Source of the DNA: an uncultured bacterium
GTDB lineage: Bacteria > Krumholzibacteriota > Krumholzibacteriia > LZORAL124-64-63
Reading direction: 5' to 3'
Length of the DNA stretch: 64,000 bases
Assembly: GCA_963727525.1 (NCBI GenBank)
Contig: CAVSGO010000007.1
Coordinates: 1,024,001 to 1,088,000, forward strand
Under the pieces are notes generated by a model. It was not told where the DNA came from and ran no database searches. It saw only the letters and a program-made list of their open reading frames with translations. Numbering within the stretch: position 1 is the stretch's first letter; every line of letters begins with the position of its first letter. Both the position numbers and the translations under genes were made by a program. Shown in pieces: positions 1-64,000 of this stretch.

Positions 1-64
1 GGGACATGAGGAAATTCCGCAAGCAGATCGCCGGCACGGGACGTCGCGGAGCAGAGAAGCCTGC

Positions 65-454
65 CTAGGTCGCTGTCATGAGGAGGTTGATGTGCTCCTC
101 GAGGATCCGCGCCGCCTCCGGCTCCATCGCCGTGAAAAATACGGCGATCTCGTAGGAATCCTGGCCGGGCGTGGGCTGCTCGGGCTCGCTGCGTACGACG
201 AGGCCCTCGCACTGCACCAGGGCGAGGTCGGGTGGCGCACCCGCGGGCCCCGCAACGGTGAGCTCGAGACCGAGCGCGAGCTTCGTCATCGGGGCGATGA
301 AGTGGTCGGTGAGGAAATATGCGCCGGACGTGGAGATGTTGATGGTCTGCAGGTTGGCAGCCAACGTGCTGTCAGATCCGACAGGGACGCTCACCTTCAG
401 CTTGAGATTCGCGTCCACGCGCTGGGCGCGGCGTCGTTCGGAGAACGCGGCCAT
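65..454 (-). CDS. PilZ-domain c-di-GMP-binding protein
   Basis: 129 aa; RxxxR motif (ERRRAQR) and N/DxSxxG motif (NISTSG); GGAGG RBS upstream. Confidence 0.85.
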   Translation of the reverse strand: MAAFSERRRAQRVDANLKLKVSVPVGSDSTLAANLQTINISTSGAYFLTDHFIAPMTKLALGLELTVAGPAGAPPDLALVQCEGLVVRSEPEQPTPGQDSYEIAVFFTAMEPEAARILEEHINLLMTAT

Positions 455-502
455 GAGACCCTCCTGGTTGGCGCTTCCGACGATCTCCCTATCAAGAGCC
501 GT

Positions 503-524
503 GCCGGCGCCCGAAGGCGCCGGC
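503..524 (-). terminator. GC hairpin with cUUCGg tetraloop downstream of the small basic-protein gene
   Basis: 9-bp stem GCCGGCGCC-TTCG-GGCGCCGGC on minus strand; U-tract weak. Confidence 0.5.
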
Positions 525-534
525 CCCGCACCGC

Positions 535-624
535 TTACTTCTTCTTGTGACGGTTCTTGCGCAGACGCTTCTTGCGCTTGTGCGTCGCGATCTTCTTGCG
601 CTTGCGCTTGCGGCCGTTGGGCAT
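535..624 (-). CDS. Small basic protein, AURKAIP1/COX24 (bS22/mS38-like) family
   Basis: 29 aa MPNGRKRKRKKIATHKRKKRLRKNRHKKK; ATG at 624 preceded by GAGGTGGG. Confidence 0.85.
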   Translation of the reverse strand: MPNGRKRKRKKIATHKRKKRLRKNRHKKK

Positions 625-741
625 CGTCCCACCTCTTCGATCTGTGTCAAACGGGGCTATCGCGGCGGATGCCCCTCTCCAAAAGCGACGGCCCAAGATA
701 GTTTGCCGCGCCGCGGCACACAACCCCGGGCTATCGGTTTC

Positions 742-1023
742 TCAATCCTTGTCGTTCAGTCGGGCCTTCAACTCGTTGGAAGCCTTGAAGTACGGGACTC
801 GCTTGGCAGGCACCCCCACCGCGTCGCCGGTCCGCGGATTGCGCGCGAGGCGCGAGCGCCGGTTCTTGACCTTGAAACTCCCGAAACCGCGCAGTTCGAC
901 CTTGTCGTCCGCGACCAGGGCTCGCCCTATGTTCTCGAGGATCAAGTTGACGATGATGCCCGTGTCCTTCTTGCTGACACCCGTCTCGTTCGCGATCAAC
1001 TCGACCAGCTCCGCCTTGGTCAT
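742..1023 (-). CDS. HU/IHF-family DNA-binding protein
   Basis: MTKAELV...VELRGFGSF...ARNPRTG...VPYFKAS signature; GGAGG RBS before ATG 1023. Confidence 0.95.
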   Translation of the reverse strand: MTKAELVELIANETGVSKKDTGIIVNLILENIGRALVADDKVELRGFGSFKVKNRRSRLARNPRTGDAVGVPAKRVPYFKASNELKARLNDKD

Positions 1024-1084
1024 GATCCACGTTCCTCCTGCATTACCAGTTTCGAGATCGACGTGTCCGCGGTATGAGGGGCAG

Positions 1085-1113
1085 ACGTTAGCATGCGAGA
1101 TATTGGGTGTCAA
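1085..1113 (-). promoter_or_regulatory. Sigma70 promoter of HU/IHF gene
   Basis: TTGACA-N17-TAACGT with TG extension on minus strand. Confidence 0.7.
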
Positions 1114-1450
1114 CTAACGGAATCACAGGAAGTTGCGAAAAAAAGAATGTTTCCCGTGGCTTGCCGCGTGACCAACCGGAAGGGGCCTGCAAGATGTGAC
1201 GTGCGGGCGTTCCAGCGGCCAAACACGGGCAGCACAGGAAACATTGGCCTCATACCAACAAGAGTCGGGCCAGCGTGAATCAGGCACGCACGCTTTCTGC
1301 GCAGACATCACTCAAGTTATTTTATGGCAAAAAGTTGAGAAAGAAGCCGGTCGACGGGCCCCCGACCGTGATGCGGAGCGACCCGGCCGTCGGTGCCGCA
1401 ATCGGCAACGTTGAACCGCCACCGGCCGTGCAACACGCCGACACGCGACC

Positions 1451-2854
1451 TCAGGCCCCGGCGAGATACCGGAACAGAGCGCCGTGTGCGTCCGTGAGCT
1501 GGCAGCCGCGCCGCCCCAGCACCACCTCTGCCGTATCCAGGGCCCGCCCCACATCGTAGGGCGTACCGCGACCGTCGCCCCAGGTGAACATGGGCAGCGT
1601 CTTGGGTGGAAATCCAGTGGCGAACACATTGCTCGCGAAACCCACGCAGGTGGCCGTGTTCAGGAGGGTGCCAATGGCGGTCTTCACGTGTTCGCCGGCG
1701 AGCAATCCGAGGAACTGCAAGCCGGTATCCTGAGGGCCGGAGCCATCGTCGACCCGGATCGGACCGTAGTTGTTCTTCAGGTCGCTGCAGGTCGTCATGG
1801 CGCCCAGATTCACCCAGCTACCGAGATAGGCGTGACCGATGAAACCGTCGTGCTGCTTGTTGACGAAGTCGAGAAAGGTGCTCTCGCCGATCTCGCCCGC
1901 AACCCTGTTCACGGCGCCAAGCGAGGTCTCGCCATAGATGCGGGCACCCGCCTTCACCACCGATCCCGGCCCGATGTAGAGCGGCCCCTCCAGGTAACAC
2001 TGCGGCATCACCCGTACGCGGCGATCGATGACCACGGGGCCGGCACTGGCATCGATGACCACGCCCGGCGCCACGACCACGTCGTCTCCCATGTACACAT
2101 GCCCATCCGCGAGTACCGTGACGCCATCCAGACCCACCGAACCGCGCACCAGCGCCGTCCCTTGCGTCCATGGCGCGGGCCCGCCGCCATCCGGTAGCAC
2201 ACCCCACGGTTGGCGCGGGGGCAGTCCGCGCTCGCCGAGCCGGGCCGCGTCGGCTGCGATGGCCGGCCCCGTGGCGCCCACGAGGTCCCAGAGCCGTTGC
2301 CATGCCGCGGGAAGCACCTGCGCCACGGGCAGGCGGGGCGTGGCCACCGGCACCTCGGGTGCGAAGATGGGCGGCGCGGTCCGGGGATCGCGCCAGCACG
2401 CGCCGTGCACGGACACGTCGTCCCACGCTCGCCACGCCTCCAGGAAGGCCGCGACGTGCTCGCCGCCCAGGCAGACCGCCAGGAGACCGTCGTCGTCGCG
2501 CCAGCTCCAGTCCTGAGGATCCTGGGCCGCCGCCAGGAGCGCATCGATCACACGCCAGTCGGCGCCCACGCGGGCCCCGATCGCGAGCAACCGCCGCCCG
2601 GCCGATTCCGCGATCGCCTCGGCCAGCGCGTCCGCGCCCACCAGCGCGCCGCCCGTAGGCGCCAGACCTCCCAGGGCAGCCAGATCGCCCAGGTGGCTGC
2701 GTGGCAGCAGTACCGGTGGCTTGCCCGTGAGGCGCGCGAGACGCTCGCGCAGGTTCAGGATGCCGCAGCGCAGCTCGTAGACCGGAACGCTCGCGCTGAG
2801 CGGGCGGAAATGGGAGGCAGTGTGGTCCTCGAACACGGCGAGAATGGGATTCAC
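1451..2854 (-). CDS. Alternative GlmU-like sugar nucleotidyltransferase/acyltransferase
   Basis: N-terminal FED...FRPL...ELRCGI; hexapeptide beta-helix; NKQHDGFIGHAYLGSWVNLGA.TTCSDLKNNY. Confidence 0.8.
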   Translation of the reverse strand: MNPILAVFEDHTASHFRPLSASVPVYELRCGILNLRERLARLTGKPPVLLPRSHLGDLAALGGLAPTGGALVGADALAEAIAESAGRRLLAIGARVGADWRVIDALLAAAQDPQDWSWRDDDGLLAVCLGGEHVAAFLEAWRAWDDVSVHGACWRDPRTAPPIFAPEVPVATPRLPVAQVLPAAWQRLWDLVGATGPAIAADAARLGERGLPPRQPWGVLPDGGGPAPWTQGTALVRGSVGLDGVTVLADGHVYMGDDVVVAPGVVIDASAGPVVIDRRVRVMPQCYLEGPLYIGPGSVVKAGARIYGETSLGAVNRVAGEIGESTFLDFVNKQHDGFIGHAYLGSWVNLGAMTTCSDLKNNYGPIRVDDGSGPQDTGLQFLGLLAGEHVKTAIGTLLNTATCVGFASNVFATGFPPKTLPMFTWGDGRGTPYDVGRALDTAEVVLGRRGCQLTDAHGALFRYLAGA

Positions 2855-2905
2855 GGCGGCGACCTCCCTGAAACAGTTCCAGCCCCCAGTCCTCCGGTTG
2901 CTGGG

Positions 2906-2934
2906 ATCTTAGCCCGGCGCCTCGAACCCGCCAA
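2906..2934 (-). promoter_or_regulatory. Putative sigma70 promoter of GlmU-like gene
   Basis: TTGGCG-N17-TAAGAT. Confidence 0.45.
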
Positions 2935-2958
2935 GCATCACCTGAGGTGCCACCGCCG

Positions 2959-3189
2959 TCACGCGAGGACGTCGAGGAGAGTCCCCAGCATCTCGTCGGC
3001 CGACCGCACGACGGCGAAGCTCGCCTCCATGCCGCGCCGCGCGACCTGTAGCCCCGCGAATGCCCCCGGCAGGTCGTCCAGAGGTTCGCCGGAAGTCCCG
3101 GCGCGGGCGATGGTTTCCGCCTGCGCCTCGAAACGGCGCTTGTTGTGCTCGATGCCCTGGAGGGCCGCACCCAGGCCGGACACTGTCAT
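2959..3189 (-). CDS. Small flagellar basal-body-rod C-terminal-domain-like protein
   Basis: 76 aa; N-terminal ALQGI..A..IA and C-terminal VVRSADEMLGTLLDVLA resemble the termini of rod/hook axial proteins; GGAGG RBS. Confidence 0.7.
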   Translation of the reverse strand: MTVSGLGAALQGIEHNKRRFEAQAETIARAGTSGEPLDDLPGAFAGLQVARRGMEASFAVVRSADEMLGTLLDVLA

Positions 3190-3209
3190 GGCGCACCTCC
3201 TCGCCCCTG

Positions 3210-3236
3210 GTTTCGGCCGGTATCCGGCGGACTTGA
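3210..3236 (-). promoter_or_regulatory. Sigma28 (FliA)-type promoter
   Basis: TCAAG-N14-GCCGAAAC, 20 nt upstream of ATG 3189. Confidence 0.65.
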
Positions 3237-3331
3237 GCAAAAACAGCGATTCCGAGCCCGCGATCGCGACTTCTCTCGCAGCACTGGCCATGGTATCTTC
3301 GCACCGGGTCAGCCAGTGGGAGGTGTTCGGG

Positions 3332-3658
3332 ATGACTGGCGATTTCTTCGAGACTTTCTGCGACCGGTGCATCCACCGTCGTTTCGAAGCGAGCCGCGGG
3401 GTCGTATGCGGCCTCACCGATCAGCGGCCCGATACGACCAGGCCCTGCGCGGAGCTGGTCATCGACCCCGAGCGCGCCGAGGATGTCGCCCTGCTCCAGC
3501 GCAACCGCGAACGGTTCGAGACCGTGATCGCCATCGAGGAGTCGATGACCAACGGCCGCTCGAGCGGCATCGGTTCCGGACCTCGGATCTGGATCTACAC
3601 GACGATGGGGATCGTGATCGCCAGCCTCGCCTACCTCGTGGATCGATGCGGCCGCTGA
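3332..3658 (+). CDS. Hypothetical Cys4 protein with C-terminal transmembrane helix
   Basis: 108 aa; GGAGG RBS; CDRC-x12-C-x12-C; hydrophobic tail IWIYTTMGIVIASLAYLV. Confidence 0.7.
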   Translation: MTGDFFETFCDRCIHRRFEASRGVVCGLTDQRPDTTRPCAELVIDPERAEDVALLQRNRERFETVIAIEESMTNGRSSGIGSGPRIWIYTTMGIVIASLAYLVDRCGR

Positions 3659-3782
3659 ACGGAGCGCACCCCGCGAGCACAGGGTCGATTCCGTCGCGGC
3701 GACGTGGTATCATTGATGGCGTGAACGCACGCCCCGGTTCCCCTGGGACCGGGCTCCACCCATGTCTCCCGAGGAGCCCACG

Positions 3783-5606
3783 ATGCCCCGCCGCGCTTTG
3801 TTCCTGTTCGCATTGCTGGCCACCCTTGGTCTTGCCGGCTCCTCTCTACCGAGCCGCGCCCTCGCCGCTGACCCGCCTACGCCCTCCCAGGCGCCGGAGC
3901 TGGCGGATCAGGCTCGGGAATGGGACGTCGACGGTCTCGAACCGTTGCTGCCGCACGCCACCACTCAGGCTGAACTCGACTTCTGGCAAGGTCGCGAGGA
4001 CGAGAAGCCCGGCCGCCTGCTGCCCGACGACCCGCCGCCCGTGGCGCCGGTGCGCAACTGCGCAGAATGGGAACCGTGCACGGGGGTGCTGATCCGCTAC
4101 CCGCTAGGGCTGCCGTATAACCTGCTGCAGGATCTCGACGATGATGTCACGCTGCACGTCGTCGTGTCGTCGTCGTACCTCGCGACAGCCCAGTCGTCGC
4201 TGCTCAACAACGGCGTGGACATGAGCCGCGTGGAATTCCTGGTACGCGCGAACGACTCCATCTGGACCCGCGACTATGGCCCCTGGTTCATCTTCGACGG
4301 CAACGGGGACATCGGCATCGTCAACCACACGTACAACCGGCCGTCCCGCCCCAACGACAATCTCATCCCCCTGTACTTCGGCCAGGAGCAAGGTATTCCT
4401 GTCTACAGCCACAGCATGTACCACACCGGCGGCAACTACATGACCGACGGTGCGCACATCAGCTGTTCCACGCGCCTGGTGTACAACGAGGCCGCCACCT
4501 ACAACGGCATGACGCAAGCTCAGGTCGATCAGCTCATGCTCGATTACTACGGCGTGCAGAACTACGACGTGCTCGACTACATCGAGAGCGGCGGTATCCA
4601 CCACATCGACACCTGGGCCAAGTTCCTCGACGAGGAGACGGTGATGGTGAAGCAGGTGTGGCCCTCGCACGGCACCTACGCGCCTCTGGAGCAGCGCGCC
4701 ACGTTGCTGGCGTCGCTGCAGGCATCGACCGGACGCCATTACCAGGTGCACCGCGTCTACTGCTACAGCACGTCGAGCGGCCCGGCGAGCTACACGAACA
4801 GCCTGGTCCTCAATGACAACATCTACGTGCCTTTCTTCGGCAACAGCACGTACGACCAGCAGGCCCTGGACGCCTATCGCGAGGCCGAGCCCGGCTACAC
4901 GGTGCGCGGCTACTACTACAGCGGGTTCCTCAGCGACGACGCGCTTCACTGTCGGGCCAAGGGCGTCATGGACGGCGGCATGCTACGCGTGGCCCACGTG
5001 CCGATCATCACGGACCAGCCGGCCGGACCCGTGCCCTTGACCGTGGACGTGCGGGCCCATAGCGGCATGGACGTGACGCTCGTGCGCGCCTATTACCGCC
5101 TGGGCGGCGGCGACTGGCAATCCGTGGATCTCGTGCCGACCGGCACGCCCGACCAGTATACGGGAGCGCTTCCGACGGCGGGCGCCAGCGGCGACACCTG
5201 CGACTACTTCATCCATGCCGAGGACGCCTCCGGACGGCACGAGGGCATGCCGCGCGTCGAACCCGCGCGCTGGTACAGCTTCTGGCACGCCGGCACGCCC
5301 ACGGCGGTCGCTGGTGGCACCGCTCCTGCGGCGGCTGTCCTGCACCCCAATTACCCCAACCCGTTCAATCCCAGCACTGTCTTCAGCTTCGATCTGAAGT
5401 ACGCCGACACGGTGTCGCTGGATGTCATCGACGCCCGCGGCCACCGCGTGCGCACGTTGATCACCGGCCCCTGTCCGGCCGGCCACACCGAGATCGCCTG
5501 GTATGGCGACGACGATCAGGGTCGGGCAGTCGCCTCTGGGACCTATTACTACCGGCTGCGTGCAGCCGGTCTGCAGTACTCGCGAGCGGCGACGCTGATC
5601 AAGTAG
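3783..5606 (+). CDS. Secreted agmatine/peptidyl-arginine deiminase family protein with C-terminal FlgD-Ig/sorting-like domain
   Basis: Signal peptide; AEWE, WTRDYGP, GGN...DG, HID and LHC motifs; C-terminal HPNYPNPFNPST...SGTYYYRL. Confidence 0.85.
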   Translation: MPRRALFLFALLATLGLAGSSLPSRALAADPPTPSQAPELADQAREWDVDGLEPLLPHATTQAELDFWQGREDEKPGRLLPDDPPPVAPVRNCAEWEPCTGVLIRYPLGLPYNLLQDLDDDVTLHVVVSSSYLATAQSSLLNNGVDMSRVEFLVRANDSIWTRDYGPWFIFDGNGDIGIVNHTYNRPSRPNDNLIPLYFGQEQGIPVYSHSMYHTGGNYMTDGAHISCSTRLVYNEAATYNGMTQAQVDQLMLDYYGVQNYDVLDYIESGGIHHIDTWAKFLDEETVMVKQVWPSHGTYAPLEQRATLLASLQASTGRHYQVHRVYCYSTSSGPASYTNSLVLNDNIYVPFFGNSTYDQQALDAYREAEPGYTVRGYYYSGFLSDDALHCRAKGVMDGGMLRVAHVPIITDQPAGPVPLTVDVRAHSGMDVTLVRAYYRLGGGDWQSVDLVPTGTPDQYTGALPTAGASGDTCDYFIHAEDASGRHEGMPRVEPARWYSFWHAGTPTAVAGGTAPAAAVLHPNYPNPFNPSTVFSFDLKYADTVSLDVIDARGHRVRTLITGPCPAGHTEIAWYGDDDQGRAVASGTYYYRLRAAGLQYSRAATLIK

Positions 5607-5645
5607 ACGCGCCCCGACGAGACATGCCCCATGGCTACGGACACG

Positions 5646-5674
5646 CGAGCCCCGGTCACTGCGACTGGGGCTCG
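5646..5674. terminator. Hairpin between convergent genes
   Basis: 12-bp stem CGAGCCCCGGTC/GACTGGGGCTCG (one G-U pair), 5-nt loop. Confidence 0.5.
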
Positions 5675-5700
5675 GCGTTTCGAGGCGGGAGCAACCGGCG

Positions 5701-8700
5701 TCAGGCCTGGCGCGGCCGGCGCCACAGATGCCGCGGCCCGTCCCACATGGCCCAGCGTAGGCCGGCCTTGACCGTATCGAGGCTGGCGTACATCACCGGC
5801 ACGACCACCAGGGTCAGGAACGTGGCCACGGTGAGTCCCCAGATCACCGCCACGCCCATCGGCCCCCACCACTCGCTCGATTCGCTCCCGACGACCAGCA
5901 CCCGGTGCAGATGACCGTGGAAGAGCTGGATGAAGTCGATCGAGCAGCCGGTGGTCAGTGGCACGAGACCCAGGATCGTGGTCACGGCCGTCAGCACCAC
6001 GGGGCGGAAACGCGTGAGACCGGCGCGTACGACCGCCTCATGCAGCCCGAGTCCGCGGCCGCGGAGCTGGTTCACGTAGTCGATGAGCACGATCGCGTTG
6101 TTCACCACCACGCCGGCCAGCGAGATCACGCCCACGCCGGTCATGATGATGCCGAACGGCGTGCCCGTGGCCAGCAGACCCAGGAGCACGCCGATGAGAG
6201 AGAGCACCACGCTGGACAGGATCACCAGCGGCTGCGTGACGGATCCGAACTGCGAGATCAGCACGAGGAAGATGAGCATGATCGCCACGCCGAACGCGTC
6301 GCTGAGAAAGCTCTGGGCCTCGGCCTGATCCTCGCTCTCGCCGGTGTACGCAATGGTGTATCCCGCTGGAATACTGAAGTCGTTCAGTCCTTCCTGAACC
6401 TTGGCCAGCAACGCGTTGCCGTTGTAGCCGGGCGCCGCGTCAGCCATCACCGTCACCGTCCGCGTGCCGTCGATCCGGTGCACTGCCGCCAGCGCCGTCT
6501 TGAATCGGGGTTCGGCAAAGGCGGAGATGGGGATCGACTTGCCCTCGTAGAACACGGTCGCCGTCTGCAGATCTTCCACCTTGCGCCGAAACGGTTGCTG
6601 GTACCGCACGGTGATGTCGTACTCGTCCTCGCCCACGCGATACTTCGCGGTCTCGGAGCCGTGCAAGGCAGTGCGCACGGTGCCGGCGATGTCGGTGGTC
6701 TGCAGGCCGAAGCGTCCGGCCTTGTCGATGTCCGGCCGCAACTCGATCTCCGGCAGATCGTTGTCGTAGTTGTCCTCGATGTTGATCAGGCCCGGGATGT
6801 TGCGGATGCGTTCCTTCACCTGCGTGGCGAGATCGCCCAGCACGGAGAAGTCGCTGCCGGACAGCTCGATGTTCACCGGCTTGCCGGTGGGCGGTCCCTC
6901 GTCCATCTCCTCCACCGTCACCGTCGCGCCCGTGAAGTCGCGCAGGCGGTCGCGAAGATCGTCCAGGGCGTCGCGCGAGGGCCGGGAGCGGTCGATCTTG
7001 TCGACGAACTCCATCGTCACCATGGCCTCATTCGAGGGCGCCGCCTCCCCTCCGCCCATGCCGCCCCGCGACACGCCCACCTGCGCACTGTACGCCTTGA
7101 GATCGCCGATCTCCTTCACCTGCGACTCCACCTGGGCCGCGTAGGCGTCGGTGAGTTCGATCCGCGTGCCGCTCGGCGCGGCGATGGTGACCTGGGCCTG
7201 GTTGGGGTCGATCGAGGGGAACAGTTCCACCCCATGATTGAAACGGCCGTAGAGCACGAAGGAAACGACCAGAAGGAGGAACATGCTCACCACGGTACGG
7301 GCACGGTGCTTCAGCGCCCACAGCAGCAATGGCTCGTAGCTGCGCAGCCCGAGATTCATCAAACGATCGCCCAGCCTGGTGCTGCCGCCGCCCACCTTGG
7401 GCTCGCGCATGAAACGAGCGCAGAGTACCGGATTGAACACGAGCGCCACGAGCAGTGAGGCCGTGAGCGTGATGATCACGGTGATCGGCAGGTACTTCAT
7501 GAACCCGCCCATGATGCCCGGCCAGAAGATGAGCGGCCCGAACGCGGCCAGCGTGGTCAAGGTCGACGAGATGACCGCCGACGAAACCTGGTGCGTACCC
7601 ACGGTCGCCGACTGCTGCGCATCCATGCCCTTGCCGCGGTGACGATAGATGTTCTCCACGATGACGATGGCGTTGTCCACCAGCATGCCCAGGGCGAGGA
7701 TGAGGCTGAACAGCACCACCATGTTCAAGGTGATGTTCAGCGCCCGCAGCACGATGAACGTGATCAGCATCGAGAACGGGATGGCGGCGCCCACGAAGAG
7801 CGAGTTGGTGAACCCGAGGAAGAGGTAGAGCACCGCGACGACGAGAATCAGACCGCTGAGGATGTTGTTCTCCAGCTCGTTCACCATGTAGCGGATGTCT
7901 TGCGACTGGTCGCCCACGATGCTCACGCGGGTGCCGGTCGGAAACGTCGGTTCCAGACGCGCAAGCGTATCCCGTACCCGCTCGGCGATCGCGATGATGT
8001 TCTCGCCCGAACGCTTCTTGATCACCAGGGTCACGGCGTCGTGACCGTTGACGCGCGAGATCGTCTCGCGGTCTTTCACGCCGAAGTCCACGGTGGCCAC
8101 GTCGCGCAGGTAGACGGGGGTGGCCTCGCCGGGATTGACGACGAAGTCGAGCAGGCCGTCCACCTGCGCCACCTCGCCGGGTACGCGGACCTGGTAGTCG
8201 TACTGGCCGAAGCTGAGCTTACCGCCGGGAATGGTGACGTTCTGCAGCGAGATCGCGTCCTGCACGTCTTGCAGGCCGAGCCCGTAGAACGCGAGGCGCT
8301 CCGGATCCACGTTCACCTGCACCTCGTTCTCGATGCCGCCCACCAGGTCGGCCGAGAGTACGCCGGGAATCTGTTCCAGCGCTTCCTGCAGGTCCTCGCC
8401 CGTCTTCTTGAGGAGGAAGAGATCGTAATCGCCCGAGAGGTTCACCTGCATGATCGGCCAGTCGCTGGAACTCAACTCCATGATCAGCAGATCCTCGCGC
8501 GTGTCCGTCGGCAGGTCGGGCTTCGCCAGGTCCACGCGGTCGCGCACCTTCTGCAGGGCGTCGCTCATGTTCACCTTCGTGGTGAATTCGAGGGTGACCT
8601 CGGACATGCCGTAGAATGAGCTGCTCGTCATCTCCTTGAGATCGGGCAGGCCCTTCAGCTCGCGCTCGATCTTGCGGGTGACGAGGTTCTCCATGTCCTC

Positions 8701-8868
8701 GGGCGACGTGCCCGCGTACGGCGCCATGACCAGCACGTAGGGGATCTTCACGTCCGGGGCCGATTCACGGGGCAGCCGCACATACGAGATGATCCCCATG
8801 GTCGCGATGATGACCATGAACGCGAAGATCATCGGGTAGCGCTGGATCGATCCGGAGGTGATCTTCAT
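5701..8868 (-). CDS. RND efflux permease (AcrB/AcrD/AcrF family)
   Basis: 1055 aa; GMLVDNAIVIVENI, RFRPVVLT; two-fold TM/periplasmic architecture. Confidence 0.95.
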   Translation of the reverse strand: MKITSGSIQRYPMIFAFMVIIATMGIISYVRLPRESAPDVKIPYVLVMAPYAGTSPEDMENLVTRKIERELKGLPDLKEMTSSSFYGMSEVTLEFTTKVNMSDALQKVRDRVDLAKPDLPTDTREDLLIMELSSSDWPIMQVNLSGDYDLFLLKKTGEDLQEALEQIPGVLSADLVGGIENEVQVNVDPERLAFYGLGLQDVQDAISLQNVTIPGGKLSFGQYDYQVRVPGEVAQVDGLLDFVVNPGEATPVYLRDVATVDFGVKDRETISRVNGHDAVTLVIKKRSGENIIAIAERVRDTLARLEPTFPTGTRVSIVGDQSQDIRYMVNELENNILSGLILVVAVLYLFLGFTNSLFVGAAIPFSMLITFIVLRALNITLNMVVLFSLILALGMLVDNAIVIVENIYRHRGKGMDAQQSATVGTHQVSSAVISSTLTTLAAFGPLIFWPGIMGGFMKYLPITVIITLTASLLVALVFNPVLCARFMREPKVGGGSTRLGDRLMNLGLRSYEPLLLWALKHRARTVVSMFLLLVVSFVLYGRFNHGVELFPSIDPNQAQVTIAAPSGTRIELTDAYAAQVESQVKEIGDLKAYSAQVGVSRGGMGGGEAAPSNEAMVTMEFVDKIDRSRPSRDALDDLRDRLRDFTGATVTVEEMDEGPPTGKPVNIELSGSDFSVLGDLATQVKERIRNIPGLINIEDNYDNDLPEIELRPDIDKAGRFGLQTTDIAGTVRTALHGSETAKYRVGEDEYDITVRYQQPFRRKVEDLQTATVFYEGKSIPISAFAEPRFKTALAAVHRIDGTRTVTVMADAAPGYNGNALLAKVQEGLNDFSIPAGYTIAYTGESEDQAEAQSFLSDAFGVAIMLIFLVLISQFGSVTQPLVILSSVVLSLIGVLLGLLATGTPFGIIMTGVGVISLAGVVVNNAIVLIDYVNQLRGRGLGLHEAVVRAGLTRFRPVVLTAVTTILGLVPLTTGCSIDFIQLFHGHLHRVLVVGSESSEWWGPMGVAVIWGLTVATFLTLVVVPVMYASLDTVKAGLRWAMWDGPRHLWRRPRQA

Positions 8869-10016
8869 TGCGCGACCTCGCCGACGGCGCCCACGCGCGT
8901 GGCGGCGGCCGACGCCTTGATCACCGCCGGGTCGCTGGTACTGGTGCCGTCGCCGTAGGCCACGGTCTCGGTGACGGACACGAGGCTGCCGTCCTGCAGC
9001 TCGCGCTGGCCACGCACCACCAGGGAATCGCCCGCGCTCACGCCCTCGCGAACGGCCACCATCAGGCCTTGCTGCGGCCCGAGCGTCACGGCGCGTCGGA
9101 CGGCGCGGCGACCCGTGACGATGTAGACCTCGTCACCGACCTGCCCCGAGAGCACCGCGTCGCGCGGCACCACGACGAGTCCGCGCGTCGTGGTCTTCGC
9201 CAGCCGCGCACGCGCGATCACACCGCTGCGCAGCGCCAGATCCGCGTTGGCGACGTCGATCTCGAGCTTGAACTTTCCGCTCTGCGGATCGGCCTCGAAA
9301 CCCACCCAGCCCACGCGGGCTTCCCGCGGTTCAGGCAGCCCGGCCACGTCCACCGTCGCGGTCTGGCCCGCGCGCAACCACTCCACCTCCGATTCGGTGA
9401 CGGTGGCCTCGAGCTTGAGCGTGAAGGGGTCGATCACGCGCGCCACGACGGTGCCGGGCGCCACGAGCTGGCCCGGCTCTACCATACGGTCGACCACGAG
9501 TCCGTCGTACGGCGCCTTGACGGCGGCACGGTCATAGCGGATCTGCGCCACGTCGCGAACCGACCGGACCCGCTCCAGCGAAGCGTCGCTCTGCAGCATC
9601 GCGAGCTGGCTGACCTTGCCGGCCGCGAAGATCTGCGACGTCTTGTCGTGGTTGTACGACTCCGTCGCCAGGTTCGCCTCGGCAGCGGCGAGGTCGGCCG
9701 CCAGCAGGCGCCGATCGAGGGCCACGATCACGTCGCCCTCGTCGACACGGCTCCCCTTGTCGTGGGCGATCGCGTCGATGGTGCCGCTCTCCTCGCTGCT
9801 GATGTCGGTGCCACGCATGGGTTCCAGCTTCCCCGACACCTCGAAGTACTCCGTGACCGGCGAGGTTTCCAGCGGCATCAGGCGCACATTGTGCGGGACC
9901 TCGCGAGAGGCCGTGTCGGGCCCCGGCTTGCTGCATCCCGTGAGGAGGACGGCGCCGAGCATGAGGACACCGCCGAGCGGCCGGCGAAGTGGACGATGCG
10001 GAAAGTTCGGCATCAT
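8865..10016 (-). CDS. RND periplasmic adaptor (membrane fusion) lipoprotein
   Basis: Lipobox LTGC; VKAPYDG..V.PGQ.V lipoyl halves; overlaps permease start (ATGA). Confidence 0.92.
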   Translation of the reverse strand: MMPNFPHRPLRRPLGGVLMLGAVLLTGCSKPGPDTASREVPHNVRLMPLETSPVTEYFEVSGKLEPMRGTDISSEESGTIDAIAHDKGSRVDEGDVIVALDRRLLAADLAAAEANLATESYNHDKTSQIFAAGKVSQLAMLQSDASLERVRSVRDVAQIRYDRAAVKAPYDGLVVDRMVEPGQLVAPGTVVARVIDPFTLKLEATVTESEVEWLRAGQTATVDVAGLPEPREARVGWVGFEADPQSGKFKLEIDVANADLALRSGVIARARLAKTTTRGLVVVPRDAVLSGQVGDEVYIVTGRRAVRRAVTLGPQQGLMVAVREGVSAGDSLVVRGQRELQDGSLVSVTETVAYGDGTSTSDPAVIKASAAATRVGAVGEVAQ

Positions 10017-10025
10017 GATCCCTCT

Positions 10026-11540
10026 CTAGCGAGCGGCCGCGACCAGACCGGGAATCTCGGTCAGGAGCACGGCGGGTGAATAACCGACGGACCGCTTCAG
10101 GCCGGCCGTCTGCGTGAGCACGTCGTAGCGCGCCCCGATCAGCGTGCGGCGCGCCGTGAGCTGACTCGACTGCGCGTCGAGAACATCCAGGTAGCTGGCC
10201 TTGCCCAGCTCGTACATCAGGAGGCTCTCGCTCAACGCCTCCTCCGCGCGGTCGAGATTCACCTCGGCAGCCCGTAGGTTCTCCCGCGCGGTGTTCAGGT
10301 TGTTGACCGTCTCGCGCACTTCCACCGCCGCGCTGCGTCGGGTACCGGCGATCTCCCTCTGGGTACGCCGGATCTGAGCCTTCGTCTCGTCCACCTGGCC
10401 CTTCGTGGACAGGCCGTTGAACACCGGCACCGTGACGGCCACCGACGCGGCCCACGATTCGTGCCCGGCGTCGAACAGGGTATTCGTGTGGTGGCCCACG
10501 TAGCCGTAGGACCCAGCGAGCGACAGGTAGGGGCGCTGGTCGGCCTTCTGCGCCTGCTTGTTGTGCTCCAGGAGGTCGATGGACAGATCCATGGCCACCA
10601 GGTCGGGTCGCTGCTGGGACAAGCGCACGGCCGAGTCCACGTCGATCGCCTCGGTCTCGATGGGCAGTTCGTTCACGATGGTCAGGGGCGCCGACGGGTC
10701 GCGTCCCATCACCGCATTGAGCCGCGCGCCGGCATTGGCCAGCGCCTGGCGCAGATTGCGCAGCTCGGGCTCCGTGTTGGCCAGCGCCACGGCGGCTTGC
10801 AGAGTATCCAGCCGCGTGGCCGTGCCCAGGCCGAAGCGCAGCTTGGCGAGGTCGAGCAGCTCCGCCTGGTTCCGATACTTCGCCTCGGCCGAGCGCATGC
10901 CCTCCGCGACGCTGACGATCATGAAGTAAGCGCTGATCACATCGAAGGACGTGGCGTGCTCCTGGCTGCGGATCAGTTCCTCCTCGCGCTCGATGCCGAT
11001 GCTGGCCGCACCCACCGCGCCAAGGATCTTGAGCGGGTTCAGCTCCCAGGTGAGACTGGCCCGGGCGCGGTAGTACGTCTGGGCCGGCACGTCCTCGGGC
11101 GCAGGCAAGAACGACCCGAACCCGGCGAGCCAGTCGGTGAACCACTCGTTGCCCGGCGGCACATCCGGGGTGGGAAAGATCGATCCGCTCGCGAAGCTCT
11201 CGTCGAGCGCGAAGCTCGGATCGCGGCTGCGCGACCAATCGCCCGTCAGGTCGAGCGATGGCAGACCATTCGAGAGCGCCTGCAGCTTCTGTCCGGACAG
11301 TTCCCGCCGCTTCTCGCGTTCAGCCTGCAGGACATCGTTCCGGGCGAGCGCGGTGTCGAGGCAAGCAGCCAGCGTCCATACCATGTGCCCACCGGGCTGG
11401 GCCTCGATCGTCGGCCCCAGCGGCGCCACCGGCGTGACGTGCGGCTGCGCTCCCGGCCCGGCCGCGGCGGCGGCGAGTGTCACGAGCAGAGCTAGACCCG
11501 CGCCTCCCAGCAACCGCACGAACAATGGTCTCTCACGCAT
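10026..11540 (-). CDS. TolC-family outer-membrane efflux protein
   Basis: Signal peptide; two OEP repeats (QRPDL, YELGKASYLDVLDAQ); start chosen at ATG 11540. Confidence 0.92.
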   Translation of the reverse strand: MRERPLFVRLLGGAGLALLVTLAAAAAGPGAQPHVTPVAPLGPTIEAQPGGHMVWTLAACLDTALARNDVLQAEREKRRELSGQKLQALSNGLPSLDLTGDWSRSRDPSFALDESFASGSIFPTPDVPPGNEWFTDWLAGFGSFLPAPEDVPAQTYYRARASLTWELNPLKILGAVGAASIGIEREEELIRSQEHATSFDVISAYFMIVSVAEGMRSAEAKYRNQAELLDLAKLRFGLGTATRLDTLQAAVALANTEPELRNLRQALANAGARLNAVMGRDPSAPLTIVNELPIETEAIDVDSAVRLSQQRPDLVAMDLSIDLLEHNKQAQKADQRPYLSLAGSYGYVGHHTNTLFDAGHESWAASVAVTVPVFNGLSTKGQVDETKAQIRRTQREIAGTRRSAAVEVRETVNNLNTARENLRAAEVNLDRAEEALSESLLMYELGKASYLDVLDAQSSQLTARRTLIGARYDVLTQTAGLKRSVGYSPAVLLTEIPGLVAAAR

Positions 11541-12192
11541 CGTCATCCTCTCCTTGGCGGTCATCATCTCGACGGCGCCAGGGTACGGCACCCTCGCCGA
11601 ATCGTTGCACCATCTCGGGCGGCACGGGCCTCTGCACGGATTCCAGCGCGGCCCTCACCAGCAGACCGCCGAGGTTGCGCAGCATCTGGGTCGCCAGATC
11701 GAGATCCGGGTCGCGCCACAGGCCCGAGCAGATGAGGGCGGCCAGTCCGTGGCTGTAGACAGCGGCCTGGAACAGTAACTCGTCCAGTACCGCTCGCGGC
11801 AGCGTACCCAGCAGCGGATGGGCCTCGAGCACGCCGAGGAGAACCTCGTTGTTCGGCGCCATCGGGCAATGATCGTCGCGCGGCTCGTAGTAGAGCGCCT
11901 TGAACAGGTTCGGGTGATCCCGCGCGAAGCGTAGGTAGCCGATCCCCATGTTCAGGAACCGCTCGTCCGTCCACGGGCGGAGGCAGTAGTCCAGCAGCAA
12001 CGCGTCCGTACGCGCGAGCGCCTGCCCCTGAAGTTCCTCCATCGACGTGAAATTGCTGTAAACCGGCGCCGTTGAGGCTCCGAGGTGGAGGGCGACGCGG
12101 CGCGCCGTCAACGCGTCGCGGCCATGGGCTTCCATCACCGCCATGGCCGCATCGAGGATGTCATCAGCGGTGAACGTCGTCCTGCGGGCCAT
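11533..12192 (-). CDS. TetR/AcrR-family regulator
   Basis: HTH ILDAA...LTARRVA..LGASTAPVYSNF; first gene of the efflux operon. Confidence 0.9.
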   Translation of the reverse strand: MARRTTFTADDILDAAMAVMEAHGRDALTARRVALHLGASTAPVYSNFTSMEELQGQALARTDALLLDYCLRPWTDERFLNMGIGYLRFARDHPNLFKALYYEPRDDHCPMAPNNEVLLGVLEAHPLLGTLPRAVLDELLFQAAVYSHGLAALICSGLWRDPDLDLATQMLRNLGGLLVRAALESVQRPVPPEMVQRFGEGAVPWRRRDDDRQGEDDDA

Positions 12193-12222
12193 CGCTGCCG
12201 TCCGATCGGGGTGCCGTGATTG

Positions 12223-12250
12223 ATAACGACAGTTATATAACATGCGTTCT
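12223..12250. promoter_or_regulatory. Tandem palindromic operators ATAAC-N4-GTTAT
   Basis: ATAACGACAGTTAT directly followed by ATAACATGCGTTCT, 30 nt upstream of tetR start. Confidence 0.65.
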
Positions 12251-12273
12251 TGACCAATGCAAACCAAAATGCC

Positions 12274-13152
12274 CTAGCCGAGGACCACACAGAGCGTCCC
12301 TGCGAGAGCCAGCCCACAGGCCGCCGCCCGACGGCGCGTGAACGGCTCCCGTAGCACGAGCGTGGCGAGCACGAGGATGAGCACCGTGGACGTCTGGTTG
12401 AGGATCGCCGCCACGCCCGTGTCCGCGTACTTCATCCCCGCGATCCACAGCAGCAACGCCACATAGCTGCCCAGCAAGGTCCCCACGAGCGTCCAGCGCC
12501 CGCTCGCCCCCGGGACCAGCGCCTCCAGGTGTCGGCGCCGATCGCGCGAAACCAGCGCCACCGGAAGCAACACGCCGAGGGCCGCCACCTGGCGCACACC
12601 GGTCGCCCAGATCACGGGCTGGTGGTCGAGAACCGGCTTGGCGATGACGATGCCGGCCGCCACCGTCGCCATCGCCAGCACGCCGAAGAGGATCCCTGCC
12701 ACGAGCTGGCTCTGAGTGATCCGATGCGCCTCGGTGCGCCGCACGGTTGTCAGGACGCCGGCAATCACCAGCACCATGCCCACAACCTGTTGCGGCGAAA
12801 GGCGCTCCCCTAGCCAGGCAAAGGCCAGCAACGACACGATGGGCGAATAGAGGCAGTCGACGATCGCGGTGATGCCCGCACCCACGCGATTGAGAGCAGC
12901 GTGGAACAGCGTATCCGAGATCGCGATACCCACCACACCGCTCAGCACGAGGAGCTCGAGGTCGCGGGTGGATGCCGCCGCCCGCAGCAGCGGCTGCCCC
13001 ACGATCGCCATCGTCACCAGCAGCAGCACCGAGGAATAGACTACCCGGAACAGGTTGAGCGTGAAAGGCGCCACCCGATCGCCGGAACGCTTGAAGCAGA
13101 TGACGGCGCCGGCCCAGACCACAGCCGTCAGCAGCGCGAAGAGTTCGCCCAT
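12274..13152 (-). CDS. DMT/EamA-family transporter
   Basis: 292 aa, ~10 TM, two EamA repeats (LGERL, LREPF). Confidence 0.9.
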   Translation of the reverse strand: MGELFALLTAVVWAGAVICFKRSGDRVAPFTLNLFRVVYSSVLLLVTMAIVGQPLLRAAASTRDLELLVLSGVVGIAISDTLFHAALNRVGAGITAIVDCLYSPIVSLLAFAWLGERLSPQQVVGMVLVIAGVLTTVRRTEAHRITQSQLVAGILFGVLAMATVAAGIVIAKPVLDHQPVIWATGVRQVAALGVLLPVALVSRDRRRHLEALVPGASGRWTLVGTLLGSYVALLLWIAGMKYADTGVAAILNQTSTVLILVLATLVLREPFTRRRAAACGLALAGTLCVVLG

Positions 13153-13167
13153 GCCGTCCTCGTTGGC

Positions 13168-14688
13168 TCAGCCGTCGCTCTCGACCAGGGGCAGGGTCAT
13201 CACCACGCGCCAGCCGCCGAGCGGCGAGGCCTCGATGGCGAGATTGCCGGCGAGCGATCGCAGTCGTTCGCGGATGGAGAACAGTCCGAATCCCGACTGT
13301 GGCTTTTGAGGGTCGGGTTGTTCCTGGCCCGGTTCTGCTTCGGGATCGAAAACCTTGCCGTCGTCGTCGACGGTGATGGAGAGTTCCCCACCGCCGTAAC
13401 GCACCGCCACCTCGGCGCAGGACGCCTGGGCGTGCTTGTGGATGTTCGCCAGCAGCTCCCGCACCACGCGGTAGGCGAGGGCGCGGACATCCTGCGGCAG
13501 GTTGCTGCTCGTCCCTTCCACCATGAGCTTGCAGACGAGTCCGCGTGTGGTGTGGAAGTTGCGGCACAACCACTCGAGCGCCGCGTCGAGCCCGACCTCG
13601 TAGAGCGCCGGCGGGAATAGCTCGAAGGTGAGGCCACGCGTCATGATCATGGTCTGATCGAGGATCGAGATCGTGTCCGTGACGATCTTGGGCGCATCCG
13701 TGAGCCGCTCCGGATACTTCAACAGCGTCACCTTGGCGCGGGCGGCGAAGAGATCCTGCGCCAGGCTGTCGTGCAGGATCTCCGCGAGTTGCCGTCGTTC
13801 GCGATCTTCCACCGTCGCAAGCTCCGTGGCGAGGTTGCGCAGCCGCGTCTGATACGCCTGCAACCGGGTCTCCGCCTCCTTCTTCTCGGTGACGTCGCGC
13901 GCCACCGTGAAGATGCGCTGCCGGTCCGGCAGCGGGAACGAACTCCACGAGATCCACCGATACGTGCCGTCGCGGCACTGCGCGCGCAGCTCGAGATCGC
14001 GCACCGTCTCCCCGGAGCGCAGGCGCCCGAGGTAGGCGAGAAATTCCGCACGGTCCTCGGCGTGGATGAAGTCGGTCAAGGGGCGCGCCATCACGTCGTC
14101 GCGCGACCAGCGCAGCACGCGGACCCAGGCCGGGTTCACCTGCTGCAGGTTCCCCCCGAAATCGCTGATGCCCAGCAGATCGACCGAGAGGTTGAAGAGA
14201 CGGTCGCGTTCCTCCTCGATCTCGCGCGTGCGCGTGAGATCGAGCAGGGAGCCCAGCAGCAGGTAGGGCCGCCCGTCGCTGCCCCATGACACCGCTGCCC
14301 GCAGTGCGAAGCGATGGTAGTGCCCATCGGCGCACTCGATCCTGACCTCGCCCTCCTCAAAGGCGCGAGCACGAGCCAGGAACTCGGCGAAGAGCTCGTC
14401 GATGCGCGCGCGGTCCTCCGGGTGGACACTCGTGCTGACGAATTCACGCAGGGTCAACGGGCGCGCGACGATGTCGGTGCCGATCAGATCGCGCAGCGGC
14501 GGCGATACCGACAGCGCGCCATCGGGCAACGTAGCCAACCAGGCGAGGGTCGTCTCGTTCTCGAGCTGCTGGAGCGCCCGCGCGGCGACCCGCCGGCCTC
14601 CGCGCGCCGCGACGACGCGACTGAGCAGGAGGCCCAGACCCGCGGCGGCAGCGCAGAGGAGTACGACGATCCAGACGGGTAAGGTCAT
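13168..14688 (-). CDS. Membrane-anchored PAS-PAS sensor histidine kinase (HisKA_3, NarX/UhpB type)
   Basis: N-terminal TM; VHPEDR and IHAEDR PAS motifs; ERRQLAEILHDSLAQ H-box; ELLANIHKHA; GFGLFSIRER. Confidence 0.9.
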   Translation of the reverse strand: MTLPVWIVVLLCAAAAGLGLLLSRVVAARGGRRVAARALQQLENETTLAWLATLPDGALSVSPPLRDLIGTDIVARPLTLREFVSTSVHPEDRARIDELFAEFLARARAFEEGEVRIECADGHYHRFALRAAVSWGSDGRPYLLLGSLLDLTRTREIEEERDRLFNLSVDLLGISDFGGNLQQVNPAWVRVLRWSRDDVMARPLTDFIHAEDRAEFLAYLGRLRSGETVRDLELRAQCRDGTYRWISWSSFPLPDRQRIFTVARDVTEKKEAETRLQAYQTRLRNLATELATVEDRERRQLAEILHDSLAQDLFAARAKVTLLKYPERLTDAPKIVTDTISILDQTMIMTRGLTFELFPPALYEVGLDAALEWLCRNFHTTRGLVCKLMVEGTSSNLPQDVRALAYRVVRELLANIHKHAQASCAEVAVRYGGGELSITVDDDGKVFDPEAEPGQEQPDPQKPQSGFGLFSIRERLRSLAGNLAIEASPLGGWRVVMTLPLVESDG

Positions 14689-14783
14689 CCCTGCTCTCCA
14701 GAAAAAGCGACGGCGGCCAGCCCCGTGGCGACCGCGAGCGTGTCGTCCCCGGAATTCTAGCCGCCGGGAGCTGCCGGAACAAG

Positions 14784-14815
14784 CACGACGCCATTTCATC
14801 ACGACGCCACTTCAG
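14784..14815. repeat. 16-bp tandem direct repeat in divergent intergenic region
   Basis: CACGACGCCATTTCAT/CACGACGCCACTTCAG, 14/16 identical. Confidence 0.75.
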
Positions 14816-14838
14816 ATCCGGCCGCTCCCGGCCGATCA
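14812..14838 (+). promoter_or_regulatory. Sigma28 (FliA)-type promoter
   Basis: TCAG-N15-GCCGATCA upstream of HDOD gene. Confidence 0.55.
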
Positions 14839-14866
14839 CTGGAGGAACCCGAGTCAGGAGGCCCCC

Positions 14867-15898
14867 GTGCCGTCGCCCCCCACGCCTATTCCCGTCCTGC
14901 CCGGCCTCGACCTCGCGGGGCTGGCCGAACCGCTGCGGCACGAGATCGCGGCCATGCCCCGGCTCACGCGCCTCGTCACCCGATTCCTCGCCTTGACCAG
15001 CGTCCCCGACGCCTCGGCCTCCCATATCGCCGAGGGGCTGGCGAGCGACGTCACCCTCGCCCACTGGCTGCTGCGCCAGGCCAACAGTGGCTACTTCAAC
15101 CTGAGCCGACCGGTCACGGGGCTGGCCGACGCCCTCGTCGTCATCGGCACCGCGCCGCTGACGCGCATGGTCTTCGCCGCCTGCACGGCCGACCTCCTGC
15201 GCCCCCGCCTGCACCGCTACCCCGGCGACGGTCCCACCTTCTGGCTGCACGCTTTCGCGGTCGGTACGATCGCGCGGGCCATCGTCCAGCATGTTGGCGA
15301 CGCCTGCGGACTGGTGCCCGACGAGGCCCTCGTGGCAGGGCTCCTGCACGACGTCGGCAAGCGCGCCCTCGATCCGCTGCTCCCACGCCGCGGCGGTCCA
15401 CACGCCGTGGCGCTCGCCGAGGAACGCGCGGTCACCGGTCGCGACCACGGAGCCGTGTCGGCCCTGCTCTGCGTCACCTGGGAACTGCCGCCCATTGTGG
15501 CGGATGCCGTCGCCCACCATCACGAGCCCGGGGATCATCGCGGCGCGGCGATGCTCGCGCTGGCCGATTCGCTGGCGCACCACGCCGGCTACGGCTTGCC
15601 GCGCCGGCCTGGCGCCGACGAGTTGCCGATGGGTGCCTGGGCACCGCTGCGCGCGTCGCTCGACCTGCCCCGCGACGACCTCGTCCACCTGCTCGCCGGC
15701 CTCGCGCCCGTGCTCGAAGGACTGGCCGAGATGCTGCGCCTGCTCGGCCACAATCCGCTGCCCGCCGATCGCGATCCCAGGCCGCAGACCAGCCCAGCGG
15801 CGGCGGAACCGCGCGAACGCATCCCTGAGCACGACCGTACGCCTGCGCGCGGGCGCGAACGCTACCGTCCGTCCGTCCGCCGCCGGGGCGGGCGCTAG
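14867..15898 (+). CDS. HDOD-domain protein
   Basis: LLRQANSGYF, FWLHAFAVG, GLLHDVGK, DHGAVSALL..WELP..VADAVAHHH; GTG start after AGGAGG. Confidence 0.88.
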   Translation: MPSPPTPIPVLPGLDLAGLAEPLRHEIAAMPRLTRLVTRFLALTSVPDASASHIAEGLASDVTLAHWLLRQANSGYFNLSRPVTGLADALVVIGTAPLTRMVFAACTADLLRPRLHRYPGDGPTFWLHAFAVGTIARAIVQHVGDACGLVPDEALVAGLLHDVGKRALDPLLPRRGGPHAVALAEERAVTGRDHGAVSALLCVTWELPPIVADAVAHHHEPGDHRGAAMLALADSLAHHAGYGLPRRPGADELPMGAWAPLRASLDLPRDDLVHLLAGLAPVLEGLAEMLRLLGHNPLPADRDPRPQTSPAAAEPRERIPEHDRTPARGRERYRPSVRRRGGR

Positions 15899-16542
15899 CT
15901 CTCGGTATCGAAAACCTCGTGCCAGCGACGTGCGGGGTCGCAGAAGCGCACGGCGTCGGGATCGAAAGCGGCCGCGTCGAACCCCGGTTCCAGCCACATC
16001 GCGATCATCTCGCGCTCCTCGCTGGCGGCCGCGCTCAACGAGGTGAGCAGGCGCGTGTAGCCGGCCGTTCCTCCACAATCCTCGGGCGGACACGCCCCCT
16101 CGCCGCCGAGGCAGCGGGGACTGGGGCCCGCCTCGTCGGCGGGAAGCACCGCCTCGAGGGCGATCTCGTGCTGCCACTGGTCCCCGAGGTCGTAGGTGTA
16201 GAGGATGGGCGGATAGTCGGGGCGGATGATGTCGCGGACCTGCACCTGCCAGCCGGGAATCACCGCATTCGAACCGTGGAACTCGCTGGCATCCGGCACC
16301 CCGATCCGCAGGCGTTCCCCCGTGTGAGGATGATCGACGGTGAAGACGTGGAGATGGCAATCGCGCCAGCCCATCACATCCTGCAGCGCGACGTGCAGGT
16401 CCCAGAACGTCGCGTTCTCCGCGACCTGCAAGGTGCGCCAGATCGGCCGCGGCGCGAGCACGAGATCGACGCGCAGCACGAAAGCATTGGGCAGCACCAC
16501 GCCCGGGAAACGTATGATGTTGTCCTGAGGTGTGTCCGTCAT
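15895..16542 (-). CDS. Plasmid pRiA4b ORF-3 family protein
   Basis: IWRTLQV...TFWDLHVALQDVMGW..CHLHVF; YTYDLGDQWQHEI; CPPEDCGG. Confidence 0.88.
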   Translation of the reverse strand: MTDTPQDNIIRFPGVVLPNAFVLRVDLVLAPRPIWRTLQVAENATFWDLHVALQDVMGWRDCHLHVFTVDHPHTGERLRIGVPDASEFHGSNAVIPGWQVQVRDIIRPDYPPILYTYDLGDQWQHEIALEAVLPADEAGPSPRCLGGEGACPPEDCGGTAGYTRLLTSLSAAASEEREMIAMWLEPGFDAAAFDPDAVRFCDPARRWHEVFDTES

Positions 16543-17210
16543 CGCTTCTGATCCTCTTCGAGCGCTCGTTGCGCCAGTCGGCCCACGATCACCAGGAGCA
16601 CGACCGCGGCAAGGGCCCCCACGAGCATGAGCACCACCCGCGCGGCGCCGATCTCGCTCACGCCGCCCGCATGACCGACCGCTCGCGCCGTGCTGCCGAT
16701 GAACACCTGCAGAGCGGCGGTCGGCAAGACCAGGAGCGTCGCCACCAGGTACGGGACCACCGGTACCCGGCTCATGCCCAGTACGTAGTTCACCAGCCCG
16801 TAGTTGAGCGGCGACAGGCGCAGCAGCATCATGATGCGCAGAGCGTCGTCGTCCGCGAGGCGTACGAAGCGCTGCCAGCGCACATGGCCGGCAAGCCAGC
16901 GCTCCCGCCGGCCGCTCAACCAGCGCCGGCTCGCCCCGTACATGATCGCCGCCGTCATCACGTCCGCCAGAGCCAGTACAGTGAGGCCGGTCCGAAAACC
17001 GAAAAGGATCCCGGCCAGGAACCCCAGCACCGAGACCGGAAAGAAGCACGACACCGCGACGACGTGCAAGCCCACGAACACGGGCCCTCGCCACTGACCC
17101 AGGCCGCGCAGCCAGGATTCCAGGTCGCCGGCGTAGAAACGCAGCCCCGCGACGAGGCCGATCCCCACCGCCACTGCGGCTACGATTCGCACGCGCGCGC
17201 TCACGGTCAT
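16539..17210 (-). CDS. TVP38/TMEM64 (VTT/DedA) family membrane protein
   Basis: AGILFG, LLRLSPL.YGLVNY..G motif; coupled to both neighbours by ATGA overlaps. Confidence 0.85.
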   Translation of the reverse strand: MTVSARVRIVAAVAVGIGLVAGLRFYAGDLESWLRGLGQWRGPVFVGLHVVAVSCFFPVSVLGFLAGILFGFRTGLTVLALADVMTAAIMYGASRRWLSGRRERWLAGHVRWQRFVRLADDDALRIMMLLRLSPLNYGLVNYVLGMSRVPVVPYLVATLLVLPTAALQVFIGSTARAVGHAGGVSEIGAARVVLMLVGALAAVVLLVIVGRLAQRALEEDQKR

Positions 17211-19375
17211 CGCGGCGCGGACATGCCCAGGCACGCCATCAGGAACGCCCCGACCTCGGCCGTCTGGACGATCTGGGTCGAGACCGTCACGCCTCCCCCG
17301 TGGCCGCTGGCCCGCCGTACCAGGAGCAAATGCGGGCCGCCGTCCGGATCCGCAGCTTGCAGGCGCGCCACCATCTTGCGCGCGTGCAGCGGGTCGACGC
17401 GCGCATCGTTCTCGCTGCCCGTGCACAGGAACGCCGGATAGCGGGTACCGTCCGCGACGTTGTGATAAGGCGAGTAGGCCAACAGATACGCGAACTGTTC
17501 CGGGTCGGCGCTGCTGCCATATTCCTCGGCCCAGATGTTGGCCAGGCCAAATTCGTGGTAGTTCACCATGTCCAGCAGCGGCACCTCGCACGCCACGGCC
17601 CGGAACAGCTCGGGCCGCTGCACCATGCACGCGCCCACCAGCAACCCGCCGTTGCTGCCCCCCCGGATGGCCAGCTTCTGCGGACGGGTCCAGTGGTTAT
17701 CCACCAGCCACTCGGCCGCCGCGATGAAGTCGTCGAACACGTCCTGCTTGTGCTCGCGCATCCCGGCCTCGTGCCAGGCACGACCGAACTCGCCGCCCCC
17801 GCGAAGATTCGCCATGGCGAACACGCCGCCTGCTTCCAGCCACACGAGCCAGGTGGTGGCGAAACTCGGACGCAGCGACACGTCGAAGCCGCCATAGCCG
17901 TAGAGCAGCGTCGGGTTCTCACCGTCGAGCACCACGTCCTTGCGGTGCACGAGGAACATGGGCACCCGGGTGCCGTCCTTGCTGGTGAACCAGACCTGCT
18001 GGGCCGCCATGTTGCTCGTGTCCACCGGTACGGGGAACTCGTGGTAGACGTCGAGGCGGTCGGCGTCGAAGTCGTACCGGTACGTGGTGCCGGGGAACGT
18101 GAAAGACGAGAAGCTGACCCACACATCGGGACGCGCCCAGTAGCCGCCCACGCCGCCGGTCCCGATCGTCGGGAACGGGACTTCGCGTAGATACGTGCCG
18201 TCGAGATCGTAGATCTTCACGAGCGTGTAGGCGTCATGCATGAAGCTGGCGTACACGTGACCGGCCACGCAGCCGATACCGTTGAGCTTGTCGCGCTCGG
18301 GCTGGGGTAGCCACACGCGCCACGCCTCGCGTTCGGGATGAGCGACGTCGGTCACGTACACCATCTTGCGCGGCGCGTCCTCGTCGGTGGTGATGAGGAT
18401 CGTGTCGCCGACGAAATCGACGCCGAACTCCGCTTTCATCCCGGTGGCCAGCGGCGTCAACGGATCATTGCTGCCCGTGCGTTTGAACCACACGTCGTTC
18501 ACGGTGAAGAGGCTGCGCTCATACACGGTGTAGCATCCGTCCTCGGTCACCCACACCGAATTCCACGTCTCTTTCACGGCCTCGTCCGCGAAGACCTGCA
18601 CATCCTCGCCAGGACCGGTGCCCAGGCGATGGAACCAGGTCTGGTGCCAGTACTCGTGTTCACCCGCGGGCACCTCGCCCGCGCAGGGCTTGCAACTGTA
18701 GAAGAACCCCGAGCCATCAGGCAGCCAGCTCGACACCGCCTGCTTCCAGCCGCGCAACCGGTCGGGCAGGATCTCCCGCGTCTGCGTCACCATGACCTGG
18801 ATCACCGGATTCTCGTCGCCACCATGCGCCGTGCCGAACGCCACGTAGCGCCCGTCGCGGCTGGGCCAGGTCCCGGCGAGCTGGTCGTGCGACGGCCACG
18901 CATTGGGATCGAGTAGCACCTCGGGCTCAGCGCCGTCGCGGCCACGGGTGACGTACGCCCATTTCTCCTCATTCTTCTTCTTCGTCCACGAGAACAGTCG
19001 CTCGCCATCGTACACGCGCATCGGTGTCGACTCGTCGTCGTACCGCCACAGCTCGCCGAACCGTCGTTCGAGCCATGCCTTCTGCGGCAGTCCGTCGATG
19101 ATCGCGTGCGTGAGCCGCTCCTGCTCATCCGTCCAGGTCTGCACGGTCGGATCGTCGGCCTGCTCGAGCCAGCGGTAGGGATCGGTGATCGGCGTGCCGT
19201 GATGATCGTCGGTGACCGGAATGCGGTCGGTCGGCGGATACTGATACGGTCCGTGCATCAGGTCGGGGCCTCCCTCTTCGTGGCCGGTCCGGTCGCGCCC
19301 TCCTGGGCCGGCGGCGGCAGGACCGGTCGCCAGCGAGACGAGGGCGATCGTGACGACGAAGACGACGGTTCGCAT
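17207..19375 (-). CDS. Secreted prolyl oligopeptidase (S9A)
   Basis: Signal peptide; DPYRWLE; YGYGGF; GGSNGG catalytic Ser; DARV Asp; GHG His; GGAG RBS before ATG 19375. Confidence 0.95.
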   Translation of the reverse strand: MRTVVFVVTIALVSLATGPAAAGPGGRDRTGHEEGGPDLMHGPYQYPPTDRIPVTDDHHGTPITDPYRWLEQADDPTVQTWTDEQERLTHAIIDGLPQKAWLERRFGELWRYDDESTPMRVYDGERLFSWTKKKNEEKWAYVTRGRDGAEPEVLLDPNAWPSHDQLAGTWPSRDGRYVAFGTAHGGDENPVIQVMVTQTREILPDRLRGWKQAVSSWLPDGSGFFYSCKPCAGEVPAGEHEYWHQTWFHRLGTGPGEDVQVFADEAVKETWNSVWVTEDGCYTVYERSLFTVNDVWFKRTGSNDPLTPLATGMKAEFGVDFVGDTILITTDEDAPRKMVYVTDVAHPEREAWRVWLPQPERDKLNGIGCVAGHVYASFMHDAYTLVKIYDLDGTYLREVPFPTIGTGGVGGYWARPDVWVSFSSFTFPGTTYRYDFDADRLDVYHEFPVPVDTSNMAAQQVWFTSKDGTRVPMFLVHRKDVVLDGENPTLLYGYGGFDVSLRPSFATTWLVWLEAGGVFAMANLRGGGEFGRAWHEAGMREHKQDVFDDFIAAAEWLVDNHWTRPQKLAIRGGSNGGLLVGACMVQRPELFRAVACEVPLLDMVNYHEFGLANIWAEEYGSSADPEQFAYLLAYSPYHNVADGTRYPAFLCTGSENDARVDPLHARKMVARLQAADPDGGPHLLLVRRASGHGGGVTVSTQIVQTAEVGAFLMACLGMSAPR

Positions 19376-19561
19376 GGGATATCTCCTCGACGAGAACCCA
19401 GTGGCGCACACGGCGGCTGCCATTCTAGAGGACCGGTACGGGGGCGGCCAGCGCAATGTCCGGCGTCGGGAAACCAATTTCGGGTTGTCCCGCCCGCGTT
19501 CAACAGGCACATTTGAGGTTCGAACCGCCCATCCGGAATCGCAGTCAGGGAGAATGCCACC

Positions 19562-21085
19562 ATGGCCATCGTGCTCAACGGCTCCGAACTCACGTGCGAC
19601 AAGGTCGTGCGCATCGCCCGCGACGGCGAGAAGGTCATCCTCGATCCCGAAGCCGTCGAGCGCATCAAGGCGTGCCGGGCCATGGTCGAACGAAAGATCG
19701 CCGCGCGCGAGATCATGTACGGGGTGAACACCGGCATCGGCGAGCTGGTGAACGTGATTCTGGAGCCGGACCAGATCGAGCAGTTCCAGCGCTATCTCGT
19801 CTACAACCACAGTGCCGGCATCGGTGAGCCCGCCCCCATCGAGTTCGTACGCGGCGCCATGGCCGGCCGCGCGAACGTACATGCGCACGGGAATAGCGGG
19901 TGCCGCCCGGAGATCACGCTCACACTGGTGGAAATGCTGAACAAGGGTGTCACACCATTCGTCTGCCAGAAGGGCAGTGTCGGCGCGTGCGGCGACCTCG
20001 CCCCCATGTCTCAGATAGCCCTTTTGATGATGGGCGAAGGCCAGGCCTATTACAAGGACGTGCTGCTGCCCGGCAAGACGGCGTTCGAACGCGCCGGCAT
20101 CCCGGTGCCGGGCCTGAAAGCCCGCGACGGCCTCGCCACGATCAACGGGTCCAACCTGCTGACGGCGATGAGCGCCATCCACGTCCAGGACATGGATCGC
20201 TGGCTGCGACAGGCCGAGATCGCATGCGCCATGTCGCTGGAAGCGTTGCTCGCCAACCTCAAGCCGTACGACGAGCGCCTGCATCAGGTGCGCGGATTCA
20301 CCGGCGCGGTGCGCAGTTCGGGCGCCATCCGTCGCTGTCTCGAGGGGAGCGACCTGGCCACCGGCAAGCTCGAGGTGAAGGTGCAGGACGCCTACTCCAT
20401 GCGGTCCACGCCCCAGGTCATCGGGGCTGCGCACGACGCGGTGCGCTGGGCAAAGAGCCAGGTGGAGATCGAGCTGAACGGCGTGGGCGACAATCCCATC
20501 TTCTTTCCTGCCGAGGACGTTACGCTCACGGGCGCGAACTTCCAGGGGACGCCGGTGTCGCTGCCGATGGAGGGCGCGGGTACGGCGGTCACCATGGTGT
20601 CGGTGCTCTCCGAGCGAAGGTTGAATCGTTTGCTCAACCCGGCGCTCAGCGTCGGACTGCCGGCCTTCCTCACGCGGGGTGCCGGCATGTTCAGCGGCCT
20701 CATGCTCAGCCAGTACACGGCCGACGCGCTCATCGTCGAGCAGCGCATGCTCTCGGCTCCGGCCGCCGTGGCGTCGATCCCTGCCGCTGCCGATCAGGAA
20801 GACTTCGTCTCCATGGGTATGAACACTGCCATCAAGAACGGGCAGATCCTCGCGAACGCGCACGGTGTGCTGGGCATCGAGCTGATGGCCGCCGCCCAGG
20901 CCCTCGACCTGCGCGAGCACGTGTTCGGCAAGGGCGTGCGCGCCGCGAAGGATGTCGTGCGCAAGCATGTCGAATTCCTCGAGGTCGATCGACCGCTCTA
21001 TCCCGACCACACGGCGATGCGCGACCTGGTGGCGTCGTGCGAGATCCTCGACGCGGTGGAGGCGGCCGTCGGGCCACTCGGCTAG
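19562..21085 (+). CDS. hutH: MIO-dependent ammonia-lyase, histidine ammonia-lyase-like (Ala-Cys-Gly variant)
   Basis: YGVNTG, GSVGACGDLAP, QDAYSMR, DNP, GANFQG, QEDFVSMG; substrate not certain. Confidence 0.8.
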   Translation: MAIVLNGSELTCDKVVRIARDGEKVILDPEAVERIKACRAMVERKIAAREIMYGVNTGIGELVNVILEPDQIEQFQRYLVYNHSAGIGEPAPIEFVRGAMAGRANVHAHGNSGCRPEITLTLVEMLNKGVTPFVCQKGSVGACGDLAPMSQIALLMMGEGQAYYKDVLLPGKTAFERAGIPVPGLKARDGLATINGSNLLTAMSAIHVQDMDRWLRQAEIACAMSLEALLANLKPYDERLHQVRGFTGAVRSSGAIRRCLEGSDLATGKLEVKVQDAYSMRSTPQVIGAAHDAVRWAKSQVEIELNGVGDNPIFFPAEDVTLTGANFQGTPVSLPMEGAGTAVTMVSVLSERRLNRLLNPALSVGLPAFLTRGAGMFSGLMLSQYTADALIVEQRMLSAPAAVASIPAAADQEDFVSMGMNTAIKNGQILANAHGVLGIELMAAAQALDLREHVFGKGVRAAKDVVRKHVEFLEVDRPLYPDHTAMRDLVASCEILDAVEAAVGPLG

Positions 21086-21098
21086 CCTGCCGAAACGG

Positions 21099-21127
21099 AG
21101 GCCGCGGCCACGCGCCGCGGCCTTTTT
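21099..21127 (+). terminator. Rho-independent terminator after the lyase gene
   Basis: AGGCCGCGGC-N5-GCCGCGGCCT then TTTT. Confidence 0.85.
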
Positions 21128-21141
21128 ATCCTTCCATGTAT

Positions 21142-21175
21142 TTTCGCTTTACTTTCGCTTTTTCTATGCTATCAT
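21142..21175 (+). promoter_or_regulatory. Promoter with direct-repeat operator TTTCGCTTT-N2-TTTCGCTTT
   Basis: Repeats at 21142 and 21153 overlap putative -35 TTTACT; TG-extended -10 TATCAT at 21170. Confidence 0.55.
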
Positions 21176-21223
21176 GATCGCCATCTTCACTGGACCTCAC
21201 CGACAGAGCGAAAGGACCAAGCG

Positions 21224-21751
21224 ATGACCTGGACCGACCTTCTCTCCTGCGACATGACCGATGCGTACAAGATCACCGACAATCTCATGGCGATGGTGAA
21301 GGACAGCGACCTGAGCTGGAAGCCGACGACCGGCAAGAACTGGATGACGACCGGCCAGCTCCTCAAGCACCTCACCGACGCCTGTGGTATGTGCTGCAAG
21401 GGGTTCGTCACCGGCGACTGGGGTATGCCCGAGGGCGTCGACGCCAGCGAGCTGCCGCCGGACCAGAAGCTCCCCCCTGCCGCTGCCCTGCCCACCGTGA
21501 GCAGCGTCGCCGAGGCGCGCAAGGCCCTCGCGGCCGACCGCGAGGTGGCCTTCGCCATGGTCGCGCAGGCCGGCGAGGACGCCCTCGATGGTCAGATCTC
21601 CGCCGCTCCGTGGAATCCCGAGCACCCGCAGTGCCTGGGCCAGCACTTGCTAGATATGGTCGGCCACCTGAATCAGCACAAGGGACAGCTCTTCTACTAC
21701 CTGAAGCTCATGGATCGCGACGTCAATACGATGCACCTCTGGGGCGTCTGA
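21224..21751 (+). CDS. DinB-superfamily (S-transferase-like) protein
   Basis: LSWKP...MTTGQLLKHL and HLNQHKGQLFYYLK His triad. Confidence 0.85.
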   Translation: MTWTDLLSCDMTDAYKITDNLMAMVKDSDLSWKPTTGKNWMTTGQLLKHLTDACGMCCKGFVTGDWGMPEGVDASELPPDQKLPPAAALPTVSSVAEARKALAADREVAFAMVAQAGEDALDGQISAAPWNPEHPQCLGQHLLDMVGHLNQHKGQLFYYLKLMDRDVNTMHLWGV

Positions 21752-21770
21752 GCAGCCCGGAAGCTCGGAC

Positions 21771-21799
21771 CTGACAACTCGTCGGTTAGCTGCTATCGT
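21771..21799 (+). promoter_or_regulatory. Sigma70 promoter of FKBP gene
   Basis: CTGACA-N17-TATCGT with TG extension. Confidence 0.55.
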
Positions 21800-21943
21800 G
21801 GGGCCCGTTCAGACGGACGATGCGCTGGTGGTCGACCGCTCCGCGAATTCCACCGCGAGCCCGCGCACGCAGTGCGGGCTCGCGACCTGCCAGCCTCCGG
21901 GAATTCCGTCCGCGGTTTCCAGATCCGAACGAGAGGATGGAGC

Positions 21944-22678
21944 ATGCGTTTGACGAGAATCGTGGCCGTGGCCCTGCTCTGCGTGGGAGTGGCGGCGTGC
22001 AACCAGTCGACGGGGGGATCGGCGAATTCGCTCACCAAGCTGTCGAACGATACCGAGAAGGCGAGCTACGCCGTCGGTATGGACATCGCCAGCTCCCTTT
22101 CGCGCAGCGGAATGGATTTCGACATCTCCGCGCTACAGCGCGGTCTGCACGACGGCCTGAGCCAGACCGACTCGTTGCTTACCGCGGCGGAGATCCAGCA
22201 GACCATCACGGATTTCCAGACCCAGGCCCGCGACAAGATGCAGGCCAAACAGAAGGCCGACGCCGATACCGCGAAGCAGGAAGGCGCCGACTTTCTCGCC
22301 AAGAACAAGACGCAGCCGGGCGTGAAGACCACCGATAGCGGTCTGCAGTACATCGTCGAGGTCGAGGGCAGCGGGCCCCAGCCCAAGGCCACCGACACCG
22401 TGAAGGTGAACTACAAGGGCACGCTCATCGACGGCACCGTATTCGACAGTTCGTATGATCGCGGCGAACCGGTCACGTTCCCGGTCAACCGCGTCATCCC
22501 GGGCTGGACGGAAGCCCTGCAGATGATGCATGTGGGCGGCAAGTGGAAACTCTTCGTCCCGGCCGATCAGGCCTACGGCGAACGCAGCCCCGGCCCGCAG
22601 ATTCCCGCCAACTCGACGCTGATCTTCGACGTCGAACTGATCGGGATCGAGCCGGCGGCGTCCGACTCCGGCAAGTAG
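21944..22678 (+). CDS. FKBP-type peptidyl-prolyl isomerase lipoprotein (FkpA/Mip-like)
   Basis: Lipobox VAAC; SYAVG; SGLQY; VFDSSY; VIPGWTEAL; IPANSTLIFDVEL. Confidence 0.95.
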   Translation: MRLTRIVAVALLCVGVAACNQSTGGSANSLTKLSNDTEKASYAVGMDIASSLSRSGMDFDISALQRGLHDGLSQTDSLLTAAEIQQTITDFQTQARDKMQAKQKADADTAKQEGADFLAKNKTQPGVKTTDSGLQYIVEVEGSGPQPKATDTVKVNYKGTLIDGTVFDSSYDRGEPVTFPVNRVIPGWTEALQMMHVGGKWKLFVPADQAYGERSPGPQIPANSTLIFDVELIGIEPAASDSGK

Positions 22679-22696
22679 CGCCGCGCCCACGATCGC

Positions 22697-22724
22697 CCAG
22701 CGGCCCGCGCCAGCGGGCCGCTGG
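22697..22724. terminator. Hairpin between convergent genes
   Basis: Perfect 12-bp stem CCAGCGGCCCGC/GCGGGCCGCTGG, 4-nt loop, no U-tract. Confidence 0.5.
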
Positions 22725-22735
22725 TGCGTTGCGCC

Positions 22736-23116
22736 CTAGTCCGGAAACCGCCCCGACGGTGGCTGCCAGAGCTCGATACGGTTGTCCTCCGGGTCGGTGA
22801 CCCAGCCGAAGCTGCCGTACTTCGAGGTCTCCGTGTGCGGATCCACGTCGCAACCCTCGGCGCGCAACGCGCTCAGAACCGCCTCGAGGTTCTCGACACG
22901 GTAGTTGATCATGTACGGCTGCGTCCCCGCACCGAAGTAATCGGAACTCTCGGGGAAGATGCTCCATACGGTCGCGCCATTCGGCTCTCGCCAGCGAAAG
23001 GTCGCCCCGCCCCAGGTCAGGATGTTCAGATCGAGGTGATCGCGGTACCACTCGCGCAACTTGTCAGGATTGCGCGCCTTGAAGAAGATCCCCCCGATGC
23101 CGGTCACGCGCGGCAT
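22736..23116 (-). CDS. VOC/glyoxalase-family protein
   Basis: VTGIGGIFFK...WY; MINYRV; YGSFGWVTDPEDNRIELWQP. Confidence 0.9.
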   Translation of the reverse strand: MPRVTGIGGIFFKARNPDKLREWYRDHLDLNILTWGGATFRWREPNGATVWSIFPESSDYFGAGTQPYMINYRVENLEAVLSALRAEGCDVDPHTETSKYGSFGWVTDPEDNRIELWQPPSGRFPD

Positions 23117-23125
23117 GGTCGCTCC

Positions 23126-23773
23126 TTAGCGTTTCGTGGTGAGCAGCTTGAACGCGTGCGACCAATCGTTGCGCAGGAAGCCGGGAATGCACCACAGCAT
23201 GGCCAGCGGTTCGATGGCGCGAGCCGCACTGGCTCCACCCATGTCGGCCGCGTCCCAGCCGCACTGGTCGAGCAGATGCGTCACCGTCGCCTTGGCCTGC
23301 GCGTCGTCGCCGCAGATGAACATGGTCGGCTTGCCGCCGACGAGGTTGGGATCCACCATCAATGCGCTCCCCACGCAGCTGAACGCCTTCACGAAGTGCG
23401 CGCCGCAACAGGCGTTCTGCAGGCGTTCGAGCAACGATTCGTCGAGCGACGTGAAGTACTTCAGCACGCCGTCCACGGGTGGCGCATCGGCGATGGGATT
23501 GGTGGTGTCGATGACCGTCTTGCCGACGAGGTTGTCGGCGCCCGCGAGCGCGAGCACAGCGGCTGCCGCCGTCCCCTTCACGGCGAGCACGACCGCCTCC
23601 CCGAACCGCGCCGTCGCGGCAAAGTCGCCCGTCGCGATGCTCCCCTGCGCCCGCGCCCAGTCCGCCAGTCGGGACGGCTCGCGCGAACCGATCTGGACAT
23701 CGTGACCGAGGCGGTGAAAGCCCGCGGCGAGCGCCTTGCCCACATCGCCGGAACCGAGAATACCGATCTTCAT
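23126..23773 (-). CDS. NADP oxidoreductase (F420-dependent NADP reductase family)
   Basis: GILGSGDVG Rossmann motif, GSR, IDTTNP, VKAF, ICGDD, ARAIEPL. Confidence 0.88.
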
Positions 23774-23936
23774 CCTGCCCTCCCTGTCACCGCCACCGTG
23801 GCCGTTCCTAGCCACGATAGTCGCGACGCCGGCCGCCGCAATCCGTTCACGAAACCGGTCGTTTGCCGGCCACAGCCGTCGCATGTACCCATGTGCTGGT
23901 AGGGTTGTTCCGCCACTGAACCAGGGAGGTCGCGCT

Positions 23937-24524
23937 ATGGCGGCGAAGAAGATCCTGATGCTCGTCGGAGATTTCGTCGAGGACTACGAAGTGATGGTGC
24001 CGTTCCAGATGCTCACGATGGTCGGCCACACCGTGCATGCCGTGTGTCCGAACAAAGCTGCCGGCGACACCGTGCGTACGGCGGTGCACGATTTCGAGGG
24101 TGACCAGACCTACAGCGAGAAACCCGGCCACAACTTCCATCTGAACGCCACCTTCGCAGACATCGACCCGACGACCTACGATGCCCTCGTGATCCCGGGC
24201 GGGCGCGCCCCCGAGTACATCCGTCTGAACGCGGATGTCATCGCCGCCGTGACACACTTCGTCCAGAAACAGAAGCCCATCGCCGCCATCTGCCACGGGG
24301 CGCAGGTCCTCGTCGCCGGCGGCGGCGTGGAGGGCAAGATCTGCACGGCGTATCCCGCCCTGCAACCCGACATCGAGCGCAACGGCGGCACGTGGCGAGA
24401 CAACAACGCCACCTTCACCAACGCCGTCGTCGACGGCAATCTTGTCAGTGCTGGCGCCTGGCCCGCCCATCCGATGTGGATGCGCGAGTTCCTCAAGGTG
24501 CTGGGGTCGACGATCGAGGCATAG
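23937..24524 (+). CDS. DJ-1/PfpI family protein
   Basis: [24 protein letters not shown] catalytic Cys; GGAGG RBS. Confidence 0.92.
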
Positions 24525-24597
24525 CACGTCGAGTGCCGGCATCACGACCAGCTCGAACGGCGGGTGCCGCAATTGCCGTTGCCGATCGGGCGCAAAA

Positions 24598-25374
24598 TCA
24601 CGCCCGCGGATCACCATGGAGCCGGAAGCCGAAGATCGCGTTCACGGCATCCGACGTGCGCTCGCCCGGCCAGCCGTCCACGCGCACGGAGATGCCGGGC
24701 ATCGTGTTGAGGAAGCGTTGCAGATCCTCGGCGAACGGGACCGCGGCGGTGGCGTAGTGCAGGATGGGCGCCGCGGCAATGCCACCGTCGAGCGGTGCGA
24801 TGGCCCCCTGCTGCTCCAGTCGACGGATGATGACTGCGGCGCCGCACTGGCGCGACACCGCACGGTCCGACCAGGTGCCGTCGGCGACGTATTTTCCGGA
24901 CGTGTAGTGGGTGGAGAAGCTCCATAGATACGGACTCTTGACGTGCGGATGGTGGAGGCGATAGCCCCAGCCGTTGTATCGCTCAAGCTCGTACAGGACG
25001 CGTGGCAACGTCCAGTCTCGCACTTCGTGGAGGGCGTGCATGCGTAGGGCGTCGCGGGCGCTGTCCTCCCAGGTGAACGGCGGGGCACCCGACGCGGGGC
25101 GGCCGGCGGGGACATGGACCGTCCTCGCCGTCAAACGGTCGCCGTTGTGGAGGTGGCGATCGAATCGCAGACCTGACTCCATGCCATGGATGGCGGCGAC
25201 GAAATACCACGGCGCGCCGAGGTCCTCGGCGAGCGATCGGTAACGCGTCTCGTTGCCCAGGATCTGACCAATGAGGCCGTCGGCATCGTCGAAACGCGAG
25301 GGCTTGACCTCGCAGGTCTTGTAGAGATCCAGGTATTCGCGCTCCAACGCCTGGGTGAGATTGATCGTCGGCAT
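24598..25374 (-). CDS. Lysozyme-family protein with putative C-terminal peptidoglycan-binding-like domain
   Basis: PWYFVAAIHGMES, HLHNGD.L, ERYNGWGY, SPYLWS, GKYVADG; C-terminal LQRFLN...VDGWPG.RT..AV. Confidence 0.8.
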   Translation of the reverse strand: MPTINLTQALEREYLDLYKTCEVKPSRFDDADGLIGQILGNETRYRSLAEDLGAPWYFVAAIHGMESGLRFDRHLHNGDRLTARTVHVPAGRPASGAPPFTWEDSARDALRMHALHEVRDWTLPRVLYELERYNGWGYRLHHPHVKSPYLWSFSTHYTSGKYVADGTWSDRAVSRQCGAAVIIRRLEQQGAIAPLDGGIAAAPILHYATAAVPFAEDLQRFLNTMPGISVRVDGWPGERTSDAVNAIFGFRLHGDPRA

Positions 25375-25517
25375 GGCGCCTCCCAACGAATGTCGTCGAT
25401 GCGATTCCGGCGGCAATGAGTCCGGGAGGCCCTGCGGTCCCGGCGTGGATGTCGGTCCCATGCGCCACATGGGGGTCGTGCGGCTGCTCGCTGGCGTGGA
25501 TCCGAGGATGACAGTCT

Positions 25518-25549
25518 AAAAAAAAGGACCTGCGCAGCGCGCACGTCCT
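25518..25549 (-). terminator. Rho-independent terminator after tRNA-Ala
   Basis: AGGACGTGCGC-GCT-GCGCAGGTCCT followed by a T-run on minus strand. Confidence 0.85.
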
Positions 25550-25568
25550 CTGGATCATTCGATCTGGT

Positions 25569-25644
25569 TGGTGGAGCCAAGGAGGATCGAACTCCTGACC
25601 TCTTGACTGCCAGTCAAGCGCTCTCCCAGCTGAGCTATGGCCCC
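25569..25644 (-). tRNA. tRNA-Ala(GGC)
   Basis: 76 nt GGGGCCATAGCTCAGCTGGGAGAGCG...CTTGA-CTGGCAG-TCAAG...GTTCGATCC...CTCCACCA. Confidence 0.98.
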
Positions 25645-25663
25645 ACCCGAGTCCAGGGGTCGA

Positions 25664-25691
25664 AATATAGCAGCGAATCGACGCCTGTCAA
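25664..25691 (-). promoter_or_regulatory. Sigma70 promoter of tRNA-Ala
   Basis: TTGACA-N16-TATATT with TG extension. Confidence 0.75.
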
Positions 25692-25703
25692 ACGGGGAGT
25701 GGC

Positions 25704-25732
25704 TTGACGGAAGCCCCGGCGCTGACTAAGCT
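25704..25732 (+). promoter_or_regulatory. Sigma70 promoter of tRNA-Leu
   Basis: TTGACG-N17-TAAGCT, back-to-back with the tRNA-Ala promoter. Confidence 0.75.
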
Positions 25733-25751
25733 TCCGCTTCTGCTCTGGGGT

Positions 25752-25840
25752 GCCGGAGTGGTGAAACTGGTAGACGCGCTGGACTCAAAATCCAGTGTCC
25801 TTAACTGGACGTGTCGGTTCGAGTCCGACCTCCGGCACCA
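25752..25840 (+). tRNA. tRNA-Leu(CAA)
   Basis: 89 nt GCCGGAGTGGTGAAACTGGTAGAC...CTGGA-CTCAAAA-TCCAG, long variable arm, GGTTCGAGTCC, CCA end. Confidence 0.98.
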
Positions 25841-25901
25841 GAGTTGTCCCCCGATTTCCGACTTCGTCGATCCTCCAGTGCGGATATCATCCCGATCGGG
25901 A

Positions 25902-25938
25902 CAAAAAAAGGCAGCCCCATTCGGAACTGCCTTTTTTG
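25902..25938. terminator. Bidirectional terminator between tRNA-Leu and pruA
   Basis: A7-GGCAG...CTGCC-T6. Confidence 0.85.
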
Positions 25939-25956
25939 CATTGAGTTGCGGGGGCG

Positions 25957-27594
25957 CTACTTGGCACCCATGTAGGGATAACGCCACTCGCGCGGCGGAT
26001 TGAACGTTTCCTTCACCGTCCGCGGCGAGACCCAGCGGATGAGGTTCAGATAACTTCCCGCCTTGTCGTTGGTACCCGAGGCCCGGCTGCCGCCGAAGGG
26101 CTGCTGGCCGACCACCGCACCCGTGGGCTTGTCGTTGATGTAGAAGTTGCCAGCCGTGCCTTCGAGGGCGTCCTTGATCTGCACGATGGCCGCGCGATCC
26201 TGCGCGAAGACCGCGCCGGTGAGCGCGTACGGGCTCGCCTTATCGACCATCTTGAGCGTCGTCTTCAGATCCTTGTCCGGATAGACCATGACACTCAGCA
26301 CGGGGCCGAAGATTTCCTCCACGATGCTCTCGTAGGCCGGATCACGCACCTCGATCACCGTGGGTTCGATGAAGTAGCCCTTGCTGTCGTCGCAGCCGCC
26401 GCCGGCGATGACGCGGGCCTTCGAGCGCGGCCGCTTCGCCCGCGTGATGTAGCCCGAGATCGACTCGTACGCACCGGCATCGATCACGGCGCCCATGAAG
26501 TTCGTGAAGTCGGTGGGGTCGCCCATCTTGATCGCGGCGACCTCGGCGAGCAACTTCTGCTTCACCTCTTTCCACAGGCTCTCGGGAACGAAGGCGCGGC
26601 TCGCGGCCGAGCACTTCTGTCCCTGGTACTCGAAGGCGCCACGCACGAGCGCGGTGACGAGGGCATCGACGTCGGCCGAGGCATGCGCGAAGACGAAGTC
26701 CTTGCCGCCCGTCTCACCCACGATCCGGGGGTAGCCGCCGTAGCTCTTGATGTTCTCGCCGATGACGCGCCACATGCCCTGGAACACGCCGGTGGAACCC
26801 GTGAAGTGGATACCGCCGAGCGCCGGATCCATGATCACGGGGTTGCCCACCGTGCCGCCGCTGCCGGGCAGGAAGTTGATGACGCCCGGGGGCATGCCGG
26901 CTTCCTCGAGGATGCGCAGGATATAGTAGCCGCTGTAGACGGAACTGCTGGCCGGCTTCCACACCACGGTATTGCCGCACAGGGCCGGAGCGGTGGGCAG
27001 GTTGCCGGCGATGCTCGTGAAGTTGAAAGGCGTCACGGCGAAGACGAAGCCGTCGAGCGGGCGCTGCTCCACCATGTTCCACATGCCGGTGGGGCTGAAG
27101 GGCGGCTGCTCGGCGATGATCTGCTCGTAGTACCACGGGTTGAAGCGCCAGAAGTCGACCAGTTCGCAGGCGCTATCGATCTCGGCCTGGTACGCCGTCT
27201 TGCTCTGGCCGAGCATGGTGGCCGCGTTGAGCACCATGCGATACGGGCCGGCGAGCAGTTCCGCGGCCTTCAGGAGCACCGACGCCCGGTGCTGCCACGG
27301 CATCGCGGCCCAGGCGGCCTTGGCCTTCTGCGCGGCGCTGATGGCCGCTTTCACTTCCTTCGGACCGGCCTTGTGATACACGCCGAGCACGTGCTTGTGA
27401 TTGTGCGGCATCACGCACTGGCCGAGATCGCCGGTGCGGATCTCCTTGCCGCCGATCACACAGGGGATGTCGACCTGCTGGCCCGCCATCTCCTTGAGCG
27501 CAGCCTTCAGCTCCGCCTTCTCGGGCGAACCGGGCGCGTAGTCGAGGACGGGTTCGTTCTCGGGATCTGGCACGGTGACGATGGCATCGGACAT
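25957..27594 (-). CDS. pruA: L-glutamate gamma-semialdehyde (P5C) dehydrogenase
   Basis: PFNFTSIAGNL, GETGGKDF, FEYQGQKCSA, EEIFGP, NDKPTGAVVGQQPFGG; AAGGAG RBS before ATG 27594. Confidence 0.95.
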   Translation of the reverse strand: MSDAIVTVPDPENEPVLDYAPGSPEKAELKAALKEMAGQQVDIPCVIGGKEIRTGDLGQCVMPHNHKHVLGVYHKAGPKEVKAAISAAQKAKAAWAAMPWQHRASVLLKAAELLAGPYRMVLNAATMLGQSKTAYQAEIDSACELVDFWRFNPWYYEQIIAEQPPFSPTGMWNMVEQRPLDGFVFAVTPFNFTSIAGNLPTAPALCGNTVVWKPASSSVYSGYYILRILEEAGMPPGVINFLPGSGGTVGNPVIMDPALGGIHFTGSTGVFQGMWRVIGENIKSYGGYPRIVGETGGKDFVFAHASADVDALVTALVRGAFEYQGQKCSAASRAFVPESLWKEVKQKLLAEVAAIKMGDPTDFTNFMGAVIDAGAYESISGYITRAKRPRSKARVIAGGGCDDSKGYFIEPTVIEVRDPAYESIVEEIFGPVLSVMVYPDKDLKTTLKMVDKASPYALTGAVFAQDRAAIVQIKDALEGTAGNFYINDKPTGAVVGQQPFGGSRASGTNDKAGSYLNLIRWVSPRTVKETFNPPREWRYPYMGAK

Positions 27595-27682
27595 GGCATC
27601 TCCTTCGCGAATGGGCAGACTCACAGCGACTGATATCTCGCCGCCAAAGGTGACAGAGAATCCCGCACGAGGCAAGCGCGAC

Positions 27683-28462
27683 TCACTGATTCGCGATCTC
27701 GTCCTTCGCGAGGCCCGCCTCGTTGGAGTCCGGATAGCGCGAGATGAGATCGTTGAATACGGCCGTGGCCTCGTCGGTCTTGCCCAGTTCGCGCAGGCAG
27801 TAGCCGCGTTTGAGAAGCGCTGCCGGCGCCTTGTCGGTTTGCGGGAAGTCGGAGAGGAGCTGCGAGAATTCGGTCGCGGCCGCGGCGAAGTCCCCCTGGC
27901 CATAGGCCAGATCACCGAGCCAGTAGCGCGCGTCGTCCGCCAGTTCGCTCCGGCCATAGCGGGTGAGAAATTCCTGGAACCCCTCGCGCGCCGGTTCCAC
28001 GTTGCCGCGGCTACGATCGAGCATGGCCGCATCGAAGATGGAACGCCCCTCCTCCGGCAGCGCGGCCAGTCCGGCCCGGGACCCGGCCTCGGGCGCCTTG
28101 TACTCGCCGAGCGTGGGGACGCCGGCGCGGGTGGCGAGCAGGTCCACCCGCGCCGAGAGGTCGCGCATGTAGGCGGCGTTGTCGTCGAGCTTCTGCATGA
28201 GCTGATCGAGCTGATTCGACACCTGGTTGAGCTTGGCGAAGCGCTGGGCGTTGGTCTCGTCGCCCGCGTTCATCTCCAGCCGCAGCATGTCGGCCAGCGA
28301 CCCCACCTCCTGCTGCACACGCCTGTTCTGCGCTTGCATGTCGGCGATCTCCGCCTGGTTTTGCTGCACCGCCGACTCGATTCGATCGAGCTGGGGCGCG
28401 CAGCCGCCCAGAAGGCCGAGGCCGCCGGCACTCAACAGGATGACGATCGCCGCTCGCTGCAC
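27683..28462 (-). CDS. cpoB: Tol-Pal TPR protein CpoB/YbgF
   Basis: Lipobox LGGC, coiled coil, TPRs (ARYWLG, ALLKRG, YPDS); follows pal. Confidence 0.85.
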   Translation of the reverse strand: MQRAAIVILLSAGGLGLLGGCAPQLDRIESAVQQNQAEIADMQAQNRRVQQEVGSLADMLRLEMNAGDETNAQRFAKLNQVSNQLDQLMQKLDDNAAYMRDLSARVDLLATRAGVPTLGEYKAPEAGSRAGLAALPEEGRSIFDAAMLDRSRGNVEPAREGFQEFLTRYGRSELADDARYWLGDLAYGQGDFAAAATEFSQLLSDFPQTDKAPAALLKRGYCLRELGKTDEATAVFNDLISRYPDSNEAGLAKDEIANQ

Positions 28463-28474
28463 GATGTCCGCTCC

Positions 28475-29044
28475 TTACGGCCGCGAGAAGTGCGCGCGGC
28501 GGTTCTGCGCCCAGGCAGTCTCGCTGTGTCCCACCGCGAACGGCTTGTTCTCGCCGTACGACGTTGTACGAAGCTGCTTGCTCGGCACACCCAGGCTGGA
28601 CAGGTAGTCGCGCACCGCGAGGGCACGCTTCTCGCCCAGGGCCAGGTTGTACTCCACGGTGCCACGCTCATCGCAGTGGCCCTCGATCATGACGACCACT
28701 TGCGGGTGCTCGCGCAGAACGCGCGAGTTGCCGCTGAGCGTGCGCATCGCTTCGTCGTTGAGATCGTACTTGTCGAAATCGAAGAACACATCCTCGATCC
28801 CGATGGCCAGGGGCTCGACGGTGCTGTAGTCGATCGCCGGCGTCGTGTCCGCAGGCTCTTCCGGTGTGACGGGATTGGTGTCGACGGTTTCGGTAGGCAT
28901 GGTGGGCTCGCTGGACATCGTGGGATCGGTCTGCGGCTCCACTTGCTTCTTGCCACAGCCAATCGTCATGACGAGAGCGAAGAGGAGAACACTGAGACCA
29001 GCCACCATGACCAGACCACGGGCGGTGCAACGTTGACAATTCAT
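28475..29044 (-). CDS. pal: Peptidoglycan-associated lipoprotein
   Basis: Lipobox TIGC; FFDFDK, IEGHCDERGTVEYNLALGEKRA, SYGE, NRRA. Confidence 0.95.
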   Translation of the reverse strand: MNCQRCTARGLVMVAGLSVLLFALVMTIGCGKKQVEPQTDPTMSSEPTMPTETVDTNPVTPEEPADTTPAIDYSTVEPLAIGIEDVFFDFDKYDLNDEAMRTLSGNSRVLREHPQVVVMIEGHCDERGTVEYNLALGEKRALAVRDYLSSLGVPSKQLRTTSYGENKPFAVGHSETAWAQNRRAHFSRP

Positions 29045-29088
29045 CGTAGCCTCTGGCTCCTTTGCGCTGCTTGGTAACACGGCCTGGT

Positions 29089-30384
29089 CTAGCGCGGAGA
29101 CCAGGCCGGCGTGATGTCCGGTTCGTCGCCGAACGTCAGTTGACGTGCGTCACCGTCGACGACGTCCATGATATAGAGCTTGTAGGTCCCGGACCGGTCG
29201 GACGTGAACACGATATGCCGCCCATCGGGAGCCCAGCCCGCATCCTCGGCGTTGCGCCACCGACGGTCGGTCAGTAGTCGCCGGTTCTCACCCGTGGCCG
29301 CGATGATGACCAGCTGATTGAGGTCCCCCTCGCGGGTGGTGTAGACGATCTGTTCGCCACTCGGCGACCAGGCGGCAGAATCGTTGTACTTGCCCTCGAA
29401 CGTCAAACGGCGCCGCCCCGCCCCGTCTCCGTCCACGATATATAACTGAGGGGTCCCCGTCCTGTCACTGGTAAAAACGATGTCGCGACCGGCCGGGTCC
29501 CAGCAGGGGCTGATCTCGATGGACGGCATCGCCGTCAGCCGCCGCAGGATCTCCCCCGTCGGCGAGATCCGGTAGATCTCGGGATTGCCCGTCCGCGACA
29601 TGGCGAGGACGATCTCCTTGCCGTCCGGCCGCCAGGCGGCGCCGTAATTCAGACCTTCCTGCGCGATGATCGGCGACACCTTGCCCGTCGCGGTGTCCAG
29701 CAGGTAAAGCCCCTGTTCGCCCCGTTGATAGCTCGTGAAAGCGATCGCCTGCCCGTCCGGCCGCCAGCTCGGACACAGGTTGAAGGTGCGGTTGGCGGTC
29801 AGACGCAGGAGATTCTCGCCATCGTAGTCGACGACCCAGAGATCGCGCCGATCGCCCGTGCCTCGCGAAAAGACCACGCGCGAGAATGCCATCCCGGGTT
29901 CCCCCGTGAGCATCTCGATGACCTGGTTGGCGAAATGGTGCGCCGTCGCGCGCATCTGGTCGGGCAGCGGACGGTACCGCTTGTTGAGCAGGAGCTGGCC
30001 TTCGGGAAAGGAGACCAGATCGAGCGACACCGTGGTCGGACTGGGCGCCCCGGTCTGGCGCGCATCCCGCAGCGGCCCCTCCACCGACCCCTGGATCGCG
30101 AACTCGATCTTCAGGCTGTCGGCCCTGACCTGGTTCTCGGTGCGCCCCACGCGGAAGAACCCGCTGTACAGGAGATCGTTCGCAAGCACCTCCTCCAGCC
30201 GATCGGCCGCCTCCACCGACGGTACGCCACCCGAGAGCACGTCGAGGGTGCCCACGAGCAGGTCGGTCTTCTGGAACGCCGTCTTGGTGGTTTCCATGAT
30301 GACGTCCGGGATCGAACCCTGCGCAAGGGCCGACACAGCGGTCAGCAGGACCGCGAGGAGCGACGCGAGGGTGAACGTTCTCAT
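29089..30384 (-). CDS. tolB: TolB beta-propeller protein
   Basis: Signal peptide; AHHFANQV..LTGEPG; PD40-type repeats (WRPDG, WSPSG, FTSDR). Confidence 0.9.
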   Translation of the reverse strand: MRTFTLASLLAVLLTAVSALAQGSIPDVIMETTKTAFQKTDLLVGTLDVLSGGVPSVEAADRLEEVLANDLLYSGFFRVGRTENQVRADSLKIEFAIQGSVEGPLRDARQTGAPSPTTVSLDLVSFPEGQLLLNKRYRPLPDQMRATAHHFANQVIEMLTGEPGMAFSRVVFSRGTGDRRDLWVVDYDGENLLRLTANRTFNLCPSWRPDGQAIAFTSYQRGEQGLYLLDTATGKVSPIIAQEGLNYGAAWRPDGKEIVLAMSRTGNPEIYRISPTGEILRRLTAMPSIEISPCWDPAGRDIVFTSDRTGTPQLYIVDGDGAGRRRLTFEGKYNDSAAWSPSGEQIVYTTREGDLNQLVIIAATGENRRLLTDRRWRNAEDAGWAPDGRHIVFTSDRSGTYKLYIMDVVDGDARQLTFGDEPDITPAWSPR

Positions 30385-30391
30385 GGGTGGG

Positions 30392-31084
30392 TCACAATCC
30401 CTGCTTGAGCGTGAAGATGAACGTGACACCGAGGAAAGCCGACGTGAACTTGGCCGGCAGCGGCGGCAGGCGCGAGGCCTGCACGGCACGCAGCGCCTCG
30501 CGATCGAAGAGCGGTACGCCGCTGCTCTGAATGATCGTGACCTGGTTCACCTCGCCGCTGCGGTCGACGATGAAGTGCACGATGCAGCGGCGCTGGTCGT
30601 TGTCACGGAAACCGAGCTGCCTCGGGTTCCACTTGGTAGCGATGATGCCCTCGACCCGGTTCAGATACCAGGCGAAGGGAAAGTCGACGTCGGTGCCGCT
30701 CACGGCCGGCCCGGCCGCCGTGATCGGCGTCTCGGCCGGTTTCTCCTCCGGTTTGGCCTCCTCCTTCGGCGCCGGCCGCGCGGGCACTGGTTCCGGCTTC
30801 CTGGGCTCCGGCTGAGTCTTGCGGGGCACTTCCTTGGGCTCCAGCTTTTGCGGCGGCGGCGGCGTGGGTTCCACCGGATCCTGCGGCTGTTCCACCGGCG
30901 GCGTCTCCTGCGGCTCGGCCGCTGGCTGGCTCACCTGCGGCTTCACGTCGGGGAGCTGCGTGATCTGCACCTTCATGATGCGGCGAGTCTCCATCGGCGG
31001 CTGGGGCACGTAGGTGCCATACACCGCGATCAGGGTGAAGACCACCAGGTGCAGCACGATGGAGATGGGCAGACCCCGCGACAC
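30392..31084 (-). CDS. tolA: TolA/TonB-family energy transducer
   Basis: N-terminal TM with S...H motif, Pro/Glu/Lys-rich spacer, SSG...FDREALRAV; tol operon position. Confidence 0.8.
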   Translation of the reverse strand: MSRGLPISIVLHLVVFTLIAVYGTYVPQPPMETRRIMKVQITQLPDVKPQVSQPAAEPQETPPVEQPQDPVEPTPPPPQKLEPKEVPRKTQPEPRKPEPVPARPAPKEEAKPEEKPAETPITAAGPAVSGTDVDFPFAWYLNRVEGIIATKWNPRQLGFRDNDQRRCIVHFIVDRSGEVNQVTIIQSSGVPLFDREALRAVQASRLPPLPAKFTSAFLGVTFIFTLKQGL

Positions 31085-31088
31085 CGGG

Positions 31089-31484
31089 TCAGTCCTCCGG
31101 GTTGGCCACCAGGCTCAGGTTCACGAATCCAGCGCGTTCCACGGCCGCCATCACCTTGAGCACGAAACCGTAGGGGATCTCCTCGTCGGCGCGCAGGTAG
31201 ACGGGTAGCGTGTCCTTCTGCGGCAGATACGGCACGAGGCGCTCGATCATCTCGTCCATCGAAACCGGATCCTCCTGGAAGAAGAGCTGCCGGTTCGCGG
31301 TGACGCTGATCACCGGCCCCTCCTTCACCACCTGGGTCCGGGTATCGGCCTCGGGCAGGTTCACGTCCACGCCGCCCTGGATGTACGGCGCGGTGAGCAT
31401 GAAGATGATGAGCAGGCACATGGTCACGTCCACGAGCGACGTGATGTTGATGCTGGCCATGGGCCGCATCGCACCCTTGCGCAT
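31089..31484 (-). CDS. tolR: TolR/ExbD
   Basis: INITSLVDVTMCLLIIFM; VYLRAD..IPYG. Confidence 0.88.
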   Translation of the reverse strand: MRKGAMRPMASINITSLVDVTMCLLIIFMLTAPYIQGGVDVNLPEADTRTQVVKEGPVISVTANRQLFFQEDPVSMDEMIERLVPYLPQKDTLPVYLRADEEIPYGFVLKVMAAVERAGFVNLSLVANPED

Positions 31485-32239
31485 CAGATGCGCTCCTTGT
31501 CATGCACCTCGGGCCGTCGCGCGATGTCGCGCAGGGCGGGATCGGCAACGCCGCGGCCGCCGCCCACCTGCTCCTCGAGGATCGTGCGCAACCGCTCCAT
31601 CTCGTTGCCCACGAGGTCGACCTTGCGCACCAGGCTGTTGTAGAAGATCACCGCCGGAATCGCCGTGCCCAGACCGGCGATGGTCGTGATGAGCGCCTCC
31701 GCGATGCCCGGCGCCACCACTGTGAGGTTGGCACTCTGCAGCGCCGCCATGTCCCAGAAGCTGGTCATGATGCCCCAGACCGTACCGAGGAGGCCGAGGA
31801 ACGGCGCCACGGTCACCGTGGTCGCGATGAGCATGAGGTACTTCTCGAGGCGTTCGATCTCGAGGTAGGCGATGCGCTCGCTGGCGCGGCGCACGGCCGG
31901 CGCGTCCGCGAGCCCGGCCGCCTCGAGGGCCTGGTTGCACAGGGGCAGATCGGAGCGCGACTCGCACCACCGCAGAAACTCCTCGCGCGAGCGGCGTCCG
32001 TCGAGCCACTCGTCGAGCGTCTGCCAGAACTGCAGGTGCCCCCGCCGCACGCGGGCGAACGTGCGCCCCTTGTCGATCACCACGGCCCACGACAGCACCG
32101 ACAGCGCGGCGAGCGTGAGCATGATCGTCTTGCCCAGAAAGGTGGTCTCGGCCACCAGCCCGAGGATCTCGGCCGTCCCGAACGTGGCGAGCATCGGCGT
32201 GGCGAGTATTGGCGTGGCGAGCATCGGCGCCATGAACAT
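31484..32239 (-). CDS. tolQ: TolQ/ExbB (MotA family)
   Basis: APFLGLLGTVWGIM; VAPGIAEALITT..GL..AIPA. Confidence 0.9.
   Translation of the reverse strand: MFMAPMLATPILATPMLATFGTAEILGLVAETTFLGKTIMLTLAALSVLSWAVVIDKGRTFARVRRGHLQFWQTLDEWLDGRRSREEFLRWCESRSDLPLCNQALEAAGLADAPAVRRASERIAYLEIERLEKYLMLIATTVTVAPFLGLLGTVWGIMTSFWDMAALQSANLTVVAPGIAEALITTIAGLGTAIPAVIFYNSLVRKVDLVGNEMERLRTILEEQVGGGRGVADPALRDIARRPEVHDKERI
32183..32229. repeat. Three 15-bp in-frame tandem repeats at the 5' end of tolQ
   Basis: CGTGGCGAGCATCGG / CGTGGCGAGTATTGG / CGTGGCGAGCATCGG encoding PMLAT-PILAT-PMLAT. Confidence 0.9.
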
Positions 32240-32326
32240 GCGCGACTCCTTGCGCTAGGGCTGGCCCTCCGTGGCCCGCCCGGCCCCGGCAGGTGGGGCC
32301 TTGCCTCGCTGACGACCGTCTTCGCT

Positions 32327-32351
32327 AACGAAGACGGAACAGGAATGTTCC
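32327..32351 (-). promoter_or_regulatory. ECF-sigma-type promoter upstream of tolQ
   Basis: GGAAC-N16-CGTT. Confidence 0.55.
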
Positions 32352-32374
32352 CGGCGGGGGCCGTCGAACGGCGA

Positions 32375-32752
32375 TCAAGCGCGGCCCTGGAAGTACTCGA
32401 CCTCGAAAACCTGGCGAAAATCGAACTTCTCGATGAAATCGCGGAGCGAGTCCTCATCGCGCTTGGCGAGCAGGCCCGCCGCCACCATCTGGAAGACGAT
32501 ACGGCCGAAGTCGAGGGTCGAGTGCACCCCCCAGGCATGGAAGACATCGGTGGCCATGATGCCGTACCGATCCCTCCCGAGCATCTTGATGGCCTCGAGC
32601 AGGTCGGCGCCGGACGCATGGGTGCGCTGGTCGGGCTGACCCGTGACATGATCGAGGGCCTCGAGGACGAACTCGTAGGCTTCTTCGCGAAACGTGCCGT
32701 GCTTCGCGGCGAGTTCTTCAATCCAGCGGCCGATGGTGTTGCCGTCCGTCAA
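32375..32752 (-). CDS. Minf_1886-like conserved hypothetical protein
   Basis: AYEFVLEAL, HASG.DLL, YG.MA..VF..WGV.ST.DFG.IVF.MV..GLL...EDS..DF pattern. Confidence 0.75.
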   Translation of the reverse strand: MTDGNTIGRWIEELAAKHGTFREEAYEFVLEALDHVTGQPDQRTHASGADLLEAIKMLGRDRYGIMATDVFHAWGVHSTLDFGRIVFQMVAAGLLAKRDEDSLRDFIEKFDFRQVFEVEYFQGRA

Positions 32753-32800
32753 GACGCACCCCGTAGTCTGGGGACACGATGTGAGCGCATCTGCTCTGAA

Positions 32801-32828
32801 ATTGTACGTGCACTTCGGCGCGTGTCAA
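32801..32828 (-). promoter_or_regulatory. Sigma70 promoter of Minf_1886-tol-pal cluster
   Basis: TTGACA-N16-TACAAT. Confidence 0.75.
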
Positions 32829-32847
32829 CTGTGACGAATGAAACACC

Positions 32848-33993
32848 TCAACGCTCGCCCCCGGCCCCCAGCACGCGGTCGTACAGATCGATGTACTGTT
32901 TCAAGACGCAGCGCGCCCCGAACGTGGCCACAGCGTCCCGTCGCGCCTCCTCGACGATCTGCCGCCTCAGGGGCTCATCGCGTAGCACGCGCAGGGCAGT
33001 CCCCACCATGCCATCGATGTCCTCGGGATCATGGCGGAACCCGTTGGCGCCGTGGTCGATGAACTCGTCGGTGCCGCCACGGTCCGTGGCGATGACACAC
33101 ACGCCACAGGCCATGGCCTCCAGGGCCACCAGACCGAAGCTCTCGTGCCAGGACGGCAACAGCAGCAGGTCGGCCAGCGGCATGAGCGACTCCAGGTTGT
33201 CCACGGTGCCCAGGCTGTGGACCCGGTCGGCGAGACCGCGCCGGCCGAGTTCGTCCAGCAGCGGACAGAGGTCCGGGCCGTCCCCGACGAGCAAGAGCCG
33301 GCACGGCACCTCGGCCGCCACCCGCGCGAACACGTCGCCCACGGCCGGCACGTTCTTCACTTTGCGGAAATTCGACGCATGCACGATGAGCTTCTCGTTC
33401 GGCGCCGCGAACTGCGCCCGCACGTCGGAGTCGTGGACCGGCGAGTAGCGGCGCGTATCGACGAAATTGGGGATAACGTCGATATGGCGCGTGACCCCGA
33501 AGACACGTGCCGTCTCGCGCGCGAGGAATGCGCTGACCGCCGTCACCGCATCGCTACGGTCGATGAGGAAACGCGTGATGGGAAAGAACGAGGGCTCCTG
33601 CCCCACGAGCGTGATGTCGGTGCCGTGCAGGGTGGTGATCACCTTGAGCCGCTCGGGACCCACCATCTGCTGGGCGAGGAACGCCGCCGCCGCATGCGGG
33701 ATGGCGTAGTGCACGTGCAGGATGTCCAGCTCGTGGCGTTGCGCCACCTCGCTCATCGCCGAGGCGAGGCTCAGGGTATAGGGCGGATAGAGAAACACCG
33801 GGTAGTTCACCACATCCACCTGGTGGTAGAACACATTGGCGCGAAACCGGCGTAGACGCAGCGGGACGCTGCTCGAGATGAAGTGCACGGCGTAGCCGCT
33901 GCGCGCCAGGTTCAGTCCCAGCTCGGTGGCGACGATCCCGCTGCCGCCCTGGCTCGCGTAGCAGGTGATGCCGATGGTGGGCAGGCGGCTCAT
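32848..33993 (-). CDS. bshA: N-acetyl-alpha-D-glucosaminyl L-malate synthase
   Basis: IGITCY..GGSGIVATELG, HVHYAIPHA, TTLHGTDIT, HASNFRKVK, ESFGLVALEAMACG. Confidence 0.95.
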   Translation of the reverse strand: MSRLPTIGITCYASQGGSGIVATELGLNLARSGYAVHFISSSVPLRLRRFRANVFYHQVDVVNYPVFLYPPYTLSLASAMSEVAQRHELDILHVHYAIPHAAAAFLAQQMVGPERLKVITTLHGTDITLVGQEPSFFPITRFLIDRSDAVTAVSAFLARETARVFGVTRHIDVIPNFVDTRRYSPVHDSDVRAQFAAPNEKLIVHASNFRKVKNVPAVGDVFARVAAEVPCRLLLVGDGPDLCPLLDELGRRGLADRVHSLGTVDNLESLMPLADLLLLPSWHESFGLVALEAMACGVCVIATDRGGTDEFIDHGANGFRHDPEDIDGMVGTALRVLRDEPLRRQIVEEARRDAVATFGARCVLKQYIDLYDRVLGAGGER

Positions 33994-34745
33994 GCCCAGC
34001 GCTCCTGCGGCAGGTCGACCAGCACCGGCACGGCCGCACTCCGCAGCGCCTCGCCATATTCCACACCGGCGCGGTGGCCCCACAGCCGTCCGCGCGACTC
34101 GATACGCTGCGAGAAACTCTCGGTATTGATGTACGTCGGGCGGCGGCCGGGAGCGGCGACGAACTGGGAGGCGTAGCAGTTCAGAGCATCGCGCTTGTCC
34201 TGCCACGTCTCCGACACGTCGAAGATCAGTGACGGCACAGCGAACTCAGGACAGGTCTCGAAGACGGCTTCCACACGCCAGGGTTCGTCGTCCGCCGTCG
34301 CGTCCACCGGCGCCATGGGCCACCAGTGCGCCGGGCCGAGCGACGGCCGGTAGGTCGCGAGATGCGCGAGGAAGACAGCCCGCGCCACGAGCGCCGGCGT
34401 CGCGACGTGGTCGGGGTGCCGTACCGGTTCCGGCGCCGTGGCCACGAACCGCGGCCTGAGCCGGCGGACGATCGCCGTCACTGCCGCGACCTGCGCGGGG
34501 TCGGCGGCGGCGATGAAACCGTCCGGCAATGCGAGTTGTACGCGGCCCGTGAGGCCGAGCACCTCCGACGCCCGCTGCGCCTCGCGCCAACGCTCGTCGG
34601 GCGTCGCGTTGGATGCCAGTTCGCCCCGGGTGAGATCGCACACCCACACCTGACGCCCGCGATCGACCAGACGGCGCAGTGTGCCGCCCAGCGCGATCTC
34701 CGCGTCGTCGCTGTGCGGACAGATGCACAGGAGATCGAGGGACAT
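33990..34745 (-). CDS. bshB1: GlcNAc-malate deacetylase (PIG-L family)
   Basis: PHSDDAE, DLTRGE, RHPDH, YASQF, GVEYGE; coupled to bshA. Confidence 0.88.
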   Translation of the reverse strand: MSLDLLCICPHSDDAEIALGGTLRRLVDRGRQVWVCDLTRGELASNATPDERWREAQRASEVLGLTGRVQLALPDGFIAAADPAQVAAVTAIVRRLRPRFVATAPEPVRHPDHVATPALVARAVFLAHLATYRPSLGPAHWWPMAPVDATADDEPWRVEAVFETCPEFAVPSLIFDVSETWQDKRDALNCYASQFVAAPGRRPTYINTESFSQRIESRGRLWGHRAGVEYGEALRSAAVPVLVDLPQERWA

Positions 34746-34762
34746 GCTTCGGCTCCCCTCGC

Positions 34763-36334
34763 TCACGGTTGCGGCACCGCGAGCAGGAATTCGTGCCAGC
34801 GGCCGTCGAGCCCGGCGTCCCAGTGACGACGGCTCGCATGCAGGATGGCCGCGATGAGTTCGTCGCCCCACAGCGCCGCCGCTGCCACTGCGGCGAGCGC
34901 GCGCTCCTGGCGTTCGCCTTCGGGACGCACCCATGCCGGTTGCTCGGCGGCGTGCGCGGCGGCATTGCGCGCCTGCTCCCGTTCGAGCAGTCCGCGGACC
35001 TGGCGCGTCCACCGGCGGCCGAGCTGTTCGGCGATCCTGTCGGCCCGTCCAGGCATGAGGTCGGCTTGCTCCCGCAACGCCGACTGGAGCACCGGCCGCA
35101 CCGCAGCCACCACGCTCTCGGCCAACGGCACCAGCTCGTCACTCCCGGCCGGCGCCTGTACGCGGCCGGCGGTGGACCGCGCCCAGTCCGAGAAACCCGC
35201 GGCACCGGCGGGGCCGAGCTGCGCGAAGAGCCGCGGCATCAGGGGCGCCCGCGGCAGGTCGAGCACCGGATAGCCCCGCGCGAGCTGCGACAGGTAGGCG
35301 ATCTCACCAGGTCCACCCACGACACCGGCGGGACAGAAGAGCCAGTCCTGGACGGCCGAGCGCGCCGCCACGCCCGGGCGCAATCGCTCCGCATCCGGCA
35401 GCGGTCCCACGTGCTCCGCCGGCAGCGGTTGCCTTCGCCCTTCGAGTGCGAGGTAGAGAAAGCGCTCGACGCTGGATTCGGCGAGCGGCGCGCCGTATCC
35501 AGCCGCAGCCAGCTCGGCGCCCGCTTCACGCAACGCCTTGCGATAGGCCGCCCGCCGTTCCCAGAGACGGCGGTAGAACGGTTCCGCTGCGGCATGGAGC
35601 GCGGAATCGTTGCCGGAGACGACGAGCAGATCGCTTCCCCGGAACATCCGCAGCAGTGCCCGGCGTTGCAGGCGCGACCACGACCAGTCGCCGGCCACGG
35701 CGTCGTGCCAGATGCCAGCGAGGTCGCGCGACAGTCCGTGGCGGCCCTCCAGTTCGGCGAGCCAGCGCGCGGCTCCCGGCGCATGCGCCGCCGCGCCGAA
35801 CGTGCCGACCATGGCCGGCGCGCCGCCGGACGCGGACGGCGGCGCCGCGCGCACGAGGACGCCTCGCGCGGGATCATACGCGATGGCATGCAAAGCCTCG
35901 CGCAGATCGTCGTCGTCGTCGCCCGACCAGAACAGCGGCACGGTGTGACGCCCCGCGGCGGTACGCATCTCCGCCAGCACAATCGTGGCCGCAACCTTGT
36001 AGAGAGTGTAGAGCGGTCCGCCGAGAAAGCCCGGCTGCTGGCCCGTCACGACGACATCGGCCGCGCCCGCCACCAGGGCCGCGACCGCGGCCCGGGTCCG
36101 GGTCGCCGCCGCGTCGTCCGGCAGATCGGCGACCAGCTCCTGCAACCATGGTTCGCGCCAGGTGTCACTGGTCCAGATGACACCCGGGGCGCCCGCGGGC
36201 GACTGGAGATCGAAGTACCGCGCCAGTTCCGTCCGCGCCGAACCGACCGCCCCGTCTCCGCGTAACCACGCGCGCAGGAGCAGGGCCATATCGGCGTGGT
36301 CCGCCAGCAGGGATCCGTCCTGAACTCCGATCAC
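34763..36334 (-). CDS. bshC: Bacillithiol cysteine-adding enzyme, divergent
   Basis: VVTGQQPGFLGGPLYTLYK, VPLFW, GPGEIAY..QL, RQER. Confidence 0.85.
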   Translation of the reverse strand: MIGVQDGSLLADHADMALLLRAWLRGDGAVGSARTELARYFDLQSPAGAPGVIWTSDTWREPWLQELVADLPDDAAATRTRAAVAALVAGAADVVVTGQQPGFLGGPLYTLYKVAATIVLAEMRTAAGRHTVPLFWSGDDDDDLREALHAIAYDPARGVLVRAAPPSASGGAPAMVGTFGAAAHAPGAARWLAELEGRHGLSRDLAGIWHDAVAGDWSWSRLQRRALLRMFRGSDLLVVSGNDSALHAAAEPFYRRLWERRAAYRKALREAGAELAAAGYGAPLAESSVERFLYLALEGRRQPLPAEHVGPLPDAERLRPGVAARSAVQDWLFCPAGVVGGPGEIAYLSQLARGYPVLDLPRAPLMPRLFAQLGPAGAAGFSDWARSTAGRVQAPAGSDELVPLAESVVAAVRPVLQSALREQADLMPGRADRIAEQLGRRWTRQVRGLLEREQARNAAAHAAEQPAWVRPEGERQERALAAVAAAALWGDELIAAILHASRRHWDAGLDGRWHEFLLAVPQP

Positions 36335-37110
36335 GGCGTCTCCTTCGCCCGTTCGAACACGAGCAGCCAGCGCGGACTCGTCGGTGCGAGCGGGCCGCCG
36401 TCGTAGTCGCCAGCGGCGGCGACTCTCCTCAACCTCGCAGCATCGGCGAGCGCGTCGAGCTCGTCCAGGCGGAAGAGTTCGACCTCCTCGGCGTACCGCA
36501 ATCCCTCGCGGGGCACGCCGAGCGCGGCGGCAGCCTCGTCGTCACCGCGCACCGTCACTGTCACGTCCTTCACGGCCCGGCGCGGGTCAGCCGCCAGCCG
36601 CCGGTGCTCCCGTACCGTCACCGGTCCATCCTCGCGCACGGTCTCACGCGGGCCGGCGGCAAGCTCGAGCGCCACGCGTTCACTGTTGAGGAAATCGAGG
36701 AACCAGTGACCAGCCGGCGCGAGCACCCGCGCCACGTCGTGCACAACCGCCGCATGCTCGGTAGGCGTCCGGAAGTACCCGAAGGCGGTGAAGAGCGAGA
36801 GCACCGCCGTGCATGAACCCGTGGCGCACGGAATGGCACGCATGTCGCCGCGTACCAGCCGCTGCCCCGGGTCGGCCGCGCGCGCGAGCGCGAGAAGTTG
36901 CGGCGAGAGATCCAGCCCCACCGCCGGGAGCCCGCGTGTAGCGAGCAGCCCGAGGTGGCGCCCCTGCCCGCACCCGAGATCGAGCACCGGTCCCGCGCCC
37001 AGCGGCGCCAGTCGCGGCAGCAGATCGAGGCAGCGCGCCGCCTCGCGCGCATCCCGATGACGGTACAGCCACGGGTAGTGAGCGCCGAACGCCTGCGTGT
37101 ACCAGCTCAC
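36331..37110 (-). CDS. Class I SAM-dependent methyltransferase
   Basis: VLDLGCGQGRH, GLDLS, RGDMR, SLFTAFGYF; GTG start overlapping nadB stop. Confidence 0.9.
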   Translation of the reverse strand: MSWYTQAFGAHYPWLYRHRDAREAARCLDLLPRLAPLGAGPVLDLGCGQGRHLGLLATRGLPAVGLDLSPQLLALARAADPGQRLVRGDMRAIPCATGSCTAVLSLFTAFGYFRTPTEHAAVVHDVARVLAPAGHWFLDFLNSERVALELAAGPRETVREDGPVTVREHRRLAADPRRAVKDVTVTVRGDDEAAAALGVPREGLRYAEEVELFRLDELDALADAARLRRVAAAGDYDGGPLAPTSPRWLLVFERAKETP

Positions 37111-38789
37111 GATGGCGGCTCCACCGCCAGCCGCGGCTCCCACGCCATCTCTCCCTCGACCGGATGGGTGCGGCCCACGACCGTGTCCCACGGCGGACCA
37201 CCATCCTTGGCCGGATAGTCGACCATGGCGTGCAGCCCCCGGCTCTCGTGGCGGGCACGAGCGCAGAGCACGATGAGTTCGCCGAGCAGGGCGATGTTGC
37301 GCAGCTCCACGAGATGGGGCGTCACCTGGAACACCGCGAACTGCCGTTCCACCGTGCGGCGGATGTTGCGCATGCGGCTCAGAGCGATGGCGAGCCGCTC
37401 GTTGTCCCGCACGATACCCACGTAATCCCACATCACACGGCGCACCGTGTCCCAGTCGTGTTCGAGCACCATGACCTCCGGTCCCGTGCTCGCGCGCGCG
37501 AGCGGATCCTGCGGGTGCGGCACCGGCCCATCGGTAGGCACCACGTGCGGCTCGCCGGCGGCGGCCTGCGACGCAGTCTCGGCGAAGTACACGGCCTCGA
37601 GCAGGCTGTTGCTCGCAAGCCGATTGGCCCCGTGCACGCCGGTGCAGGCCGCCTCGCCGATCGCATAGAGACCGGGCAGCGAGCTGCGACCGTCGCCATC
37701 CACCTGCACGCCGCCGCACATGTAGTGCGCCGCCGGCACCACCGGCACCGGTTCGCCGGCGAGGTCGAGGCTGAAGAGTTTGCACGTGGCCACGAGGTGC
37801 GGAAAGCGCTCCTCCACCGTCGCCCGCTCGAGGTGACGCAGGTCGAGGAAGACGCAGTTGTCGCCGCTGAGCTTCATCTCCTGGTCGATGCTGCGGGCCA
37901 CTACGTCGCGCGGCGCCAGTTCGGCAAGGGAATGGTAGCGCGGCATGAAGCGTTCGCCGCGCCGGTTGATGAGGTACGCGCCCTCGCCGCGTACGGCCTC
38001 GCTGATCAGGAAGCTCTTGGCTTCCGGGTGGAAGAGGCAGGTGGGATGGAACTGCACGAACTCGAGGTTGGCCAGCAGCGCGCCCGCGCGGTAGGCCATG
38101 GCGAGTCCGTCCCCCGTCGCGATGTCGGGATTGCTAGTGTAGCTGTAGACCTTGCCGCAGCCGCCGGTGGCAAGCACCACGACGTCGGCGAGATAGGCGC
38201 GGCGATCGGCCGTCTGCTCGTCGAGCACCCAGCAGCCTGCGACTCGCTCGGCCGGTCCCGCGAGGCCCGGCACGTCGGCGACGCGGATGAGATCCACGGC
38301 CAGATGGTTCTCGTCGATGTGGATCTCGCGACGCTCATGGCACGCGCGCAGCAACGACTCCTCGAGCATGTGACCCGTGAGGTCCTTGCTGTGCAGGATG
38401 CGACGGCGCGAGTGGCCGCCCTCCCGTCCCAGCGAGAACGGCGCGCTCGGCCCGTCGCCTTCGCGCGTGAACTCGGCCCCCTGGACGAGGAGCCGCTCGA
38501 TCAGGTGCGGCGCCGCCTCCACCATGGCCCGCACGATCCCCTCGTCGCACAGCCCATCGCCGGCGGTGAGCGTGTCCTGGACGTGCAAATCGAAATCATC
38601 CAGGGGAGAAAGCACGGCCGCGATGCCGCCCTGGGCATAATTCGTGTTGCTCTCGCGCTTCGACTTCTTGGTGACGATGCTCACATCGCCGAATTCTGCC
38701 GCCAGCAGGGCAAATTGCAGTCCGGCGATGCCCGTACCCACGACGAGGAAGCGGCTTCGGCGCGGATCTTCGAGGCGATAGGCAGCCAT
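37107..38789 (-). CDS. nadB: L-aspartate oxidase
   Basis: GTGIAGL, YAQGGIAA, REGGHS, QFHPT, SEAVRGEG, ELAPRDVVAR, AAHYMCGG, HGANRLASNSLLE. Confidence 0.95.
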   Translation of the reverse strand: MAAYRLEDPRRSRFLVVGTGIAGLQFALLAAEFGDVSIVTKKSKRESNTNYAQGGIAAVLSPLDDFDLHVQDTLTAGDGLCDEGIVRAMVEAAPHLIERLLVQGAEFTREGDGPSAPFSLGREGGHSRRRILHSKDLTGHMLEESLLRACHERREIHIDENHLAVDLIRVADVPGLAGPAERVAGCWVLDEQTADRRAYLADVVVLATGGCGKVYSYTSNPDIATGDGLAMAYRAGALLANLEFVQFHPTCLFHPEAKSFLISEAVRGEGAYLINRRGERFMPRYHSLAELAPRDVVARSIDQEMKLSGDNCVFLDLRHLERATVEERFPHLVATCKLFSLDLAGEPVPVVPAAHYMCGGVQVDGDGRSSLPGLYAIGEAACTGVHGANRLASNSLLEAVYFAETASQAAAGEPHVVPTDGPVPHPQDPLARASTGPEVMVLEHDWDTVRRVMWDYVGIVRDNERLAIALSRMRNIRRTVERQFAVFQVTPHLVELRNIALLGELIVLCARARHESRGLHAMVDYPAKDGGPPWDTVVGRTHPVEGEMAWEPRLAVEPPS

Positions 38790-38853
38790 CGTGACTCCCG
38801 GTTAGGGCCGTCCCCACAATAAGCGCGGGTTCCAGGGGCGGGCAACGTCCGGT

Positions 38854-38896
38854 CGGGCATAGAAACTGCTCAAGGTCGCCCCGGATTGAGCGATGC
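38854..38896 (+). promoter_or_regulatory. Candidate alternative-sigma promoter (sigma54-like; weaker sigma28-like overlap)
   Basis: GGGCATAGAAACTGCT gives GG-N10-GC; also TCAAG-N14-AGCGATGC. Confidence 0.35.
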
Positions 38897-38964
38897 AAAC
38901 CGCAGAGTCCGCGTATCGCCAGACGCGGCCCGGAAATCGATCCCCGACCGGAGGGTGTAACGTC

Positions 38965-39564
38965 ATGATCCGCAAGATGGTACGGCTCGCAACCGGCATC
39001 GTGGCCCTGGGCCTGATCCTGGGTGTCGCGGGCTGCAGCGAGGATGGCAACCAGTGGCAGCGCCTGGTGTGCGAGGTGGAGTCGGTCAACAGTGGCATGC
39101 CGCTCGTGTCGGCCTACCTGGATTCGGGCAGCGACAACATCGTCAACACCGACGACGACGTCCTGCCGATCGACTTCGTGTCCGTCACCTTCCACGCGCG
39201 GCCCTACAACGACGTGATCACGCTGCCGGAAGACGGGACGTACAGCTACTTCGATGTCGTGAGCTACGACCTGGTCTGGCACCCGGGTCCCGGGGCTCCC
39301 GCGGCGATGACGGATTTCAACATCCACGACGCGCCTTGCGCTACCCGCATCCCGGTGTACGGCGAGGGCAGCGTCGCCATCCTCGTCGCCGATCGGCAGA
39401 TGAAGGAGCAGCCCTGGTTCATCGCCCTCTACAACGACAACTCGCTGAGCTTCAGCGCCAACGCGGAATTGATCTTCCACGGACACGAGTCGGGCTCCGA
39501 CGAGATCGTGGACGTCCCCGCAGGGCTGCTGGTGACGTTCTTCGGCGTCGTCTCCACCAACTAG
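38965..39564 (+). CDS. Hypothetical lipoprotein
   Basis: Lipobox VAGC; beta-rich mature region; DSGSDNIVNTDDD acidic loop; GGAGG RBS. Confidence 0.8.
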   Translation: MIRKMVRLATGIVALGLILGVAGCSEDGNQWQRLVCEVESVNSGMPLVSAYLDSGSDNIVNTDDDVLPIDFVSVTFHARPYNDVITLPEDGTYSYFDVVSYDLVWHPGPGAPAAMTDFNIHDAPCATRIPVYGEGSVAILVADRQMKEQPWFIALYNDNSLSFSANAELIFHGHESGSDEIVDVPAGLLVTFFGVVSTN

Positions 39565-39580
39565 GCGACGGCCGACGGGT

Positions 39581-40663
39581 CTAGCTCGCCCCCACCTGTG
39601 CGCGCCGGCGCTGCATCACGAATCGTGGCAGCGCCGGCGCGCCGTGCCAGGCGAGGTGGAGGTCCACCACCGCGACGGCGACCTCAGCCGGCCACAGCCC
39701 GCCCAGCTTCACCCAGTCCTTGGCCGTCGTCACCCAGGCCGTCACCCCACGGGCACGGCCCTGGGCGAGGATGCGCGCGAGCGTCCGCACGTCGTACCGC
39801 GCGTGGTCACGGCAGCGTACAGCCAGTCGCGGCGCCGCGTCGAGCAAACCAGCGGCGTGCCGCTCGAAACCTCCGGGCCGCGCCAACCCCGACAGCAGCG
39901 CGACCGGTCCCGACCCCCACGACGCCACGCCAACTGACCGTAGCCGGGCCTCCCGGGCGAATCCGAGCACCGTCACCCCCGGCATGCATGCGCGCAGATC
40001 GTCCGGCCAGGGCCCGGGGCGCTCGAGAAGCCATACGCCGGCCCGCCCGGCCGCCGCTGCGGGTTCACGATAGGGGCCCCACGGAAGTAGCCGGCCGGTA
40101 CGCGGCGTGACCACGTCACCCGCTTCCTCCCAGCGGTCGAGGATCAGGACATCGAGGTGGCGGCCCACGCCCGCGGTCTGGAAGCCGTCGTCCAGCAGGA
40201 CGATCTCCGGCGTCGGGCGAGCGGCCCGCGCGGCGTCCACGCCCTCGGACCGCCGCCGGGCCTGGATCACGCTCCAGCCGTCCGCGGCCAGCCTGGCCAG
40301 GAGGCGGGCCTCGTCGCCGGCCCGGGGGTCGTCCGGGGCCACGCGCAGAGGCCCGTGGGCCGCCCCACCGTGGCCGCGCGTGACGACGGCGCCGCCCAGG
40401 CCCAGATCGGCCAGGTCGCGCATCAGACGCGCCACCACCGGGGTCTTGCCCGTCCCCCCTGCCCGCAGGTTGCCCACCGCCACCACGAGGACCTCCCCCG
40501 GCGGTGGCGTGCGACGCGACGCGCGCACCACCGTGGCTGCCGCTAGCCCGGCGCTGGTCGCCCGGGCCAGAGCCGCTACCACCGGGCCCGGATGGCTGTC
40601 CCAGCGCCTCCAGAGGGCCTCCAGGCGCCGCTCGCCGGCCGGGCGGAGATCAAGCACGTCCAC
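39581..40663 (-). CDS. lpxK: Tetraacyldisaccharide 4'-kinase
   Basis: VGNLRAGGTGKTP, RGHG, GDEA, LDDGFQ, LLPWGPYRE, DHARY, TTAKDWVK. Confidence 0.9.
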   Translation of the reverse strand: MDVLDLRPAGERRLEALWRRWDSHPGPVVAALARATSAGLAAATVVRASRRTPPPGEVLVVAVGNLRAGGTGKTPVVARLMRDLADLGLGGAVVTRGHGGAAHGPLRVAPDDPRAGDEARLLARLAADGWSVIQARRRSEGVDAARAARPTPEIVLLDDGFQTAGVGRHLDVLILDRWEEAGDVVTPRTGRLLPWGPYREPAAAAGRAGVWLLERPGPWPDDLRACMPGVTVLGFAREARLRSVGVASWGSGPVALLSGLARPGGFERHAAGLLDAAPRLAVRCRDHARYDVRTLARILAQGRARGVTAWVTTAKDWVKLGGLWPAEVAVAVVDLHLAWHGAPALPRFVMQRRRAQVGAS

Positions 40664-41282
40664 GGTTCGCCTCCTCGCCCACCGTCTGGAGCGCCACCGC
40701 GAGACGTGTCCGCGCGTCCGGCAGATCGCCCTCCGTCACCCGCAGAGGCGCGCCGGCCACCACGGTCACCCGCGACAGCGGGCGCGGCACGATCGTGCGA
40801 TCCCAGGTCCCCAGCACCATAGCCCGCCGGCAGGCCACTCGCAGGGGCACGATCGGCGCCCCGGCCCGCCAGGCGAGCTGCAACACCCCTTCGCGCACCA
40901 CCCCGGCCGGACCTCGCGGGCCATCCACCGCGAGTCCGAGGTGGTGCCCCTCGCGCAGGGCGCGCAGCAGGCCCACGAAGCCCTCGTATCCATCGTGGCC
41001 CGTGGACCCGCGCACGAAGCCGAATCCGTCGCGTGCGAGCGTACTGACCAGGATATCGCCATCGAGGCTCTTGCTGATCAGCAACCATGGCCGCGACGGA
41101 CGGCAGTAGGCGATGGCCGGCAGGATGTCGCGATGCCAGCAGGCGAAGATCACCGGTTCGGTTACCGGGCCGGGCGCGAGCGGCGACAGGTTGCCACGCC
41201 ACGAACCCGCGAGAAGCCGCCAGCCCGGCGGCGCCAGGGCGAGCTTGAGCTGCTGGATGAGCATGGCGCTCCCCGTCGTCAC
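40650..41282 (-). CDS. DUF374 lipid A late acyltransferase-like (LpxJ-type)
   Basis: IFACWH, LISKSLDG, VRGST, AVDGPRGP, WDRTIVPRP; GTG start overlapping lpxB stop. Confidence 0.82.
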   Translation of the reverse strand: MTTGSAMLIQQLKLALAPPGWRLLAGSWRGNLSPLAPGPVTEPVIFACWHRDILPAIAYCRPSRPWLLISKSLDGDILVSTLARDGFGFVRGSTGHDGYEGFVGLLRALREGHHLGLAVDGPRGPAGVVREGVLQLAWRAGAPIVPLRVACRRAMVLGTWDRTIVPRPLSRVTVVAGAPLRVTEGDLPDARTRLAVALQTVGEEANRGRA

Positions 41283-42451
41283 GCTCCCGCCCGCTCGTCG
41301 AGAAAGGCGAGCAGGGCCGTGGCCGCACGCCGCCACACGCCGGCCCCTCCGCAGAGCAGACGCAGTCGGTGGCAATCGGCATAGAACTCGTCGCGTCGCC
41401 GGGCCTGGTTCAGGAACGCCAGCAAGGCATTGGCTAGGTGGGTGGGCGCAGCCTGGTCCTGGATCATTTCGGGCACCGCGGGCTTGTCGAGGATGAGGTT
41501 GGATAGCCCGATGTAGGGCACCCGCACGAGCGCCCGCCCGATGGCGTAATTGAAGCCGCTGGTCTGGTAGGCCACCGCGTGCGGCACGCCGGCCAGCGAG
41601 GCCTCGAGGCTCGCCGTGCCACTGCACACGAGGGCGAGGTCGAGGCGCTCCAGCAACAGCGGCAACGGTTCGTCCGTGATCTGGCCCATCTCGCCGACGA
41701 TGGCGGCCAGTTGCGCGCGATCACTGCCCGGCGCCGCGCTCACGAGCACCCGCACCCGACGCTGCCCGAGCCACGACTGGATCATGCCCGCCGCCACCTT
41801 GAAGCGCGGCAAAAGGCGCACGACCTCCTGCTGGCGACTGCCAGGCAACAGGCCCAGGGTGAGCGGCTTGCCGGGATCGTCGCGCCGTGCCTCGCGCTCC
41901 GCGCGCCGCTGGTCGAACGGGAAGCTCGCGTAGTCCTCCATCAGCGGGTGGCCGATGGGGACTACATCGAGACCGCGGGCGCGGAAGTACTCGGGCTCGA
42001 AAGGAAGGATCGTCGCCAACCGATCGACATTGCGACGGAACGCGGCCATCCGCCACGCGCCCCAGGCCCAGAGCTGCGGCGCCACGACGTAGAAGACCGG
42101 GATGCCCTGCCGATGCGCCCGGCCGGCGAGGCCGGTGTTGAAACCCGGGAAGTCGACGGGTACCACCGCGTCGAAATGCTCGCTCGCGAGGTGACGGAAC
42201 ACGCGGCGTCGCGCGCGCAGGATGGCCGGCAGATGCGTGGCCACCTCGCCGAAGCCCATGACTGTGATGTCCCGCGAGGACTGCACCACCGACACGCCGG
42301 CCATGGCGAGCGCCGTGCCGCCCAGCGCCGAGAACCGCAGGTCGGGCGCCTGCTCGCGAAGCGCCGCGACGAGGGCGGCTGCGTAGCGATCGCCGCTCGC
42401 TTCGCCGGTGGAGAGAAAGATGTGGCGCCCGCTGGCGGGGCTTGCGGTCAT
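41279..42451 (-). CDS. lpxB: Lipid-A-disaccharide synthase
   Basis: GEASGD, VMGF, VDFPGFN, PQLWAW, ILPFE, GHPL, LLPGSR, SGTASLE. Confidence 0.95.
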   Translation of the reverse strand: MTASPASGRHIFLSTGEASGDRYAAALVAALREQAPDLRFSALGGTALAMAGVSVVQSSRDITVMGFGEVATHLPAILRARRRVFRHLASEHFDAVVPVDFPGFNTGLAGRAHRQGIPVFYVVAPQLWAWGAWRMAAFRRNVDRLATILPFEPEYFRARGLDVVPIGHPLMEDYASFPFDQRRAEREARRDDPGKPLTLGLLPGSRQQEVVRLLPRFKVAAGMIQSWLGQRRVRVLVSAAPGSDRAQLAAIVGEMGQITDEPLPLLLERLDLALVCSGTASLEASLAGVPHAVAYQTSGFNYAIGRALVRVPYIGLSNLILDKPAVPEMIQDQAAPTHLANALLAFLNQARRRDEFYADCHRLRLLCGGAGVWRRAATALLAFLDERAGA

Positions 42452-42480
42452 CGCGGCTTCACTCCCGCCGGGAACGCTCG

Positions 42481-43302
42481 TCACCGGACGATGCCGCGCT
42501 CCGAACGCCGGATGAAGGCCATCAGGTCCTCGATGTTCTTCGTCAGCTTGCACTCGCTCGCGATGCGCTCGAGGGCCTGGCTCACGTTGAGCGCCGAACG
42601 ATAAAGCAGCCGGTAGGCTTTCTTGAGGTTGTTGAGTTCCTCGTCCGAGAAGTTGTGGCGCTTCAGACCGATGCTGTTGACGCCCGCCACCTCGATCGGA
42701 TTGCCCGCCACCTTGATGAACGGCGGCACGTCCTGCGGCAGCCTGCTACCGCCACCGACGAAGGCGTAGGATCCGACACGCACGAACTGGTGCACCGGTG
42801 TCATGCCGCCGATGGTGGCGAAGCTCTCCACCTCGACGTGGCCGGCCAGGTTCACCGCGTTGGCGATGACGATGTTGCTGTGGATGTGGCAATTATGTGC
42901 GATGTGCACGTAGGCCATGAGCAGGTTGTGATCGCCCACACGAGTCTTCTCGCCCTCGCCAGTCGCCTGGTGGATCGTGCAGTACTCGCGAATGGTGTTG
43001 TAGTCGCCGATCTCGACGAACGACTCCTCGCCCGCGAACTTGAGATCCTGCGGCTCGCTACCGATGGCGGCGCCGTGGAAGACGCGGTTGCCGCGGCCGA
43101 GGATCGTATTGCCCTCGATCAGCACCGACGAACCAATCTCGCAATCCGGGCCGATCTCGACGTTGGGGCCGATGACCGCGTGTGGTCCGACCTGGACGTT
43201 GTGTTCCAGCTTGGCCTGCGGGTGCACGACCGCGGTCGGGTGGATCACCGCCGGGAGAACCGGACGCGGTCCGGACGTACGCTGGAAGTTCAAGGGCTCC
43301 AC
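42481..43302 (-). CDS. lpxA: UDP-N-acetylglucosamine acyltransferase
   Basis: IHPTAVV, PQDLKF, IREY, HIAHNC, LAGHVEV, VHQFVR, QDVPPF; GTG start after GGAGG. Confidence 0.95.
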   Translation of the reverse strand: MEPLNFQRTSGPRPVLPAVIHPTAVVHPQAKLEHNVQVGPHAVIGPNVEIGPDCEIGSSVLIEGNTILGRGNRVFHGAAIGSEPQDLKFAGEESFVEIGDYNTIREYCTIHQATGEGEKTRVGDHNLLMAYVHIAHNCHIHSNIVIANAVNLAGHVEVESFATIGGMTPVHQFVRVGSYAFVGGGSRLPQDVPPFIKVAGNPIEVAGVNSIGLKRHNFSDEELNNLKKAYRLLYRSALNVSQALERIASECKLTKNIEDLMAFIRRSERGIVR

Positions 43303-43327
43303 GCTGATTCCTCCTTGTCCTGGCAGA

Positions 43328-44641
43328 TCAGGAATCCACCAGGTTAGCCATGAGATCGGCCTCGGCAACCTTTTCGTCGCCGACCGTCGCCACGCCCCGC
43401 ATCTTGCAGATCGGCCCGCGCAGCTTCAGCAACTCCAGGGAGAGCGTGAGCTGATCGCCGGGTACGACCGGACGGCGGAAGCGGGCCCCATCGATGCCGC
43501 TGAAGTAGACCAGTTTGCCGTCGGGCTCATCGACGCTGGTGAGCAGCAACACGCCACCCGCCTGCGCCATGGCCTCGATGATCAGCACCCCGGGCATGAT
43601 GGGATGTCCCGGAAAGTGACCCTGGAAGAATGGCTCGTTGATCGTGACGTTCTTGAGCGCGCGGACACTCCGCTGCGGCACCAGTTCCTGTATCCGATCC
43701 ACGAGCAGGAGCGGATACCGGTGCGGCATGACGTTGAGGATGGATGCGATGTCGAAACCCAGCGGCTGGCGCGGCGGATAGATACGCGTGCTCGCGCGTT
43801 CGAGCTTGGCGAGCTTGCGCGTGAACATCGCGTTGGCCGCGTGGCCGGAACGCGTGGCATGCAGGTGTCCCTGGATTGGCATGCCCAGCAGGGCCACGTC
43901 ACCGAGCAAGTCGAGGATCTTGTGGCGTACGAATTCGTCGGGGAACCGCAGTTCCTGGCCGTCGGCGAGCTTGCCGTCGGCGATCACCAGCGCCGTCTCC
44001 AGGGTGCCGCCCTGGGCCAGCCCCATCTCGCGCAGCTTGTGCACGTCCTCGAGGAAGGCGAACGTGCGCGCCGGCGCAATCTCCTTCGCGAATACATCGG
44101 GACGGATCCGGAACGAGGCGGATTGCTTGCCGATGAACGCGTCCCCGTAGTCGACCGCGAAGGAGATGCGGAACTCGTCCGCCGGTTCCGCCACGACCTC
44201 GATGTCGCCCTGCTGGTAACGGACCGTTGCCGCCACGCGATAGTAGGACGCCGGCAAACCCTGCATGACGATGCCCGAGCTCTCGAGCAGGCGTAGGTAG
44301 GGCAACGCGCTGCCGCACCCGGTGACCGGCGGTTCTGGGCCCTCGAGGTCGAGGTAGCAGTTCGTCACGCCCATACCCATCAGGGCGGCGAGCACGTGTT
44401 CGACGGTGACGATCTTGACGTCGCCCTTGACGAGCGTGGTATTGCGCACGGCTGCATCGACGGTATCGACACTCTCGATGAGGGCCGGCACCTCGACGGA
44501 GCGGCCGTTCTGGCGCACGCGAAAAACGAGCCCCGTATTCGGCGGCGCCGGCGCGAAGGTAAGACGCGTGGTTTCGCCCGTGTGCAGGCCCACGCCCTCG
44601 ACGGACGCCGGCCTGCCGACGGTTCGCTGGAGCCAGATCAC
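43328..44641 (-). CDS. lpxC: Bifunctional LpxC/FabZ
   Basis: GVGLHTG, TVEHVLAAL, RHKILDLLGD, then PHRYPLLLVD, FFQGHFP..PIMPGVLIIEAMAQ. Confidence 0.95.
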   Translation of the reverse strand: MIWLQRTVGRPASVEGVGLHTGETTRLTFAPAPPNTGLVFRVRQNGRSVEVPALIESVDTVDAAVRNTTLVKGDVKIVTVEHVLAALMGMGVTNCYLDLEGPEPPVTGCGSALPYLRLLESSGIVMQGLPASYYRVAATVRYQQGDIEVVAEPADEFRISFAVDYGDAFIGKQSASFRIRPDVFAKEIAPARTFAFLEDVHKLREMGLAQGGTLETALVIADGKLADGQELRFPDEFVRHKILDLLGDVALLGMPIQGHLHATRSGHAANAMFTRKLAKLERASTRIYPPRQPLGFDIASILNVMPHRYPLLLVDRIQELVPQRSVRALKNVTINEPFFQGHFPGHPIMPGVLIIEAMAQAGGVLLLTSVDEPDGKLVYFSGIDGARFRRPVVPGDQLTLSLELLKLRGPICKMRGVATVGDEKVAEADLMANLVDS

Positions 44642-44644
44642 CGA

Positions 44645-45730
44645 CTAGTCCTCCCGGCCACCGATATCGGCCTGGCCGTCGGCGAGTTCGCCGACCGTGC
44701 GCTGGAGTTGCGCCAAGGTGCGCACCATGTCCGGCAACTTGCGCAGAGCCCCCGCGATGCGGAACGACTCCCGCGCGTCGAGCGCCGGGTATCCGAAGAG
44801 TACGCTGCCGTCTGCCACATCCTTGTGCAGGCCCGACTTGGCACCAACCTTCACGTTGCTGCCGATGGTGAGGTGGTCGGCGATCCCCACCTGCCCACCC
44901 ATGGTCACCCGGTCGCCGATCCGGCAACTGCCGGAGATGCCGGTCTGGGCGCTGATGGCGCCATGCGCGCCGATACTCACGTTGTGTCCGATCTGGACGA
45001 GATTGTCCAGCTTCGAACCGCGACCGATCACGGTCTCGCCGATGGTCGCCCGATCGACGCAGGTGCCGGCCCCGAGTTCCACGTCGTCCTCCAGCACCAC
45101 GATGCCCACCTGCGGCACTTTCTGCAAGCCTTGCGGCCCGGCCAGGTAGCCGAACCCGTCGTTGCCCACGAGGCAGCCCGGCTGCAGGACCACCCGGTCG
45201 CCGACACGGCAGTATTCCCGGATACAGACCTGCGGATAGAAGCGGCAGTCACATCCCACCGTCACATCAGGCCCCAGGACGACGTGTGCCGCGAGCCGAC
45301 TGCCCCTGCCCACCACCGTGCCCGCGCCGATCACGCAGTACGGGCCGATCGCCGCCGCCTGCGCCACGTCGGCCGTGGGGTCGATCACGGCGGTCGGGTG
45401 GATGCCCCGAGGGAACACGCGATCGGGGTCGGCTTCCAGGCGTGCGAGCAACCGCGCGAAGACATGGTAGGGTTGATCCACGCGCAGGGCCGGCCGATCC
45501 GGCACGACGCCGGGCCCCACGATGACCGCCGTGGCCTGGCTCGTCGCGAGCTGAGCTGCGAGTTCCTTCTTGGCGAGGAACGTCAGATCGCCCGGACCCG
45601 CGGTATCCAGTCCCGCGAAGCCCGTGATCATGACGTCACCGTCACCCAGCAACTCGGCGCCGAGTTCCGCGGCCAGATCGCGCAAGCGCATCGACTCCAA
45701 ACGTCGCGACTCCGAGCGCACAGGCTCCAT
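44645..45730 (-). CDS. lpxD: UDP-3-O-acyl-glucosamine N-acyltransferase
   Basis: DGFGY, KVPQVG, DVELGAGTCVDRA, KLDNLVQIGHNV, AQTGISGS. Confidence 0.95.
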   Translation of the reverse strand: MEPVRSESRRLESMRLRDLAAELGAELLGDGDVMITGFAGLDTAGPGDLTFLAKKELAAQLATSQATAVIVGPGVVPDRPALRVDQPYHVFARLLARLEADPDRVFPRGIHPTAVIDPTADVAQAAAIGPYCVIGAGTVVGRGSRLAAHVVLGPDVTVGCDCRFYPQVCIREYCRVGDRVVLQPGCLVGNDGFGYLAGPQGLQKVPQVGIVVLEDDVELGAGTCVDRATIGETVIGRGSKLDNLVQIGHNVSIGAHGAISAQTGISGSCRIGDRVTMGGQVGIADHLTIGSNVKVGAKSGLHKDVADGSVLFGYPALDARESFRIAGALRKLPDMVRTLAQLQRTVGELADGQADIGGRED

Positions 45731-45753
45731 GAGCGATCCCTTTTTTCAAGCAA

Positions 45754-45783
45754 GCCCCCCTTCACAGACCAGCGAAGGGGGGC
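45754..45783 (-). other. Strong hairpin in the skp-lpxD intergenic region
   Basis: GCCCCCCTTC/GAAGGGGGGC 10-bp stem ending ~23 nt before lpxD start. Confidence 0.6.
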
Positions 45784-45855
45784 ATCTCATGCTGACCTTT
45801 GCGCGGCTTGAATTTCGCCGCCATTCTCGGTTTTGTCAACACCCGAAGCCGGAGC

Positions 45856-46398
45856 CTATTTCTCCTCGCCGCGCGCCAGAGCCGCCAGGACGTCGTTCGT
45901 GAGGTCGACATCGGGGTCGAGGTAGAGCACGGTAAAGGCCGCGGAATCGATGATGATCCCGAACCCCTTCTCCTTGCCGATACGCTCGGCGATGGTCTTC
46001 ACCTGGTCGATGATCGGACCGATCCTCTCCTTGTATTCCTGCTGGGCCCGCTGGTCGACCTGATCGCGGAACTTGAAGTAGTCGGCCTTCTGGTTCTCCA
46101 GGTCCTGCATCTTGGCATTCAACGCCTCTTCGCCAAGCAGCATCTTCTGGCTATCGATCTCCTCGACCAGGCGCTGCAGATCGCGTTCCTTGTCGCCGAT
46201 CTCCTTCTCGAGATCGCGCAGGAACTTCTGGTACTGCTCCTGCGCGTCACGGGCCGCCTCGTATTCCTCGACGATGCGTTGCGTATCGATGACGCCGAAG
46301 GGCTTGTCCTTGCCGGCCGCGAGCGCGGACGTCGCCGGACACAGGATGCTCACAACGAGTACCAGGGCCACCGCGGGCGCGATGGGGAATCTGCGCAT
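45856..46398 (-). CDS. skp: OmpH/Skp periplasmic chaperone
   Basis: Signal peptide, FGVIDTQRI, coiled coil, IIIDS...VDLTNDVL; follows bamA. Confidence 0.9.
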   Translation of the reverse strand: MRRFPIAPAVALVLVVSILCPATSALAAGKDKPFGVIDTQRIVEEYEAARDAQEQYQKFLRDLEKEIGDKERDLQRLVEEIDSQKMLLGEEALNAKMQDLENQKADYFKFRDQVDQRAQQEYKERIGPIIDQVKTIAERIGKEKGFGIIIDSAAFTVLYLDPDVDLTNDVLAALARGEEK

Positions 46399-46420
46399 AT
46401 TCTCTCCTTCTCCCGTCGGA

Positions 46421-48784
46421 CTAGAACATCGTGCCGATGTTGAAATGGGGTTCCCAGCCGGGTCCCCCGACCTTGTCGAAACCATAACCATAGTCGAAGC
46501 CGATGGTACCCATCATGGGCACGTCGACCCGGATCCCGAAACCCGCCCCCTTGCGCAGGTTGGCGAAATTGGCTTCGGAGAAGCTGTTCCATGTGTCACC
46601 CATGTCCAGGAAGGTGAGCAACTGGACAGCCCGCGTCAACGGATAGAGCACCTCGGTGTTGAAGATCGTGTAGCAGCGGCCGCCGATGAAACTCGGGTTG
46701 CCGCGCGGTACGACCTCGAGATCCTGGTAGCCGCGCAGCGGATACAGACGGTTGCCGCCCAGACGGTACTTCTCGTAATCCGGCACGTTGTCGGCACTGC
46801 CCTTGATGCCGGTGATCAGCCCGAACATGCCCTGCAGGTGAAGGGCGAACCCTCCGGGCAGGCGCTGGTAATACGACTGCTTGAACTGCTGCTCGACGTA
46901 GTCGATCTCCCCGCCCAGGGGGCCGCCGGCCAGGTCGAAGCTGTAAGTGGTACGCGAGCCTCCCGTTGGGAAGAACGGGTTGTCGGTGGAATCGCGGCTG
47001 TACGTGAGGCGCACGCTGCTCTTGGTGCGCGGCCAGTCCACCTTGTCCAGACGCTCGAATGGAAGGTCGTTCACGCCGAGGCTGCTCTCGAGATTGTTCA
47101 GGTAGTTCACGTAGCTCGAGCTGAAGTTCGACAGCCGGGTCTGCGACAACTCGTAGCGCAGACCGACCCGACTGAACCGGGTACCCGGAATCCGCGTGCC
47201 GCCGCGCAAGCTGAAACCGCGGATCCGACTCTCGTAGTAGTCGTCGTAGTTGTACTGGTAGCGATCGAAGAGATCGGCGCCCACCAGGATGGGCTTGCCC
47301 ATGAACCAGGGCTCGGTGAAACTGAGGTCCACGTAGCGGCGGCGGCTGCCGAACTGCCACGTCACTCCGACGTTCTGCCCCTTGCCGCGGAAGTTGCTCT
47401 CCTGAACCTGGATGAAGCCACTCACGCTGGTCTCGGCACTATAGGCGGCGCCGAACATGAACTGGCCGGTCTGGCGTTCCTTCACGTCGAAGAGCAGATC
47501 GAGGTCGCCGCTGTTCGGCACCGACTGGAAGTCGGGACGCACCTCCTCGAAGAACCCCAGCGCCATGGCGTCGCGCACCGAGGCCTCGATGCGCTGGCGG
47601 CTGAAGACGTCGCCCGGGAAGATGCGCAGCTCGCGCAGCAACACCTCGTCGTAGGTCTTGGTGTTGCCCGTCACCCGGATATCGTGAACCTTGGCCGGCT
47701 CGCCCTCGGTGATGGAGAAGTCGACATTCACCTTGTCGCCATCGATCGCCCGCTGCGGCTCCACGGACACATAGATATACCCGCGGTCGGCGTAGAGCGA
47801 CTGCACGTCCTCGAGGGTGGCCAGGTATTCCTTCTCCTTGAACACCTCACCCTGCCGCAGGTCGATGCGCTGGGACACGGCCATGTCGTCGAAGACCTGG
47901 TTGCCATGCCAGTTGACGGTGCCCACGTAGTAGAGCTTGCCTTCCGTGATGTGGATCACGATGTCCAGGCGCTCGCGATTGGGCCGAAAATTCAGCTCGA
48001 TATCGTCCACCGTGGCGTCGAGATACCCGTTGTCCTTGCCGTAGGTGACGATGCGGTCCTTGTCGTCCTCGAACTGCTGCTTCTTGAAGGTGCCGCTCTT
48101 GAGGAAACCCGTGGTGCCCTGCTTCATGGCGCCCCGCAGCCCGCCGGCCGTGAGGTGTTCGTTGCCCACGAAGCTGATGCTCGACACCTTCACCTGCTTG
48201 CCCTCGTCGACGTGGATGACCAGGTCCTCCATGTTGCTGGCGTCGACAACGGTGGAGTCGGTGTTGACCTCGGCGTTGTAGTACCCCTTCTCGTAGTAGA
48301 GATCGCGCAGGGGCTGCAGGTCGCGGGTGATGGCCGCCGGATTGGCGAACTGGCCCACGCTCACGGGGAAAGCATCCCGCAGGTCCTTGTCCTTGATCTT
48401 CTTGTTGCCCTGGAAGCTGATGTCCCGGATGCGCGGAAACTCCCGGAGATTCAGCGTGACCTTCAGGCCGTCGGCCTGCGGCTGCACATACAGGTAGATC
48501 TCGGCGAACTTCTTGGTGGCGAAGAGCCGACGCACGGCCGCAGCGGCGAGGTCGCGCGTGAGCGTCTGCCCGGCGGACAGCCCCGCCCAGGCCTCCACCT
48601 GACTCGCGCCCACCGTGACGGTGCCGACGACCTCGATGGCTGCGATGGCCTGCCCGAGCACCGCGTCGTCGACAGCCGCATCCGCGGCGCTCGGCGGCGT
48701 CTGGGCAAGTGCCAGGGGCGCGACGGCCAGGGCGGCCAGGCAGGCCAGGCCGAGGATCCACGAACGGCAATTGGGCACGCGCAT
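46421..48784 (-). CDS. bamA: Outer-membrane protein assembly factor
   Basis: Five POTRA-like repeats, GNTKT, NFRGKGQ, LRGY, GFGIR...IGFDYGYG, terminal Phe. Confidence 0.95.
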   Translation of the reverse strand: MRVPNCRSWILGLACLAALAVAPLALAQTPPSAADAAVDDAVLGQAIAAIEVVGTVTVGASQVEAWAGLSAGQTLTRDLAAAAVRRLFATKKFAEIYLYVQPQADGLKVTLNLREFPRIRDISFQGNKKIKDKDLRDAFPVSVGQFANPAAITRDLQPLRDLYYEKGYYNAEVNTDSTVVDASNMEDLVIHVDEGKQVKVSSISFVGNEHLTAGGLRGAMKQGTTGFLKSGTFKKQQFEDDKDRIVTYGKDNGYLDATVDDIELNFRPNRERLDIVIHITEGKLYYVGTVNWHGNQVFDDMAVSQRIDLRQGEVFKEKEYLATLEDVQSLYADRGYIYVSVEPQRAIDGDKVNVDFSITEGEPAKVHDIRVTGNTKTYDEVLLRELRIFPGDVFSRQRIEASVRDAMALGFFEEVRPDFQSVPNSGDLDLLFDVKERQTGQFMFGAAYSAETSVSGFIQVQESNFRGKGQNVGVTWQFGSRRRYVDLSFTEPWFMGKPILVGADLFDRYQYNYDDYYESRIRGFSLRGGTRIPGTRFSRVGLRYELSQTRLSNFSSSYVNYLNNLESSLGVNDLPFERLDKVDWPRTKSSVRLTYSRDSTDNPFFPTGGSRTTYSFDLAGGPLGGEIDYVEQQFKQSYYQRLPGGFALHLQGMFGLITGIKGSADNVPDYEKYRLGGNRLYPLRGYQDLEVVPRGNPSFIGGRCYTIFNTEVLYPLTRAVQLLTFLDMGDTWNSFSEANFANLRKGAGFGIRVDVPMMGTIGFDYGYGFDKVGGPGWEPHFNIGTMF

Positions 48785-48888
48785 CGAGGCTTTGACTCCC
48801 CAGGGGTACAGGGTAACAGGTCGCAGCGCCGCAGGGTCGCAATGCTCGCTCGCGATACGGCGGCCGCGGCCACCGGGAGTGGCGCTTC

Positions 48889-48913
48889 AACGCCAGCAGC
48901 GGTCACGAGTTCC
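48889..48913 (-). promoter_or_regulatory. ECF-sigma-type promoter upstream of bamA
   Basis: GGAAC-N16-CGTT (GGAACT...CGTTG). Confidence 0.55.
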
Positions 48914-49019
48914 GGACAGCCCGGCGCAATATAAGGCATGGAAAGCATCGTGGGTAGCCCGGGTTGCGGCCCCACCCGCGGGGGCGGGGCCATCCGGGAT
49001 GGCGGGATCGCAGGAGGTC

Positions 49020-51467
49020 CTAGACCTCAGCGCCTTCCTTCGGCATCACCGTGAAGGTGAGTTGCTCGTTCAAGGCGTCGATGCGCAGCCGGCAGTTGTT
49101 GCCCACTTCGCCGCGCAGGAGCTTCTCGCTGAGCGGGTCTTCCAGATGCCGCTGGATGGCCCGGCGCAACGGACGCGCACCCTGTTCAGGGTTGAAACCC
49201 ACCTCGCAGAGCAGTTCCTTGGCCGCTTCGGTGAACTCGAAGTCGATGTGCAAGTTGACCAGGCGCTTGACGACGTCGCGCAGCAGGATATCCACGATGG
49301 TGTAGATGTGATCCCGGGACAGCGCGTCGAAGATGATCAGCTCGTCGATCCGGTTGAGGAACTCGGGGCTGAACGTCTTCTTGAGATCCTGGTTGATGTT
49401 CGCCTGATTGCGCTGGGTCGCGTGGTCATCCTCGTCGCTGCCGAAGCCCACGCCGCGACTGACGTGCGTCTTGCGGTTGCCCACGTTGCTGGTCATGATC
49501 AGCACGGTGTTGCGGAAGTCGACGGTACGGCCGAACGAATCGGTGAGATTGCCGTCCTCCAGCACCTGCAGCAGGATGTTGAACACATCCGGGTGCGCCT
49601 TCTCGATCTCGTCGAGCAGGATCACGGAATAGGGATGCCGGCGCACCTTCTCGGTGAGCATGCCGCCCTCGTCATAGCCCACGTAGCCCGGAGGCGCGCC
49701 CACCAGGCGGGACACCGAGTGCTTCTCCATGTACTCGGACATGTCCACGCGGATCATCGAGGTCTGATCGCCGAAGAGAAACTCCGTCAGGCGACGGGCC
49801 ACCTCGGTCTTGCCCACGCCCGTGGGGCCTAGGAAGATGAACGAGCCGATGGGCCGCTTCGGGTCACGCAAGCCCGCGCGATTGCGCCGGATCGACTTGG
49901 AGACCGCCTCGAGCGCCGCGTCCTGGCCGACGATCCACTGGCGCAGTTCGTCTTCCATGCGCAGCAGCTTGAGGGTCTCCTCCTCCTCCACATCGGTGAC
50001 GGGGATCCCCGTGATGTCGGAGATGACCGTGCAGATGAGGCGCTGATCCACCACCGGGCGCTGCTCGCCGTGGTGATCCTGCCAGCTCTGCTTCATCTCC
50101 ATCAGCTCACGTTTCAGCTCCTTCTCCTTGTCGCGGAAGCCGGCCGCCATCTCGAACTGCTGGGCCTGGATCGCGCTCTCCTTCTCCTTCACGCAATCCT
50201 CGATCTGATCCTCGGTCTTGCGCAGATCGGGTGGCATCTCGGAAGCGTTCAGCCGGGCACGGCTACCGGCCTCGTCGATCACGTCGATCGCCTTGTCGGG
50301 CAGGGAGCGGCCGCTGATGTAGCGGTTCGACAGGAAGACGGCCGACGAGAGCGCCTCCTCATCATAGCTCACGCGGTGGTGAGCCTCGTACTTGTCGCGC
50401 AGGCCAGCCAGGATGCGCACCGTCTCGTCCTCGCTGGGCGGATTCACGGTCACCGGCTGGAAGCGCCGCTCCAGCGCGCCGTCCTTCTCGATGAACTTGC
50501 GGTACTCGTCCATCGTGGTGGCGCCGATGCACTGGATCTCGCCGCGGCTGAGGGCAGGCTTCAGCATGTTCGACGCGTCGATCGCACCCTCGGCGCCGCC
50601 GGCGCCGACGATGGTATGCAACTCGTCGATGAAGATGATGATGTCCGGATTCTCGCGAATCTCGGCCATGATCTGCTTAAGGCGCTCCTCGAACTGGCCA
50701 CGGTATTTCGTCCCCGCCACGACACTTGCGAGGTCGAGCGTGATGATTTCTTTTTCACGCAGCAGGCTCGGCACCTTGTTCTGCACGATGCGCGAGGCGA
50801 AGCCCTCCACGATGGCTGTCTTCCCCACGCCCGGTTCGCCGATGAGCACGGGGTTGTTCTTCTTGCGCCGGCTGAGGATCTGGATCACCCGTTCGATCTC
50901 ACGTTCGCGACCGATCGTGGGGTCGAGCTGATTCTGGCGCGCCATCTCGGTCATGTTGCGGCCGAACTGCTCGAGGACCGGACTCTCCTTCTTTTCCTTC
51001 TTCTTCGACTGCGCGCTGCCCCGCGCCCCCGCGCTGCCGAGGGCCTTCATGACCTCGCGCTTCACCGTCTCGTGGTCGGCGCCCAGGCGGGTGAGCACGT
51101 CAGCGGCGATGCCCTCGCCCTCCCGGATCAGAGCCAGCAGGAGGTGCTCCGTGCCCACGTAGTTGTGGTTGTGCAGGCGGGCCTCGTCGATCGACAGCTC
51201 GAGCACCTTCTTGGCCCGCGGCGTGAACGGAATCTCGCCGATGTTCACAGGTCCGTTCATGGGCGCCACGGTGGCCTCGATCTCCTTCTGGATCCGCTCC
51301 AGATCGATGCCCAGGCGGCGCAGCACGTTGGCCGCAATCCCTTCACCCTCGCGGATGATGCCCAGCAGAAGGTGTTCGGTGCCGATGTATTCGTGTTGTA
51401 GCCGGCTCGCCTCGTCGCGGGCCAGGAACAGGACCTTGCGGACCCTCTGCGTGAACCGGTCGTTCAT
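49020..51467 (-). CDS. clpC: ATP-dependent Clp protease ATPase ClpC
   Basis: Two Clp-N repeats (GTEHLLL), [11 protein letters not shown]-like middle domain, [20 protein letters not shown] ClpP loop. Confidence 0.96.
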
Positions 51468-51591
51468 CCCTCGCGCCTCCGTTCGCCCAGCGTTCGACTA
51501 CTCAGTTGCAATATACCCCGGCGCGCAAAGCCGCGCCAGCCTACGGCCTTCGTTGATGTTCGGCTCTCGCGGACGGTGCTTGAGCGCCCAG

Positions 51592-52644
51592 CTAGACGGA
51601 TTGCATGAGGTGCCGGACGAAGTCGGCGCGCATCCGCGCCCGCTCGACAGGTTTTGCCGCACGGCCGGCCAGGAGTTGCAGGTGGGCCGCCTGCTGTTGC
51701 ACCAGGACGCGGTTCAGCAGGCCCAGGGGAAGCGGAGGCAGCAGATCGAGCATGATGCCCATTCTCACGTGTGAGAGGCGGTCGAAGGCCTCCTGGACCG
51801 TCATCACCCGCGCGTTGCGCAGGATGGCCAGCGAGCGATGCACCAGATCCTCCACCGCCGCTGGATCGCGCTCGTACAGCTTGATCTGGGCCATGCGCTC
51901 GAACTGCACGACCCGGGTGACGTGACGCGCGAATTCGGCCGCCAGTTCCAGCTCCGCCCGGCCCAGGGTGGCCAGGTTGCCGATCTGGAAGAGTGAACCG
52001 CGCACCGTGCTGCCCTCCCCGAAGAGCCCCCGTACCGCGAATTGGAGCTGCCGCAGCGAGTTGAGAATTTTCTCGATCTCCCCCGTGAGCACCAGGGCGG
52101 GCAGGTGGATGAGCACCGACAGGCGGCAGCCCGTGCCCACGTTGGTGGGGCAGGTGGTGAGATATCCGAACTCCTCGCTGAAGGCGAACTCGAACGCCTC
52201 CTCCAGCTCCGCGTCAAGCGCGAGGGCGTCGCGCGCGGCCGCCATCGCCTCGAAGCCGGCGCGGAACACCTGCACGCGCAGATGGTCCTCCTCGTTGACC
52301 ATCACTGCTCGCGACAGGTCGCGCGTGACCACGAGCCCGCGCCCCACCGGGTTGCGCACCAGATCGGGGCTGACGAGGTGCATCTCCAGAAGCACCTTGC
52401 GCTCGAGGGGCTCGCAAAGCTCCAGGTTGACGTCCCAGGCCTCGGCGAACGTCGGGCAGGACCGCAGGCCGCGCGCCAGCTCCCGCCCGCGACCCCGGAG
52501 CGCGCCATCATCGCAGAGGTGCCCGAAGGTCGTGCCGGCGAGATTGCGGGCCAGGCGCACGCGCGTGGAGATGACGACGTCTGATGCCTCGCCGTTTCCG
52601 TCGAGCCAGCTCGCGGGCTGCTTCCAGGCCTCGGCCGCAAACAT
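51592..52644 (-). CDS. mcsB: Protein-arginine kinase
   Basis: STRVRLARN, NEEDHLR, GYLTTCPTNVGTG, VRGLFGEGS. Confidence 0.92.
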   Translation of the reverse strand: MFAAEAWKQPASWLDGNGEASDVVISTRVRLARNLAGTTFGHLCDDGALRGRGRELARGLRSCPTFAEAWDVNLELCEPLERKVLLEMHLVSPDLVRNPVGRGLVVTRDLSRAVMVNEEDHLRVQVFRAGFEAMAAARDALALDAELEEAFEFAFSEEFGYLTTCPTNVGTGCRLSVLIHLPALVLTGEIEKILNSLRQLQFAVRGLFGEGSTVRGSLFQIGNLATLGRAELELAAEFARHVTRVVQFERMAQIKLYERDPAAVEDLVHRSLAILRNARVMTVQEAFDRLSHVRMGIMLDLLPPLPLGLLNRVLVQQQAAHLQLLAGRAAKPVERARMRADFVRHLMQSV

Positions 52645-52646
52645 CG

Positions 52647-53195
52647 TCAATACTCCTGCGTCCGACCGTCGTCACGATCGGCTTCGCGCTCATGGATCCG
52701 GTCGCGCAGACGCGCGGCTTCCTCGTAGTTCTCCGCCGCCACCGCAGCTTCGAGCGCGTTGCGCAGACGCGCGATCTCGAGGCGGCGCTCCGCACGCGGT
52801 CCGCGCGCGCGCGGCGCCTTGCCCAGATGGGTGGTCGCGCGATGGTACCGACGCAGGATCGGTAGCAAGTGCTCGCGGAACACGAGGTAGCACTCCGGGC
52901 ATCCCAGCAACCCGGTTTCCTGGAGCTGTTTGAAGGTGTAGCGGCAGACCGGACACGCCAGGTCGGGCGCCGGCGTTTCCTCTGCCGCGTCCTCCCCGCC
53001 GCCAGCCACCATGTCGCTGAGGAAGACCTCGAAGCCGCTCGACTTGGTCGGCGGGAGGTCATCGGCCTCGTGTCCGGGCAGATCGAGCCCCACGTCGCTT
53101 GCGCAGTCCTCGCACAGCCACTGCGAGTGCTTCACGCCGTCCTCGATATCGATGTAGTTGACCACGGCCTCGCGCTGGCCGCAACGCTCGCACAT
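52647..53195 (-). CDS. mcsA: McsB activator, CxxC/UVR protein
   Basis: Four CxxC (CERC, CEDC, CPVC, CPEC), HLGKAP, ENYEEAARLRDRI. Confidence 0.92.
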   Translation of the reverse strand: MCERCGQREAVVNYIDIEDGVKHSQWLCEDCASDVGLDLPGHEADDLPPTKSSGFEVFLSDMVAGGGEDAAEETPAPDLACPVCRYTFKQLQETGLLGCPECYLVFREHLLPILRRYHRATTHLGKAPRARGPRAERRLEIARLRNALEAAVAAENYEEAARLRDRIHEREADRDDGRTQEY

Positions 53196-53884
53196 CAAGA
53201 CGTCACCTCCGCGAGCACGAGCCGGCCGTCGTCGAGACGCAGCACGCGGTCGGCGCGGTCGGCCAGGGAAAGATCGTGCGTCACGATGACGAGCGCCACG
53301 TGCTCGCGCTGCCGAAGCCGGAAGAGCAGGTCGCCGAGCTGGCGGCCCTTCTCGCGATCGAGATTGCCGAAGGGCTCATCCGCGAGCACGATCTGCGGCC
53401 GGTTCATGAAGGCGCGGGCCACGGCCACGCGCTGCTGCTCGCCGCCCGACAGCTCTCCCGGCAGGTGATCCATGCGCTCGCTCAGGCCGAGCGCCTCGAG
53501 CAGGTCCCGGGCACGCGCTTCGTCCTGTGACGTGGGCAGGTGGTCCATGTGCACCGGAATCAGCAGGTTCTCCAGGGCCGTGAAGTCGGGCAGCAGGAAG
53601 TGGAACTGGAAGACGAAGCCCACGGTCTGGTTGCGCCAGCGGGTCATGGTCTTCACGTCATCGGCGTGCAACACCGTATCGCGAAACCGCAGCTCGCCGC
53701 CGTCGGCGCGGTCGAGCCCACCGATGAGGTTGAGGAAGGTGCTCTTGCCGGCCCCGCTCGGCCCGATGACGGCCACGGCCTCGCCCTCGTCGAGGGTGAA
53801 GTCGATCTCGCGCAACACGGACACCGGCCCCGACGCCTTGGGATAGGTCTTCGCGAGCTGACGGGCGGTGAGTAGGCGCACCAT
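53195..53884 (-). CDS. lolD: Lipoprotein-releasing ABC transporter ATPase
   Basis: GPSGAGKST, GFVFQFHFLLPDFTALEN, LSGGEQQR, ADEP.GNLD. Confidence 0.88.
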   Translation of the reverse strand: MVRLLTARQLAKTYPKASGPVSVLREIDFTLDEGEAVAVIGPSGAGKSTFLNLIGGLDRADGGELRFRDTVLHADDVKTMTRWRNQTVGFVFQFHFLLPDFTALENLLIPVHMDHLPTSQDEARARDLLEALGLSERMDHLPGELSGGEQQRVAVARAFMNRPQIVLADEPFGNLDREKGRQLGDLLFRLRQREHVALVIVTHDLSLADRADRVLRLDDGRLVLAEVTS

Positions 53885-53892
53885 GAAGGCTC

Positions 53893-55143
53893 CTAGGTGT
53901 AGCGGATGATCTCCATCGGGTCGAGCCGCGACGCCTCGCGGCTCGGCATGATCGTGGCCAGCAGGGTGATCGCCAGCGCGGCGCCGGCCACGATCAGGAA
54001 ATCGCTCCACTGCGCAATGCACGGCACGTGGTCGACGAAGTACACATCGGCCGGCAGCGGCAGCCCCCAGCGCATGAGGTACTGCGCCCCCAGCCAGCCC
54101 AGCAGGCTGCCCAGCAGCGTACCCAGGCCGCCCAGCCACAGGCCGTTGATCACGAAGATACCCTGGATCTGCCCACGCGACGCGCCCATCGACAGCAGGA
54201 TGCCGATCTCGCGGCGCCGCTCGCCCACCATCATCGTGAGGATGCCGATGATGTTGAATGCCGCCACCAGCACGATCATGCCCAGCAGCAGGAACATGAC
54301 CACCTTCTCCAGCTTCACCCAGCGAAAGAGGTTCTGGTTCAGGGCCATCCAGTCGACGGCGTGGAAGTCCTGCCCGAGCTTGTCCTCGAGGCGCGCCGCC
54401 ACCGTGGCCGCCGTCATCATGTCCTTCACGCGCACGCCCACGAGCCCGGCGTTCTGCGGATCGTAGCCGAAGAACTCGCGCGCCACCCTGATGTCGACGT
54501 AGGAGAAGCGGCTGTCGAATTCGTACATGCCCGACTCGAGGTAGCCGACCACCACGAAACGGCGGCTCTCGGCCTCCACGTGCGTCAGGCTGATCTCGCC
54601 GGTAGGCGCGGTGACGATGATGGTATCGCCGATGGCCGCGTAGAGCGACGTGGCCAGCTCCGAACCCAGGATGATGCGCGGCGTCTCGCCGCGCATGGTG
54701 CGCAACCGGTCGAGCACGTGCGGCCCCGGCCGGAGCTGTTCCGCGAACGGCTGCACCGTGTCGATGAGATCGGGATCGATGCCCCAGGCTATGGCGCCCC
54801 TGTTGCGCGCCGGCCCCAGCACGCGGGGCTTGGTGACGATGACCTCCTGCCGGATGTAGGGCGCGCTGCCGGTGACGTCGATGTCGTCGTCGATGGCGTG
54901 CAACGTTCCGGCGAGATCGGCGAAGCCCTCGGGCGCGCTGCTGCCGATGGTGATCATGGGCATGGTCTCGACGAACGTCCGCCGCAGCTCGGCGTGGAAG
55001 CCGTTCATGATCGCCAGCGTGAGATCCAGCACCATCACGCCCAGCACGATGCCCACCACCGCCGTCACCGACACCCGGCTCAGCAAGCGGCTGCGCCGGC
55101 GACTGCGCATGTACCTGCGCGCGATGTACAGAGCGAAACGCAT
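53893..55143 (-). CDS. lolE: Lipoprotein-releasing ABC permease LolC/E
   Basis: IARRY, IMNGF, GMYEFD, VAAFNII, EIGILLSMGA, ASRLDPMEIIRY. Confidence 0.88.
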   Translation of the reverse strand: MRFALYIARRYMRSRRRSRLLSRVSVTAVVGIVLGVMVLDLTLAIMNGFHAELRRTFVETMPMITIGSSAPEGFADLAGTLHAIDDDIDVTGSAPYIRQEVIVTKPRVLGPARNRGAIAWGIDPDLIDTVQPFAEQLRPGPHVLDRLRTMRGETPRIILGSELATSLYAAIGDTIIVTAPTGEISLTHVEAESRRFVVVGYLESGMYEFDSRFSYVDIRVAREFFGYDPQNAGLVGVRVKDMMTAATVAARLEDKLGQDFHAVDWMALNQNLFRWVKLEKVVMFLLLGMIVLVAAFNIIGILTMMVGERRREIGILLSMGASRGQIQGIFVINGLWLGGLGTLLGSLLGWLGAQYLMRWGLPLPADVYFVDHVPCIAQWSDFLIVAGAALAITLLATIMPSREASRLDPMEIIRYT

Positions 55144-56669
55144 CACTCGGCCTTGCGTTGCCATTCGGCGCTCAGGCCGGGCCGCTCCTGCCGCCCCTCG
55201 GGCCGCATGTGCGGGAAGAGCAGCACGTCGCGAATGCTGTGGCTGTCGGTGAGCAGCATGACGACGCGGTCGACGCCGATGCCCAGGCCACCGGTGGGCG
55301 GCATGCCGGTCTCGAGGGCCTGCAGGAACTCGTCGTCGAGTTGCTGGGCCTCCTCGTCGCCGGCGGCGAGCAGGCGAGCCTGGTCCTCGAAGCGGCGGCG
55401 CTGCTCGCGCGGGTCGTTCAGCTCGCTGAAGCTGTTGGCCAGCTCGAAACCGCTGGCGAATAGCTCGAAGCGTTCCACCAGACCCGGCTCGCTGCGGTGG
55501 GCCTTGGCCAGGGGCGACAGCTCCTGCGGGTGGTCCATCACGAAGGTGGGCTGGACCAGCGTGGGTTCCACGAGCAGGCTGAACATCTCGTCGAGGATCT
55601 TGTCGCGCCCCATCCCCTTCTTGAGGTCCACGCCCACCTCGCGGGCTTTCGCGGTCACCTGGGCGTCGTCGAGTGCGCGCAGGTCGGTGCCCGTCTTCTC
55701 GGCCAGGGCGTCCATGAAGCGCACGCGCGCGAAGGGCTGGCTGAAATCGAGCGCGTGCTCGCCGAAGGCGACCTTGCCGGTGTCGCCGAACTGAATGGCC
55801 AGCGTCCTCAGCAGGCGCTCGGTGAGGTCGAGCATGTCGTGGTAGTCCCGGTACGCCGCGTAGCACTCGAGCATGGTGAACTCGGGGTTGTGCGTGCGGT
55901 CCATGCCCTCGTTGCGGAAGTCCTTGCTGATCTCGTACACGCGGTCGAGTCCCCCCACGATGCAGCGCTTGAGGTAGAGCTCGTCGGCGATGCGCAGGTA
56001 CAGCGGCATGTCCAGTGCGTTGTGGTGCGTCACGAAGGGCCGCGCCGTGGCCCCGCCATAGAGCGGTTGCAGCACGGGCGTCTCCACCTCGAGGAAGTCC
56101 TCGTCGTCGAGGAAGCGGCGCATGGCCGAGATGATCCGCGAGCGCGTGCGGAAGCGCGCTCGCGACTCCTGGTTCATGGCCAGGTCGAGGTGGCGCTTGC
56201 GGCTCTTCAGCTCCAGGCTCATGTCGTGGTACTTCTCGGGCAGCGGCCGCAGCGCCTTCGCCAGGAAAACGAACGCTCGCACATGTACCGTCAGCTCGCC
56301 AGTACGCGTGACGAACAGCTCCCCCTCCACACCCAGGAAATCACCGATGTCGAGCAGCTTCTGGGCCTGCTCGAAGGCCTCGTCGCCCAGATCGTCCTTC
56401 TTAAAGTACACCTGCAGGCGCCCCCACTCGTCATCCACCGGCACGAACATGGTCTTGCCCATGCCGCGCTTGGTCATCACCCGGCCGGCGTAGCGGATGC
56501 GGGTGCCGGACGCCATGAGCGCCTCCTGCTGCGACCGCGCCTCGGCGCTGGTGTGCGAGCGGTCGAAGCGGTAGGGATAGGGTTCGGCAAGCTGTGTCAG
56601 CTTCTCCTCGCGGGTGGCGATGAGATTGCGCAGACCCTCGGGTTCGGCCGGGAGGTTCTGGTCGCTCAC
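55143..56669 (-). CDS. lysS: Lysine--tRNA ligase (class II)
   Basis: LRPLPEKYH, YGGATARPF, YLRIADELYLKR, FRNEG, HNPEF, GMPPTGGLGIGVDR; GTG start overlapping prfB stop. Confidence 0.97.
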   Translation of the reverse strand: MSDQNLPAEPEGLRNLIATREEKLTQLAEPYPYRFDRSHTSAEARSQQEALMASGTRIRYAGRVMTKRGMGKTMFVPVDDEWGRLQVYFKKDDLGDEAFEQAQKLLDIGDFLGVEGELFVTRTGELTVHVRAFVFLAKALRPLPEKYHDMSLELKSRKRHLDLAMNQESRARFRTRSRIISAMRRFLDDEDFLEVETPVLQPLYGGATARPFVTHHNALDMPLYLRIADELYLKRCIVGGLDRVYEISKDFRNEGMDRTHNPEFTMLECYAAYRDYHDMLDLTERLLRTLAIQFGDTGKVAFGEHALDFSQPFARVRFMDALAEKTGTDLRALDDAQVTAKAREVGVDLKKGMGRDKILDEMFSLLVEPTLVQPTFVMDHPQELSPLAKAHRSEPGLVERFELFASGFELANSFSELNDPREQRRRFEDQARLLAAGDEEAQQLDDEFLQALETGMPPTGGLGIGVDRVVMLLTDSHSIRDVLLFPHMRPEGRQERPGLSAEWQRKAE

Positions 56670-57788
56670 GAGTCGCTCCTCTGACGCACGCCCTCGCCGC
56701 TCTTGGAGCGCAGGTACGCGTCGATGAAACCGTCGATCTCGCCGTCGAGGACGGCCTGCGTGTTGCCCGTCTCCCACTCGGTGCGCACGTCCTTGACCTT
56801 GGTGTACGGCTGTAGCACGTAGTTGCGGATCTGGCTGCCCCAGGCGATCTCCATCTTGGCGTCCTCGGCCGCCTGTCGCCCCTTCATGCGCTCCTCGAGG
56901 GCGCGCATGTAGAGCTTGGTGCGCAGCATGGTCATGGCCATTTCACGGTTGCGGTGCTGGCTGCGCTCCTGCTGACACGACACCACGATGCCCGTGGGCT
57001 CGTGGACGATGCGGATGGCCGAGTCGGTCTTGTTGACGTGCTGTCCGCCGGCGCCCTGGGCCCGGAAAGTGTCGACGCGCAGGTCGGCCGGATTGATCTC
57101 CACCTCCACGTCGTCCTGCACGAGCGGGAACACGAAGACGCTGGCGAACGACGTATGCCGCCGCTTCTGCGCGTCGTACGGCGAGATGCGCACCAGCCGG
57201 TGCACGCCGGTCTCGCTCTTGAGATATCCGTAGGCGAAAGCGTCCTCGATCTCCAGCGTGACGCTCTTGATGCCCGCCTCCTCGCCCGGCTGCAGGTCCA
57301 TCACGGTGAACTTCATCTCGTGGCGCTCGAGATATCGGGTGTACATGCGCAGCAGCATCTCGGCCCAGTCCTGGCTTTCCACCCCGCCGGCACCTGGGTG
57401 GATCTCCAGGATCGCACCACGGCCATCCTCGGGACCGTTGAGCAGGAACTGGAAATCGAGCTGCGCGACGAGTTCCTCGAGCCTGGTGACGCCCGCCTTG
57501 ACGTCGGCCGCGGTGGCCTCGTCCTCCTCCTCGTCGGCAAGCTGACCCAGGACATCGAGGTCTTCGGCCTTGGCCTCGGCCGCCGCGATGGGATCGAGCC
57601 AGCCGTTCAGCAGCCGCAGCTGGCGCAGCACGCCGCCGGCCTTGTCGCGGTCGGACCAGAACTCGGGATCGGACTGCTTGGCCTCGAGTTGTGCGTGCTC
57701 GGCCACCAGGGAGGGATAGTCAAAGACCCTCCTTGAGCTCGCCGAGCCGCTCCTTGAGGGCGGCCAGCCTGTCAAGCGCTTCCTTCAT
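56666..57788 (-). CDS. prfB: Peptide chain release factor 2 with programmed +1 frameshift (join 57788..57723, 57721..56666)
   Basis: 22-codon first ORF ends GGAGGGT-CTT-TGA-C; +1 frame has GAGG, QDWA, HRLVRISPY, RHTSF, GAGGQ. Confidence 0.96.
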
Positions 57789-58357
57789 GACGTCCCTCCC
57801 AGGACCCGGGCGGCGTCGGCCAGCACGGCGACGTCACCCTCGTTGTGGATGATGAGATCGGCCCGGGACCACGTGGGTTCCAGATGGGCCTGCGCGGCAA
57901 TGCGGGCCCGGGCTTGTCCCGGCGCCAGTCCCGCGGCCAGGAGCCGCTGCTCCCGGATCGCGGCGCTCGCGACCACCGCCACCACCCGATCCACGGGCGG
58001 CGGCCCGGGAAGCAGAAAATACACTGCCGCCTCCAGGATGACCAGCCGCGCCTTCGCTTTGTCGAGCCGGGCGCAGAGAGCGGCTGCGAGCGGCGGGTGC
58101 GTGATGGCGTCGAGGCGCGCACGGGCCTCGGTCGCGGCGAAGACACGCGGACCGAGGATCTTGCGATCGATGCGGCCGTCGGTGCCGAGGATGTCGGCGC
58201 CGAAGGCGGCGACGACCTGGGCCGTCACCGCAGGCAGCTCGAGGACCTCGTGACCCACGCGATCGGCCTCGATGACCTCGGCTCCGCGCTCGGCCAGCAA
58301 CGCGCACAGCCGGCTCTTGCCTGATGCCGTGGGTCCGACAATGGCGAGGCGTGTCAT
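57785..58357 (-). CDS. coaE: Dephospho-CoA kinase
   Basis: GPTASGKS, ADRVGH, IDRKILG..VF, ITHP, ARIAAQ, AD.II.N. Confidence 0.88.
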   Translation of the reverse strand: MTRLAIVGPTASGKSRLCALLAERGAEVIEADRVGHEVLELPAVTAQVVAAFGADILGTDGRIDRKILGPRVFAATEARARLDAITHPPLAAALCARLDKAKARLVILEAAVYFLLPGPPPVDRVVAVVASAAIREQRLLAAGLAPGQARARIAAQAHLEPTWSRADLIIHNEGDVAVLADAARVLGGTS

Positions 58358-58551
58358 GAGGGCCTCCGTGCGCACGGGCGCGTGTCAACTGCGGGCGACA
58401 GTTTCGCACTGGCGAGAGGAAATGGGAAGGGACGATACGTCGAGGACCCGCCGCTAGCCTGGCGATGGCAACAGTCGACCGGGTTCGGCGCACGGATGAT
58501 CGCGCCCGACTTGGCAATCGCGCTTCTGCTCGCCCAGAGGTGACCAGCGAT

Positions 58552-58571
58552 CAATGGCGCCGGCGCCATTG
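58552..58571. repeat. Perfect 20-bp palindrome
   Basis: CAATGGCGCC-GGCGCCATTG with no spacer. Confidence 0.9.
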
Positions 58572-58604
58572 TGGATATTATTTTATTACAATGACTTACG
58601 TTAT

Positions 58605-61442
58605 CTATCCGTGCGCCTCGGCCCAGTTCGCCCCCGTGTGCACGTCGACGACGAGCGGCACGGTCAGCTCCAGCGCGTGGCTCATCGCGTCCACCACCAG
58701 CGCCGTCACGTCCTCGATCTCCTTCTCCGGCAGCTCGAGCACCAGCTCGTCGTGCACCTGCAACAGCATCAGCGCGGGCGACCTTGCCATCGTCAGCGTC
58801 GCGTCGAGGCGCAGCATCGCCAGCTTGATCAGATCCGCCGCGGTGCCCTGGATCGGGGTGTTGACGGCGATGCGTTCCTGGAAGCTGCGGAGGCGGTGGT
58901 TGTCGGAGTGGATGTCGGGCAGGAGGCGGCGGCGGCCGAGCATGGTCTCGACGTAGCCGTCGCGGCGGGCTTGCTCCTGGGTGTGCTTGATGAACGTCTG
59001 CACGCCGGGGTAGGTGGCGAAGTAGGCGTCGATGAAGTCTTTCGCCTCGCTGGTGCTGACGTGGATCTGGCGGGCGAGCGACCTCGCCCCCATGCCGTAG
59101 ATGACGCCGAAGTTGATGGCCTTGGCGCGGGAGCGCATCTCGGGAGTCACGTCGTCCTCGGCGACCTTTGCCACCAGGGCCGCCGTGCGACGATGCACGT
59201 CCACGCCGTCCTCGAAGGCGCCGCGCAGCGCCTCGTCGCCCGTCAGGTGGGCGAGCAACCGCAATTCGACCTGGCTGTAGTCGGCGGAGAGGAACACGTG
59301 GCCCTTCGCGCGCGGAATGAAGGCGCGGCGGATCTGGCGGCCCAGCGCCGTGCGGATGGGGATGTTCTGCAGGTTGGGGTCGCTCGACGACAGGCGACCG
59401 GTCGCGGCCACGGCCTGGTTGTAGCTCGTGTGGATGAGATCCGTGCCTGGAGCGGCGAGCTGGGGCAGCATCTCGACATAGGTGCTCTGCAGCTTGGCGA
59501 TCTGGCGGTGCTCGAGAATGAGTGCAGGCAGTGCGTGGTCGTCGGCGAGCTGGGTGAGCACCGAAACGTCGGTGCTCCAGCCGGTGCTCGTTTTCTTGAT
59601 GGGTTTGAGACCCAGCTTGTCGAAGAGGATGTGGGCGAGTTGCTGGGGGCTCTGGACGTTGAAGTCCTCGCCGGCGGCAGCGTGGATGCGCTGTTCGAGG
59701 TCGGTGAGTTCGGCGGCGAAGGTGTCGCGCAGCTCCGCCATGAAGGCTCGGTCGAGCTTGATGCCGTTCTGCTCCATGCGCAGGAGGACCTGCGAGAGGG
59801 GCAGCTCGATATCGGTCAGCAACTTCGCCAGGCCCTGGTCCTCCACCATGGGCGCGAGGACCTCGTAGAGGCGCAGGGTCACGTCGGCGTCCTCGGCGGC
59901 ATATTCAGCCAGGCGCGGCAAAGGGACGCTGAGAATGTCCTTGCGGCGGTCGCCGCGGCTGAAGAGTTCGTCGTACGGGATGGGGCGCTCCCGCAGGAAG
60001 ACGGCGGCCAGTTCGTCCATGCCGTGGCTGCGGCGGCCGGGGTCGAGCACGTAGCTGGCGAGCATGGTGTCGTAGCGCGGACCGGCCAGGGGCAATTCGT
60101 GACGGCCGAGGATCCACTCGTCGAACTTCAGGTTCTGGCCCACTTTCAGGCGCTTCGCCTCCGCGAGCAGGGGCGCGAGGAGCTTGCGCACCTCGGACAG
60201 GCGGTTCACCTCGTGGCCGGTGGCGAAGAGATTGCCGCTCTCGCCGTCGGCGGACTCGGCGTCGCCGCCCACACGGGTGAGCACGGGGACGTAGGCGGCG
60301 GGTCGGCCAATGGCCGCCAGGCTGATGCCCACGAGGCGGGCGCGGTCAGGCTGCAGGGCGTCGGTCTCGGTGTCGACGGCAAGGGGCACGTCGGCGGGCA
60401 GCATCGCGATCCAGTCGCGCAGGGCCGTGTCCGTGTCGAGCAGGACGTAGCCGCGCCGCTGGAGACTTGCCCGGTCGTCGGCAGGCGCGGCCTCGCTCTC
60501 GCCGACGGCAGGCTCCGCCTCCGGTGCCGGCGCCGGTGCCGGTTTTTCGACCGCGTCCTCCGGCAGCTCGCGCGCGAGTCTGGTCGCCCACTTCTGCACG
60601 CGTTGCAGGCCGAGCCGGTCGAGCAGGCGCGTAGCGGCCGTACTGGTGGGCAGGACGGGCTGGAACGCGTCCCAGGCGATCTCCAGGGGCACGTCACGAT
60701 CGATGGTGAAGAGCTGGCGCGAGAGGAACACCTGTTCGCGGTTCTCGGTGAGGACACGTTTGAGGCGTGGCGTGAGCTTGCTCGTCTCGAGCTGCGCGTA
60801 GAGGTTCTCGAGGGTGCCGAAGTCGTGGATGAGCTTGAGGGCCGTCTTGTCGCCCACGCCGGGGGCGCCGGGAATGTTGTCGCTCTTGTCGCCGGAGAGG
60901 GCAAAGACATCGATGAGGCCCTCGGGCGTGACGCCAAACTCCTTCTCGAGCGTGGCGAGGGTGGCCTCGGTGATGTCGTCGCCGCGGCGACCGGGGCGCA
61001 GCAGGCCGGTTCGCTCGTCGACGAGCTGCCAGAAGTCCTTGTCGCCGGTGTAGTGCCAGGCCTGATCGGTGACGTCGCGCGAGCGCACGCCGAGGGTGGC
61101 CATGATGTCGTCGGCCTCGTAGCCCCCCTTTTCGAGCACCGGTACGCCCCAGGCGTCGAGCAACTCGCGCAGGCGCGGCAACTGCTCGGCGAGGTCGTCG
61201 GGCATGGGCTTGCGGGTGGCCTTGTACGCGGCGTAGAGGGCATGCCGGAACGTGGGTTCGCGGCGGTCGAAGACGACGGCCAGATGCGACGGGCGGTAAT
61301 CCTCGATGAGCTTCAGCAACGCGTTGCTGAAGCCGAAGGCCACCGACGTCACCTCGCCCGAGGGCGCGGTGAGGGGCCGGTTGATGAAGGCGAAGTGGGC
61401 GCGGTAGACGAGGGCGGAGCCGTCGACGAGGATCAGGCTCAT
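58605..61442 (-). CDS. polA: DNA polymerase I
   Basis: LVDGSALVYRAH 5'-exonuclease; DTET and YAAED 3'-exonuclease; TGRLSSSDPNLQN, ADYSQVELR, KAINFGVIYG, QVHDEL. Confidence 0.98.
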   Translation of the reverse strand: MSLILVDGSALVYRAHFAFINRPLTAPSGEVTSVAFGFSNALLKLIEDYRPSHLAVVFDRREPTFRHALYAAYKATRKPMPDDLAEQLPRLRELLDAWGVPVLEKGGYEADDIMATLGVRSRDVTDQAWHYTGDKDFWQLVDERTGLLRPGRRGDDITEATLATLEKEFGVTPEGLIDVFALSGDKSDNIPGAPGVGDKTALKLIHDFGTLENLYAQLETSKLTPRLKRVLTENREQVFLSRQLFTIDRDVPLEIAWDAFQPVLPTSTAATRLLDRLGLQRVQKWATRLARELPEDAVEKPAPAPAPEAEPAVGESEAAPADDRASLQRRGYVLLDTDTALRDWIAMLPADVPLAVDTETDALQPDRARLVGISLAAIGRPAAYVPVLTRVGGDAESADGESGNLFATGHEVNRLSEVRKLLAPLLAEAKRLKVGQNLKFDEWILGRHELPLAGPRYDTMLASYVLDPGRRSHGMDELAAVFLRERPIPYDELFSRGDRRKDILSVPLPRLAEYAAEDADVTLRLYEVLAPMVEDQGLAKLLTDIELPLSQVLLRMEQNGIKLDRAFMAELRDTFAAELTDLEQRIHAAAGEDFNVQSPQQLAHILFDKLGLKPIKKTSTGWSTDVSVLTQLADDHALPALILEHRQIAKLQSTYVEMLPQLAAPGTDLIHTSYNQAVAATGRLSSSDPNLQNIPIRTALGRQIRRAFIPRAKGHVFLSADYSQVELRLLAHLTGDEALRGAFEDGVDVHRRTAALVAKVAEDDVTPEMRSRAKAINFGVIYGMGARSLARQIHVSTSEAKDFIDAYFATYPGVQTFIKHTQEQARRDGYVETMLGRRRLLPDIHSDNHRLRSFQERIAVNTPIQGTAADLIKLAMLRLDATLTMARSPALMLLQVHDELVLELPEKEIEDVTALVVDAMSHALELTVPLVVDVHTGANWAEAHG

Positions 61443-61478
61443 GGGCAAGTCACTTTCGTCACGTGGTCAAGACGTCGG

Positions 61479-62060
61479 TCATCGCCCCAGACCGTAGAGC
61501 GCGTGCGCCACGATGTAGTCCGCCACGGACGGCGGCAACACGTCGCGTGGCACGTGGCCGCGCGCGAGGTCGCGGCGGATGTCCGTGGCCGAGGCGGGAT
61601 GGGCGAAGTCCCGCACCACGGTGGCGCGTCCGGCCACGAGCGGCGGCAACGCACCGTCCCAGTCCCCGCGCGCGAAGACGAGCAACTTGGCGTCACGCAG
61701 CAGGCGTTCGACCTCCTGCCAGCGGTCGAACGCGGCGAGGTGGTCGGCGCCCACCACGAGACGCCACGTGTCGTCGGGGTGGCGTGCCGCAAGTGCGGTG
61801 AGCGTGTCGATGGTGTAGCTCGGCGCTGGGCGCGCGATCTCGCAGTCCTCGACAGTCACGTGCGGATCGTCCGGCACCGCCAGGCACACCATGGCGAGGC
61901 GGTCGGCGGCGGCCGCACGGGTGCCATCCTTGAACGGCGACTGCGCCGCCGGTACCAGGTGCACATGGTCGGCGAGCCCGTCGCCGAGGATGCGCGCGAT
62001 CAGAGCCACGTGACCGTCGTGGATGGGATCGAAGCTGCCGCCCAGGAGGGCGCGGATCAT
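61479..62060 (-). CDS. nadD: Nicotinate-nucleotide adenylyltransferase
   Basis: GGSFDPIHDGH, SPFK, SYTIDTL, VGAD, SATDIR. Confidence 0.92.
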   Translation of the reverse strand: MIRALLGGSFDPIHDGHVALIARILGDGLADHVHLVPAAQSPFKDGTRAAAADRLAMVCLAVPDDPHVTVEDCEIARPAPSYTIDTLTALAARHPDDTWRLVVGADHLAAFDRWQEVERLLRDAKLLVFARGDWDGALPPLVAGRATVVRDFAHPASATDIRRDLARGHVPRDVLPPSVADYIVAHALYGLGR

Positions 62061-62854
62061 GAGTTGTCGATGTCGCCGGGCGGGGGCGTCCGACCATCGA
62101 GCGCGGCCAGCTCGCTGCGAGCGCGCGATGCGAGCATGCTGTCGGGGTATTCGTCGAGCAGGCGCTGGTACATGGTGCGCGCGGTGGCGTCGTCGTCGAG
62201 GTGGTGGGCCACCTCGGCACGCCGCAGCAGGACCTGGTCGATCAGGGTGCTGCCCGGCTCCTCGTCGAGGATGTAGTCGAGCGTGATGGCCACGGCCTGC
62301 CAGTGGCCGAGCTGTCGGTACACGTTGACGGCGCGCAAGCGCTTGCGCACGAGGAGATCGGAGATCTCGGCAAGCTTGGCCTTCGCATCCGAGGCATACT
62401 GCGAGTCCGGGTAGTTGCGCAGGAATTTCTGGAGCTGTGCGCGCGCGTCGTAAGCGCCGGAGACGTCGCGCTCCACGCGGCCGATCTCGTCGAGGTAGGC
62501 CACGCCCTCCTGGTACATGGCGTCCTCCACGCGCGGGCTCGTGGGATAGTCTTTCTGCAGGATCTGTAGCTCGACCGCGGCCAGCGGGTACTCCTTGACC
62601 TTCATGTACTCGATGCCCTTGCGGTACTGGGCCTCGGCGGCCAGACTGTCGGCGGGATTGTGCCGCACGAAGAGGCCGAAAGCGTCGGCGGCCTCCTGGG
62701 GCCGGTCGTGGTCGGAATAGAACTCCGCACGCTGAAAGCTGCCCACGCTGTAGGGATTGGAGGCGGCACAGCCGAGGAACACGCCGAGACCGACCACGAC
62801 TATGGCGGCCGCCGTCTGGCGGCCTGCACAGCGAACACCCACGAGCGCCTCCAA
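62057..62854 (-). CDS. bamD: Outer-membrane assembly lipoprotein BamD
   Basis: Lipobox FLGC, TPRs (AEAQY, YPTS, FLRNYPDSQY); start codon uncertain. Confidence 0.82.
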   Translation of the reverse strand: MEALVGVRCAGRQTAAAIVVVGLGVFLGCAASNPYSVGSFQRAEFYSDHDRPQEAADAFGLFVRHNPADSLAAEAQYRKGIEYMKVKEYPLAAVELQILQKDYPTSPRVEDAMYQEGVAYLDEIGRVERDVSGAYDARAQLQKFLRNYPDSQYASDAKAKLAEISDLLVRKRLRAVNVYRQLGHWQAVAITLDYILDEEPGSTLIDQVLLRRAEVAHHLDDDATARTMYQRLLDEYPDSMLASRARSELAALDGRTPPPGDIDNS

Positions 62855-62871
62855 GATCCTTTGTGACCGGA

Positions 62872-63537
62872 TCAGTTTGTATTCTGGAAGTACACCGCCA
62901 CCAGGCCCGCCAGGGCTCCGAGCACGACCACCTGCTCGAGTCGGCGATGCCAGCCGCTATCCTGCGCCTGGGCCATGGTGAACGGAAACGCCGCATCCTG
63001 CACGCCCGCGAGATCGTCCGACGACACGCGGTCCCGATAGCTGCGACGCACGTGCTCATTGTACACCACGCGGCCGCCCGGAGTTTCGACGAGCATGAAC
63101 GACCCGCCGAACACGAGGCTGCGCCCCACCCACTGCCGCCAGATGCCCAGCCGGCGTCCGGTCTCGGGATAGGCGACCGCGAGGTCGAGCACCTCGTAGC
63201 GCAGCTCGTAGGCGGGGCTGTCGGACGTGCCCTTCACAGCTTCGACGTGGACCTCGTACCCGGCGCGCTGCAGGCGACTCGTGAGCACGGTGGTGAGCAG
63301 GCCCGTGCCCTTCTCCCGGTCGGCCGGCACGAGGGAGACGACGGCCGGAGCCGGCGGCATTGCCGCGATCACGGGCTCGGACGCCTCGGCCATGAGTGCC
63401 TCGGTCAGCCAGAGGTTCGTGCGCACGGTATCGGCCGCGGTGAGCTGGAAGCCCTCGGCCACCGTGTCGGCCTCGGACGTCCGCGGCGCGAGAAGGAGCA
63501 GACCTGCCAGAGCGAAGAGGACGCTGCGTCGGATCAT
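62872..63537 (-). CDS. Hypothetical exported protein with C-terminal TM
   Basis: Signal peptide MIRRSVLFALAGLLLLA; C-terminal VVVLGALAGLVAVYF; ATG overlaps rimO stop. Confidence 0.75.
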   Translation of the reverse strand: MIRRSVLFALAGLLLLAPRTSEADTVAEGFQLTAADTVRTNLWLTEALMAEASEPVIAAMPPAPAVVSLVPADREKGTGLLTTVLTSRLQRAGYEVHVEAVKGTSDSPAYELRYEVLDLAVAYPETGRRLGIWRQWVGRSLVFGGSFMLVETPGGRVVYNEHVRRSYRDRVSSDDLAGVQDAAFPFTMAQAQDSGWHRRLEQVVVLGALAGLVAVYFQNTN

Positions 63538-64000
63538 GCGGTCTCCCTCCCGGTACCGGACACCGGTTCGGCCCAGACATCGTAGGGCGTGACGCCGGTG
63601 AAGCGGGCCCGTACCCACTCGCCCGGCTCGTAGCGGCGGTCGCCGGCGGCCAGCACGACGACACCGTCGAGATCGTAACCGAAGTGCTGGCTGCGGCCAA
63701 GGACCACGGCGGGGCGGCCCTGCGTCCGGGCCCCGTCCGCGTTCTCCAGCCAGACACCGTCGGCCAGGGCGCCACGCAGCTCCCGCACCCGGTCCGGCTC
63801 GGGCGACGCATCGTCGACGACGACGTCGTGCACCTCGCCCAGGCGCGCAGCCATGCGGCGACCGGCGATCTCTGCGTGCAGATCGAGGATGCGGGCCTCG
63901 CGGTCAGCCACCTCCTCGTCGGCCACGCGGCCCGGCATGGTGGCCGCCGGCGTGCCGGCCTCCGGAGAATAACGGTACGTGCCGAGGTGGTCAAATTCCA
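63534..64000 (-). CDS. rimO: Ribosomal protein S12 methylthiotransferase, 3' part (truncated by window)
   Basis: FDHLGTYRYSPEAGTPA and C-terminal TRAM-like GRSQHFGYDLDG.V...YD. Confidence 0.75.
   Translation of the reverse strand, partial: EFDHLGTYRYSPEAGTPAATMPGRVADEEVADREARILDLHAEIAGRRMAARLGEVHDVVVDDASPEPDRVRELRGALADGVWLENADGARTQGRPAVVLGRSQHFGYDLDGVVVLAAGDRRYEPGEWVRARFTGVTPYDVWAEPVSGTGRETA

Follow-up and report, generated by a model that had tools for sequence, protein, structure and literature searches.

A candidate gene cluster for N-methyl-bacillithiol synthesis in an uncultured diderm bacterium

Gene order and proposed pathway

Does a single operon of an uncultured diderm bacterium encode a complete route to a modified thiol? 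The question is raised by a methyltransferase gene and the bacillithiol (BSH) genes bshC, bshB1 and bshA, which lie side by side in the window, i.e. the whole 64,000-nucleotide stretch of DNA analysed here (Table 1). The original prediction was that these genes form a one-operon route in a diderm host, ending in a methyltransferase either of the NmbA type or of a new BSH-tailoring kind. NmbA (CT1040) of Chlorobaculum tepidum is an N-methyl-bacillithiol (N-Me-BSH) synthase (Hiras et al. 2018, PMC6282198) whose crystal structure is available as 9RI2 (Hammerstad et al. 2025, PMC12719100), and methylation of BSH by PpNmbA of Paenibacillus polymyxa has been demonstrated in vitro (PMC12719100).

Very probably, nadB-nmbA-bshC-bshB1-bshA is a co-directional, translationally coupled set whose last four genes would make up a complete N-Me-BSH route. 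BshA would join UDP-GlcNAc and L-malate, BshB1 would remove the acetyl group and BshC would add cysteine to give BSH, whereupon the NmbA-type methyltransferase would transfer a methyl group from SAM to the amino group of the cysteine in reduced BSH. Each step rests on what has been established for the respective enzyme family (PMC5790435, PMC12719100), and the enzymatic activities of the four gene products are predicted from sequence.

Table 1. Features of the locus, in window coordinates.
Feature	Position	Strand	Description
nadB	37107..38789	-	L-aspartate oxidase, 560 aa; upstream of nmbA
nmbA (methyltransferase)	36331..37110	-	259 aa, GTG start; class I SAM-dependent methyltransferase, NmbA family, predicted bacillithiol cysteine-N-methyltransferase
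bshC	34763..36334	-	523 aa, GTG start; putative cysteine-adding enzyme of bacillithiol synthesis
bshC/bshB1 spacer	34746..34762	-	17 nt; purine-rich GAGGGGAG
bshB1	33990..34745	-	251 aa; GlcNAc-malate deacetylase
bshA	32848..33993	-	381 aa, ATG start; N-acetylglucosaminyl-L-malate synthase, GT4
sigma-70-like promoter match	32801..32828	-	TTGACA-16-TACAAT, 11/12 consensus positions

The junctions between the genes can be read directly from the sequence. The methyltransferase stop and the bshC start share GTGA at 36331-36334, and the bshB1 stop and the bshA start share ATGA at 33990-33993, each a 4-nt overlap. Between the bshC stop and the bshB1 start the gap contains GAGGGGAG, likely a ribosome-binding site. 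Moreover, the methyltransferase start (GTG at 37110) and the nadB stop fall within one GTGA, again a 4-nt overlap. The predicted contiguity, with junctions of 4, 17 and 4 nt, therefore proved exact, coordinates and junctions being confirmed on the minus strand. The methyltransferase had also been described as embedded; it is indeed present, but the term is slightly off as to position, since the gene heads the three bsh genes. The flanking DNA contains LpxB, LpxK and Tol-Pal-type genes, which bears out the diderm nature of the host. We infer that the four genes are co-transcribed. Directly past the bshA stop lies the sigma-70-like match, one of two such sites in the search against 0.5 expected in shuffles and a consensus match only. 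This site is probably where the next, Tol-Pal-type unit begins, and would thus set the 3′ boundary of the nmbA-bshCBA operon.

The gene set as first drawn up did not include nadB. Its product scores 552 bits against TIGR00551 (cut-off 452.75), and nadB stands directly upstream of the methyltransferase gene in eight of the nine closest-clade loci (L007-L013, L016 and L038; L009 is without it), making it a habitual upstream neighbour in the host lineage. We know of no link of nadB to BSH. As it encodes a bona fide L-aspartate oxidase and is kept only in the closest clade, it was dropped as a candidate member of the thiol pathway.

Identity of the Bsh enzymes and the methyltransferase

Both BshA (TIGR03999, 483.6 bits against a cut-off of 273.7) and BshB1 (TIGR04001, 206.9 against 182.5) exceed the NCBIfam equivalog cut-offs, and BshB1 also matches PF02585 (PIG-L). 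BshC falls below its equivalog cut-off (TIGR03998, 166.9 bits, E 7.7e-49, cut-off 265.8), and its only Pfam match is the N-terminal domain PF10079, at 127.9 bits. Against 4WBD, the structure of B. subtilis BshC, a BshC family profile (A2) built from 32 relatives gave E 2.6e-108, with positions 10-500 aligned to 12-525. The motifs TGQQPG...GGPLY..YK and FW..DD.D..E are present in the window protein and invariant in the profile. By sequence comparison, the window BshC is a full-length homologue of the solved B. subtilis enzyme. Given the family scores of BshA, BshB1 and BshC and the Pfam matches of the methyltransferase (Methyltransf_25 at 57.9 bits and Methyltransf_11), the four ORFs are genuine genes and not chance ORFs of a genome with 67% G+C.

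Is the methyltransferase NmbA? Among all PDB chains its best phmmer match was C. tepidum NmbA (CtNmbA, 9RI2; 82.9 bits, E 2.8e-22, residues 3-251 against 16-258), followed by CalS10 at 62.4 bits. With a family profile of 65 sequences (A1), 9RI2 reached 241.5 bits (E 7.3e-71) against 99.0 bits (E 2.3e-27) for the next chain; CtNmbA entered these comparisons solely as a PDB target, C. tepidum being absent from the 80 loci kept. In the reciprocal direction the query was the NmbA-type protein of P. nitricinens, which belongs to the same genus as P. polymyxa, and not the assayed PpNmbA itself. It found the window methyltransferase as the top match in the genome (E 1.2e-31; runner-up 2.3e-12), and its own best PDB match was 9RI2 (E 1.5e-40).

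Like CtNmbA, the window protein is a class I SAM methyltransferase some 260 aa long, alignable over its full length, with an N-terminal W..F..Y..Y.HRD segment, a cysteine-containing Motif I (VLDxxCGxGRH) and a C-terminal SPR motif. Motif I reads VLDLGCGQGRH at residues 42-52, D67 and D89 supply the acidic residues of Motifs II and III, and the Motif I-III columns are invariant or more than 90% conserved in profile A1. Also shared is the GYF pair, which stacks on adenine in CtNmbA (PMC12719100). Fifteen columns are invariant in A1 (W3, F8, Y12, Y16, D44, C47, G48, D67, F107, G111, Y112, D139, K181, E208 and R247), and in an alignment read by eye CtNmbA carries the same residue at 15/15 of them. 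Identity to CtNmbA is ~33-35% in the phmmer alignment (87 identical of 249 query residues, counted by hand) and 26% to 9RI2 in the Foldseek alignment. The published NmbA similarity network used a criterion of 35-95% identity (PMC12719100), at the lower edge of which the window protein lies.

An AF2 model of the methyltransferase (pLDDT 96.1) has a Rossmann-like strand-helix pattern, with cap strands at the N-terminus and after beta5. Foldseek placed 9RI2 only fifth (TM 0.67/0.75), behind 3D2L, PsmD, CypM and SgMT, and therefore the fold does not point to NmbA in particular. AlphaFold models of NmbA are reported to depart from the 9RI2 crystal in precisely the narrow four-stranded cap, which has a strand order of its own in the crystal (PMC12719100). 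In the tree, the window methyltransferase falls within a clade of Krumholzibacteriia-type sequences (99% SH-aLRT). This clade is nested in a 95% set which also contains Paenibacillaceae proteins and thus homologues from the lineage of PpNmbA, the P. polymyxa sequence itself lying outside the comparison.

These data bear on the reading that the methyltransferase is a generic class I enzyme, unrelated to bacillithiol and next to the bsh genes by chance. Its Pfam matches are generic, no NCBIfam model names it (the top model, the DVU_1556 family, gives 57.7 bits against a cut-off of 155), every public name among its relatives reads 'class I SAM-dependent methyltransferase', and the top Foldseek matches are other natural-product methyltransferases. 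However, a chance neighbour of this kind would hardly match CtNmbA so specifically and from end to end, leave all other solved chains so far behind in score and be the reciprocal best match of the P. nitricinens protein. Nor does it fit the genomic distribution described below, and we regard it as highly improbable. We therefore assign the enzyme to the NmbA family; the first of the two kinds of methyltransferase originally proposed is upheld, and the second, a new BSH-tailoring enzyme, is not needed.

Conservation of the cluster

If the methyltransferase belongs to the pathway, linkage to the bsh genes should recur in other genomes, and it does. All four genes occur in 81 of 121 genomes of the host phylum, and in 75 of these 81 they are contiguous and colinear in the order of the window. 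The contiguous cluster is missing from the other six, in five of which the genes lie on separate contigs of fragmented assemblies. Moreover, 81 of the 85 methyltransferase-positive genomes of the phylum possess bshA, bshB and bshC, the methyltransferase gene adjoins bshC in 79/82 phylum genomes with both genes, and across the families of the phylum the methyltransferase and bsh genes are either detected together or go undetected together. Among 80 loci from many phyla beyond this one, 50 have bshC as the next gene downstream of the methyltransferase gene, and nmbA is paired with bshC in at least nine labelled phyla. Under one fixed rule for picking starts, the bshC start overlaps the methyltransferase stop by 4 nt in 34/45 loci. 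One predicted protein of 941 aa even consists of an NmbA-like domain fused to a BshC domain. Both the adjacency to bshC and the co-occurrence with the bsh genes argue against a chance neighbour, and the predicted one-operon route through an NmbA-type enzyme is supported by gene identities, family membership and the conserved cluster, the activity itself being predicted.

The coupling to bshC raises the further question of where in the pathway the enzyme would act. Reduced BSH is methylated directly by CtNmbA and PpNmbA, which do not methylate glycine, GSH or BSSB (PMC12719100); N-methyl-cysteine has never been seen in C. tepidum, where deletion of nmbA leads to accumulation of BSH (PMC6282198). 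These results speak against a different action of the NmbA-family enzyme in this lineage, whether on a pathway intermediate or activated cysteine donor, ahead of the BshC step or during it, or towards another product such as a doubly N-methylated thiol. Such an action would suit the position of the gene directly before bshC, with which it is coupled in most loci, the existence of an NmbA-BshC fusion and the identity of only about one third to CtNmbA. It would also suit the published biochemistry in two respects, as in vitro the BshC reaction still awaited reconstitution when it was reviewed in 2018 (PMC5790435) and a secondary amine by-product is methylated by NmbA in vitro (PMC12719100). However, the window enzyme has all fifteen invariant family columns in common with CtNmbA and in the tree lies between lineages with validated relatives. 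We consider a different action unlikely and favour methylation of reduced BSH. Quite unlikely, too, is that NmbA and BshC form one physical or kinetic unit where their genes are coupled, or fused in one predicted protein; if they do, the coupled or fused forms would offer a possible handle for reconstituting the BshC reaction.

Comparison with known systems and significance

As in C. tepidum, an NmbA-family gene here accompanies bshA, bshB and bshC in one genome. However, the published locus numbers of C. tepidum are far apart (e.g. CT1040 and CT1419; PMC6282198), whereas here the four genes form one coupled cluster. The arrangement also differs from that in Bacillota, since in 15 of 16 Bacillota-labelled loci with the methyltransferase gene it does not adjoin any bsh gene; in P. 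nitricinens, unlike the window, the homologue is immediately followed by a gene for a metallo-beta-lactamase-fold protein. B. subtilis has the same three Bsh enzyme families and the same adjacency of bshB1 and bshA, which share an operon with mgsA, bshC lying elsewhere with panE (PMC5790435). That review mentions no NmbA gene for B. subtilis. In the window, by contrast, bshB1-bshA is linked to both bshC and nmbA, in a diderm host that carries genes for lipid A and Tol-Pal.

The pathway of NmbA and BshABC has already been published, with 1765 RefSeq species in 13 phyla (PMC12719100 and supplement). As the locus combines known bacillithiol pathway genes with a clear NmbA relative, it is a solid if unremarkable further instance of that pathway. 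The minor new points are the phylum, the widespread operon form and the one NmbA-BshC fusion. The host phylum is absent from the published RefSeq survey (PMC12719100 supplement), and our literature search turned up no publication that links it to bacillithiol, nor any on the nmbA-bsh operon form. Operons, synteny, adjacency and neighbouring genes are not mentioned in PMC6282198, nor operons or gene clusters in the main text of PMC12719100, nor operons or neighbourhoods in its two supplements; the available text of Aravind et al. 2010 (PMC2922099) has nothing on BshC neighbourhoods.

The rest of the genome, which is 96.7% complete, contains a match to the bacilliredoxin family PF06491 (153 bits) and none to the gshA or gshB families (PF04262, PF02955), and N-Me-BSH as the main thiol of the organism, as we infer, fits this gene content. 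There was no YtxJ-family match in the genome, and the best YpdA-family match, at 147.8 bits, lay far under the cut-off of 339.9.

Knowledge of the pathway itself is unchanged by this locus. Its compact four-gene cluster is a handy cassette for heterologous N-Me-BSH production, and the function published for NmbA gains independent support at the genomic level through the conservation of nmbA-bshC coupling across phyla. Moreover, the locus extends predicted N-Me-BSH use to a candidate phylum about which little is known, probably Krumholzibacteriota, and adds to the picture of BSH-type thiols, not glutathione, as the redox buffer in many uncultured diderm lineages.

Composition of the gene cluster

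Four genes predicted to serve bacillithiol (BSH) synthesis and modification lie together on the minus strand (table below), and the original prediction of a four-gene cluster of bsh genes with a methyltransferase is confirmed. The gene junctions it claimed proved exact when read from the DNA: GTGA is common to the methyltransferase stop and the bshC start, bshB1 is preceded by a 17-nt spacer with GAGGGGAG, and an ATGA overlap joins bshB1 to bshA. The methyltransferase start in turn shares GTGA with the end of the gene upstream of it, which makes a fourth overlap; by its TIGR00551 score (552 bits, cut-off 452.75) that 560-aa gene is a true L-aspartate oxidase (nadB). Since the G+C content of the window is ~67%, long spurious ORFs are plentiful; the four reported genes are real despite these surroundings. 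From the overlaps and the conservation of the cluster we infer that its genes are probably co-transcribed.

Genes of the cluster and their matches among 121 phylum genomes (that of the window and 120 sampled ones)
Gene	Position	Strand	Product	Search threshold	Genomes with match
Methyltransferase (nmbA)	36331-37110	minus	259 aa, GTG start	E<=1e-20	85/121
bshC	34763-36334	minus	523 aa	E<=1e-15	86/121
bshB1	33990-34745	minus	251 aa	E<=1e-15	88/121
bshA	32848-33993	minus	381 aa	E<=1e-40	89/121

BshA (483.6 bits) and BshB1 (206.9 bits) score above their NCBIfam equivalog cut-offs. BshC falls below its own (166.9 vs 265.8 bits), with a Pfam match restricted to the N-terminal domain. Because a profile of 32 BshC relatives matches the solved B. 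subtilis BshC (4WBD) over nearly its full length (E 2.6e-108), we take the window protein, by sequence, to be a divergent yet genuine BshC. Short BshC forms of ~380-410 aa also exist at two loci of methyltransferase relatives (L034:7714-8937 and L063:7704-8933), where the Pfam match begins at profile position 87-88, the Rossmann-like domain lacks its first part and the coiled-coil domain is retained. The interval between the methyltransferase and bshB is only ~1.15 kb in family f2 of the phylum (short-BshC genomes G001, G004, G015 and G034).

Elsewhere in the genome (4.66 Mb in 8 contigs, 96.7% complete) there is a bacilliredoxin-family gene (PF06491, 153 bits). No match to the glutamate-cysteine ligase, glutathione synthetase or YtxJ families was found in this assembly, and the best match to YpdA, the bacillithiol disulfide reductase family, is sub-threshold (contig C5, 346057-346845, minus strand; 147.8 bits vs a cut-off of 339.9).

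Relationship of the methyltransferase to NmbA

Family libraries name the methyltransferase only as a generic class I enzyme. Its top match among all PDB sequences is 9RI2 (E 2.8e-22, residues 3-251 vs 16-258), identified as Chlorobaculum tepidum NmbA (CtNmbA) by Hammerstad et al. 2025 (PMC12719100); identity, counted by eye on that alignment, is about one third. An exhaustive HMMER search for relatives gave 17028 matches at E<=1e-3 and 158 at E<=1e-30, from which 65 diverse relatives were drawn for a family alignment. The resulting profile scores 9RI2 at 241.5 bits vs 99.0 for the next PDB chain, bearing out the proposal of an NmbA-type enzyme. At each of the 15 invariant columns CtNmbA carries the residue of the family, as read by eye. 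Both Motif I, including its cysteine, and the GYF pair are present in the window protein; the GYF pair is assigned to adenine stacking by Hammerstad et al. (PMC12719100). In the reciprocal direction, a Paenibacillus nitricinens homologue, whose own top PDB match is 9RI2 (E 1.5e-40), recovers the window gene first in this genome (E 1.2e-31; next 2.3e-12). With a confident AF2 model of the methyltransferase (pLDDT 96.1), Foldseek ranks 9RI2 only fifth; AlphaFold models of NmbA are reported to deviate from the crystal structure in their cap (PMC12719100).

The closest named relatives are Candidatus Krumholzibacteria/-ota MAGs, the best non-self protein being only 68% identical. A maximum-likelihood tree of 81 family members, rooted with 5 paralogues from the window's genome on very long outgroup branches and searched in 'quick' mode, places the window protein in a clade of eight sequences (99% SH-aLRT), three of them labelled Candidatus Krumholzibacteriia, nested in a 95% set that also contains Paenibacillaceae proteins.

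Conservation of gene order within and beyond the phylum

At least one of the four genes occurs in 90/121 phylum genomes and all four in 81; families f4, f7 and f9 mostly have none. Neighbourhood conservation is evident in 75 of the 81 four-gene genomes, where the genes are contiguous, on one strand and in the window's order. The six exceptions are G060, G068, G087, G096, G099 and G103; five of them have the genes split over different contigs of fragmented assemblies, and in G099 bshA is on another contig. The methyltransferase adjoins bshC in 79/82 genomes with both. Four genomes (G032, G065, G100 and G108, the last two 88% complete and fragmented) have contiguous bshC-bshB-bshA and lack an NmbA-type match at E<=1e-20, so both BSH-only and N-methyl-bacillithiol (N-Me-BSH) lineages may exist in the phylum.

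Outside the phylum, a scan of genome contigs gave 596 relatives, and the neighbours of the best 80 were examined by tblastn with the window proteins. In 50 of these best 80 loci bshC lies directly downstream, and a further three end too early to judge. Within this set, and with the caution that phylum labels of MAG loci may be wrong, all four genes stand together in loci assigned to Acidobacteriota (6), Aminicenantota, Electryoneota, Chloroflexota (2), Planctomycetota and Fibrobacterota (one), as well as in MAGs that are unlabelled or of Krumholzibacteriia. The 24 loci from Gemmatimonadota all have just the nmbA-bshC pair, and no bsh gene flanks the methyltransferase in 15 of 16 Bacillota-labelled and 6/6 Bacteroidota loci. 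Under one fixed start-picking rule, 34/45 loci show a 4-nt overlap between the end of the methyltransferase gene and the start of bshC; the rule favours such a start wherever present.

Other arrangements were seen. A search among longer proteins found a single NmbA-BshC combination, P0274 (predicted 941 aa). Its N-terminal half is NmbA-like, matching 98% of the window methyltransferase at 32% identity, and is joined to a Rossmann-like domain of BshC (PF10079, 155.6 bits). P0274 is a single cluster member on an 8-kb contig, and could be either a genuine fusion or an artefact of gene calling in which two neighbouring genes were run together. In a Planctomycetota-labelled MAG (L076:7001-8817) a bshA homologue (278 bits) comes immediately after the NmbA-type gene, and neither bshC nor bshB was detected within 7 kb downstream. 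In P. nitricinens (L065:6959-8836) the next gene after the NmbA-type one is of the metallo-beta-lactamase fold (Lactamase_B and B_lactamase-like_C), and P0252, a 470-aa representative protein, fuses the two domains. One guess is that this partner may hydrolyse thiol esters in connection with N-Me-BSH.

Directly past the bshA stop there is a strong sigma-70-like match, with TolQ-, TonB-C- and TolB-type genes beyond it, and the upstream flank carries LpxK, DUF374 and LpxB. The host is therefore diderm, in agreement with what had been supposed. The closest clade keeps the order lpxK, small conserved ORF, nadB, nmbA (window 37107-40663; loci L007-L013), and many Gemmatimonadota loci (within L014-L071) also have an lpxK homologue ~2 kb upstream of nmbA, which suggests an old synteny of thiol genes with lipid A genes. 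A 296-aa ORF (window 38596-39486, minus strand) is without a family match, and L007, L008, L011 and L012 carry relatives of it in the corresponding position (30-40% identity); its listed coordinates overlap the beginning of nadB by 194 nt, so either its end or the nadB start may be mis-set.

A probable case of a published pathway in Krumholzibacteriota

Very probably the cluster encodes the published pathway, in which BshA, BshB1 and BshC would make bacillithiol and NmbA would then use SAM to N-methylate the cysteine of bacillithiol; for the enzymology we rely on published work. The predicted bacillithiol operon with an NmbA-type methyltransferase is supported. CtNmbA and Paenibacillus polymyxa NmbA are described as methylating reduced BSH in vitro, and not BSSB, glycine or GSH (PMC12719100), and the genetic evidence comes from C. 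tepidum (PMC6282198). It is conceivable that NmbA works together with BshC as a single unit, which could help with the BshC reaction, described as still unreconstituted (PMC5790435). We consider this highly improbable, since some bacteria, B. subtilis among them, produce BSH through BshC although they lack NmbA.

A published RefSeq survey records all four genes in 1765 species of 13 phyla, including 8 Gemmatimonadota, gives neither Chloroflexota nor Fibrobacterota a BSH pathway, and does not mention Krumholzibacteriota (PMC12719100). Neither operon form nor gene neighbourhood is mentioned in the accessible portions of the two NmbA papers (PMC12719100, PMC6282198), and in literature outside subscription-only sources we found no report of the nmbA-bshCBA operon form or of bacillithiol in Krumholzibacteriota. 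The cluster is very probably a further example, in this phylum, of the already published pathway of bacillithiol synthesis and N-methylation.
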